From assembly GCA_028023455.1 (NCBI GenBank), contig JAQFVV010000007.1:12524001-12588000 (forward strand): a stretch of DNA of 64,000 nt. The letters run 5' to 3'. How positions within the stretch are numbered: position 1 is the first letter of the stretch; the number at the start of each line of letters is the position of its first letter. The translations under genes were made by a program, and so were the position numbers. A model generated the notes under the pieces. That model ran no database searches and had not been told where the DNA came from. It worked only from the letters and a program-made list of their open reading frames with translations. This DNA is from Epiperipatus broadwayi (taxonomy: Eukaryota; Animalia; Onychophora). This document shows, in pieces, positions 1 to 64,000 of this stretch.

Positions 1-1906
1 TTTGTGCACAATAGTGACTGCTCTATCCTCAATGGAAGATTCTTTTTCACAATTCTTATGATCTCACTTTTGTTGAAATGATAAGTATTTAAGGTACGTA
101 ATTTTGTAACCTGCCATCTGAAAAATTTAGTTAATGTTTCTCCAGGTACTGATTTATACTTCTTCTGAAACATTTGATACAGTATAGCTTCCTGTATGTC
201 CTTATTCCAGAAGATCCTAGTCAGTAAAGTTTTATAATCATCAAAGGTAGATGGGGTCTGAAATAGAGATTACCACCACATCAAGGCATCTCCTTGCAGT
301 GGCTGTAGGCAATTATTATTTTCTCACCCTCAGACAAATTTCTATTTACAGAAAAATACAAGTTTAAACTTCGTAAATATTCTATTGGTGCTTCATTTGG
401 GGCTCCTTTGAACACCTTCAACTTAACGAACTGATTAATTGCATTCATCCGTGTGGAAGGTGTATGAATCTTCATAATTCCTGAAGCATCCTTTTGTGGA
501 TTCATCATATATTGATCAGAATGAGTTTGATATGTTTTTGGAAGAGTGTTCTCTAAATGAACATTGTGGAGGCCATCATCCTCTCCAGTTAAGACATAAG
601 ATGGGAGAGTGGATTCCACATAATGGTTGCTCACTCTTTGTGGATCCTTAACAGCTACTTCTAAATGATTCAGATTAACCTCCTTCTCTTCTTCATGTTT
701 CTTAGTCTTTGTGCTAGCTTCAGTTTGTTGTGTTATACATGTTAGTAATCTTGGGTCTCCTTAAGATCCCCCTATTGAATGTCTTCGATTCATGGACTCA
801 TCCATTCTATCAGCCTGACCCCATATTTCAGCCATACTTTCAGTGAGTTCCTCCAGTCTATTTTGGTGTATAGCAGTTACAGTTTCCAAAGACATTAATT
901 TGTTTGCAAATTGGTCCAACTGTCGATTCAATATATCCTCTACCCCATTGGGTATTTCACCTTCTTTATCTCGTACAGTTGAAAGATGAGCCAATTTGGC
1001 ATAAATGGCTTGAATTTCCTCTTTGATTTCACTTTCTTGCTTCTCTTGACTCTTTTTTATGTTTTCCCTGAAAGTTTCATGGGTCTTATAAACTTCTTTA
1101 AGTTTGGTACTCAGCTGAACCACAATACTATCTGTGAAAACCGTATACCAGTCACCACACTGTATAATCCTTTCGTCCATCTCTTCTTTCATTTTAACCA
1201 TCTCTTGTTTTAGTTTAATGCTGTCCTTTTGTACATTTCCGAATCCTAAAGATAATTGTTACATATTCTTAATCAGCTTTTCCTCAACTTCCTCCATTTC
1301 TGCTTTTGTCCTTGCTTCTACCTTATTCACACCACTTTTCAATTCTTCTCTCAAAAGACATACGTCTTTTTTCAGTTCTGTTTCCAGCTTGTTCACAATA
1401 TCTCTAGTTGCCATACTTTCTAATTTCATATTCATATCTTCCCTCATAGTATTTACTTTATTGCACATACCAGCAATTATCTTTGAATCCATACTATTCA
1501 TGTTTGATTCTAAACTAGTATTTATTCTCACCTCCATACTATTGATATCTGTTTTCATACCATTGATATCAGTTTTCCCTTCTGTTTTCATACCATCTAT
1601 CTTTGCCATCATGCTGTTCATTTCTGCTTTCATTTCTCAAAGCATTTGCATGATGGTCATATTTTCAATATCATATACTGCTTTACTCTCAAGTGCTTTA
1701 GCAATTGGATCAGTGAGGACTTCTTGGGTTTGTAAAGCTCCTTGGCTTTCTTCCAGTCTCTGCGATTCATTCTCATCCATCATAGACCCCCTGGGAGTTT
1801 GGATCAATAAAGACTTCTCCCCATCACTATTATCAATATCACTCTCTCCTTCCACAATACCAGTATCGAATATATCTTCCATCATATTTATACTCTTACT
1901 TTTCAA
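1..1906 (-). pseudogene. Decayed gag of an LTR retrotransposon (probably Ty3/gypsy-like): N-terminal coiled coil plus retrotransposon-gag capsid domain; runs off the window start
   Basis: ORFs 1637-1906, 1259-1633, 761-1201 and 281-634 share one frame and are separated by single stops (TGA 1637-39, TAA 1259-61, TAA 761-63). After a 1-nt frameshift near 295 the reading continues FKGAPNEAPIEYLRSLNLYF...KIIIAYSHC-GDALMWW*SLFQTPSTFDDYKTLLTRIFWNKDIQEAILYQMF...GETLTKFFRWQVTKL...EIIRIVKKNLP, the typical retrotransposon gag capsid pattern. Confidence 0.8.
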
Positions 1907-2762
1907 TAATAATCAACTTCTCAATAACATGTATCCAAATAACTATTCAAAATAACTTTATACTTATTAATATTTAAATACAATGCTGCAAGACTCCTAA
2001 CCACTCCATGTCAACACCTAACTATTGAATGTCTATTTTTTTAAACTGGTGTTTAAGCTTGCCTAATTCATCTAACTTTAATTTTACTTACAAGTTGATC
2101 CCATTTGTTCATTTCATCACATGTTAATCTCTATTTGTTCATTTTATCACATGCTACATTCATCATTTACTCTTAATGTTATTTTTTTTTGACAAGAATT
2201 TTAAATTTCCAAAAAAAAATAATAATTGATATATCTGTTCATCATCATTCCTATTGAATATATATACTGGTCTTATATAACAGAGTATGTCCAATATGGA
2301 TTTAAGATTTAAAGATTAAGGGTAAAATAAAAAACATTAAAAAATATATATATATTTTTTAAATTTCAGTCTAATGGCTGAACCTCCCTTGCATCTAAAC
2401 TCTGTTAAGGCCTAAACATTTTGGGTGCCAGATATAACAGGATGACTCTATCAACCTTACCTGCCATACCTTGTTGCAGCATCAGGTACAATGGATGACC
2501 ATACACAGATGTCCCAATTCAAAATACACTTGGATTACCTTTATCAACTGCAACATCTCCATGCCTAACACATTGTGTGCCAAATATAATGGAACCCACT
2601 ACCCCAAAATTAATGGTGCCAGATATACTCGAACCACAAGTTACACCCTATGATGACACAAATATGACTAAGTAGTTGGATAACTTGGATGAAATGTGTC
2701 AATCCATCCACAACAAGTCATATCCTAAATTTGTGATTTTACAATAATTTTGATGTGTCAGA

Positions 2763-2952
2763 TGTTACAGAATTAGCAATGGCATGTAATAAAGGGAGTG
2801 CATCTCACTACTATCAGATCTGAGCCTTCAAATAGGATGCTACAAAGGTCATGATTAATTGTCCTGTTCCAAGTTGCATCTATTTCAATATACTACCCTA
2901 GAATCTGCTTAAAAGTGGTTCACTGTAACCTAGAGCAGCGCATATTCATACA
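2763..2952 (-). mobile_element. Candidate short LTR (TG...CA) upstream of gag, with a PPT-like tract before it and PBS-like motifs after it
   Basis: The minus strand reads AAAAAGGGAGA (2953-2963), then TGTATG...TGTAACA (2952 to 2763), then TC-TGACAC. The best PBS-like copy is TGGCACCCAAAATG at 2417-2430. No second LTR is available to confirm. Confidence 0.35.
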
Positions 2953-3134
2953 TCTCCCTTTTTAAGCCCAATTACACCACGGAATTTGAACTCAGGGAGT
3001 TCTTACAATCAATTCTCTTCAGGGATAGACCTACTCAATTTTAAATGAATTAGGCTTATGTATAACTATGCTTATGTATAAGCATAGTTATAGGAAAATA
3101 CTGATGATGATCAATTATTTGTTAAAGCAATATT

Positions 3135-3330
3135 TAATGATGATGATCATCATCAAATCTATAGTAATGTAAAAGCATCATGTGATGATGATGATCATCA
3201 AACATAATAATGTAAAAACATAATGTGATGATGATGATCATCAAACCTATAGTAATGTAAAAGCATCATGTGATGATGATGATCATCAAACCTATAGTAA
3301 TGTAAAAGCATCATGTGATGATGATGATGA
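3135..3330. repeat. 45-bp minisatellite, about 4 copies (GATGATGATGATCATCAAACCTATAGTAATGTAAAAGCATCATGT)
   Basis: Directly visible tandem units; one unit is 2 bp shorter. Confidence 0.9.
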
Positions 3331-6300
3331 ACATCTGTTGGTATAAATGCATAGTGATGGTGGTGATGACCAAACAGAGATCAGATTGATTTAAACAACT
3401 AATTTATTAACAACATATATAAAAAATATAACTATTTACAAGCAAGAAATAATAAGACAGATTAATATTTAGTTATAAAAAAAAAAAAAATCTAATGGTT
3501 TCTTTATCATCTTGGTGACTCCATGCAAAAAATAAAAACACAATAGTCGACTCATATTAGATACAACATTATTCTCTGATTCATTAAATATATACATAAC
3601 ACAAGATAGAGAAAATCATAATAAAAGTTCATTACTTATAAAATTACCCCATTAAAATAACTGTTTCAATATTTATAAGTTGAATTACATATATTATTAT
3701 TATGACTGTCCACTCCCATTTATCTATATGTAGGTTAAGGTTATGGTAGAAATTAATGATAGCTAAAGACCATTTATTTGGAAGGATTAGTCGTATATTC
3801 AGAATAAATAAAACTACAAGAAAAGAGAATAACATTGATTAGTATATTGTCTCAAAGTCTTACTCTCAATATTATATGTATAAATTTTACTTGAGATGAG
3901 ATCACCTGGATGAGTTATTGTTGACTTCTAGAGGAATCTAAAAATTTACTTTATTAAAAAAAAGTATATATCTATCTATCTATTAATTAAAGAGAATTCC
4001 CTTTTGAATTTATATCAACAAAATATTTTTCCATCCATTTGTTCACTTTAAGTTGTAGTTGATCGAATTAGAAAAAAAAACAAAAAAAAAACATTTTAAG
4101 CACTCAATAAAAAAAAAAAACAATACATACTTTCAATGAGAAAATTACAAAAGCAAAAAAAATAAATAAATAATGATCACTCATCACGTGAATCCAATAT
4201 ATAGTTTATCTAAATTACAGCAAGCGTTCATTCAAAGAAGATTCCCATGTCCATGGCTAAGAATTCCAGTTTATCAGCTCTGTTATTTTTATTTATACAT
4301 TCTGGATCATATGAATCCATGGTAAAATGTTTGTGGACCAGAATTTTCCAAAATAGACATTCTGAGGACCAATTTTTTGATTTCATAATCAAATAATGAC
4401 CTGGAGATTGACTAGAAAAATCCCAACAGCATTAGTTTTTTTACTCCAAACACATTGAAATGTTTTTTATCTTATCAAACATTGTTTATGATTTATCTTA
4501 ATTATGTCTAAAAATGATTTTAAAGACAATAGTAAATCCTTAGTAGTTTTAGATTTCCTTTTCATTTATATTATTATAAAGATATTTACTTATAGAAGAT
4601 CTTAATTTACAAGTTCAGAAACTATTAATTTTTAATTACAGTTTAACTCCTGGACATTATAAACATTTTTCTTTTAAAAATTCCAAAAAGTTCTTTTTTT
4701 TTTTTAAGAAAATAAAAACTTAACTTTTTTTTTCCCGTTGCTATCTGTTCAAAATCCTGGTCTCTTCTCCTCAACATCGTCTGCTTTTCTTTTCAATTGT
4801 AAAAAGAACTGCTCTTTCATCACATGATTGCTAAAAACATACTATAAACTTGATACAAAAAAATCAATTTACAAAATGTTATTATATTTATTTTATTTGT
4901 ATTATTCTAATTTGATCATCTAACAAGACTTTAAACTTCACATAAATTTTAATCTTTAATTATGTCCGTTTTATCAGTCAAAAAGTATTTTATTTTTTTA
5001 TAAAATTAGATGAATAAAAAAAATAGAAAAACAATTAATTTCTACCAATAAACAACACATTAGTTTGTATGCATATGTTTATTTACATATATATATATAT
5101 ATATATGCACCATGTAAGCAAATAATTTATTTGCTTACTCCCAATAGATAAAAATAATAAAAAAATAATATTTCAACACATTAGTCTATCTTATATGTTT
5201 ACAAATGGATATATCACATTTGTATTTAAGTATGCAGGATATTTTACTTCAAACACATTGGTTTATCTTCACATCTCTATGTAGATATACCACCTTTATA
5301 TAAGCCAGCAGATAAGATTTTAATTTTCTTGGTATGAATTCAAATATTGAAGAAGACATTGGGTCAGGTGTGTAGACCTGTTTTAAGCAATCTCTTACAA
5401 TATATATATAATGAAGCTGTGACATGAAACTGATTTAATAGTATTACAGCATGCTTATAATTGTAAATCTTTAATTTAATATAACGTATATGTATAAATT
5501 TATCCTTCATTTGTTCAAACATTGCATATATGTGTTCAATTCCATGGGAGACCAACATACATATATAACAAAATATTTACGCAGAAATTATTTATTTTTT
5601 AAAAATATTAAGCCGTTCTTATTAAAAAGATATCACCACACATGCACACCTGTTTTAGATTTGCATGGAGATCAAATATAAAATCTTAAAATAAGAAAAA
5701 ATTAAAATACACCTTGGTCAGGAATGTGCACTCATTGCAGCACTATTTTTTAGTTTGCTAGGGAGTTGCTTTTCATTTTACTAGGATGTAAATATTAGAT
5801 TTAAAAAAATAACAAAAGAATGTGAAACTTAAAGATTAAAATTAAAAGTTGTAAACAAACCAATGTGTTTTACACTATAAAACATGGCTTATAGGCAAAT
5901 ATGAGAGGGAAATCAGAAATCTTGTATATGAACCCCCAATTTTCAGCATTCAAAATTTCTCTCATAAAATAATCTAAGCAGTTGCCACCATGAACTATTC
6001 CCATTGAAAATTTGACATGTGGTTAGGAGAGCCCCAACTTTGCCATCTTCCTACAGAAAAATGGTGACTTCCACCCATCCTGCAGGTTACTCAGGAATCA
6101 TCATAACAACCAGCATGGAGGTGTTCAATATCACCAGCTGCCATGAAGACATTGAGGAAGATCATTTATCCAGAGATGTGGCAGTGCCCATTACAATGCC
6201 AAGCAGCTCAGCCTTGAGAAGAAATCAGTAATATTAGTCACTGTAGAGTTCTATAAATCTATCAAACTTAAAATATTTTAATCATTTAAGTATATGAACA

Positions 6301-7244
6301 TTTATAAAGTAATAATTTTTAAGTAATTAAATCTTTGTTTAAAATAAATCTTTAAATGTAACTGTAAAAGTTTTCCTATTAATGTAACTTTAAAAATAAG
6401 TTTTTAAAATTGTAATAACTAAATCATTTAATAATTTAATCCTTTCTATAATCTGTGACCATGCCTATTTTTTATTAATTATTTTATTTTATTTTAAATT
6501 TATGTAATATGTTATTTTATCATTTCAAAGCAGGAAGAATTAATAATATAACTATTTGCAGAGAGAAACTATTTGCAGAGAGATTAGAAGCTCTCCAGTA
6601 AATTGTTTCATTGCTTTTTTAGCCAACATAAATTGCTGCTTTGAAATCTATTCTCACATGTAACAACAGATCTGTATGCATTCATTGTTATATACATATA
6701 TGTTTTATTTAAACTGACATGTATTACCTTCTTAGAGAGATTTGTGCTTATTCTTAAGTATTAGTTAAATAATAGTCAGAGATGATATCATCAGCATATT
6801 TGTAATTAGTAATAAAGGCCTAAAATATGCTTTCTTCTCACTAGTTAATTATAAAGGAATATATACAGATTCCATATATTAAAATTCGATTGCTATTAAT
6901 GAATCCATCTTAGCATGATTAAAATATGCTATTTTGAGAACTAGGTCAATGTAGTTTCTGCTGAATGAAGCTATAGATTTTACCACATTTTAAATTATCT
7001 TAAATATATTAGTATTGTGTATAAGCATTATGAATATGTTTTTACTATACACTATTGTGTATTATGCCTTGCTATGCTTTCTTTAAAATGGGCTCATAGT
7101 GTCAGGTCACCCTATTATTTGGTTTGGACAGCTAGACCTCTAGTACTGGAATATCAGAGTCCTGAAAAATAATTATAGCTGCTCCAACACACCAAACTAA
7201 ATGTTCTTTATTGCACTAGCATGTCAAACAGTCCAAGGGAACTG

Positions 7245-7488
7245 AGTACCATATACTAAATCCTATGAATAACTACACTTTTGTACCACAATCATCAATT
7301 TTTAGAAGCTGAATTTAAACAATTCTGTGTATTCTAAATTAATATTTTGTGAATAAAAACAGACTAGTACCAGATACTGAATCCTATGAATAACAACACA
7401 TTTGTACCACAATCATCAATTTTTAAAAGCAAAATTGAAACAATTCTGTGTATTTTAGATTGATATTTTATGAATAGAAACAGACTAG
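7245..7488. repeat. Diverged tandem duplication of a 121-bp unit
   Basis: AGTACCA.ATACT.AATCCTATGAATAAC...AACAGACTAG occurs twice, starting at 7245 and 7366. Confidence 0.9.
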
Positions 7489-8572
7489 ATATCAAATTTA
7501 CAAATAATAGTTTTCAGATTTTTATTTAATGGACCAATACCACAATTAGACAGACATTGTACAATTTATACAAGTTGAATTCATCAGCTAAAGGGTTAAC
7601 AAGACCCCTTTTGTTGTATATATTAACTTTATTAAATCTGTCCTTGAAGAAGTTAATGATGCTATTTTTTTGCTTATATATGGTTTGTTACTATAATGCA
7701 AGTCATAGGTAGTCAACTCCCTCATTTTTCAAATTACACATTAGTAGAGAGTTTTTGAAGTACCTCTTCTATTTAATCAAATGTTCCACAAATGTAAAGT
7801 ATTTCTGAAGACAACTTCATCCACAAAACAGAATTTAAAAAAATATGCACCTAAAATATATATTTTTCTTCAAATAGTCTACCAATAAATGGAGGAATAT
7901 ATTATTTGAATGATTACCAGCTTTTTTGCATTATTCTTGACTACAGAATATGTTTTAGTTTATTTTCATTAACTTCTTTATACTATTGATGTGTATATCA
8001 TATGGGACAGTGTTTGCAGGTCTTTGGTTTTCCTTTATTCTCCTGCAGAACCTGTAACACAATTTTGTCACAATATTGATTTGGCAATAAAAACTGGAAA
8101 CCAAATATATACATTGATATTTTGGTTTTTAAAAAATCTGAAGGTGTCAGCATTCTCCAATCTCCATTACATGTGAACTATTGGTGACTGTTTGAGAAAG
8201 CAGTTGTGGAATCTCTTAAAAACATCTTTCCTACAATTGTTTTGGTTATATGTTATATTTTTCAGTAATTTCACTGGATATCAATGTTTAAAAACAATTT
8301 GAAACAGAATTATAAATTCTTTATTACCAAATATTGCTTTTCAGTTGATATATTTGAGATAAAAATTTAACATAGTACATTTTTCTTTTTTTCATACATA
8401 GGAATCAATAATTGGTTAACTTACATGATTTTTTTAACCATCCAACTTTTTTTATAAAATATGAAATGTAATCATTAAGTGCATGATTTTGCTATATTAT
8501 GATGCTTGTCATAACGTCACCTATGTATTAAAACTGTTCTCATTTGTTTTGAAAATAATCTTTTAGTCTAAA

Positions 8573-8606
<34 letters not shown>

Positions 8607-11600
8607 CTTCTACATTTCTTATTCAGTAACAAATCAGAATGCATTAATCATTCACTGTATTAATAAAAATTAAAAGGATTCCACAGATAATATGCTATTT
8701 GAGCACATGCTTTTCATATTTCATGATGATTTCATAAATGTACATAGAAATTAGATGCACAACAGTTACAGTTTATCCTTTGATATTTTAAAGATAGAAA
8801 ATTTGCATGGATTATTTGCTTTTATATGTTGTATACAAATGAAAATCAGTAATGGACCAACTAACATTTTTTTAATGATTTAACTACACTCTGTGCATTT
8901 TTAAAACTTTGAAAAGTCTGATATAACTGTTGCAAAATATTAAAAATCATGTATTTTCATTTATTGTAAAGATGCAATTTTGATATAGAAGCATTCTTAC
9001 TGTTATTTTACAATTATTTATGAAGCATATGGATATGTTGAAAATTTTAACTTTTTCATTAAAAAAATTGAAGTGGGGTTATATTTATTAAGAATATGTT
9101 TTTGCTTTCTTGTGATGGTTGATGTGAATATGTTAAAACAGTGGAGTTATTTACAAATTTGTGAATAAAATTTTTTTGCAAAAAAATGCAACAAATTATT
9201 ATATTTAGGAACATATACAGTTGAAAATCAGCAAATATTGTACTTATTCACATAGCATACAGATAAATACATTTTAATCTGATATTTGAGTATTCAATTT
9301 TCCATTAATTAACAAAGGGCATATGGCTTTATTGCTTGAGAGTTTTTAAGAAGTTTGAGCATGAACTTGTGCCAGAATCAATCCTGACATCTCCTGATCC
9401 CAATTTGTATATTCTCCCCACTCTGCTAATGACTTGATTGATTAAGAATCTGTCAAAAGCTCAAGCATTGAAAATAACACAAGTGGACTGTAATCCATAA
9501 TTATCTGTTTCATAATCTGAAAGTATATTATGGCACAAAACTATACATTACTACATTTCACTGCTGAGTGTTTGGTGGAAATTATAATTTTTGTGTGTAT
9601 TTGTGGGACTTCATGACAAGTAATCCTAAAAGTGTTTGAACAATAGAACTTTCTTAATATAAGCATTTTATAATAATGGTATTACCCATACAAACAATAG
9701 AATATTTTATTTTTAATGTAAAAAAACAAAACAACATCAGTGATACCTACTTACAAATAAGTTTGGTCATTCCAACTTTAAGATAAAAATAAAAATAAAA
9801 AATAAAACATAAAAAATGCACACTGGAAATTAGTTTTGCCTATAAACCAATCAGTGAAAGTCAATGATGTACACATATAGAATATGAAGTTCATTGTTTT
9901 ATTTATTTGATATGTCATGATACTGCCTTTTAATGTCCACAGTAAACGGTTAGTTTCAAAAATACTTCAATACCATTTCTAATGGAAGCCCATCATTGTT
10001 TTACTTTATCCTTTGCCATTTCTTTTCAATGAAAACAATCCTCACTTGTACATCTTTTCATTAATTCAATACAGTTTTATAATATAGAGATGGGTTGCCT
10101 TTCCATAAAAGTACTTTTAGAAAGTCTTGCATTCCATTTTGATGTGATTTTATAACATGAACTCTACTAGCAATTTAAAGAATATCTTGATTGGTCTTTC
10201 TATAATTTTTGACAACAAAAAAATGTAACAAGAACTGCATTAAAAAAGTAAAATACCCACTTATAAGAATCTCAACATTCCTGGCCTTCTCCATTTTGAA
10301 AATTATATGTAAACTAATTCTTGGACCATCACAAAACAACACCAAACAACTACTAATAAATTTTATTAAGGAAATCAAAAAGAGGGACAAATCAATAGTG
10401 CCAATGGAAATATTTAAGGCCACATAAAAATTATTTGATTTACCAGATGCCAGTTAACCTGTTTTGGAATCTCATCTCGGATTGGCTGAAGATATATATA
10501 TAGAAACTAATAATATAGATATCAGATCTTACATTGTAAACATTTATAACCACTGAGTAAAATGTAAAACATTAGAATAAAAAAAGTAATCTTTAAAAAA
10601 AAAAAGTAACGTTGTTTAAAAAAAGAATGGAATAATATTTATATGTCCTAAAATCTATACCCAGAAATACTATGAGCAAAATTTATCAGAACAATATTTT
10701 TCTTAGTTGTTTATTATTTAAAATAATATACATTATAATTTAAAACTGCTTCATTACAGAACTAATCATAATAACTCTAATTTATAAGCTGAATACTTTT
10801 TGTCATATAAAAAATTTTTTTCCCTGTACCTATCTTAATACTTGTACATAATTTGTAAATAATATAGTTCATTTTATATATATATATAAAATCTTGCAAT
10901 TATATTTTTAGAATTTTATGAAGCATTTTTAAATGAAAATTTTTAAATTCTTTTATATTAAGTCAGATTTATATATATATATATAAATCTCATAATTATT
11001 TTTTTTCCAAAACGTCTTCTACAAATATTCATATTTACATATTTGGAAAGTAATATTTGGGGGGGGGGGGACTGACGCATTGTTCCTCGGTTGTTATATT
11101 GTTACTGTCTTCAATAAAACAATGTCATAAATTCATATACCGATATATTCACTTTCTCTTTAATTTTCTTTTTTATATTTTATTTTTCTTCCTCTCATTT
11201 TAACTTTTTTCTTTTAACACTTGCTAACGGATTATCACATTTTATGCTTTTTTTTTTATATTTTGGATACAAATAACACATATTAAATTTGTTGTTTCCT
11301 TAGGCACAATTTGATTCACAATACTCATTTCCACTAACTCCACACATGGTGTTGACAGTATAGTTAATAGTGTAAAGAAAAAAAGAAAATGTTATTTCAT
11401 AATTACTCTTTAAATACTCTACACTTTGATTAATAGAGAATTCTGTCTTCAGTAAAAAAATATTATTTTCTACTATATTAAATATTAAATCAAATTCTAA
11501 TGAAAGGACTTAACTAATAATTTTTCACTAATATATTTCAAAAGAAAAATTTGTGATATTTTTGAAATAAAATAGGAAGAGTAAAAATGGAGATATTTTA

Positions 11601-13936
11601 TATATTTTTTTAAATTTTCTATTTATACATATATTATATATACAAATATACTCTATTTTTCGGTTGTTACAAGTGCTTTTCAAATTTCAAATCCACCAAT
11701 ACATAAATTCAGACACTATCTTTCACTCATATACATTTCATGAATAACCTTAGCTTTTTCAGGGAAATAACAATCTTTATTGTGAGCATGTTTCATTTCA
11801 TTACATGACTCTCATGCAAATTAAAGACCATTATTTACTCAGCTTTAATACTTTGTAGAAATTAACGTGAAATGTTAAGATGTTTAATATCTGTATCTCA
11901 CCTGAAGTATGAAGATTGGGCATAAAAAAACATACAAAGTGAAAGAGTACAATACGGTTGAATGGTCACAATATTGTGAAATAGAGATGTGAAATGTGTT
12001 GATATAAACCCATAAGACTATATTTGAGATTAAAAATTATAATACTATACATATTATACTATTATATATAATGTCTATATGGTGTAGTAGTTGCTAGGGC
12101 CTTCACAAACCATGTTCATGAATAGGTTTCAAATTTGGTCTAAGTAGCTTTATTTTTTTTTATTTCAAGCAAACATGGGGGATTTATTAATTAGTCATTC
12201 ATTGCCAATCCTTTACCATCTAAATATCATACAATATATAAATATTTAGCTATTCACAAAATATAAATAAAGATGAAAAACAAATCAAACTTTTATCATT
12301 CAATAGTTGAGAAAACTAGGGGAAAATGTATTCTGCTTTGTAGTTTTTTAAAGAATTCTATTTAATCCATAATGGCTACAACATGATATTGTAGCATAAA
12401 TGCTACAAGTGGTATCCTAAGAAAAGTATTTATTTTATATAATCCTTATTTCGTATTTGTTTTTTAATTATAAGAATTATTTACAATAAACATTAAAATA
12501 TATGTACAAAAATTTTTAAAAAAATATAATCATATAATTGCAAAAAATGGAAAAATAAAATTACATTTGTTTAGCATGATGACAATTTACAGCGGCAAGA
12601 CAGCACCCCAGCAGCACTTTGTTGAAGTTTTGTGTTCTTTTTAAAATTGTGTATAAACTACAAGCAGGACATCAACAGAAATCCCAGCATTCATTGTTTT
12701 TTTAAGGTTCTTTTAAATGGCATATACTTGTCAGAATCTGATAAAATTTGAATTTTTGATGAATTTTTTTGTTAATAGTTCATTTATTTTTTTTATTTTC
12801 TGTTCAGTTTACTACTTTTCATGGAGAAGATATAGGCAAAAAAATTTAAATGACCAAAGAGCTTATGAAAATGGATTTAAAATGTGCCAATAATTCAGAT
12901 TTCAAGCCTTTTGAAATGTAATCAGAATATTGGGTTGTATTAAAAATTTTGATTTTTAATTTATTTCAATAGTAAATTATTTGATAAATGGAAATTATTG
13001 GATAAATGGTATGTTTACATTTGTATTGGTGTCTGTGTATTATATAAATTATATAATATTAAATCATTTATGCTCTTTAATATATGTATATAAATTTGTA
13101 TTGAAATAAAACAAAAGTAGTTTGTAGTTTTGGGGGTCTGGTCTAAGTTTAGACAACCTTATTTTATAGACATAATGATTCTCAAAAGGTTTAATAATTT
13201 ATTTTACTATGTTTATATTTTACTGTCTTTGTGTTTGCAATTGCAGGTCTGTGTTTATATAACAAATAATATATATATATATAATAATTCAAACAAATAT
13301 ATTTAACACAGTATTCAAAATTAAATAATATATATATATTATAGGTATTATAGAGCAGTACAATATAAATTTTAGGACTGATTATCAAATATACAGAAAT
13401 TTTGCAGTTGACAAAGCAATCACAAAATTTACTGGGCATAGTGCCATGTGAAAATATTAACACTTAAAACCAATAAAGAGAGATTGCAAATGGTATGTGT
13501 GTGTGTGTGGAGATGACCAAAATAGTTATGTATATATTGCATGGAATTGTATATAGGCAAATAATTAAATTCTGATTCTTGTCTATGCCTTGGTATTCAT
13601 GCTGTTGAGTCAGAAGTTTTGTCACATCTTGCATCACCTTATTTTCAAGTCTATAGCTAGCAAATGAGCTATATGCAAATAAATTATATCTCTGTGGGAC
13701 AATAAATATAACAAGATAGTGTCACTGGTTTACATAAAGAATATAAACATTCCTAATGTACACAAAAAAGTATAAAATGAAGAGATGAAACTCATTTTAT
13801 CAATGATACAAACAGTAGCCTACATTTTTTAATTTTAGATAGACAAGAAGCCAATTGCTATAATAACAAATGCATATCTATCTTCTGGAAATGATTTGTT
13901 TTGTATATTTTATTAAGATGAATCTTTTTTTTATAG

Positions 13937-14033
13937 AGGCCTTTGAAATTTGGTAACTTTTGGGGTACAAGATAAAAATGAAGAATTCATATGTGAATTG
14001 TTTTGGAGATTCTGAAGATGTGGATTATCTCTG
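13937..14033 (+). other. Candidate host-gene exon (possibly a first coding exon, MKNSYVNCFGDSEDVDYL-)
   Basis: Polypyrimidine acceptor tctttttttt-atag before 13937 and a strong donor CTG|gtaaga at 14033/34. There is an ATG at 13978 with an open frame to the donor. No partner exon or homology was recognised. Confidence 0.25.
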
Positions 14034-15542
14034 GTAAGAAGTATTACATATGATTTGAAAGATAATTTTGTGAGGAAATACAAATAAATTGCCAATGAAG
14101 ATGTAATTTAAACTTAGTTAATGATAAATTAGAAATTATGAACAAACAATAAAATAATAATTATGCCAGATGTTGAAATTTTTTCCCCTTATTTTTTAAT
14201 GGTAATCACTACTTATCTTAGCCTTATTGTTTTCCTTTGTTTATCTACTTTCTATCAATGTAAAGCTTTTTGCACTAACATTTTTAAAACTGAAGTTATT
14301 GTGAAAATTGTGTCTTAAGCCAGTTTTTTAAAAATTTAGTATGGTGTCAAGGGTAATAAAAAAGGTAGAATAGTTCAAATTGTAATCAGCTGCTTGTTTT
14401 GTGATCAATTATTGTAGTAAAATAAATTTGCTTATTGTTATTGTAAACATTTTTTGCAATTAGAATTGCAATACTCATCTAAAAAGGTAGAATAAAAATA
14501 GCCATACATTGCAAATAATAAAGAAAAGTTACTTATGTTTAGACTACAAAAGATAGGAAATATTAAATTGAAAAAAGGCATAAAATTTATACTATGAAAG
14601 CCAAATTTAAACAGTTGCTTTTTGAAAAATATAGACATTCTTTGGAGGAACTGAGATGGACATCTGTCTACTTAAACAAATTCTATGAATGTAAGGCATA
14701 ATAAAAGTTATAGTGGCATCACATACTGGTTGTAGCCTTGCAGATTAAATGTGTTTTTGCTAATATACTTTACATATTTCTTTTTAGAAAGTATATATGA
14801 ATGTTCATTATTTTATTAAGTAGTTCATGGATGAAATGATAAACAAATAATTTTATAAATGATTGAACTGCTCACTAATGCATATAACACATCAGGAGAA
14901 ACAAGTTGAGTTTTAATTTAATTTTTTTATATAAATGCCATATCTTTAGTGAAAAATATTAATATACTTCAATTTTAAAAAAAATATTTTGTATTAAAAT
15001 AAACATCTATGCATTTATATTCAGAACGTAATACTGATTGAGATTAAATAATGACAGAAATATATGGCTCAATCTGATATAGATGTGATATTGATATTAC
15101 ATACGTTTCTGCCTTTTATGTATAGATATGGTTTGCATAACAGATTTCAGATTCTATTTATTTATTAAGCTTTGGCTAAATGGTCATTCTTACCATTTAT
15201 TATATATATATATAATTTACTCCCTCATTGAAATTATGCAACTAAACTAAACATATATACAAACAAATGCCAATAGACTAGTAGAATTACCTGTGTTTTG
15301 AAGAGTTTATTTATATGATATAACTCATTGGGGAAGCTTTAGTTATTTCCTGTTCATTTAAATATAATCTGAGTTATTTATTATTTGCAGATATACACTG
15401 AGTTTTATTTTATGTATAGGTGTTGTAAATATAAGGGATTTGAACTTAGACTTTTAAGCACCTTTCAATTATCCCAACTATCTATGCTATCTCATATCAC
15501 TGATGCATGTGATCACATACATGTAGAAAAAAATCAATAATC

Positions 15543-15586
15543 ATCAATATACATATTTCATGCTGAACCAGCACTCATCAGTTAGT
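15543..15586 (-). ncRNA. Type I hammerhead ribozyme motif (stem I slightly decayed)
   Basis: Minus strand: ACTAA CTGATGA GTGCTG-GTT-CAGCAT GAAAT ATGT ATA TTGAT. Confidence 0.7.
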
Positions 15587-16031
15587 CCAGACTATCATCT
15601 CACACACACATATATATAATTAGTGCTCAGTTTCTATTAAGATAGCAAATCTTCATACTTTAATGAATAGGCTTCAATCTACTCCAAACTCCAACTCTTC
15701 AGCCATCCATACCATTGAAAATTTGATGATGGAAAGCCCAAATCCCATGCTGATGCCAATATCCTGCATCTTGCCCATTCACTATTCTATGTATTTAAAT
15801 GGATACAGTCCTGTACATGAAGTGTCAGAGTGACTTGAGGTCAACATGGGCATGACACCAATATTGGCATCAGCATGGGATTTGGGCTTTCCATCATCAG
15901 ATTTTCAATGGTATGGATGGCTGAAGAATTGAAGGTTGGACTAGATTGAAGCCTGTCCATGAAAGTATGAATATTTGCTATCTTAATATAAACTGAGCAT
16001 GATATTATGTGTGTGAGAGATGATAATCTTG

Positions 16032-16075
16032 ACCAACTGATGATTGCTGGTTCATCATGAAATATGTATATTGGT
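16032..16075 (+). ncRNA. Type I hammerhead ribozyme motif (stem II decayed)
   Basis: ACCAA CTGATGA TTGCTG-GTT-CATCAT GAAAT ATGT ATA TTGGT; stem I ACCAA/TTGGT is perfect. Confidence 0.7.
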
Positions 16076-16442
16076 AATTATTGATCTTTTCTACATGTGT
16101 GTGATCATGTGTAATCAGTGATATGAGATAGCATGGATAGTTGAAAGGTGTTTGAACATCTCAGTTCAAATCCCTATATTTTCAATTAGGCTCCAGGTAT
16201 ATGAAAAGTGTCTGTATTTCAAATAGTATAGGGGTTGTTTAACTTGATCCTCTAAATAGTTAAATGCTGATTCTTATCATTTATTTTATACATATATATA
16301 ATCAATAGATCAAATTCTCTCCCTCATTTAAAATTATGTAAATAAACTTATAAGAACAAATACAAAGAGACAGTTGGTATCAACTCTCTTTTGATGAGTT
16401 TATTTACATTATATATATATAATATTTTAATGTATGTTTACA

Positions 16443-16546
16443 TGGAAGTATTTGTGTGGAGTTATCTCTTTATACTTATTTAATTAGAAAGTAAAAAGCT
16501 TTCTAATTAAATAATTACATATAAATAACTCCACACAAATATTTCC

Positions 16547-16547
<1 letters not shown>
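16443..16547. repeat. Imperfect ~105-bp hairpin next to (TA)n tracts
   Basis: TGGAAGTATTTGTGTGGAGTTAT...TTATTTAATTAGAAAG pairs with CTTTCTAATTAAATAA...ATAACTCCACACAAATATTTCCA. Confidence 0.85.
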
Positions 16548-16585
<38 letters not shown>

Positions 16586-16745
16586 AAATACTATATATGC
16601 TTAGCATAAAATATATTTGTAAATTAAATGGAAACGGACATCCTCTAATATCTAAGAAGGTTTGTGTCATAAGAATGTTTGTTAACACATGAGAATAATC
16701 ATTTTTAAAATTGGGAAAATTGACTCCTTTCTTTAATTAGCACAA

Positions 16746-16822
<77 letters not shown>
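16746..16822. repeat. (CA)n(TA)n microsatellite
   Basis: Directly visible. Confidence 0.95.
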
Positions 16823-16824
<2 letters not shown>

Positions 16825-17109
16825 CTTGTAATAATTTGACTCATATAAATAAAATAAATTTAAATGGAAATTTACAGCAAGAATTTAAAGAGATGGCAGA
16901 AAATTATTTATTGAAATATATTCCTTATGATCTAAAATACAGTAAATAATTAATAATGGTATCAGTGTAATATACAATTTACCTTAAATTTCTTGATTTA
17001 TTATAAAAGTTCAATGGAAGTTGATATTTACCAGATAATACATATAAAATAACTGCAGAAAGTCTCTTAAATAAAAGCAATAAAACCACTACATAAGAAA
17101 TTAAAATTA

Positions 17110-17220
17110 GTCAAGCATTGGTGGTCGAGTGATTAGCACAGCTGTATTTACAAGCAGTTGCCCCGGGTTAGCGGGTTCACTTCCTGGCTGATGCTATGAC
17201 ACATGAAAAGTAAAAAAAAA
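17110..17220 (+). mobile_element. Short tRNA-Gly-derived SINE with A-tail and 15-bp TSD
   Basis: GCATTGGTGGTCGAGTGATTAGCACAGCTG...CAAGCAGTTGCCCCGGGTT...CTGGCTGATGC-TATGACAC followed by an A-rich tail. AAGAAATTAAAATTA is duplicated at 17095-17109 and 17221-17235. Confidence 0.85.
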
Positions 17221-17379
17221 AAGAAATTAAAATTACATATTTATTTGTTAAAAAAATTAAAGAAATGTAAAAATAATTTGTAAGAATTTAAAAAGCATTA
17301 ATAAATTTGGCAAATATAATTTAAAATTAGTAATAGCTGTGGTTATGGAGGGTATATAAAATATTACTAAAGAAAAATT

Positions 17380-18560
17380 TGACAATTTGATTCATATTTT
17401 TCATGAGATTTTCTAAATAAACATGATTCACACATACCATAAAAGTTATTGACATGTATTCTTCATTTCTTATAAAATCTTGCATTTGGCCTTAATGGAA
17501 GAATGTTCCAGTAGTATGTATATTGCCCCCTGCCATTGATTTGACAAAATATTTTAGTTGTTTGTGGCCAAATAAGAGTTTTTGTATTCAAATCAATGTT
17601 ATCCATGCATTCAGAAGTATTATTAACTATAAATCCTATTTCAATAAATCAAAATAGTGTCATGTGTCAAATTAACATTGTCAACTAATCTATTTAGCTT
17701 CATCAATCCTGTTTAATATTGATTGACTATCATCTTTAAATAAAATGAGTACATATGTCATTTATCAACTTAGGTCCTTGATTAAACTTATAAATTTTTT
17801 TTATCTAACTGAATAGGAAATTAATAGGTTCATTTTATCTAATCTTTTGCTTGGAATAAGGTTTTGTCTGAGAATTTTCACATATGTTGAACCAATTTAT
17901 AAAATTTATACAACTTTCCCATCAGGCTTGTGACAACCACATTACTAAGCATATTCAAGTTGGAAAATAGACCTGCTCTAAAATGTCAATCAAACTATGT
18001 TTGTATAAAATTAGAATAATGGGGAAAAACATTATTACTATTATACAATTAACAAGTGGTTTATTGTTCAGTGGTTTGTAAAAAGTTTGAGCATCAAATG
18101 TTTTGCAATCCAGGAATCATAGGCTCTAGACCTTACCACCTTACAACTGTTCCAACAATACTAGACATTAACATTACTGATCAAATGATCCAATTGATTT
18201 TCCATGGATCTACCAATTGAAGAGTTTAAGTCTACAATCTTTTTAGAGTGGTGCATGGAAGAAATTAATACTATAGCTTTATATATTTAGGGATACAATA
18301 TCACAGTATACATCTATTATGAAAACTATATAAAGTGTTCTTTTTTGTTCTTGATTTTGATGTCAGAAATGTTGTAGGAATTTGTTTTCATTCTTCAAAG
18401 TTTCCAAATAAGTTAGTTTCCTCTTTGGTAACTTTGTTGCCACTTCTATGGAGCTAAACCATATGTCTCCTGCTTTACTGACTCTTAAACAGTTATCTTT
18501 TAAATGCCTTTGGTTTTGTCAAATAGATATTGTCTGAATATAAATACCAGATTGTGAAGA
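17380..18560 (-). mobile_element. Highly decayed Penelope-like RT remnant
   Basis: Broken motifs HKPDGKV (cf. PKIHK.....RPI), YF.QING (cf. Y.Q..G.AMG) and HVNNF (cf. YVDDF) appear in the expected order. Confidence 0.4.
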
Positions 18561-19240
18561 AATATGATAAAAAAAATTATTGCAATTGAAACAGAAATAA
18601 CTGTTTTCACTGAGTTATGTGACATGAAAAACAATGAGAAGTCAGAATGAAACCACTCTTTCATGATATTTTTTAATTGTTACCTAAAACAAGTGCACAA
18701 ATCAATATTTGAAGAAATTGGTTTTTATTTTTTTCTTGAGGAATAAATAGTAGGGTGAATTTATTTACTTTGGTCACATTTTATAATTACTATAAATTAT
18801 TGGAAAGGTGCATAATATACACAACTCAAGATTTCATATTTAAGAAAAATTAGTTTTGTATGATGGTGAGATAACAATATTTACTTAATGTTATTTAATA
18901 ATGATGATTGATGATGATGATAATAATTGTATTGTTGAATTATATTTTTAATATGGCAAAATTGCTAAGTATAAAAAATGTTGGATTTATGATGTACACC
19001 AATGCATAGGTACAGTAACACTAGAAAGCTTGGGTTGAAGATGTTACAGTATTTTCATCTTCAGCTTCTAGATTTATAGTTAATTAAATAAATAAAAGGT
19101 GACTGTTGAAAAGTTGCATTAGATCCTTATATCCAGGTGCAGTGTTTTCAGATCCAAAGCTCCTCTGTAATGAAAGCCACCAGCTAGAAAATAGTCTGGG
19201 GATATTGGATGAGCAGACATAAATGAGTATTTTACGTAAA

Positions 19241-19303
19241 AACCTTCCTGCATCCATTGATTACTAAGGCTTGCACTGGGTGACACTACTGTATGGAGAG
19301 TTT
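19241..19303 (-). mobile_element. Partial copy of the MITE-like element at 60699-60856
   Basis: GCATCCATTGATTACT..GGCTTGCACTG.GTG.CACTACTGT.TGGAGAGTTT matches the reverse complement of the 60.7-kb element. Confidence 0.75.
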
Positions 19304-19599
19304 GTGATTGTTAATAACAGCATAGGAAATGATGATCATGTAATGTTTTGTTAGATAGTTATATATGAAATTATTACTACTAGAAGATTCATATAACATT
19401 ACTTATTATACCAAATGCCTTTATTTTATAAACATAGGCGATATTATGCTATTGGAATCTTTTATTGCTTGAGTGAGTTTTATTCGTTTTGTATAAATTA
19501 AAAAATTGCATTTTGAATTTGTTTGCAAATTAAATGCTCAAATAAATTTATTTTAAATACAAATAAATCTTCATTAATACTAAAGCTCTGTTTCCATAG

Positions 19600-21280
19600 T
19601 TTCGTGGATATGCTATTTTTTTAGATTTAGAGAAAAAATCTTTTACTTTCTCGTTATAAAGTCAAACTCAGCTAAGATGTGATTTAAAAAACCCAGAAAA
19701 CTCACTGTAGTTAGGTTTATTAATTTACTAAATGATATTTTTTTCCTAAACTTTGGTTGGAAATGTGGGTACAAATTTGTTTATTTATTGCAAAACATGA
19801 ACATTTTTCTTCTACAATATATAATTTTGGACAATAGATATTGTCGTTTATGATATCTTTCCAGTAATCAAGTAGTAAATTTATTGATATATGATTCTGC
19901 AAATTTCAAATTGTTCATATATATAGATACAAAAAAAAGAACTAAAGAGGGGGGGGGTATTATTGGATTAAGTAAATTTGCTTTGATACAATATAACGCT
20001 CTACATATGAAATATTCATCTTTAGAAACATATATATATATATCTGTGTGTAATGTATCAATATTAATATCAACAGAATGATTTTTATAATATTATTTCC
20101 GGGTGATCAATGAAGTGAATCATTGTTTTAAGGTCAAATCACTTTCTTTTAATGAAATGTTTTATTTTATTCCAACGGTGATAATTTTGCTTAGGATAAA
20201 AAAAAAATAGGTATATAAATCTTTTCTTTAAAGCAAATATGACTTATTTATATTTGAAGAATCTGAATGTAAAACAATTTATCTTATTGGCTTTCTAACT
20301 CTCTTTCCTACAAGGTAATTTGATTCTTTCCTGATAGGAAGTAAAATGATTAGGACATACAAATTGTCCAAATTCTTCCATCGTTTTCCTGGGAAGGAGG
20401 CTTTTTTGCATTAGTGTAAATCGGTTTCTCAACCAAGTTCACTATCAATCTTCAAATGCTTTATAGCAATAGCTTGTTCTACCTGACATATGGAAATGAT
20501 CTTGAACGATAAGAATATTACTTACTATCCTTCTACTTTTGGACATTAGTTTAAATTTAATAATAACAAGATTATTGGCCCTGCATTAATTAATGTATAG
20601 AAAGTAGTTCTAAACCCTTTCTTTATATGACAGTTCTACAAGCGATAATCCAATATATATTATGAGAACGGGCTAACTTGGTCTAGAAGGAAATGAGAAA
20701 CTTGCCATGAGTAGATTGGGGAGAAAAAAAATCAGCATTTTTGATAGATTAATGTCAAGTGTCTTGGTAGACTTTATTGAATAATGCATTTTGTGAGAAA
20801 TAGTTTTAAAACGTCTATAATAATACTTTTTTTTTCATATCTTAATTACATATATGCTGGTTGCTGTCGTTAAAATTTTTAAAAATGGATGTGATATCAA
20901 AAAAAGGGTATTTTTTATTTTATAAAATTTTTATAAATATATTCGCGTAGGGAAAGGCGCGTGTGTGTATGTATATATGTGTTTGATTGTTAGATTTTTT
21001 TACTGATAGATTCTTACAATATTTATGACAAATAAAGTTGCATCTGTTTGAATTAAAACAATTCAAATTATTAGCCCACATCAATTTAAGGACCAGAGTT
21101 TACATTTGTAAAACTGTTTATTACTTAAAGATTGATAACCGTAAATATAATTACTATACTCACAATAGATAAAAAAAAAAACTTGCTAAAAGTAACTATT
21201 GTTAAAATCACTATTTTGGGAATACTATGAAGACAATATATATATAAAGTAATATATCTTTATTATACGTCGATGAAATA
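19600..21280. promoter_or_regulatory. CpG-retaining island (candidate unmethylated regulatory region)
   Basis: About 20 CpGs counted by eye in 1.7 kb, against about 5 in 5000-9000. It includes TTCGCGTAGGGAAAGGCGCGTGTG at 20943. Confidence 0.45.
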
Positions 21281-21379
21281 TTAATTTGGAGGCTTAATAA
21301 AAAAAATAAAAAGTGCATGATAGATAGTAAACTTATTCACAGAGAAACTAATTTTGAATACTTTACAACATATTAATTT

Positions 21380-21940
21380 GAAAACAAAAAGAAAAGAAAA
21401 AAACCAAAGAGAGAGAAAAAGAGAAAAAAAGAAAGAAAGAGAGAAAGAATGATAGAAAAAAGTATGATGTAAAGAGAGAAACAATGAAGAAAGAAAGAAA
21501 GGAAAGAAGGAGAGAAAAAAGTAAAAAAAGAGAGATGAAAGAATGAAGGAAAGAGAGAAAGAAATATAAACAAGAAAGAGAAAAAAAGGAAGGAATGAAG
21601 AAAAGAAGAGAAAGAAAAAAGAAAAAGAGAGAAATAAGGAAGAAAGGGAAAAAAGAGAGAAAAGGGAAAGAAGAAAAAAAGAGAGAAAAAGAGATAGAAA
21701 TAATGAAAGAAAGAGAGAGAGAAAAAGAAAGAAAAGAGTGAGAAAAAGAGAAGAAGAAAAGGAAAGAGAGAAAGAAAAAAGGAACAAAGAGAGATAGAAA
21801 GTAAAAATGAAGGAAAGAGAGAGAGAAAGAGAGAGAAAATGAAAAAGATAAAAAAAGAAAAAGAAAGGAAGGCAGAAAGAGAGAAAGATTGATAGAAAGA
21901 AAGAATGAAGGATAGAAAGTAAGAAAAAATAGAGAAATAA
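21380..21940. repeat. Purine-rich (GA/GAAA) low-complexity tract
   Basis: Almost entirely A/G on the plus strand; it is the source of the spurious F/S/L-rich ORFs. Confidence 0.95.
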
Positions 21941-22311
21941 ACAAACTTAATCACAGAGCAAGCAACTTTGAATACTTTATTATGAATAATTCTCAAGTTA
22001 GATTCAGAAAGAAACAATTTGTAAGGAATTTGCAAATATCTATTTTTTATTAATGTCAATTCATTAGTCAAACAAATAATGGGGTCAGATAAAAGTTCAA
22101 GTTTATTAAAAAAAAAAAATCTTTAAAAATCTGAATTGAGAATTATAATAATAATATATTTCAACTTAATCTTCATGATAAGCATATATTCTCAGCATAA
22201 TCATAATTTGTTTAAGGGTTTATTAAAATTATTATAATGATGGATTATGAGGAAGTTTCTAAATTGAAATTGAAATATAGTAATGAAAGGTAATTCTGAA
22301 GACAAACATTT

Positions 22312-22409
22312 TTTTTAAGTGTCATAGCATCGGCCGGGACGCGAACCCGCAACCCAGGCATATGCCTGCAAGTGCAAGGCAGTCACGCTGACCTCTCGAC
22401 CACCAATAC
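22312..22409 (-). mobile_element. Short tRNA-Gly-derived SINE, young copy, 13-bp TSD
   Basis: Minus strand GTATTGGTGGTCGAGAGGTCAGC...GGGTTCGCGTCCCGGCCGATGC-TATGACAC-TTAAAAAAAA. AAGACAAACATTT is at 22299-22311 and 22410-22422. Many CpGs are intact. Confidence 0.9.
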
Positions 22410-22994
22410 AAGACAAACATTTGTAGATCTTTTTTTTTAAAAAAAATGATAATCTAGACTATCACTTGTTAGTAATTTCTATTAATATAAGGAGTCATTT
22501 CTAATCAGATATCTCTACAACCTATAAATTAACATGGTTCAGGGAATTTTATTCTAAAACCTTTACCTCTGTAAGTTTAAAAGTGACAAAAATCGGGGGG
22601 GGGAGCTAGCCTGCATGTCCCAGAAATAGACACAACAGTTAAGAACATGCATGCATAAGATTTTAATATGTCCCCTAATAGCCTAATTAAGTGATTATGC
22701 AGTTTATCAAAGTGATGTAATGTCAGACTAGGAATGTATAGTTCTTGGATTAATACTAGTTCCTTCACTTTCAGAAATCACATTTCTTAAGAACTGCTAG
22801 ACAAGCCATTAATTACTTTTATATTCTAAATAATTATAAACTTTTACCATCATGAATATAAATGAAATAATGTGGAAATATTAAAAAAAAAAATAGAAGT
22901 TATATGTAAACTAGGTGTGAGTAAATGTAGAATGAGACCACCCACACTGTAGCTTTGATTGTATATAAACTCACCTTTTATTGATATAGATAAA

Positions 22995-23310
22995 TACATG
23001 CAATTTCTACTGACTGTTGCTTTTGGCAGGATGGCTCAGTTGGTTAGAGTATTACCTTAAAATTCAATACTCATGAATCTAAGGGTCCAGGCTCAAATCC
23101 TATTCTCATACTGTCACTGGTCAGGTCAGCAACCCCTCAAAAAGAGAGAAGAATAATACCTCTCTAAACATGGTGCATATACTAACATGTTTGCTGTGCT
23201 ATTATTAACAGTTGAATGTATTTTGAATATTTAAATAAAAGTTAAATTTGTTTAAAGACATTCAATACTCCTATTAGATGATGGAAATAGTTCAATATAA
23301 AAATACAACT
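22995..23310 (+). mobile_element. Isolated PLE terminal repeat (pLTR) with a tRNA-Lys-like A/B-box module and a decayed hammerhead
   Basis: A-box TGGCTCAGTTGG (23032-43) and AATCTAAGGGTCCAGGCTCAAATCC (to 23100; cf. tRNA-Lys-UUU AATCTGAGGGTCCAGGGTTCAAGTCC). Homologous to 30895-31230, 32282-32510 and 34880-35205. Confidence 0.8.
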
Positions 23311-24154
23311 TACAAGGACAGTGTGGTTTATATATACTAGCATAATTTCAAGACAATTATAAGCTGTTCACCTATATTCAAGCTGGTAAATGGTTCTGTT
23401 TACATCTATTAACTGAATATTAATTTAATATTTAGAGAATGCTAAATATAAGGCCCCGCTTTTCCCTCCTGTTTAGTTACAGTGATCTCAGAATAGCTTA
23501 TAGTTGTCTTAAAATTTAGTTAGTATATATAAATCATGCTTTGTGGGTATGTATGTCAGTAAATGGTATGCTTATATATAATCAAAGCTAGAGTATAAGT
23601 GGGCTTATGCTATATTTAACCTTTATTGACAATTAGTTTATATATAATTTGCTGGGGTTTTCAGTACATTTGTATTTTGCATACTAGTTAATAACAACAA
23701 ATATAAAATATATATTATGATATTCTCAAAGTTTATAATAAAAACTTAAACACAAATATCTGAATCTAAATTATAAAAGACTTAATTCTGAAGTCGTATA
23801 TATTGGAATCTTATAAAAGAGTTTCCAAAAATTTTCATGTTATAGTATTCTTTGTCTATGAGGAGAAATACAAGTTATATTTTTCCTAGTTAAATATCCT
23901 TAATTGTTTCTTAAAATGTAACTTTTTTCCTTTAATATATATTTAATTGCAGCAGAGCGAGTCTATTGTTAAATAGATAATTATTTATACTGTTTTAGAA
24001 TACTATTTTTTTTTTTGCTACAAATGCTCTTTTTTTTTTTTTAAAGAATATAGTCTTTATTTTATATAAAGTGTTACAAATGAATTTCTCTAGACAACAA
24101 AAAAAATCTAGTATAAATTTACATTTTTACTAATAACTTCCTGAATTTCTTGTA

Positions 24155-27100
24155 CTAAGAACCAGTCCATGTGGATAGGTAGATTTCTTTGGGTGCAAGA
24201 AGCTTATCTTTTTTTCGAATAGAATTAAATGTATCTCTAATAAAAAGTTGTGAGTCCAATGGAGAATTGGTTATAATTATATGACATCTAAGTAACCATA
24301 TTACGTGGTTAATAAACATGCATCTTCTGATATTGCAGAAATTACCCATTTTAATATTATGAATGATATCAAAGAGTTTTGGATTGTGATTATTGAAATA
24401 ATTTTGAATTATATATTTTGCTTCTCTTAGTCCCGAGCAAGAAACAAGAATATGATCAAATGTTTCACTATCTTTTTTACACAAAATACATAAGGAATCA
24501 ATCCTTTTAAATCCTCTATTTGAAAGAAGGAAATCGTTGGTAGGAAGTGAAGATAGATTTATTTTAATGATAAAATCAATATATTTAGGCATTAAATACC
24601 ATTTTCTCATTTTATTAAAAAGATTGATATTAGTCACTTCAAGATAACTAGGAGGGCATATCAGCTGAGGGTTTATCATTTTAAACGTGTCCCAATATGT
24701 GTGCTTATTATTAAAAAGAATTTCATTTAAATCCATTTGTTTATCAATAAGTGAGATGAGAAGTTGTAGCCATTTTTTTTTAATATTCGGGGGAGGCGTA
24801 TCTGTGGGAATGATTGTGTCAATAATGTTTTGGTAATTAAATTCAATCTTGATGTAGTAGAATAAATTAACTATATTTTTAATTAATAATGTATTAATTG
24901 AATGTAAACCTCGGCCATTAAGTATTTTTGGATTTTGCATTTTACGTATACTGATACAGAACACTTTTTTTTTCCCAAAGGGGGCCAGAGCACAATGAGT
25001 TAATTTGCGAAGTAAATTTTTTAGTAGGGTTTAAAATCGGTAAATAATAATTAATTCTGCTGAAAACAAGAGAATTTAGTAAGAGAACTTTATCATATAA
25101 AGATAAGTAAATGCTTTTTAGAGAATCTATTATTTTTTTTGTTGATATAATCAGTTTGTCTTGTAACATTTTTCTCATTTTGTTTGGTGAAAGGTACAGT
25201 GGTATACCTAAAAAAGGTTGAGGTTTTGATGAGAAACATGCAGGGACATTTTCTCCTGAATGAAGTTTCCAAACTGCAGATTTCTCTAGATTAAAATTTA
25301 ATTTGTATTCCGATGAAAACTTTTTAAGGATTTTTTCAAGTTCTGGTAGGTGTTTAGCTGATGGCAGCATTACAACAATATCATCCATATATGCAAGATG
25401 TTTAATTTCTTTGTTTAGAAAAGGAACAAAAACTCCAGGAAGTTTAGTTTCCATTTCTATGAGAAGGGGGTTAATATAAGCAATGAATAAAAGTGCACTC
25501 AAGGGTGAGCCCTGAGGAATAGAAATTGATGGTTTAAAGCCAGGTGCAATTCTACCATTGAGTGTAATGAAAATTTCTCTATTAAATAGAAGATTCTCTA
25601 TCATAATAAGATAGATGGAGGGAATTCCATATTGTTGTAGTGTTTTCATTAATATTTCAATTCTTACTGAATCAAATGCTGCTATAATATCTAGTTGTAC
25701 AGCTATTGGCTTTGATTTTCTCTTAATTCTAATGTATTCTGTTAAAATTTTGAAAAAGCAAATTGCATGCATTGTGGATGAACCTTTCTTTGCATATTGA
25801 GTAGAATAAATATTATCTAAAATGTTTTGTTGAATCTTGTCTTTAATCAGCCCTTCTATGATTTTAATAAGAAGAGGAGTCATAGAGATAGGTCTTATAT
25901 TTGATGTAATAGAGGGAAGACCTTTCTTTTTTAAAAAAGGCACCAATGAAATAGGGTAGAGGCCAGGTATGTCTTGACAACTTGAGGCTATGACATCAAT
26001 GACACCTTTTATAATTGGAACAGTAAAGTGAGCCAAATGAGATAGTACAAATTTTGGGAGACCATAAGAGCCAGGATGTGTTTTTTCAGGAAGTGAATTT
26101 AATTTGTTTAAAATTAATTGCTCAGTTATTTCATGATCATTTTTTTGACTATTGTTAAATATGGTTCTAATTTGATTGCTGGATGTTGTACAAAGTTTAT
26201 TGAAGAAGAAATTCCTAATAATCATTAGCATTGAAGAACCAGCATAGTTGGCTCCATTGTCTAAAATGGATAAAGGTGTAATAAGTTTTGGTTTTGATCC
26301 TAATGCCCAACAAATATAACTTTTAGTCCAGGCATGTATACTGGCTAGAAAAACTTTAGATCTCTTAATAGAAATATTTTCAGCTAGTGCCCTTTGTAAT
26401 TCTTTATATTTAATTTTAATTTGAAGTATTTTATTAATATTAAGTGTCTTAGAGGGCATTGAATTCATTATGGCAGACAGAGAATCCATTTCTTTTAGCA
26501 TTTTACATGGTCCATTTTGTTTTCTACAAAAATAATTGGTTATGGCTCTTAGAATTTCAGTAAAAGTAAACCAGGCATCAATCGGTGGCCAAGATAGGAT
26601 ATTTGCCTTGTGAAAATAAATGTAGGCTTCAGAAAAGACAGCCTCGGGTGTTGTAAATTTATTAATTAGTCTTGATGTTCTTGGAAGACCATCAATAATA
26701 TTAATTGGCCCATTTATGCAAAGCAAAATTTTTAAAGCTAGGTGATCAGAGAAAAAAACATGTTTTAGAGATGTTTCAATCTTGAAATGTATGTCAGGAG
26801 AGTAATAAATCAAATCTATAAGTGAAAAATACTGTTTTGTGTAGAAAGAATAAGCATTATTATTAAAGAAACCTTGAGCTGACATGAGACCATAATTTAT
26901 TAAATGTAAATATTTTCTGTCAAATGTGTGATAAGGAAGATTAAAATCGCCCAATAGAATAGTTGATGCTGAACTATGATAAAGAGCCAAGTTAATTATA
27001 TTTATTACTTTATAAATCGTATTACTATTATTTTGTAGATAGAGATATATTACATTTAGATTTGTCTGACCAAATACAAAATTAACTATTATAACATTTG

Positions 27101-27372
27101 AATCTAAATGGATAATATTAAAGGTTGTAAATTTAGAGATGTAATTTACTATGAAGGCAACTCCTCCTGATGGAGAATTTGCTATGGAGAATTTAAATAG
27201 ACCTAGTGAAGATAAAATTTCTGATATTTTGCAGTTGCTGTTTATATGTAATTTAGTTTCTGCAAAGAAAATAATATCTGGTGTTTTTTTTAATAAAAAA
27301 TCTTTTATAGCATAGACACTGTTGTAAAGAGTTTAATCCTCTTACATTTATACCTATTATTTTAATTTTCAT
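24155..27372 (-). CDS. ORF2: APE endonuclease, reverse transcriptase and C-terminal CCHC zinc finger (3 frameshifts in this sequence)
   Basis: Starts MKIKIIGINVRGLN at 27372. APE motifs PDIIFFAET, SGGVAFIV, LLGDFN, SLIDLIY, SDHLAL. RT motifs RPISM, LDIIAAFDSV, PQGSPLSALLF, YMDD, FLGIP. Zinc finger CILC...ETFDHILVSC. Frameshifts near 27325, 27000 and 24965; the 682-codon core has no stops. Confidence 0.9.
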
Positions 27373-27446
27373 TGAGTATTGATAAAAACTAGAATTTTAA
27401 AATATAAATTAAATTTGATTAGGCATCAATGGAAAAAATGAAAGAA

Positions 27447-29796
27447 TCATTCCAATATATCAAATCCAACTAAGGGTGAGAATTGGAAATCACTCTCTTT
27501 GTCTTCTACCACTTCAGGTGTTAATAAATTAAGATGTGACCCTGAATTTGTAGGAGTGATATAAGCAATCACATTATTTGTTGTACTTACTGATGTATTA
27601 GACTTCTCTATTTGCATTAGATTATCTAATTCATTTTCATATTCTTGATTTTTTTTAATTTTTTTTTTCTTTTTGTTAGGATGTTTAGTAATAGAATTTA
27701 AGTCATTATCAGAGCCACAAAGTGTGCTTGAACTATTAGAAGAATCATTTGTTATTATTTCAGTAGTTTTATCTAAATTTGTAATTAAATTTCTTTCTTT
27801 TTTTAGTTTATGTAATCTTGGTAAACTCTTATTTAAATGAGAATTAATTAATTGTTCAGAAGTATTAAGAAAACATTGATCTTCTATTTATTTTTTATTT
27901 TTTTCTATTTCTTTGTGAAGAATCCCTGTAATCTCTTGTGATTTGAGTTGTTGATTTCTTTCTAATTGGCTACTTTGCCTATTTTGAATATTAATAATTG
28001 AAGAAGAATTATGAGAAAAAGAATTTCTATGATGATCAATGTTTGATGCAAAACAGGATTCTTCCCGTTGTTTGTTTTGATAATCCAAAACTGGGCAACA
28101 GTGAAATTTAGATGATTTAATATTACATCTTTGGCAAAAAGTTTTCGGACAGTCTTTAATTAGATGGTCTCTTGATTTGCATATATAGCACTGTGATGGA
28201 ACTCCTTGAAAACTTATTACTAAGTTAGTCTTTGCAACTGTATGAAATGATGGGATGTCTAGAGCAGTGATATTTTCTTTAAGGGCTAAATTAAATGAGG
28301 CTATGTTCAAAAGCACATGGGAAAGAGCTCCGTTCTCATTTAAAAAAAAAAACTCTGAAGTTATGCCATAAATGTTTAGTATTTTTTGAAGATCATGTGA
28401 ATCAAATCCTGGGTAGCAATTTCTTATAATACCTTTTAGGGATCTTTTTATATTTAAATCAACTTTACATAACCATAAATCTCCAAGCATTCTGTAAGTA
28501 TTTATAAAAGCTGTTTTGTAAATTCTAAAATAAGATATCTTTTGTTTTGATGATGATACACTTTATTTATATAATTCCAATGTTTATTTAAACTAAGAGT
28601 GTTATATAATAAATCTATAGGGAAGTGTAAAGGTTTAATGTCATTGTTAGTTGCTGAGATAATTAATGTGTTCTCCTTTTGATATACTTTGAAAGAGTCT
28701 AAAAGTGCTTGAGGAATAGATAAATTAAATTTTTTATTGATTTTATTAAAATCGTCCCATGAGGGAGTAAAAGAATTATCTGCATTTTTTCATTAATAAT
28801 TGATACTTTTGTGTGATCAAAATGAGTTTGCTCTGTTTCTTCATCATCATCTTCAAGGTCTAGAGAGAGAAGTGAGTTTTGTGAAGAATGATGTGAGATA
28901 GTACAATTGTTTGTTGATATTTTAGTTTTAACCTTCTGAGCATAGCTCATTTTGTTTTCATTAATTCCTTTATTATCATTTTCATGTAATACTGAGTAAT
29001 GATAACTATTGTCTTTATTTATATTCTTGCAAACTTCAACAGTTTTATTTTGTTTAGCTTTATCCACAGTCTTATGTTCTTTATCATTAACCCTGGTATC
29101 AATCAAATTGCTAATTTCATTTGAAGAATCATCACTATCTTCTATGCAATTTTTTTTAAAGTTTGAATTGTTAGTTTTATTATATAACTCAAAACTAAAC
29201 TTTTTATCATTCAAAATATTAGGAGATGAAATTAGAGTATTGTTATTTTCATTTCCAATAGACTCTTGATTATAAATACCCACATAATCGTGTAAGTTTT
29301 GATTTTTCAATTTTGGATTATTTTCTTTTACATTTTCTGAAGCAGGGCTTAAGTCAAATTTATCAACATTTGTTGGCAATTCAATACCATTTTCATTATT
29401 TATCTTTTGAACTTCAGAAGTTTTAAAATTTGATATTTGTTTAGAAATGATATTAGTGTTAGAAAAATCTTTATGTAGTAGTACTTTTTTTGACTTTTTT
29501 GTAATTTGCTGATTTGAACTTTTAATAGAATGAATTGAAGCATTTGCTACAATAAAAAAATTTTGTTCTAAATTTCCATTTCCATTGTTATCTGAAGTAT
29601 CATAACGTTCTAATTTAGAATTAGGTTTAACAATGCTTTCTTTCAATATTATTTTCGAATTACTTGAATTATTTGTTTCATTTTCATTTTCAAAAGAAGT
29701 TTCAAAGGTAATTTTAATAGATTTCTTTTTTATATCTTTTGTTGACATTGTTTTTGATGTTTTAAACTCATTTTTCATAGAAACATTTTTTGTCAT
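27447..29796 (-). CDS. ORF1: gag-like nucleic-acid-binding protein with an RRM-like region and CCHC zinc knuckle (2 frameshifts, 1 nonsense)
   Basis: CYICKSRDHLIKDCP (CX2CX4HX4C) followed by CQRC. Frameshifts lie in A-runs near 28788 and 28515. There is an in-frame TAA at 27888-90, after which the frame stays open to TGA 27447-49. Confidence 0.8.
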
Positions 29797-30894
29797 CCAT
29801 TACTAAGGAATCATGTTTAACTTTTTCATTTGAATTTTCTTCGGAATAACTCTGAATTTTACTCATTTGATTCTCAACAGACTAAAAGATTTAAATCTTA
29901 CCTTTCAAATTAGAACACACAATTCTTCCTTCACACACTACTACTCTTAAGAAAAATAATAATAAAATCAGTCTAAATATCAAACAGCTGTATCAAAATC
30001 ACCACTAGATGGCACTCAAATGCTCTTTTCTGCCATTTTAGTTTCATATTATAGCAAATTATGACATTTTCATAAGAGTAGGCAAATCACAGAGCAGAGT
30101 AAGAAATATATTTTACTATAATTAGTTGAAAATAATAACAAAATACAAAATTCCCAGCTTAAATAAGATAATAAGACAAGAGTATCTTTTCATTCAAATA
30201 TTGGTAGCATAACCTTAGAGTAATCAGTGACTTTTATATGCACAGAGCAATAAATGATTACTCAAGCTTACATTAGATGGCACTAAAATAGAAAGCTACT
30301 ATTATCTTATTAGTTGAGAATTGATTTAATGACATAATTTTAATTGATGATTGGTTAAAAGAATGATTGGTAATGCTATTTTCAGTTTTTCTTTTATTTA
30401 GTAATGCATCTTCATCTCAATTCAATCACATTGCAGTTATTATCACCCACACAGACACTCTGACCAGTCACTTTCATTATGCATGCATTTCACCAATACT
30501 CTGGCATAGTTTTAACTTTTCTACAAACATTCGATAATTGAGAAGTAAGTATTTGTTTAATGGTAATTTTCAGTAAAAAGTGATAAATATTATAAAATAT
30601 TTTAGACAAAAAACACAAAAGACTAGAATCATGGAACTCATCATAATAGTTAAATCTTATTGAAACACTTAGATATTTAAACCAAATTTATCTCTATAAG
30701 TTTAATATGTTAAATAATTATTGCTGAAGTGTAATTCCAAATACAATAGTTTGTGATATAAAGTCTATAATTTGCATATGGTTGCATTGGCAAAAAAACA
30801 AACTAGGTAATGAATTATTAAAAGTATGTGACCATGCAAAATATTGCTTATATTTATACTTTAAAAAATAAAAAAAACTCTCAAGATTTATTTG

Positions 30895-32170
30895 TTTTTA
30901 TATATTAGACTATTTCAACCATCTAATATAAGTATTGAATCTTTTTAGAAAAAAAATTAACTTTATTTAAATATTCCAAATACATTCAACTGTTAGTAAT
31001 AACACATCAAACAGGTTAGTATATGCACAACTTTTCAAGAGGTATTATTATCCCCTCTTCTTCAGATATTGCTGGCCTGACAAGTGACAATACTAGGCTA
31101 TGAATCAAATGTGAACTCATATTTTTTAATATCAAAATGTAAGGTAATACTCTAACCAACTGAGTCATTCTGCCAACAGTCACTAAAAATTTCATATAGT
31201 TATTTATGGCAACAGTCACTAGAAATTTCATATTGTTATGTATGAGATTCCTCCTGATTTCTCCACTTTTTTCTAAGCAAAATTTATTTGTGGTTTCTAT
31301 ATATTTATGTATAGTCACACTAGGTTGAATTATGTGGTTGTCCACCATTGTCATGTGAGCAGCTTCTTTAAATTTTTTTCTTGTACTTTTTCTTCTCTAT
31401 TCAGTACTTATGTATTTTCCTAACTGAACATATGTTCATTGGTACACACATGATTTATAACCTTAGACACATCTATTTTCTCTCTTCTAATTTGCAATTA
31501 TTTTCAATGGGATAGTTGGTATCACTAATACATGTTCTTTCACATTTATATGGTATTTTATAGATACAGTTTTTGCTTTTAAGCATTTCAAATATAGACT
31601 TTATAGGTGTTACAATTCCTCATAGTGTGAAATGGCTCTGGAAAGCTGTTTTTTGTTATACTTATTGCATAATTTTCTTAATTTGGCAGCTATTTTTGGT
31701 ATGTATGGTTACACTACAATACCAATAATTGTTTTTTTTTCTTTTGATGATTGCATTTGAGATGATGGATATCAATTTTTCATAGGAGATTTTCTATATA
31801 ATTTTTTTTTTTTCAAATTGCTGGTTTCTGAACAAACATCTTTTGCTCTGTTCTACAGTAATAGTATAACTCCACATTTTTATTTCTAGTGTGATTGGAA
31901 TCTATATGATAAGTATTTTATTGTATGTGTGAATTTTTTGTAAACTGTAGTTATGAATTTGCCATGAGATAGTCTTGTCACAAGTACATCTGTGAATGCC
32001 AATTGTTGTTCTTCTGCTGATTGTATTGTAAATTTAATTGAAGAGGATATGTTGTTGATACAGTTCCAAAAAGTTTGGAGTATTTCTCTACCATGTGGCT
32101 ATACAATAAATGTATCATCAACATAGTGAAACCATACATTAAGTGGATATGGAGTAGTCTTTATAGCATA
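30895..32170 (-). mobile_element. 5'-truncated Penelope-like element (RT C-terminal part, GIY-YIG remnant, pLTR with tRNA-like module and hammerhead), inverted relative to the adjacent copy
   Basis: VWFHYVDDTF, IKFTI and VYKKFTHT on the minus strand; A-box from 31174. Hammerhead-like CTGAAGA-AGAGG...CCTCT-TGAAAAGTT-GTG at 31026-31070. Colinear with 33985-35205. Confidence 0.85.
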
Positions 32171-32281
32171 TCTAATTACACCAGAAAGAGTAAACGTAGA
32201 ATTACACTATCACTAGAGTAAAATATGTTTGTTCAGAAACCAGAGATTTGAAAATATAAAACAAACTCTTATGACAAATTT

Positions 32282-34343
32282 TAGTATTGCCACTGGTCAG
32301 GTCACCAACACCTGAAGAGAGGAGGATAATACTTCTCAAACATTGTGCATATGATATCCTATGTGTTATTACTCATTGTTAAATGTATTTAGAATATTTA
32401 AATAAAGTTAAATTGTTTTAAAAACTTTAAATGCTTGCATTAGATGATGGGAATAATCCAGTGTATAAATACAATTAACCTACCATCATCACAAACCTTC
32501 AGAATAATACTAAGTAATGTATGGACATCTTTCTACATCAAACTTTAGATTATGTCTAAAGCTAGCCCAAATAGAAAATCATTTAACTTTCTTATGTAAA
32601 TATAAATCTGAAAGGATAGTTTCTAAGGGTTTGTAGCTAAAACTTCCTATTTATTCTCAGAGACCTAAGAAAATTACTCAGAAAAAAAAAACCCCTCTGT
32701 TATAAGAAATAAAAAATGCTCAAGGGTTTTTGAAATATCATATCTTGTATGCCATTAATAGTATAGAATGTTTTCTAAAAAGTAAACTCACTGAAGAAGA
32801 CTTTACAAGAGTTTATCTAACAGTAAGAAAATCATATTCCACATTACATGGAAAAATAAATAATTGACAAGTGAAAACTATTGCTAATCTACATGATATC
32901 TAAATGTCTTAATGTACCAAGCACTGTACCAGCTTTACCTCTTAAACATCTCAGTTCTACACATCTACCTGATACTGAATTTTTGTTCTTGAAAAAGAAT
33001 TAAATTTCACCATAACCCAATCTAATATCCCTTTATTAGACATGGTCATAGTCACTGAGAAATCACTCAAAAAATTAGCTTTTGAAGAATATCCTGTACA
33101 AAATAAAAAGAACACTTGAGAAGCAACAAAAATTGAAGTCAAACATATCCTCTGGTGAATAAAAAATAATTAAATCACCCAAAGTAGATAAATCTATAAT
33201 TACTCTCTTTGCTGTTAAAGACAATGCAACAGCTGTAATGAGTATAACTAATTATAATAACAAAATACAAGAATCCCTCACAGCTGGCCAATATAGAAAA
33301 GTGGTAAAAAATTTTATACTGAGTAGAAAAACAAAATTATAGGCAATACTCAGAAAAGATCATAGGTACTTCAGTGATTCAGAAAAAAGTGAACTAACAT
33401 CATAGTTTAGCAAAATTCCTCATCTATAATGTCTACCTAAAATCCATAAGGATCATGTTCTATTAAGTCCTTTTGTTTGTTATAGAAATTTACCTTGCCA
33501 AAACTTGTCAAAATTTCTTCTCAAATTTTCTAGTTCTTTGGCACGCAAGATCCAGTACTCTTTCGGGGACTTTAGACAATTTGTAGAATTAATTAAGAAT
33601 ATGAAAATTGCAAGAACTGACATACTAGTAAGATTTGATGTAAAAAGTTTTGTTCACAAATATACCATCTGAAGAAGCATTGTTTAGTATAAGAAAAAGT
33701 CTAGTCACAATAGCTTACAAACCAGAATAATGCTTACCATTGATAGTATAACAGAACTATTAAAATTCTGAATAACAACAACCTATTTTTAATATAACAC
33801 AGATTTTAAAAAAAAATCAAGGAATTGATTTCTTCTAACAAAATCAAAGAATGGATATGAACTCACTATTGTCATGCCCTATAACCAATATTTACATGGA
33901 AGAACCTGAATCATAAACATCACATGATCACCATTTTTTATGCTTGCTCTTAACTGTTATATGAGAGTTTTGCCTGTTTTAAAAACCTGAATCCACAGTT
34001 ATATTTCATATCCACCTAAAGTTTGGCTTCAATATGTTAATGATATATTTATTGCTTGGCAACATAATAGAGTACTATTACGAAGGTTTTAGAACCACAT
34101 CATGAACATATCCCTTTTAATTAAATTCACAATAGAATCAAAACAAGAGCAAAAATTGGCATCCTTAGATCTTTTTCTGACTTTCTCATGACATATTCAA
34201 AACTACAGTGTACAAAAAATTCACACATATAGGAAAATACTTAGCACATACATTCATTTACACTAAAACACAAAACATGAAATTATACTATCACTGTGAA
34301 ACAGAGCAAAGTAAATCTATCCTGAAACCAGCAATTTGAAAGA

Positions 34344-34379
<36 letters not shown>

Positions 34380-35205
34380 CATAAGTTTGTTGTATATATA
34401 TATATATATATATACAACAAACTTATGAAAAATCATTGTCCATCAGCTGTTATTAAGAAAACATTAAAGAGCAACAAAAAGAACCATGAAAAGAAAAAAA
34501 AGAATTATGTATATGTTAGTGTAACCATACATATATTTAAAATGCTGAAAAGCAAAAATTGAATTTATGATATACCATGTGAATGTCAAAGAACAATATA
34601 TTGATTAAACAAGTCACATTGCCTTTTTGAAAAGTGATTGCAAAAACACAAACTGATGATTGCTTGGAAGAGAAAAAACAGATATTCATATGTTCAGTTT
34701 AGAAAATACAAAAACATTGAATAGAGGAAAAATGTTACAAAAAAATTCAAGAAAGCTGCTCACTTGGAAATGGTGAATAACCCCATAACTCATTCTAGTA
34801 TGACAATACATAGTGTATGAAAACCATTAATCACTTTTCTTTTAGGAAAACAATAGAGAGATCAGGAGGATCCTCATTGATATCATATGAAATTTCTACT
34901 GTTGCCTTTAGCAGGGTGGCTGCATTGGTTAGAATGTTACCATAAAATTCAATATTCAAGAATCTAAGGGTCCAGGTTCAATTTCCATGCTAGTACTGTC
35001 ACCGTCAGGCCAACAACACCTGAAGAAAAAAGAATAATACCACTTGGAACATTGTGCAACCTATATACTATTACTAACAATTGAATGTATTTGGAATATT
35101 TAAATTAAGTTAATTTTTTCTAAAGACATTCAATATTTATATTAGATGATGGAAATAGTCCAATATATAACTAAAATGCCTTCATCACAAATCTTCAGAA
35201 AAACA
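32282..35205 (+). mobile_element. Near full-length decayed Penelope-like element (pLTR - RT/GIY-YIG ORF remnant - pLTR)
   Basis: HLTFLCKYKSERIVSKGL (N-terminus), LPKIHKDHVLLSP, FDVKS..TNIP, NIYMEE, WLQYVNDIF, IKFTIE, VYKKFTH, IYDIPCEC..YID. Direct terminal repeats at 32282-32510 (partial) and ~34880-35205, with CTGAAGA cores at 32312 and 35020. Confidence 0.85.
34377..34430. repeat. Perfect 54-bp palindrome centred on (TA)11 inside the PLE
   Basis: TTTCATAAGTTTGTTG-(TA)11-CAACAAACTTATGAAA. Confidence 0.95.
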
Positions 35206-38200
35206 CTTAACTATTCACAACATTTATGTTTGGTAATCTCATGAATAACTGCTTCTTTCTGACTATACAATGTGATTGTGGAAATATTTGATGTCAGAAC
35301 CTAACATAAAATATTATTTACTTAATCTAATGATTAATTCTGAATGAATGCACCATAATTACAGACATTGAAAGCTTTGGGAACATTCTAATCAGGTACT
35401 ACTGAAGCTCAAAACCTTAACAATCTAAAATCCTGATCTCAAAAATAAACAGTTTGAACCCTGACAGCAGACATCTCTATAGATTAACATCTCAGCCATC
35501 TAAAATCATCCAAATATAAAATTTCAGTAACAAAATAATTTGTTTTATATGTATTGAGATAGTTATGTTTTCCTTCTGACAATGTTATTTTTTAATCTTT
35601 ACGAAATTTGAAAAACAGGAAATGGGTTTTCCTATGATCATGCAAATAGACCTTTATTATATTATTTTCGTAATATTGCTCACAATGTAACATTTTCGGT
35701 ATTTTAATATTACAGGAAGTAATACATACATAACAAATTATCTCTGTTTGAAATCAATTTTCATAAACAAATTTTTTATTTAGTAATGTTAATTAAAAAT
35801 TAAGTTTTATAAGAAATGTTTTACAATGAATCTCATACTGTATTAATTTTGATTTATTTATATTTTTTATTTTTGAAATCTGATCTTCTTAGGATTTTGA
35901 ACGGTTGTGATTTTAGGTTGTCAAGAATTGAGTTGCTACAATTTTTGCTATCGGGATTTTGGGCAGTACAAAAGTACATCATACTATAAATAAAAAATGC
36001 TGTATCATATTACAATTTTAATTTTACAGACAGGCCATTGACTTTCATTCATTGTAGAAAACATTTTTAAATAGCTGAGTTTCTGCATCTGCTTTTTTTT
36101 TAAAAGCTTGATTAGAAGTTTTTCCTCTTACTGTCTTCTTCAGAAGCTAGCTTAGAACTGACTGTTCTCTTCAACAGCTGGGCCAGAAACTTTCTCCTAC
36201 TGTCCTCTTTCACAACTATGTCAGAAACTGAATCCTTCTTATAAGGCACTTACAGTCTCTTGATTAATCCACACGTTTAATTTAGAAACAAACATGTTTT
36301 TGACCAATCACAATTATGCTTTGTACTTGGCCAAAAAAAAAAAAATAATTGTTCAGTTATTTTTCTTCAAAACAAGTCAAAAAAATTCTATTGTACTTGT
36401 TTTTATGCCAAAATAAATTAATCTTTTAATTACTATTTTGTCTTATACCAAATGAAAGACAAGATAATCAGTTAATTACACTCATTTGTTAAATACTGTG
36501 TTTAGGAGAGAGAAATAAAGGGAAAAGAAGAACAAAAAACTCTAATTATTTAAAACAAAATTTAACAAAATGTTACATTTTTTTTTCCTTTAATTTATAA
36601 CTTTCGTTATTTATCTCTTTTAAAAGTTAGAATAAAAATTTATCAAGAAATTTACTGAAGTGAAAAATGTCTTCTTTTAATACATTTTCAAAATTAAAAT
36701 TAAAAGTAATAATTAATTGTAATTACTGAAGAGAGTGAGCTAAAGAAATTATTTATGTGATTTTATACTTCACTTTCTGTTTTACAAATATTTATACTAC
36801 ATATTACATTATTTATATTATTATAAGAAAGAATAATGTTTGAGAAGTATTTAAAAAAAATTGTTTAGAATTTTTATATTATCATTTTGGGAAAAACAGT
36901 TGGTGAGTCTATCTGCCTATCAAACTATTAATATAACCTAGTGAATATTTCATTAAACTATATGCCATATTGCATAATTATTTACAGAATTAAAGCTCAT
37001 TTCTATACATTAATAATTTTAATTTTTTAGGTTATATTTAAGTTTTCAAATGATTATATCTAAAAGAGTCAATATTTAAGATTTAATAAAATAAATACGA
37101 AATAGAAGATCTTAACTGAAATAATAGAACACACCATCATTTGAACATTGTTATCTATTGAAAAGGCTAGAAGAATGAAATATTGGATATTAGAATTTAT
37201 GCTTTTAAAAATGATATATTTAAAAATTAGTTGTTATCAAAAAAACAAAATAAAATTATAAAAGTTAATAAATTATTTATTATTATTATAGTATTAAAGA
37301 ATATTTTATTTATGCTCTTCACAAACAAAATTTTTGTTACCCAGAAAGAAAGCTTCAGGTTTTTTGGAACATATACTTTCTAAGAACACACTTTTTAAAA
37401 ATAAAATGTTTTCAAAGAGAATCCCTTACAAGTGATGTAGTTTTTGACTTAATAAAGTCTTTTACCAAGAGAGTGCATCATAATTATTGATAATTTCTAA
37501 AAATCATATTTTGTTTTTCTAGCCCCAGGATATTCACAATATAAAGCTTTGGTCAATGACAAATCTCATTTCTAAGTTACCTTATTTATAACTTTGTCAT
37601 AACAATAAAAAGTACTACCAATCACTTACAAAGGTCTGTACAAGTCTGTATAATTCTGACATTTTTAAAAAAGTATACATTAAGATTATAACACCATTGA
37701 TAAAAGCCACTAAAGCCCATTGCACACCATAATATAAGTTAAACTTTTTATAAACTTTTGAACAAATATATATTTTTTATTTTATTTGTAATGTCACATA
37801 AGTACATAATCTACTAATGTTGGTTATTTATATCCTGAATAGAAATTTACAGAAGCTTAAAAACATATTTTTAGCAACATTTGATGAAAAATCTAATTAA
37901 AAAATTCCTACAGAACACATATTTCTGTCAATCAAACCTGATGTCACCAGCTCCTTAAAAGAAAAGTTGAGACCATATCAGATATTGAAAGACAAAAGCA
38001 GCTCCTCACACCAATGCCATTTATAGAAATCTACATAATGTTGCATTCATATATATGACATTTGATGAAAAATCAATTAATATTTTGCATGAGACATGTT
38101 TCTGTCCATCTATAGAAAGTGTACATAAATTAAATATTTATGTGATTTAATTAATTTTTTATGTATTTGAACTATTTATTTCAATTCAAAATTATTTTAG

Positions 38201-38374
38201 AATGGATTGGATTATAATCTCTGTTTTGTCAATTAACATTAAATCAATACAAAGAGGTTTTAGTTCAGTTATTGCTAAAATTAAAGTTCAAACATTAATA
38301 TCAAACTAAGTATTGTAACTATTCAAATGAAAACTGAGTCGCTATGTTGGATGAAATTTCAACTAATTTTCCAA

Positions 38375-38419
38375 GCAGCTGATGACATCAAGTTTGACTG
38401 ACAGAAACACATGTACTGC
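38375..38419 (+). ncRNA. Isolated type I hammerhead motif (core intact, stem II irregular)
   Basis: GCAG CTGATGA CATCAAGTTTGACTGACA GAAAC ACAT GTA CTGC. Confidence 0.6.
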
Positions 38420-38974
38420 AATAGTTTGATTTTTTTACCAGACCTTTCTTTATATAAAATCATAAATCTTACAAATTTTTATGGATGGGATAAGTAAATA
38501 ATATTACTAGATTTTATATACATAGTAGTAAATGACACTTAGAAATTTTATTCTAGAAAGCAGATCATAGCTAATCATCAAATAATTGGATGATAAATAA
38601 TTATCTAGATATTCTTAATTATAGAATAAAAAAGTAATTTACCACTCAACAATTAAAAAACCTGATAAATAAATGTCATTTTCCTCACTGTCTTTTTTAC
38701 CAATGTAAAAGTTTTTAATTAAAATAAGTTATATAAAACTTTTTTACATTTCACTTTATATATGTAGCTTATAATTATTATATTTGCAAAGATATCCATT
38801 AATGTTAAGGCTTATTTGGGAAGTTGATCCTATTCTTCTGCTGATGCTATTGTTGTAGAATAGTGATTATTATGAAGTAATAAAACTTACTAAGGTCTTT
38901 TTACTTTTTAAAGCAATTTTTATTTTAATTATTTTTTAACTTTTTCAACCAGCTTGCAGCTTTTATCAGAAATT

Positions 38975-39340
38975 CCTTGTGTATGTATTAAATGGATTAT
39001 GTCCTGTACATGAGGTGTTAGATTGACTTTAGGTCAACATGGGTGTGACAAGAATCTGAGCCTCCGGGTGGCCTGTGAGCATTTCATCATCAGATTTTCA
39101 ATTGGATAGATGGTTGAAGAGTTGGAATGTGGAGTGAATTGAAACATGTCCTCTAAAGTATGAAGATTGGCTATCTTAATATATATCTGTGCACTTATTG
39201 TGATATATGTGTAGATGATAATCTGGACCCACTGATGATTGCTGGTTTAGAATGAATTACATATATTGGTGATTATTTATCTTTTTGACATATATGTGTT
39301 TAAGAGTATCAGTGTTCTGAGATAGAGTGGATAGTGGTGG
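38975..39340 (+). mobile_element. Copy of the spacer and right arm of the 15.4-kb hammerhead repeat family
   Basis: Colinear with 15790-16140; decayed hammerhead with CTGATGA at 39232. Confidence 0.85.
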
Positions 39341-39636
39341 GTTGTGACAATGTCTGTGCTTATATACTCTATATATTACATATATTGATACAGTTATATA
39401 GTAAGCCTGTATGTCAGTTATACTACATTTTACACTATGTATATATTAATAACAATATTCTTTAACTTTTAAATATAATTAATCCTTTAACTAAGTACAT
39501 TTTTAAACATTTATTTCTAAAAATAAAAATTATTTAAAATATCTACATATTAAATAGTTATTTAATTAAAATTCTAACACTATTAAATATGTGTTTTTAT
39601 GAATTAAATAACATTTTTTTATGAAGAACAAAATTT

Positions 39637-39790
39637 GGGCTAACTGATGAGTGCTGGTTCAGCATGAAATACATATATTGAAGATTATTTACCTTTTTCA
39701 AATGTAAGTGGTTATATGTATTGGTTTATGAGACATAATGGTTAGTTGAAGAGAGCTTGAAAGTCTGGATTCAAATCACTTAAAATTACA
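39637..39790 (+). mobile_element. Further fragment of the same family, with a well-preserved hammerhead core
   Basis: GCTAA CTGATGA GTGCTG-GTT-CAGCAT GAAAT ACAT ATA TTGAA, core at 39644. Confidence 0.8.
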
Positions 39791-40673
39791 TAAAAAATAT
39801 TAGCAAGGTATTTGATCTACTACATTATACATAAATATATAATTGAAATACTAACACCTTCAAGTATTTGTACTTATGAAATAAATAATTGATACATATG
39901 AAATGAAATATGCAATATCTATTTTGTAAGAGGTCATATTTGAAAACAGGGAAAAAAATAAAAATCAATAAAATATTTGACAAAAATTGTCAATCAAAAG
40001 AACAATACAAATATTTATTACTCACATATTAAATTGTGCAATAACAAAATAATGTTGAAAGTAAAAATTTATTTAAAAAATCTTTTTAGATAATAGTCCA
40101 TATTACTGTCTTTGAAGCTTGGAAGAAAATGGAGGATGTTTTTTTCACATTCTCACATATAAATTATGAAAAGTGCAGTCAAGATTTCTCTATGATTGCA
40201 TCTGAACAGAAAATTTTTGAAGCAATAAAGTACTATAAATATATTACTGCACAAATCTTGAAAAAATGAACTTTCAATTAAAATATTAGGAAGAAAAGAC
40301 TTCAAAGTTTTACACCACTAACTGTGAAGAACAATGCAACTTTGTCAATATTAGACACTTTTGCTATGGAAACTTAAATAATTTGTATTAAAAGAAAATT
40401 AACCAAATTGTACATTAAAATATAGTTGTATCTTAAAATTATATATATATTCAATAAAATGTATAATGGTTGATATTGATCTGTTAAGAAATGTAGTACA
40501 ATAAAATGTAAAATATGTACAGATATGTTACGAGTGCTACAAGTCAGCAGAAACAGTTAAAAAAATAAAATAAAATATTTTTTTTTGTAAATTAAAAGAG
40601 AGTGTTACATTACACCATCTGAAAGAGAAGTGAAATATTATTTTCATGTCACTATATATATATATTGAAATAG

Positions 40674-40708
<35 letters not shown>

Positions 40709-40721
40709 ATATATATATATA

Positions 40722-40865
40722 TATTAAACATTAAATCACCCCACATTGTTAAGAGATCTGGTATCCCCCTCTGTGAACTAATATATAAATACATGTATTT
40801 ATATATTAGTTCACAGAGGGTGGTACTGAATTTCTTAACCATGTGGGGTGATTTAATATTTAATA
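40722..40865. repeat. ~145-bp foldback with a perfect 54-bp spacerless core, abutting (TA)n
   Basis: 40767-40820 is a perfect palindrome centred on ACATGT; the outer arms (ATTAAATCACCCCACAT / ATGTGGGGTGATTTAAT) are imperfect. Confidence 0.95.
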
Positions 40866-42800
40866 TTTGTATAATTATTTCAGTATAGCATTATGCATTG
40901 GGATTATTATATATATGCAAAGGAATTATTATAGGAGATATTGTTAGCTTTCACAATAGATTTTTATGACAATAAATATGATTATTAGCAAAATTTTATG
41001 ACCAAGTAGTAGACATTGAATATCATTGGTGATTAAAATCTACCACTTATTACTTCTTATCAGCATTATATATTGTTGATAGTTTCCTCAGAATAAATAT
41101 TGTTGTTTCATAATTTTTGATTGTAGTATTAATGTTATCCTAAGTGTTAACAATCCACAAATTTGTCTTAAAGTAGCTTTTAACATAATGTTTTTATTGC
41201 CATTAAAATAAAAAAAATCTGAAGAAATGAGCATCTTTTGGACTGCAACTAAGATTAAAAACTTCTTTAAACTTTGATAGAAGGAAACATCTACAATACA
41301 CACATTCCTATTATCTAATGTTTATGTGATGATTTTGAAGTATAATGAAATATTATTTTTCCCATTGTTTATAAAGTATTTTTGATTATTTTTAGACACT
41401 AATTGATTGATTATTAGAAATAAATACATAATAAACTTTTAATTTATTCAATTATGTTTTACTTTTAGAAATAGAAGTTAATAAACTTCAGTAATAAAAA
41501 GAAAACAAACTACAGCATCTATTACATCATTATCTGTCAAAATTGACTTGGTATTAAAATCTACTAAAGTATTGTATTATTTCGTAAGAACACATAAATT
41601 TTAAATCAGAATTTGTTAGAGTTTTATAAATTTATCTTCATTCATTTATGTTAATAATAAAAGCTTAAAGTAAAAACTAATTTGTTAATTTTAATTTTAG
41701 TGTTTATGTAAATAGCTATGATTTACTAATAGGTCAGTATTTAAAAATGTAAAATTGTGAAATGTGATATTTTAGAATATTATTTGCTTATAAAATTAAA
41801 TGAAAAGAAAATGAAGTCCAATTTATTGAGTTTTAGTATAAAATACAGATTTACAAAAAAACAGAAAGATTATGCATTCCCAAAAACTCTCATTATGTAA
41901 AACAATAAAAGGTGTCAGAAACCCAAATAGTTAACAATATTACTTTCAACATTTTCTTTATTTAATTTACTAATCAAATTAGTTATCATTATTGTTTCTG
42001 TCTCTTTTTACCTTTTTTTTATATTACAGTTTTCAGTGACTTAGACCACTACAGGCTTCATGTCCCACTCATATCAAGATAATATAGCTTCATTTACTGT
42101 ACCAATAAGATTTTGTGACACTTTTCTTTACAATGGCTTATTTATTTTATTAATTATTTGTTGAATCTCTGTTCAAAACTATCACAAATGAAATAAAGCA
42201 TTGTAAAAATTGTACTAATTTTTTTTTATAGATTTAAAGTAAATTTTTAAAAATAAAATATATTTAAAAAATATAAATGTAAACATGAAATAATTTAATT
42301 TGTATTAATTATTATAAAAATATTTTGGAAAAATAATATAAATATTTGAATTAAGTTCAGAAAAATGATATTTTCTAATTTTATCAGAACAATGAAAGGT
42401 TTGTGTCTATGTTTGTTATACACTCTTATGATCAAACTATAGGCTCCTCAGATAATGAGTAAACAAGGGAAAAATTAGTGTTCTCTTTGAAGTTTCCTTT
42501 GGGAGCTATTGACATCTTTAGTTTTCTTTTATTATAATGGCTTAGTATTTAGATTAATTCATGATTTTACTGGAAAATTGAATTTAATAGGGGAAAAGAG
42601 TAACATTAAAAATGATTGAAAAAAAAAAGAACTTAAAATAACTGCATTCAGCACTCTTACTGATCATGGTAAAAATCATAGCTCATCAATGATTTAATAA
42701 CAGATACAATGAAATAATAAGAAAGAAGTTTTGAACATCTTCCGTGCTACTGGTGAACATTTAACCACATAGATACTTTTAATTTGCTACATTGTATTGA

Positions 42801-42884
42801 TTAATATATATAATGTAAATAAATAAACTCTGCCTTCTATTATTAATATATATAATGTAAATAAATAAACTCTGCCTTCTATTA
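42801..42884. repeat. Perfect 42-bp tandem duplication
   Basis: TTAATATATATAATGTAAATAAATAAACTCTGCCTTCTATTA occurs twice. Confidence 0.95.
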
Positions 42885-43094
42885 TAGAATTATTTTTCTC
42901 TGTTTAACTCACACATATATATGTTTTCTTAATATATCTATCTATCTGAGGAATATAATTTTAATCTTTAAGATTTTATCAGGCGCTCTTTGTCTAGCAG
43001 TCAAACATAATATTTTATATGCCTGTTTATATAGTTTTACTTCAAATTCTCTCAAATATTGGAAATTTTATACTTTATATTACTTCTTTTTTCA

Positions 43095-43165
43095 TGTTGA
43101 CTGGGAAGCAAACCCGGGCCAGCTGCTTGGAAGGCAGCTATGCTAACGACAAGGCCACATTACTT
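43095..43165 (-). pseudogene. tRNA-Gly(TCC) pseudogene or SINE head
   Basis: Minus strand GTTAGCATAGCTGCCTTCCAAGCAGCTGGCCCGGGTTTGCTTCCCAGTCAAC matches metazoan tRNA-Gly-TCC. The acceptor stem and T-loop are damaged, and an A-rich tail follows. Confidence 0.75.
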
Positions 43166-43625
43166 TTTTATATTTTTGCAAGTTATAATGAGATTTTCAT
43201 GCATGATGTAAAATGAAGAAAACAGCTGTTTTATTTTTACCCAAGAATAGAAAGATGACCAGTTGCATCCAATTTTGTAGTAATTAACCATTTCATATAT
43301 AAACCAACTTATAAAAATCCTAAGCCAGACCATAGATTTATGTAAATCGGACTACTCCAGGTGATGGCCAACTTATAAATGATTTTTTTAATTAGCTCAT
43401 ATTTTTTTTGTTATTATTAAAATTTTACCCAAAAACAATAATAAAGATATAAAATAATAGTTGTATATTTTGTATTTTATTAGTATCTTTCTTATATCAT
43501 CTTTACTGTATGAAAACATCTACCAGTGCAGAACCTCAGTTTATCCTCTGTCATTATCATTGATTTCATAATAGCCTTTGCTTTTCAGCACTGCTTAAAC
43601 ATAAACACAGGGAATATTATATATA

Positions 43626-43800
43626 TATGTTAAAACGAAGATTTGCACGGGTTAAATATATAAAATACATATTTTGCGGGTTCATCCGTGTTAAAAACTT
43701 TTAATATCAATATGGCTTGTGTGACCAAGTCGAAACGTCAGTATATTGATATTAAAAGTTTTTAACACGGATGAACCCGCAAAATATGTATTTTATATAT
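43626..43800. mobile_element. Young PLE-pLTR-like fragment folded back on itself: perfect 58-bp arms around a half hammerhead
   Basis: Arms 43656-43713 and 43743-43800 are perfect reverse complements. The spacer GGCTTG-TGTGAC-CAAGTC GAAAC GTC AGT gives stem II, GAAA and a GUC site, with no CUGAUGA. Confidence 0.75.
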
Positions 43801-44499
43801 ATACACACACAGAGATAACTTTATCTTTTTGATGTTGCAAAAAAACTATCAATTACTACTAATAGGCAATCCTTCTATTAATAAACAAGTTTTCACCATT
43901 AATCTATAATAGCTATTTTATTTCCCCCTTTTACTTCAATAAATACCAACAAAAGAGCTATGTGGCCAATGGAGAGAACTTGTTTAGTCTCAGAAGAATT
44001 ATCAATTAGTAGTATTTGATTGTCTTTTGGCAATATCAAAAATGTAAAATTATTTCTCTTTACATGGATATAATCTCTTAATTTTTATTCCTTATCAAAC
44101 TAAAAATGTATAAAAAATATAAATTAAATTTATACATTATAATAATGTTAATGTTATTTACCCTCTTTAGACATTTTCCATTATTTTCAGTGGTAACATT
44201 TGCTGAAAAAAATATTTTCATCAAAAGTTTAAGCTTCAAATATCAGAAAGTTACTATGGAAAGCATAAGTAAATAGCATTAGCATTATTACATATTTATG
44301 CAGTATTTAATTAATTAATTAATTAATTATATATCCTTTCAGGTATACTAAAAACTTACAATCAATCATATATTTCTCATTTCTATAAATCATGATTTGG
44401 AAAAAGAAAATGACCTCCATAATGCAAACTTTATGTTGAATCAGTACCCATCAGTTGATACATATCTCTTATAATTGACTTCTTCACTTGTTCCATATT

Positions 44500-45350
44500 T
44501 ACTATTACTAAATTATTACATTTTGATTTCAAGTGTCAATCTTTCTGCGGTTACATCTATGACCACAATCACTTCAGTTTATTAAACGCATTAAATTTGA
44601 TAATGTTTCTAATACAGATACAGACTTTAAACATAATTAAAAATTAAAATCTAGAATAAAAATTGATATATATATATATATTCGAATAGTAGTTTTATTG
44701 CTCGTGAGTTCATAAGACTGAGCTTCAGAGTGTTGCCCGTGGATTTTAGATTCTAAACTCTGATACTTTACCAGGATCTAAACCACGCAAAGTAAAAACA
44801 TGTGTTATATATATATATAGTATCGATTTTTACTACCAATCCGTAGAATTAAAAAAAAGATTTAATTATTTGATATATATAAATCGTCAGTAAATCATTT
44901 CATACTATTTAGATGTCGGAATAGATAATAAAGCTATAAATATCATACGCAATAGACAACAATGTATTTATTTACGAACTTCATAATCTGTTGCCGTTTT
45001 TGTTTTTGCGATGTAATTATTTTAGATGCTTAGATATATGAGTTTTTACAATACGTTTTTAATATTTACATTTCAACATTTTAATTTACCTTGTAATTTA
45101 CCCTCGTATTATTTATGAAAAATTATTTATTTTCTTGACATTTTGCCATTTAATTAATGTAATAAGTTAATCACTTTTTCTCTCTTCCTCCACAACTATC
45201 TTGATTGAAATTCTGTGTAATTAATTTGAACGAAACTCATGAATAACTGCATTTTTTTATGTTATAAAAGTGATATTCTTCTAACTATGAGCTAATAATG
45301 GGTATTAACCTTTGATTTGTAAGACATAGTCGGATGTGCTTTGCAATAAT
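44500..45350. promoter_or_regulatory. CpG-retaining island (candidate unmethylated regulatory region or young insertion)
   Basis: About 18 CpGs counted by eye in 850 bp, in an otherwise CpG-poor background. Confidence 0.45.
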
Positions 45351-46049
45351 ATATATATAAAATGATTTCATCTTTGTGGTAACACAAATTTCACAATCCA
45401 TTTCAATTTGTAGTAAAAGACAAATTTTATTTGCATATATATGAAAAATATATGCAACTAATAATCTAGATATGGAAAGTAATTTATTATATAAAAAAAT
45501 CTTTTTAGTAAAAATTATTTGCCAATAAAAGCAAAAATAAAATTTATTATTATTATATTTGAAAGTTAATCATTATCATCATTATCGTTTAGAATCATTA
45601 TGACCACTATATGTAAAAGCTTATTGATATTTAATCCACCATCTTTTACCCATAGCTATTTATTTCTTTATCACTCTTAGATACTTCTTTATCTCACTTA
45701 TTTTTCTTATATGTGGTTTCTTTCCGGGTATTTAATATTTTTGGTATACTGTTTAGGGCTGGGTTAACAAACTTATTTTTAATGTAAAATTATACCTGTT
45801 TTTTGTGTGTGTGCCCATGCACTTTTACTTCTTATTTTTTTTTGTTATTTTTAATATTTATCTTCATACTTTATTGTGTGAACTGATGTTTCTGCATTTG
45901 TGTTCTATTAAACATCAAAGATTCATTTTTGTATATAAGAACTGGTGAAAGACATCTATTCAAAAACTTTATTCAAATGCACAATAATAATTTTTTTTAA
46001 TATTAACTTATTTCTGCCAAAAACAAATACTATCCATGTTTATTTATGA

Positions 46050-47080
46050 CTACATTTAATCATTATATACACATTTGTTTAATAAACTGATTGATGTATT
46101 GTATGTAATAGTTATTATTTTTAAATTTATTATTACAAATCTTCTATTTTTATATGAAAAGCTATTGAATATTACTTTAATATCTGACATTTTTATTTTT
46201 AGTCCTACTTTATTGCATTTATTAACATCTTTTGCCAAATTTCTTAAAACTTTGGAATATTATTTACAAAAACAACAACATAATCTGTAAAAACTAAGTA
46301 ACTCAAACCAGTTCCTTTTGTTTGTATTTCTTTAATCTTCCTATTTTAATTCACAAAATATTTTATATAAAACTTCTGTAAAACGTTGTGGAGATATGGA
46401 ATCACATACTTGTACATCCATATTAATGCTAATTACCTTAATCATGTGATTTAATCACTGCTGTTTATTTTGATAAATGTTTGTCAAATTATTGCAATAT
46501 TCTGGATCAATGTCTTGATCTTCTTTCATATAATTTATGCTATAAATGAATTCATAGCTTATTGGAAAGTCATATTAACTGACATTTTTCAAGCAAAACT
46601 ACTTTTAAATCGGCCTTGATCTCTTAATTGTTTGCAATCCAAAGTTTTATCACTCTCAATATATATCTTGCATAGAACTGATATAAGATTGACAGTTCTG
46701 TCATTTTTAATATTTTTTTTTTTTTTACTTTCCTTAAATATCAATATCATTACTACATTCTTCGAATTATCAGGTATAATGATAAGCCAATAATGTATCA
46801 ATTATTTTTGCCAACTGCTCTTAAGATACAATATAATTCCATCATGCCCTCTAACTTTGAAATCAAGAAATGCCACATCTCATCTTCTCAGTGCCTAATA
46901 TTTTTTAATTGAAACATCGATTTTCTGAAGGCAATAAGAGGGTGAAAGTCATCATTTTTCATACTTTCAATAATGATGACAAATTCAATAGACCCACATT
47001 TCCAATGCATTATAAAAATATCAGCTTAAGCTGTAGTTTGTCATCAGAGGAAAAAACATTAAAAAATTTCTCATTTTGAT
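46050..47080 (-). mobile_element. Decayed RTE-like LINE RT fragment
   Basis: GHDGII, IPDNSKNVVMILIFK.SKKK.IKNDRTVNLISVLCKIY, LD.KQLRDQGRFKS, KVGLKIKMSDIKVIFN. Confidence 0.75.
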
Positions 47081-47499
47081 TTTATGCTGTTTAGTTGATA
47101 ATGATTTTTTACTTTACACTTGAATGTGGAGAAAGAATAAATGAATTAGAAAATCCCTATAATGTTAAATGGGACCCTGCCAGATTTTGTAAAGCAGGAA
47201 AAAGATGAAAATAAAATGTATCACACTTGCATATTTTACTATGAAGGGATAAAGATTGGAATTTATTGTAAGCAAACAATTTGGGAACAGAATTGTGGAA
47301 ATTGATGGTATATCAAATAGAATAATAAAATTAATTACTCAATTTAATCATGGTTGGTTTGACACAGTAGTAAATTTGTATGATCTGGAACAGCTGATGT
47401 TTCTATAACTTGTGGTTCTCATCTGTCATTGCTAGTGTTTGAACTCATCACGTCCAAAAATATATGTAATATGCTCCAAAGTAATGAAACAGATTATTT

Positions 47500-47830
47500 T
47501 TATTTAGAAACACAGAACACTTTTGATCATACTAAACACAATTGTCATGGAAGATTTTAATGGGAGAAGTGGAAAACAATTGAAAGAAGAAAGTGCTGTG
47601 AATGTATTTACATATGGGGAGAAAATAAGAGCTTGTGAAAAATATGTATGAGAAACATTCAAAGTAAAAATGAACTTGAAATCATTCAAACAGAAATGCA
47701 GACTAATTGTACTATATTTTGACAGGCAATATATATTTATATATGTATATATTATGAACACAATGTTTGTAATAGATCCAACGTAGAAAATGATCATCAG
47801 CTAGTAAGAAACAAAATATGCATTAATGCA
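47500..47830 (+). mobile_element. Decayed APE endonuclease fragment of a LINE
   Basis: IVMEDFNGRSGK (cf. GDFNA), YIMNTMF and NDHQLVR (cf. SDH) in order. Confidence 0.5.
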
Positions 47831-48581
47831 AATGTCATAAGACAACATTAACATTGATATTACTAAAATTTATGAATATTTTAAAGAATTGAATCTATAA
47901 TTTGCAAATCATTTTAAAATATTAGCATCAGTAACTAACTACTCTGGCTTTAGTAAGATAAATCATAAAATAAATGGCATTCTGTTAATATTAGCTACAC
48001 AGATAAATTGTACAAAACTGCAGTAAATCACCAGTTAATTTTGCAAGAAAAAAATATTGGCATTATTTTTTAAAAAGATGAATCACATCATGAAATCTGC
48101 TGCAGAAGTCTATAAAATACAGATCAAGAAACAAAGTGTAGTCCTTATATTATAATCAACATCATTTGAAATTTCAAGTGCTTTAAATAGAGGAGTGAAA
48201 CACACAATAAAAGTATGAAGTGTAAGTAGATTCAGAACAAGTAATATACTTATAAAATTCTTCTATGGTTCCAGTTATAATCATAAGACTTCTTGGATAA
48301 AGGCAAATCCCAGAACTTGGGATGATTCCTGAAATGCATCACTGTAGGGTAATCATGGATTAATGAAGCTTATTATAAAAAGATATTGAGTAGAGTGTTT
48401 CTTCTTTTCATCACATATGTTTAAAAAAAATTGTTTAAAAATAGTATGTATTGATAAAAATGAATTGATCAATCACAAAAACTATATCTCAACACTGTAA
48501 AGTATATTGTCCTAGAACTGAAAATCATTAGATTGCCTTGGAGATACAATATCATTTCATAAACATATTCATATAGTTATA

Positions 48582-48910
48582 TGAGGGGGTACCCAAAAGT
48601 AACCAGAATGTTATAATAAAAAGTAGTCATTTTTTTTAAGTGTTATAAATTTAAACTCTTTCAAATGACTATCCATTGATACAATACACTGGTCTAAATA
48701 TGTTTTTCATTTTTTAAAGTAGTCCAGAACAACTTGCAAAGTTACGCCTTTTAACACCTTTGTTGGGTTTTCTTACTATGTCTATGTCTGCAAGGAAAAC
48801 AAATGGATTGCAACATTTTTTTTTATTCAAGAGATTAAAAAAAATCCATGAAGTGAGATTCAGCAAATATAGCTGATAGATAAGCTGGATCATGCCAAAT
48901 TTAATTAAAT
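48582..48910 (-). mobile_element. Mariner-like transposon 3' end
   Basis: TA|TGAGGGGGTACCCAAAAGTAACC, a mariner-type TIR with CpG decay. The minus strand encodes decayed HPPYSPDLAP-like and LDQCIVSNG..FE C-terminal motifs. Confidence 0.7.
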
Positions 48911-49913
48911 TGTTTCACACTCAAGACTTCAAAGAGATGACATTTGTTGGGGTGGAGCTTGCACTTCTTTCTTTTCCACAAAATGGAATGATTACATTTT
49001 ACTACATCAGGTAAATGTTTCAGAACTTAAAGATAAAATTCTGACTGTTATAAACTAACTATGAGAGAAAAATTCTATTTGCACCAAAAAAGTCAGTGTT
49101 GTTTTACTTTTTATTACATATAAAATAAACTTTATTATTTATAAATTATGTACAAGTACATATGTACAGGGGAATTTTTTTATATGACATAGGATTCACA
49201 TCTTGTAAAATATATTTATTATTACTAGTGTCTAAAGGAAGATTAGGTTTAAAGTATAATTGTTGTTTGACTTTGGACTTCATTTTCCAAGCCTTTTCGC
49301 GACATGGTGAATTTAACTTTTCAATTAAACCACTCATAAATTTGTGTTTTCATGATATCAGCTTGCTATATAATCTAATTCAAACATTACAACTGTTTTT
49401 CTGGTCATTTTCTGTTATAAAAATAGAATTTCACATTGTTTGAACTTTTTAACTATTATAAAAGAAATAACAAATACATGAAATGGACATTACGAAAATT
49501 GTGCTATGTGGTTCTTAACAAGGCAATGACATTTGGTAGACTGATGCAGAATGTTTCCTGCAATAAGTATGTAACACCTGAAATATATATGACAGCAGGT
49601 GCACAAATCAGAGAACAAATCCAGTTATTTTTGGTTTTATTTTTGGTTTCCTTCTCATATATAAAAGATTTTATTCAAGAGAAACAAAAATCATATTTAT
49701 TATAAATTACAACTTATAATTAAAATATGAAGAACTATAACATGAATCTTATTACTGTATATATATATATAAATGCATAAAGAGGAACTGCAATCTCTGC
49801 TATATTTGTTTTCTGCTTTTCTTGTGTACATTGCCTATTACAATATTGTTGTTATGTTTTGATTACAATATAATACATTTGATTTTTCAACAGCAAATGT
49901 AAAATACTTTTCA

Positions 49914-49946
<33 letters not shown>

Positions 49947-50673
49947 ATAATATAGATGTTTTATATGAATATTATGCATACATAAATTAAAATTATAGTA
50001 TAAACAAAACAAGAATATGGGGATATTAATGATAAATTGGCAGGAGTACATTTATACTTAACTATGTATTCATTCATTTCATATTATCTCAAAAAATAAA
50101 ACTATCATATTTTTATTTTTTAAAGGTCAACAAATAGTCAAATCCTGACTTTCATTGCAATTAAATATGCACTGGGTTATATGCTTTTTCTTCAATATTT
50201 TTTTCCTATTAAAATATCACAGCAAACTGTACTACTTTTCTAATTTTTCTGATGTTTTAAATCCATATCAACTTTACCGACATTCTTTAATTTCATAAAA
50301 TTTTTAGCATTACATTTAGAAATCAACTCATTACATAAAATACTGTAAATCAAATTTCAAAAGAATAATAAAAAGAATAAAATGTATCTTATTTTCAACA
50401 TAAACAGCAGAATATTTATTAATCCTTCTGCATTTCATCGTATTCTTTGTTTTCACATTCAACATAGAACTTAAGACCAAACCATTATTACTTACCAGAA
50501 AATAATAAATTTGGCTTCATTTGATAGAAATTTTGTTTATTACTAAAATCAGTTTTAAATATTCACATTTTATTTTTATAAATATTAAAAAATGAGATTA
50601 TAATCAAAATATAAAGCTTCATATATTATCATTTTTGGAAAGATTATTTTCATTTTAGAAAATCAATGAAATT

Positions 50674-52676
50674 GGTATTAATCCTTTAGACCTGCACACC
50701 ACTTGATGACATTATTTATGTGTTAAATCATATAATAATGTATTTTAAGTGGCTGCAGGACATATGTTATGTCTAATACACCCTGTTCATTGTATTAGAC
50801 ATTGCACATAAATATTATGACCTGCTTTGTGCTTTGTAAGAACTTTATGTGAATTGTCACACATAAACTTTCTCTTTCACCCTATGTGAGGGTGTGTAGA
50901 TGTCAACTGTTTTAAAGTTCTTACTTTGAAATTTTTTTTTGGCAAATGGAAATCACTCAATTTGACTAAAATAAAATTGTCACCAAGTTCAATTCGTCCT
51001 GAAGAGAAATTTGAAGGTGACAAAAACAGTTTGAATGTAAGAACAAACTAAATTCTGAGAAGGTCACATGTCATGTACACCTTCTTGAGACAAACAAAAA
51101 TGGTGCATTTTAGCAAACAAATCATCTGCTTGAAAAAATTGCCATCAACAGAATTCAAAGCTGTTTCATTTCTGCAAGCAAAAAATGTTCGAATAAATAA
51201 GAAGACCTGCATTTGTGGATCATCGATGAGAATTTATATTACAACAAGTCAGTTCAGATGTTTGTCACATTCGTGAATCAAAGGTGTTCTGTAAGGAATG
51301 GGAGTTGGTTTGACATTTCAAGAATCCCAATGTCTAAAGTGCTCCATGTTATCTACTACTGTAGCTGTGAACAGTTAACAATAGAAGGCATCTTCTCAGA
51401 GCTTGAATTATCCAAAAATGCCATTCTGTATTGGAGCAATGGGCTGCATGAGATGTGCCATGAGAGCCTGGAAGCCAAACTTGTCATCAAATAGGCAGGC
51501 CCAGTTTGATTGTCAAGGTCGATGAGACTATGTGCAGTCATCGTAAAAACCACCAAGGCCATGTCCTTCCACATCAGTGGCTTTTTGGGGGTGTATGTCA
51601 TGTTAGCAGGGAATGTTTTCTAACAGCTGTTCCTTCCCAATCAGCATCCACACATATGCAGGCCCTGAAAGACTACGTGAAGCTTGAGTCAATTATCTAC
51701 TCTGATTGTTGGTGTGGCTACAAGACTGTAGATCTGTAGGCTGCAGGCTTTCAACACCTGACAGTTATCCACCATTACAACTTTGTGGACCTGACCACAG
51801 GCATTCACATGCAAAATGTCAAGCATCTTTGGGATTTGTTGAAGTGGCAACACTGTAAACAATGCAAAACTTTCAGGAAATTGCTGGACAACTACCTGGC
51901 AGAATTTATTTGGCATCATCTGCATAAGGAGAAAGACATTTTTCTGGCCATCCTCTCAGAGATGTCTGTGAGAACCAATCCTCCACAGCATCAGCTTCTT
52001 TAGAAACTTGTAAAACTGTTGTTTTTTTTTTTTGTAGCTGTTGTTATTCATATTTCACTTGAAATTTGTTTTGTATTTTGATGAATAAAAAAAAAAACAC
52101 TTTTCATTGCTGTATTTGTGTTTAGATGTGTGTGTGTTTGTGTTATGAAAAGCATTATTTTTTCTTAACAGCTAAAGGATTCATACCAATTAATGATTTA
52201 AAAAAATAAACTAATCTTAAGACAAAAACCAATTGATTTCATGTTTTGATTAATAAAAATGCAAAACAATTTTCCAAAAAGCAAAACAGTTTTTATTGCT
52301 CTTTTTCTGTTTATATGTGTGTGCATGTCTGGATTTTAAAAAAAGGTTGACAATGTTTATAAAAAAAATGTTGAACCAAAAATTAACCATAACATCATCT
52401 AAAAAAAAAGACCAAAAACAATTAAACTATTTTATCAAATTAATGCTGGCCCTGTAAAGTTACAAGCCATGTCAGTATTATTAAAAAATTAAAAAAAAGG
52501 TTGACAATGTTTATTAAAAAAATAAAAAATTGAACCAAAAAATAATCGTAACAACATCATAAAAAAAAAGAAGATAAAAAACAATTAAAATATGTAGTAA
52601 AATTAAAGTTGGGCCTTGTAATGTTATATTTTATGTGATGCCATCAAGCGGCATGTACATATAAAGGATTAATACC
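50674..52676 (+). mobile_element. Merlin (IS1595/ISXO2-like) DNA transposon, ~2.0 kb
   Basis: Imperfect ~35-bp TIRs starting GGTATTAATCCTTTA; 8-bp TSD ATGAAATT (50666-73) / ATGAAATC (52677-84). There is a subterminal ~150-bp tandem duplication at ~52340-52620. Confidence 0.9.
51073..52003 (+). pseudogene. Merlin/ISXO2-like DDE transposase pseudogene
   Basis: Zn-ribbon CICGSSM..FRC, SVRNGSWF, IGRPSLIVKVDET, WLFGG, IIYSDCWCGY, HLTVIHHYNFVDLTTGIHMQNVKHLW, YLAEFIW. Two frameshifts (~51270, ~51490) and one TAG (51737). Confidence 0.9.
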
Positions 52677-55600
52677 ATGAAATCTTTATTATTTGTTTTT
52701 GTTTAAAAAAAGTGTAAATGAATATTTATTTAATTCTCTTATATTTAAAGACACATGCTTCTTTAAAAGTTAAAAAAATTTCAATATTTATTGCAAAAGT
52801 ATATTTTATACTCATTATTATAATTAGATTGTTTATGTAGAAAACTAAGTTTCTAAACAGCTTTAGGATATATTTGTATTGCCACTAATATAATAATTTA
52901 TTTCTGAAAGTAAAGTAATTCCATTAAAAATAAATTATTAATAATTTTTATTTTCAATTTTTAATAAATATTGTATAAATTATTGTATAAAACATATCTA
53001 GAATTGTAATAAATTTAAAAATAAACACAGTTTTGGTTATTTAAACAATGTGATTTAAATGGTGATGGCAAAAAACTATCAGAATACAAAATAGACACTT
53101 GTCTGGGTGGAACCTAAATTCTATTATTTTCAGGAATGTTTTGATTTTCTCATCAACTATGATTTTTTTAACTAAAATTTTATATTATAAAGTGTATAGG
53201 AAAATCACATATTACAGTATGAAGCTTGTGGAAATTCTCACTAGCAGGCAAGTTAATGAACAAAACAAAGCACCACATGTGGAAATGTGGAAAGGTTAAT
53301 AAACATGATTCATATGATGTTCAAAGAAGAAAAAATGGCTGTCATCTTATCATAAAATTTATTTCATTTACAAATTTTAATGTTTTTTTGTTTAACTGTG
53401 ATCATATGTATGACTCCAAGATAGAAAAATGGGTTGTTGCTGTATCAAAGAATTTACTAAATTTAAAACTTTTTTAAACTGCTTATTTACATTATTCTTT
53501 CAATTAATATATAATTACAATATAACATCAAACTTTAATATACTTTATTTCCAAAAATGTAATTCAACAAATAAATACTGAATTATATTTACACTTACAT
53601 GAATATGCTTCTTGTCAATTTATATTTAAATCTTTTTAAATCCTATTATAGGAAAATTTTTAATTATATTTTATTAAAAATTTATTAAAGGTTAATAAAA
53701 TTAAATTTTATTTTATTAAATTCACTAAATGCATGTGTATGTGTGAGTGTAGAAATAGTTATGTGAGATTTTAGAAATTTCTGAAAAACAGATAATTTAA
53801 GTTCGGCTAATTAAAATTCATGAACATTTTTATTTTTATATAATTTATAAAGACAGATTAATTATAAGCATATGTACATTTATGTTTGTTATTGAAATCT
53901 TATCTAATTAACTTTGTGTTATGCTTGTTCTAGAATGTTTATTATTAATATTTGACCTAGTGGTAAAAAGGTGTTAATTGATAATTACTTACTGCAAAGA
54001 GTGCATTAGATAAGATATTCAAAATTTGAAAAATTTTGTTAATTAATAGAATTATGTTGGAACTAAGCTGATCAAAATTGTTATCAGCAAAAATATTTGT
54101 TTTAATTGAAATTAATCTGGAAGCCATTTGTCAAAAGTTGTATAAATAATTCAGTAAATGCAACAATAGGGTTCTTCATGAAAATTTCTTCAAGCTGTTC
54201 AGATGAGACAAATTCTTCTAGATAATCAACAAAAGTTTTAAGATGTCATTAGTTATTTGGCTATAAGAAGCTATGCAGAATGGCCTGTGAGTAGAAGTTT
54301 GTGTCTGCTTCTCCATCACCATCACGGGGAAGTGTGAGTTTGGAATCCTATTGGAGTTGGTGAAATGCTGCCCATCTGAAGTTTGATGAACTGAGTATCC
54401 TTGCCAATGTTCTCACCTTCATAAATGAATTCAGTCTAACCTGCCATGCCATAATTCCAGAAATAAAGAGCCACCTAGTCAATTATGCCAACTTCAGGTG
54501 CATGCTATTTCCAAAAATGAACATATCTTCATAATAACAAATTAATTATTAATACTGAGGAAAGGGCCATCCAGAACCATGTGAATTGCAACATGATAGC
54601 TACACAGTATTATATCTATATGTCACTTTTCATACCTTGCTGTGTTCTTTTAACATTCTTCATGAAGGTAATAAAAGCAAGAACAATTGTACTCTAGTTG
54701 TGAGACTCTGCACCCTTCTTATATACCAATGAAACAATTCACATGTTTTTATTTTACTTGTATTCTTTATTTTTTGTAATATTTTTCTTTAATGTTATAT
54801 TTTGCTAATCTGTATTTGTTAAGAATGATTGAATATATATTGGCATATGCAATCATTCTTAAATCATATATATGTGCACGATTTATTCAAAGATCATGTG
54901 ATTAAAGTCTATTTTGTAAAGGCATTTTCATTTCTAAAAATTCAGATAATCATCTCTCCCCACATTTTTCACGTAAAAAAAGCTAATTAATTAAAAGAAC
55001 AAAGAATTTTAAATCCCCCATCCCTCACCTGGCTCAAAAATTTTTGCTTTTTAAAAATACAGTTGTCATGCATGTCAAATAAAACTTTACTTGTGAAATT
55101 ATGAATGCAGGTTTTATTTAACAATTATAAAAATCAGTTGAATAAATTTTATAAACAATGTTAAAAATAGGATTATTTTTTTAAGTCATTTATTTTAATA
55201 TGTTAGCCCACCAATGTTTCTTTATAAAGATATATATCAATCACAAAATACAAACTAATAGATAATGTATTTCTTAATATGTGTGTGTATGATCTTTAGG
55301 TTGGATCTTTAATTAAGTAGTGACTATTAAGATTTATTGTTTTTTTAGATATTTATATATAATAAACCATTAGACTTTAATTTAGGCAAGTAAACTAATA
55401 TATGGCTATTTGTTTAAACATATAATGTGGCTATTTACACTTGTTTCTTAGTAATAACCATGGTAAATTTCATTACTTCGTAATGAATAAGTTCTTTATT
55501 GCATTGTTAGATGAAAAATATATGTTTTGATTTATATTTTTGTTTTCAATATGTTCATTCCTATTTCATGAAATTGGATTTGCCACATATCTCATACTTT

Positions 55601-56424
55601 AATACTCATATAATATGCACTGTTGACCACAATATTGTTATCACTGCAGACAATTTTTTTGCTTGGTAGTAATCAGTTTGTTTAATGGTTGTAGAAGCAG
55701 ACATTCACTTCTGCTCCATATGACCCACTGATCCATTGAAATTCCTGGGTATGGCTTCTCCAATGTGGGTTTATCATATCTGTATTTCATCATCAAATAT
55801 ATTCCCTGTTTTTGATATCCTAGCACTGTATTTAGAATATTCTTTTATGCATTTTAAAACTTGACTTTGCAAGCATGCAGTCAGTTATAATTCTAAGTTA
55901 ATTGTGGTTGTCCATTAATCTTGTGATTTAATAGAGTTAATAAATATTTCTATCTTAAACCTGCCTGACTGTTTATTAATTAAGAAGTTAAACCTTCATA
56001 GAATGACCACCCTGGGGATTATTGAGACATATAACCTATAGTTCCTCCAATTTATGCAATTACCAATAATTAACTATTTATTCACTAATTAAGTTAGTTT
56101 TGGCAACAAACTCAATATAATCTGTAAATCTAGCCATTTAAACTTTAAATCAATTTTTTGAGTCAATTTTTTTTTGTCACTAATAAGTTTACTTATGCAC
56201 ATATTAACTCTTGTATTTGGATCTTGTTTACCACAATTAATTTTTGTATAGTTTTAAGGTTCTCTTGTATTTCCCTGACCTCAGCAGGATATTAAAAAAG
56301 GGCATATGTGGTAATGTTTATATCAATGTTACTCACAGACATGTGTGTTAGTAATCATTGCTTGGTTCCTAAAATTATTTTTATTGACTATACACATCTG
56401 AAAATTACAATATGTACAAAATTA

Positions 56425-58500
56425 TTTAGAGAAAAGCTTTAATTTAGCCTTCAATTAGCATGGTATGCCTAGCATTCTTTCAACTATTTAATAGTCATTC
56501 TCATAGCACAGATTGTAAGAGGTATTTGTGTTATTTATTAGAAAATAAACAATGTAGGGAATTTACATAAAATTTGAATTGTAAATAAATACTGTTACAT
56601 AAACAATTTTTTTGAAAGGGGGATATCTATTCTTGGCAATATGTCAGTCTTCTTTCTCTATAGGTTTGGCATATTTAGAACATACAATTCTGACAGATGT
56701 AAATTCAAAGATATAACCAAGTTTGGATTCATGCTCAAAGAAAATGGATTTAATTTCAGTGCACTCTTTGGTATGATTATGTAAGTATTTGTGTTGCACA
56801 AATCATGTGGATAAATTGGCATATAATTCACCACAATATACTGCATGGCAGTTTGGATAACAGCATCTAATCTTGTATGCAGCTTGGGATTTCATTTCAG
56901 TGGGCAGTTTATTTTTTGTGTTGTTTGTCAACCATTTCAATATGGGGAGGGTGAAGGATAATTTGGTGTGTTATTTATCTTATATGTAGACCCTGGTATA
57001 TATGGAAATGATATTCAGAGTTTGTCATTGACTTGTGTAGGAGGCTGTCTAATCTTAAGATAAAAAATTTTGACAGCTTTAATAAGAACTAAGTCTTTGT
57101 ATCCTGTATATATTGTGCAAAATTTTTGACAGCCTGGATGAGAACTAAGTCTTTGTATCCTATATATATTATGCAAATCTGTGAAATATTTTTTTAATAT
57201 TTATCTTTTATCTCTGCATCAAATTTACATAGAGTATGGTTTATGTATACCAATCCCATGAGACTGGCTAATTTATGGGTCATCAATGTTAAAGTTTAGG
57301 ACATGTATAGATTGGTTTCATTTACACTTTGTAGTTTAACTGAGTAATGTTATGCTGAATATGTAAATTTAAGAATTTGATGTCTTTTAGGTTGACTTCT
57401 TTTTTTATTGTCCAGTTTAATGAAGACAAATGTGTAAGGTTTAACTGTATTTTACTAATTTGTGCCTCTGGAACATAAATAAAGACATCATCAACATACC
57501 GTATATATAACCAAGGATCAAATTTTCTTAAAATATTTAGGTAAAATATCTTCTTCAAATTTATTAAGTACAATACTTGATATTATGTCACTGATATGTT
57601 AGGGGAAGGGTATAGGCCACTGATCTTTTATTTCATAATTTATTGTTAAATAAAGTAGTAATATCTTTATGGATCCAATTTTGCATTCTATGATGAATTC
57701 TGTTTCTTCTGCATCATACTCAGCATTATCCAGCATCTTTTTAACAATTTAAATTGATATTTTATATGGGATGTAACCATATAGCTCAGAAATTTTCAAT
57801 CCATGTCATATGATTATACCTATAAAATTATATGTTTTTAATTTTATTGATTCATTCAAAAGATGATTTGACAGTAAATATTCTGAAACTATATTGATCA
57901 CTGAGCTGAAGTCACACATTAAACATAGATGTATTCTAGTTTTATATTAGTGAAAAGACTAGGAGAGGTTCTGCAGATGGATAGATGATATAATATTCAC
58001 ACTTCATGAACATATTATTCCAACATTTGCAGAGGATAACAGATATAAATTTATCTTCATTTATTTTAATATTGTACAAATTCATTAGTTTGAATTTTAA
58101 CTTCTTGATTTGTATATTCATTTTTACAAAAACATCTGTTTGGATAGTAATACAAACCAATTCTCCTTATGTTCTTTAATACAAAAAAAGGTATTTTCAT
58201 GAAAATATTGCTTAGCGGACTCATTATTTTTTAACCAGTTTTAATTTTCAATCTTCATTTGTTTACAAGCTGCTGATGTTGCTATTTGATCAATAATATT
58301 TCCTCTTTGCTCACTATCATTGTATATTGTTTATATATCAGTGTCAAGCTCTCTCATTGAGTGTTTCTATATTATGCCAACAAATCATGGTCCATCATCT
58401 AGAATCACCTTTATGTTATGAAGCAAGTTGTGTGTTGTCAAATAGACAAGCTTATACATTATTCTAGGAGCTAACTTTATATCATGTTTACCTGCAAGGA
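56425..58500 (-). mobile_element. Decayed Penelope-like element, second family (RT and GIY-YIG)
   Basis: WLYIRYVDDVF (ORF 57322-57573), KFLNLHI, and YKIRCCYPNCHAVYCGE...QH (GIY-YIG). Terminal repeat with a hammerhead-like motif at ~56464-56512. Confidence 0.8.
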
Positions 58501-58929
58501 AGCTTATTTTTTTTGCAGATGTTGCTTGTAGTTTAAGAGTCAAAATTTGGCATTTATCATTAACACCTGAGGGTATATATTTTGGTGTACAACTTTTATG
58601 TTTACATTACTCTTCTTTTTTAAAGATCTTCCTAGTTTAATAAAGCTTTTCAGCAAAATATATTTTAATTGGAAAGATATTTTATTTCTGTTATAAATAT
58701 CCGTAAACACTTAGATTTGACACCAATTTTGAAAGATTTTCTGAACCAAACATGTTTTAAGAAACTTAATTATTTCCTTTAAACACATTTCACCCTACAA
58801 ATTTTAAGCACAATCTTATGTTTTAGATGTGTATCCATTTTGTTATATTGTAACATCAAAACTTTAATATACTTTATCTCTGAAAATGTAATTCAAAAAA
58901 TAAATACAAATAAAACTATTTAAAGAAAA

Positions 58930-59860
58930 GTTTTAATTTAACCTTCAGTTAGCATAGTATGCCTAGAGTGCTTTTGACTACTTAAGTCATCCTCCTAGTA
59001 AAGATAATAAGAAGGAAGTGTGATATTTATTAGAGAAAAATATACATAAAATTTGAATGGTAAATAAGTATAGTTATGAAAGTCGTTTTTTTTTTTAAAG
59101 ACGGCACAGGATTCTTTTTTGTTGATTGCATGTCTGTCCTTGGCAATTTGCCAAGTTTCTTTCACTTTATGTTTTGCAGTATTACATTTGGAACATACAT
59201 TGCTGGTGGATGTAGATTCAAAGCTGTGACCAAGTTTGGATTTATGTTAGAAGAAAATGAATTTAATGTTTCAATGCACTCTTAGATGTAATTATATAAG
59301 TATCTGTATTGCACAACTGAGATGAACAAATTAGTGAGCTCTTCCCAAATAATAAGCAGCATTACAGTTTGCATTGCAGCATTTAATATTATATACAATC
59401 TAGGGTTTCATCTCAGTGGACTGTTTATCTTTTACATGGATAATCAGTTGATTCACAACAAAGGTAGGTGCGAAGGCCAATTTGGTGTGCAATTTATCCT
59501 ATGTGCAGCTCTTGGTATATATTGAAGTGATATTCAGAGTTTGTCATTGATTTGTGTAGAGGAATGTCTGATTTTAAAATGTTTTTTACAGTCATGATGA
59601 AAGTTAAGTTTTTGTATCTATATTGCACAAATCTGTGATATATTTTTCAATATTATCTTTTATATCTGCTTCAAATTTACATAGAGTATGGCTTCTGTAC
59701 AAAAATGTTTTGAGATGGGCTAATTTATGGGTCTTCAGTGTTAAATATTTAGGGCATATAACACTTTACACATGGATTGATTTCATTATCATTTTGTAGT
59801 TTAACTTAAGTGATATCACACTGAATGTAGAAATCTAAGAATTTGATGCTTTTTTGGTTG
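58930..59860 (-). mobile_element. Second copy (3' part) of the same PLE family
   Basis: Colinear with 56430-57400; IVYNIKCCNANCNAAYYLG (GIY-YIG). Confidence 0.8.
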
Positions 59861-59864
59861 GCCA

Positions 59865-60165
59865 CTGCTTTGAGCCTATATCTGCCAGAATTGTCTGTTC
59901 CAAATGCAATGATGCCAAACATGAAGTAAAAGAAGCATGGAATATTACCATGGTCACTTATGCAATCAATAAGAAAGAATCCTGCATCTCTATTTTTAAA
60001 AAATGGCTTACATAACTACTTTTTTACAATTCAAATTTTATGTAAATTCCTTGCCTTGTTTATTTTCTAATAAATATTACAAGTCCCACTTACAATCTGT
60101 GCTATGAGGATGACTATTAAGTAATTGAAAGCATACTATGCATACAATGCTAATTGATATTATGC
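59865..60165 (+). mobile_element. Inverted 3'/pLTR fragment of the same PLE family, joined head-to-head to the previous copy
   Basis: The plus strand matches the reverse complement of ~58930-59240 and ~56430-56720. Confidence 0.75.
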
Positions 60166-60190
60166 TTTTTTAAAAATAATTTTGTACATA

Positions 60191-60297
60191 TTTTTTCCAT
60201 ATGTCATAGCATTTGCCAGGAGGCGAACCTGCAACAACCATCTGCAACCAACTGCTTGCTTGCAAGGTACTGTGCTAACCTTTTGGCTAATTCTAAT
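60191..60297 (-). mobile_element. Older copy of the short tRNA-Gly SINE
   Basis: Minus strand GGTTAGCACAG...GCAAGCAGTTG...GCAGGTTCGCCTCCTGGCAAATGCTATGACA. Confidence 0.75.
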
Positions 60298-60698
60298 TAC
60301 AAAAGTGTATATTGATGCTGCATATATTGTAGTTTCACTATATAACTGAAGAATGAAGACTTTCCTGACTATTAGGTGATCTATATTAAAAAATCTTCAA
60401 AAAATTGGACATTCTAATTATCTTCAAATAAACTGAGTTATTTTGTTTGAAATTTTATGGACTTATATGGGTGATATGTTTAAAAAAAATGAGTTATGTG
60501 AATGTAACTTATTGTAGATGTAAAAAAGACTCATTAAATTGGGCCCAATTTTACTATTTTCACATGAGATTCACTGAATATTCATTTTAATAACATATGA
60601 ACACTTAAAAGTCTTTGAATTAATTAGCAAATATACATTCTGAAGTTAAGATTGTCTAAACGTGTCTTCCATGCAAGTTGTTGGGATTTTCAACATAA

Positions 60699-60856
60699 TT
60701 AAAACAGGGTTAAACTCTCCAGACAGTAGTGCCACTCAGTGCAAGCCAGAGTAATCAATGGATGCCAGAAGTCTTGTGCATAGTATCACTATCTAATGCC
60801 TACTCTCTGGTTTGCACTGAGTGGCACTACTGTGTGGAGAGTTTTGCCTGTTTTAA
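60699..60856. mobile_element. MITE-like element: ~50-bp imperfect TIRs, ~50-bp spacer
   Basis: TTAAAACAGG...CTCTCCA.ACAGTAGTGCCACTCAGTGCAA.CCAGAG and its reverse complement; TA/TAA at both ends; partial second copy at 19.2 kb. Confidence 0.8.
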
Positions 60857-61489
60857 TAACAATTATGAGCAAGCATAAAAAATGGTGATCATGTGATTTT
60901 CAACATAGTGAATTCATAATGTTTCATTGACAGAAGTGAATTTCTGCAAGATTTTTAGTATCACTAAAATCCTTATTCTGTTATATTATTTACCTAATAT
61001 TTCTAGTTGTAAATTTCAGTTAAGGTTTGCTTACTTCTAAAATAGGCAAAATTTTATTTTTAGTTTTGTTTGAACCTATTTCTCACATAAGTTTTTAGGT
61101 CTTTAAACAAAGGGATTCTTTTTATTTGATTTACAATTAAACAACACATTGTTGTAAGAATTTTAGCATTAGTTATGTAATGATCAAAGATATCTTCATT
61201 ATCAAATATCAATCTGCGTCTGCAATCAGAGAGCACTCTTTACCTTTATCCACCAACTTTTTGATTTTCTACTTACTTTACCCAATCCTGGAAATAAGGA
61301 ACATAATTTAATTTTGTTTGTCATGATTATAAATATTTTTGAAAAAGTTCATTCACAGCCATTCAATTTTGCCTTCAAAAATCTGAACTGTTACTTCAAT
61401 TAAAAACTATCAGGCAACAGAAAAAAGAAATTATGGTATTTCTTAATCTTAAACTCACCAGTAATATGCCATATAAATAAATATATACA

Positions 61490-62800
61490 AATAAAACCTG
61501 GAATGGAACTAATATATGGAGATGATATTAGAAATTAGCCCTACTTGGTTTCTTTAATACCTCAATGATGAATTTACAAATCTCCTCTCAGTTAATGATA
61601 TACTTATTTCTGAAGATCTAATATTTTTCATCATCATCAGGCATTTTTAACTATTATCAATCCAATTCAGGATGAAGATCTTCAATACTTAGGCTGTCAT
61701 ATCCACATCACACTATCATTCTTTCTTATTTTGTCCATCCATCTGACCTGATGTATTCATCTTTTACAATCTATTTGAATCCAGTTTAAGATTTCAACCA
61801 GTCATCTACTATTAACACATATTGTAATATGTCTAGAACATCTCCATTTCAATCTCTTAATTCTTTCAATGATGTTAGTAAAACCTGTTTTGACCTTCTA
61901 TCTATATATTTTATTCCCTCTTATTACTCCTAACATATACCTCTCCATTCTTTGTTAAGTCACCTGAAGTCTTAATTTGCTCTTCTATTAAGTGTGCAAG
62001 TCTCACATGCATAAGTAAGGTCTGATAAAACTGCATGTTCTCTTTTAATATTAATTTCTATCAAAGCACACTATCCTAGTTTAATTTTATGATTAATTCC
62101 ATCCATTATATTTTCACCTGTATAATAATTTGACCCAAATATGTGTAGTTGTTATTTTTTCTAATACATCATTAACAATCTTTATTATATTCTTTTGAAA
62201 AAATCGATTGAACATTACTTTAGTCTTTTTAATGTTTTTACTTTTATTTCGTAACTCATAATATTTTCCGAAGCTCTGAAGCATTATTTGCAAAAAAACA
62301 TTTACATCATCTGCAAAATGCAGCAGACTTTTATGTAAACTCCCTTAACTTCTCATTTTAATCCGTAAAATACTTCTTGCAAAACGGCTGTATAAAGGTT
62401 TTGGAGATATGGAGTCACCCTGTCATACATCATTCTCAATAATAATCTTTTTAGTATCAGTATGTATTCTAATCATTTAAAATCTAAAGTTCCCTGAAGG
62501 TGAATTATACTTGGAAATTTTTTTATATAGCACTAATAAAAGACTGATGTGTCTGTATTTTATAATATCTTCTTTATTACCTTTTTAAAATATCAATGTT
62601 ATTACTATATTTTTCTTATTATGTAGTTCAACTTTATCATTTAGATATTTGTTATATAACTTTGCCAACAATTTTTTATTTCTTCATTGACATCATTTAA
62701 GATATCAATTACAATTCCAAGCTCATCTAGATCATTCTCTTCTTCACAGATTTTATTGTATGATGTAGTAATTGTAGAAATACTTTTCCTTGTTCTCTGA
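61490..62800 (-). mobile_element. Decayed RTE-like LINE RT fragment, abutting the hammerhead array
   Basis: V*QGDSISPK and LHFADD on the minus strand. Confidence 0.7.
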
Positions 62801-63150
62801 TGAAATACAATTCTTTAAAATTAAATTGATAAAAAATCAAGTCATATGACCTAATTTTAATACCTTTCAAATGTTATATAGAGGTAAACAAACTCTTATG
62901 AAGCTTCAAAAATACCCTCAACCTCAGCCGTTTCTGCCTAATATATCTTTGGCATTATTAATGTTTGGCGATTTTATATTGCTAGAGCTATTAATATATG
63001 GTGTATCTGAACTTAGTTCATCACATACGGCTATTTGAGTTAGATAGCTGGATTTTTGGACATTTAAATGTCTGAAAGTTTCAGATTTTCTTCTCAATAG
63101 TTAGGCATTGATAAAATGCTGGAGTAGTTCTAGTATTTTTATTCCCTAGC

Positions 63151-63192
63151 ACCTCACTGATGATGCTAGAGGCAGAAACCACGGTCTGAGGT
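63151..63192 (+). ncRNA. Type I hammerhead ribozyme, copy 1
   Basis: ACCTCA CTGATGA TGC-TAGAG-GCA GAAAC CACG GTC TGAGGT. Confidence 0.9.
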
Positions 63193-63513
63193 TGAGGGTA
63201 TTTTTGAAGCTTCATAAGAGTTTGTTTTTAACTTACTCTATATATAACATTTGTAAATAGGAGCTTTATTAAAATTAGGTCATATGACTTTATTTTTTAT
63301 CAATTTAATTTTAGTTTTTTGCTATTAATGCTTTGGCGATTTTATATTGCTAGAGCTATTAATATATGGTGTATCTGAACTTAGTTCAGTCACATACGGC
63401 TATTTCATAGCTGGATTTTTGGACATTTAAATGTCTGAAAGTTTCAGATTTTCTTCTCAATAGTTAGGCATTGATAAAATGCTGGAATAGTTCTAGTATT
63501 TTTATTCCCTAGC

Positions 63514-63555
63514 ACCTCACTGATGACGCTAGAGGCAGAAACCGCGGTCTGAGGT
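63514..63555 (+). ncRNA. Type I hammerhead ribozyme, copy 2 (T>C mismatch at the base of stem II)
   Basis: ACCTCA CTGATGA CGC-TAGAG-GCA GAAAC CGCG GTC TGAGGT. Confidence 0.85.
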
Positions 63556-63882
63556 TGAGGGTATTTTTGAAGCTTCATAAGAGTTTGTTTTTAACTTACT
63601 CTATATATAACATTTGTAAATAGGAGCTTTATTAAAATTAGGTCATATGACTTGATTTTTTATCAATTTAATTTTAGTTTTTTGCTATTAATGCTTTGGC
63701 GATTTTATATTGCTAGAGCTATTAATATATGGTGTATCTGAACTTAATTCAGTCACATACGGCTATTTAAGTTAGATAGCTGGATTTTTGGACATTTAAA
63801 TGTCTGAAAGTTTCAGATTTTCTTTTCAATAGTTAGGTATTGATAAAATGCTGGACTAGTTCTAGTATTTTTATTCCCTAGT

Positions 63883-63924
63883 ACCTCACTGATGATGCTA
63901 GAGGCAGAAACCGCGGTCTGAGGT
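63883..63924 (+). ncRNA. Type I hammerhead ribozyme, copy 3 (consensus)
   Basis: ACCTCA CTGATGA TGC-TAGAG-GCA GAAAC CGCG GTC TGAGGT. Confidence 0.92.
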
Positions 63925-64000
63925 TGAGGGTATTTTTGAAGCTTTATAAGAGTTTGTTTTTAACTTACTCTATATATAACAATTCTTTAAAAAAAAAAAA

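Follow-up and report, generated by a model that had tools for sequence, protein, structure and literature searches.

In animals, the circular RNAs known to be made by ribozymes come mainly from retrozymes. Metazoan non-LTR retrozymes are built from tandem non-coding units of 170-400 nt that carry type I hammerheads, with Penelope-like elements (PLEs) named as their likely helpers (Cervera & de la Peña 2020, PMC7229834). The retrozymes of Mytilus galloprovincialis, for example, have repeats of 350-390 bp and account for ~5,000 type I hammerheads, and circular RNAs derived from retrozymes have been shown in coral, mussel and axolotl (PMC7229834). The link between retrozymes and PLEs has previously been based on co-occurrence and terminal-repeat similarity; a 2026 preprint, in which animal retrozymes are regarded as non-autonomous PLE derivatives, draws on co-occurrence and terminal-repeat phylogeny, while tails, inverted copies and PLE-type duplications are absent from its discussion (bioRxiv 10.64898/2026.07.22.740005).

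PLE insertions, for their part, are marked by partial tandems, an adjoining copy that is inverted and 5'-truncated, and a 'tail' confined to one end (Craig et al. 2021, PMC8557442), and this tail signature has been described as unique to PLEs (PMC8557442; PMC11167929). The purified protein of an anole PLE nicks and extends both DNA strands (Frangieh et al. 2024, PMC11167929); reverse transcription starts on the RNA at two neighbouring internal sites that lie some 85-92 nt beyond the hammerhead cut, and the stretch that separates them is the tail (PMC11167929). In vitro, insertion of this element occurred without need for hammerhead cleavage, and no reads started at the cut site; unprocessed RNA was the main substrate, and cleavage required protein (PMC11167929).

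We analysed a window of 64,000 nucleotides from the onychophoran Epiperipatus broadwayi, in which the original prediction, made from the sequence, had recognized a tandem array of hammerhead-bearing units. We consider it highly probable that positions 62807-63992 of this window are one retrotransposed insertion of a hammerhead-bearing ~369-nt repeat, which would be a metazoan non-LTR retrozyme, i.e. a non-autonomous PLE passenger with a putative ribozyme and putative circles. The retrozyme reading put forward originally is right in kind, and the full Penelope-type footprint is added by the present analysis. With the unit numbered from the first base past the predicted cut, the insertion consists of the following parts.

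62807-62820, left target-site duplication of 14 bp, ACAATTCTTTAAAA; its final 5 nt are shared with the inverted arm's end as microhomology
62816-62937, minus strand, inverted 5'-truncated arm of ~0.3 unit, whose outer end falls on the 'B' start site at unit position +127
62938-62955, filler at the head-to-head joint, with no alignment to the unit; limits approximate, set by eye
62956-63186, plus strand, forward arm, partial unit 1, covering unit positions 137-369 up to the predicted cut after 63186
63144-63198, plus strand, hammerhead 1, with U at 10.1; helix III is CCACGG, the palindrome being lost by a CpG transition
63187-63549, plus strand, unit 2, 363 nt, with a 6-nt deletion in the CGGCUAU...AUAGCUG hairpin
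63507-63561, plus strand, hammerhead 2, with the sequence of the family consensus, C at 10.1 and CCGCGG in helix III; predicted cut after C63549
63550-63918, plus strand, unit 3, 369 nt; plus-strand RNA at -103.7 kcal/mol, z-score -6.07
63876-63930, plus strand, hammerhead 3, with U at 10.1 and helix III CCGCGG; predicted cut after C63918
63919-63984, plus strand, terminal partial unit, with positions 1-66; the 'A' start site forms its outer end
63979-63992, right target-site duplication of 14 bp, ACAATTCTTTAAAA, a copy of 62807-62820

The span originally assigned to the element, 62956-63981, is that of the forward array, but the feature is larger: from 62807 onward it also has a target duplication and a partial unit in inverted orientation, and with both duplications and the inverted arm included it extends over 62807-63992. 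The two arms end differently, at B (+127) for the inverted and at A (+66) for the forward one, and the forward arm is without the ~56-nt 'tail' (unit positions 65-120) that the inverted arm has. The inverted arm (62816-62937) reads back across the cut site into a truncated hammerhead with a 4-nt deletion. At the joint, 28 nt fall outside the alignment of the two arms, and some of these are counted here as arm. The A run 3' of the right duplication is target DNA and not a poly(A) tail.

Within the insertion, Tandem Repeats Finder describes the array at 62956-63981 with a period of 363, 2.8 copies, 95% matches and 2% indels. The proposed tandem array of ~365-nt units is borne out in this form, as 2.8 units of 363/369 bp in a forward array spanning 62956-63984. 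Direct-repeat analysis of the window array yields spacings of 363 and 369 nt between units, and the predicted cuts after 63186, 63549 and 63918 lie at just these two distances, in agreement with what had been stated. The units have a G+C content of 31% and contain the hairpins that had been named. They are likewise free of an ORF, as claimed, with stop-free frames of at most 48 codons in a consensus trimer; a 9-codon frame from the AUG within CUGAUGA ends at the predicted cut site. The retention of CpG in otherwise CpG-poor DNA was also confirmed, with an observed/expected ratio of 0.49 for the array vs 0.18 for the window. ARAGORN reported no tRNA genes within the 64-kb window, and a Pol III/tRNA module in the element was rejected on this ground.

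The unit hammerhead can be written as CCCU-AGC-ACCUCA / CUGAUGA / (C or U)GCUAGAGGCA / GAAA / CCGCGG / UC, cut, UGAGGU-UG-AGGG. Its invariant core (CUGAUGA, GAAA, cut after GUC) is found in each of the three units as well as in the family consensus, and every core residue tested is in place (C3 U4 G5 A6 N7 G8 A9, G12 A13 A14, A15.1-U16.1, H17). Helix I has the build of a type I hammerhead, with 6 bp (ACCUCA/UGAGGU), an AGC/UG internal loop and a 4-bp closing stem (CCCU/AGGG), and helix III is a perfect 8-nt palindrome in the family consensus. Helix II departs from the expected ~4 bp beginning with G10.1-C11.1, as the consensus has C10.1·A11.1, followed by G-C, C-G and U·G; a U10.1-A11.1 pair is confined to a minority of units (~1 in 9), which carry a CpG transition. 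The hammerheads had been described as complete, which holds for the core in every unit but not for helix II, whose C·A at 10.1/11.1 in the family consensus is non-canonical. Stem III had been described as self-complementary, and this is true of CCGCGG in units 2 and 3 and in the consensus, but in unit 1 the palindrome is broken (CCACGG). The further proposal that such a stem permits dimeric folding agrees with the co-folding of two 59-nt hammerhead segments, for which the minimum-energy structure is a predicted double hammerhead with an 8-bp helix III (-40.9 kcal/mol).

The original prediction had also proposed a search with hammerhead covariance models. No Rfam hammerhead model matched, either on the 64 kb at the gathering score or on 1.3 kb or 81 nt, both at E<=10, whereas RF00163 does match other, canonical hammerhead families in the same genome. 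Weak snoRNA and miRNA rows in the Rfam search were rejected as chance matches to CUGA and GA boxes. Variation within the family was followed in a sample of 36 insertions with flanks, which gave 147 full units and a consensus of 369 nt; most hammerhead variants among these units are CpG transitions. A diverged relative (L048:4132-4189) keeps the core; in helix I one pair is U·G instead of U-A, and the closing stem has U-A in place of a C-G pair, the latter a compensatory change. Seemingly diverged units at another locus (L046) were rejected for covariation, being gap-ridden and probably assembly noise. We regard it as rather likely that the unit hammerhead cleaves in vivo, whether as a dimer or assisted by protein. 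In axolotl HHR_Amex2 a U·U mismatch sits at the helix II base, yet this hammerhead cleaves, mainly or better as a dimer (PMC7229834), so that activity despite a flaw in helix II has a precedent.

The genome-wide search with the unit that had been called for was run on 5.6 Gb in 18,588 contigs, and it showed copies dispersed over many contigs rather than a one-off local duplication. With the unit as query, at least 195 matches were obtained, at 93-98% identity and spread over dozens of contigs, where the units form arrays of 2-15. Of the 49-nt hammerhead there are 2,094 exact genome copies (1,046 forward, 1,048 reverse), and of the 30-nt hammerhead core 2,397, while the reversed control of either string occurs 0 times; the motif is therefore not a chance match. 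Searched by sequence, the hammerhead string had no occurrence in the collection of papers covered. Exact genome counts for two 36-mers elsewhere in the unit are lower, at 1,033 and 373 vs the 2,094 of the hammerhead 49-mer, whereas in the 147-unit sample the intact fraction is similar for all three strings (61% for the hammerhead 49-mer, 69% and 74% for the two others); on these counts, the hammerhead string is common to more sub-families than other parts of the unit. The sampled units (n=147) lie ~1-2 nt from the family consensus, with a mean pairwise distance of 0.9% within a locus and 1.1% between loci in a star-like pattern, and the window copy is somewhat older, at ~4.5 differences per unit. 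Both this small divergence and the target-site duplications uphold the view, already taken originally, of a recently mobile, non-coding, hammerhead-bearing family of retrozyme type. The values of 0.9% within and 1.1% between arrays are too close to tell a rolling circle from a linear multimer by identity, and this approach was rejected.

The footprint seen in the window recurs across the sample. Two-armed, head-to-head pairs of arrays were found at 32 of 36 loci, with 0.3 to 13 units per arm. Their outer ends fall into two narrow classes, A at +55 to +76 (a few shorter) and B at +112 to +127, with typical positions of ~+64 and ~+120 past the cut, and the ~56-nt tail between the A and B sites is roughly centred on a 10-nt palindrome. 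Among the 32 two-armed loci, 19 pair their ends as B/A and 10 as A/B, none as A/A or B/B, and 3 are without a class call; one A end and one B end were thus present in 29/29 loci with both ends classed, a pattern that would be vanishingly unlikely if ends were chosen independently. In 25 of the 32 two-armed loci the insertion lies between target duplications of 10-18 bp, and the targets, 81% A+T, follow no strict motif. Inner ends, in contrast to the outer ones, are spread across the whole unit and joined by 1-8 nt of microhomology or short filler. When 66 inner ends were aligned to a unit trimer, no pile-up was found at the cut site, with 1/66 at position 1 and 4/66 in positions 1-9 vs 1.6 expected; a run-off footprint at this site was rejected, an apparent pile-up having come from a query beginning at position 1. 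In the absence of such a pile-up, the inner ends leave no genomic trace of cleaved templates. Arms of more than one unit run through the cut site intact, and as they cross it without ends there, the templates would have been uncleaved multimers or sealed circles.

Both structural hallmarks of PLE insertions are thereby represented, tandem copies with an adjoining inverted 5'-truncated copy in 32/36 loci and a tail at one end only in 29/29 classed loci. A GIY-YIG profile search of the genome returned 10,242 first-look candidates. The 150 of them that were scored pass the Pfam cut-off without exception, have open frames of up to 901 aa, and often stand in tandem or inverted sets ~3.1 kb apart. 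PLE-type endonucleases, identified by their GIY-YIG domain, appear to be abundant in this genome. Exact hammerhead cores were not seen near GIY-YIG matches among the matches listed on contigs C1-C12, and no autonomous PLE carrying this hammerhead or tail was recognized among the matches listed.

The insertion could then arise as follows. Multimeric or circular plus-strand RNA would be bound by a PLE reverse transcriptase/GIY-YIG endonuclease, which would nick both target DNA strands. Each DNA 3' end would prime cDNA at one of two adjacent internal RNA start sites, and the two cDNAs would then be joined head to head, with the stretch between the two start sites forming the PLE 'tail'. The hammerhead, for its part, would cut multimeric transcripts after GUC, probably as a double hammerhead via the 8-nt palindromic helix III or assisted by protein, and a tRNA-type ligase would seal the monomers into ~369-nt circles. 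As for the strict end pairing, it is conceivable, if somewhat doubtful, that it reflects a dimeric Penelope-type RNP using the two start sites in coordination, one per DNA strand, on a single RNA. Were this the case, the 369-nt RNA, with the hammerhead and ~127 nt, would carry all cis signals for Penelope-type integration and would be a natural minimal substrate, while cutting by the unusual C·A hammerhead would depend on dimer formation or on protein assistance.

The plus-strand monomer RNA is strongly self-paired, at -103.7 kcal/mol and a z-score of -6.07 vs shuffled sequence, compared to -57.3 kcal/mol and a z-score of -2.3 for the minus strand. The unit is also present in 4 sequencing runs (2 studies, 2 organism labels), in contigs of uncertain kind, none of which is on record as RNA; these contigs show a joint that 'goes back 363', which is equally expected from tandem DNA. 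The family may give rise to a ~369-nt circular RNA, as originally proposed, and its hammerhead may self-cleave.

Several other explanations can be weighed against a retrozyme moved by PLEs. An ordinary satellite or local tandem duplication, or a foldback-type DNA transposon with tandem-repeat arms, would make the hammerhead a chance motif. This would account for the tandem organization, and the head-to-head arms do resemble foldback elements; however, there are thousands of copies on many contigs, with target duplications of their own whose length varies between 10 and 18 bp, unlike a transposase footprint, and the reversed control string occurs 0 times in the genome. Moreover, the outer ends differ systematically (A vs B), so that there are no true terminal inverted repeats. 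We consider this explanation extremely improbable, and the exact-copy counts together with the end pairing refute it for practical purposes. Alternatively, the repeat could be SINE-like and moved by a LINE with an APE-type endonuclease, its inverted arm being made by L1-style twin priming. The same 64-kb window does contain a LINE that has endonuclease, RT and zf-RVT domains, 5' inversions classically arise by twin priming, and LINE endonucleases would be compatible as well with duplications of 10-18 bp in A+T-rich DNA. We nevertheless think this improbable, as neither end has a poly(A) or microsatellite tail, inversion is near-universal (32/36 loci) rather than occasional, and the inner start of the direct arm is not at the priming site of the inverted arm. 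Both ends, furthermore, fall on defined internal positions separated by 56 nt, with one end of each kind in every case, which is the 'tail' signature of PLEs.

A PLE-dependent repeat might, on the other hand, have a hammerhead that is carried over or crippled. In this case, its transcripts would be linear multimers, no circles would be made, and the motif would be kept for an overlapping protein-binding or start-site region. To this we assign a limited, though appreciable, probability. It would be in keeping with the C·A at 10.1/11.1 and the very short helix II of the consensus, with the failure of all Rfam hammerhead models to match the unit, with a cut site that bears no run-off footprint, and with the anole PLE, which mainly used unprocessed RNA and needed protein for cleavage. 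Less easily reconciled with a crippled ribozyme is the preservation, in more than 2,000 copies, of the core, of helix I (6 bp, loop and closing stem included) and of the palindromic helix III, and the diverged relative keeps the same features, with a compensatory change. In addition, an axolotl hammerhead with U·U at the base of helix II cleaves, and does so better as a dimer (PMC7229834), and retrozyme circles have been shown in coral, mussel and axolotl. We thus favour the retrozyme moved by PLEs, with a hammerhead that is probably functional.

As the kind of element has already been described (PMC7229834; bioRxiv 10.64898/2026.07.22.740005), our finding is incremental. Its value lies in a clean, countable footprint, with a target duplication, an inverted arm and a one-end tail in every classed copy, which ties a retrozyme to the two-start-site mechanism established for a PLE in vitro. 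The 369-nt RNA offers a short natural substrate for probing this mechanism, and a hammerhead without the G10.1-C11.1 pair is a variant for probing the limits of catalysis.

Compared to the known systems, the family is closest in composition to the metazoan non-LTR retrozymes (PMC7229834), with which it shares non-coding tandem units in the range of 150-450 bp that each carry a type I hammerhead, low G+C, dispersed arrays, target duplications of >4 bp, a strongly self-paired plus-strand RNA and the presence of PLEs in the same genome; unlike in these retrozymes, helix II is weaker here, with C·A at 10.1/11.1 and 2-3 pairs. The newt satellite 2, axolotl HHR_Amex and Schistosoma Sm-alpha families likewise have type I hammerheads, in units of ~330-350 bp, and a weak helix III with a palindromic loop that favours dimeric cleavage, and HHR_Amex2 resembles our family in its mismatch at the helix II base. 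They differ from it in unit sequence and host, and helix II is shorter here; cleavage data exist for these families, and circRNA data for the amphibian ones too. With L1 twin priming, the insertions have in common that both nicked strands would prime cDNA, along with an inverted 5' segment, a microhomology joint and a single target duplication; they are set apart by the lack of poly(A), by priming sites that are both fixed internal RNA positions, and by inversion being the rule. From PLEs the family is distinguished by having no ORF, by a unit of 369 nt vs ~3 kb, by a tail of ~56 nt vs 30-40, and by start sites ~64 and ~120 nt past the cut vs 85-92 nt in the anole PLE. Nevertheless, it has the tandem copies, the adjoining inverted 5'-truncated copy and the one-end tail of Penelope, Poseidon and Neptune PLEs (PMC8557442; PMC11167929; PMC4209133), and it further shares with PLEs two adjacent internal start sites a few dozen nt past the hammerhead, A+T-rich targets and a palindromic helix III, down to the AUG in CUGAUGA, which sits as at the start codon of the anole element.

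The genome holds a different hammerhead repeat family in addition to the tandem units of ~369 nt, identified by its hammerhead match at L031:1910-2789 and in L032, L033 and L034, four stretches read from the same assembly, where its units are spaced at ~410 nt. Its hammerhead is canonical, with helix II formed by GACC/GGUC and helix III by CCGG, and passes Rfam RF00163; the outermost pair of helix I differs between the two families by a U-A to A-U swap. The ~369-nt unit itself is also present in contigs from four sequencing runs (X1-X4), which stem from two studies and carry two organism labels. The similarity of most of these contigs to the unit is only 90-95%, and they therefore represent related sub-families in at least two labelled organisms. 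Divergence of another kind is seen at L046:4501-5947, in a further stretch from the same genome, where units adjoining a clean array carry many differences from the consensus, almost all of them deletions of 1-5 nt; this pattern looks like assembly or read noise, not age.

Outside the hammerhead array, the window contains the following features:

Other repeat features of the window
24155-28490, minus strand: LINE-type retrotransposon, from the domain content of its frames
57063-57177: tandem repeat with a period of 56 bp, 2.1 copies and 88% matches, from a tandem-repeat search
60712-60844: inverted repeat of 40 nt, its arms 95% complementary and separated by 53 nt, from repeat analysis

The LINE possesses a 682-aa frame with endonuclease/exonuclease/phosphatase and RVT_1 domains, an adjacent frame with zf-RVT and, upstream, a 200-aa frame with a CCHC zinc knuckle. 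For the inverted repeat, a hairpin or a MITE-like feature is a possible reading. ARAGORN found no tRNA within the 64-kb window, and a relaxed motif scan found no hammerhead at 34880-35205. A B-box-like GGTTCAATTTCC is visible in this last interval.

Elsewhere in the genome, matches to GIY-YIG endonucleases occur in sets with a spacing of ~3.1 kb (for example at G000:C12394:20942626-20950119, on a contig of the host genome), arranged as one inverted copy followed by several direct ones, with open frames of at most 901 aa. These sets look like recently active Penelope-like elements. Within the ~369-nt unit, the 10-nt palindrome GTCATATGAC occupies positions 93-102 (for example window 63642-63651), near the middle of the ~56-nt tail that separates the two inferred reverse-transcription start sites. 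The unit also harbours a frame of 9 codons (window 63519-63548), which starts at the AUG within CUGAUGA, stops with UGA right at the predicted cut and recurs at the equivalent place in each unit. In the anole Penelope-like element, the real ORF begins at the equivalent place in the ribozyme (PMC11167929). The 9-codon frame may have been left over from a coding ancestor.
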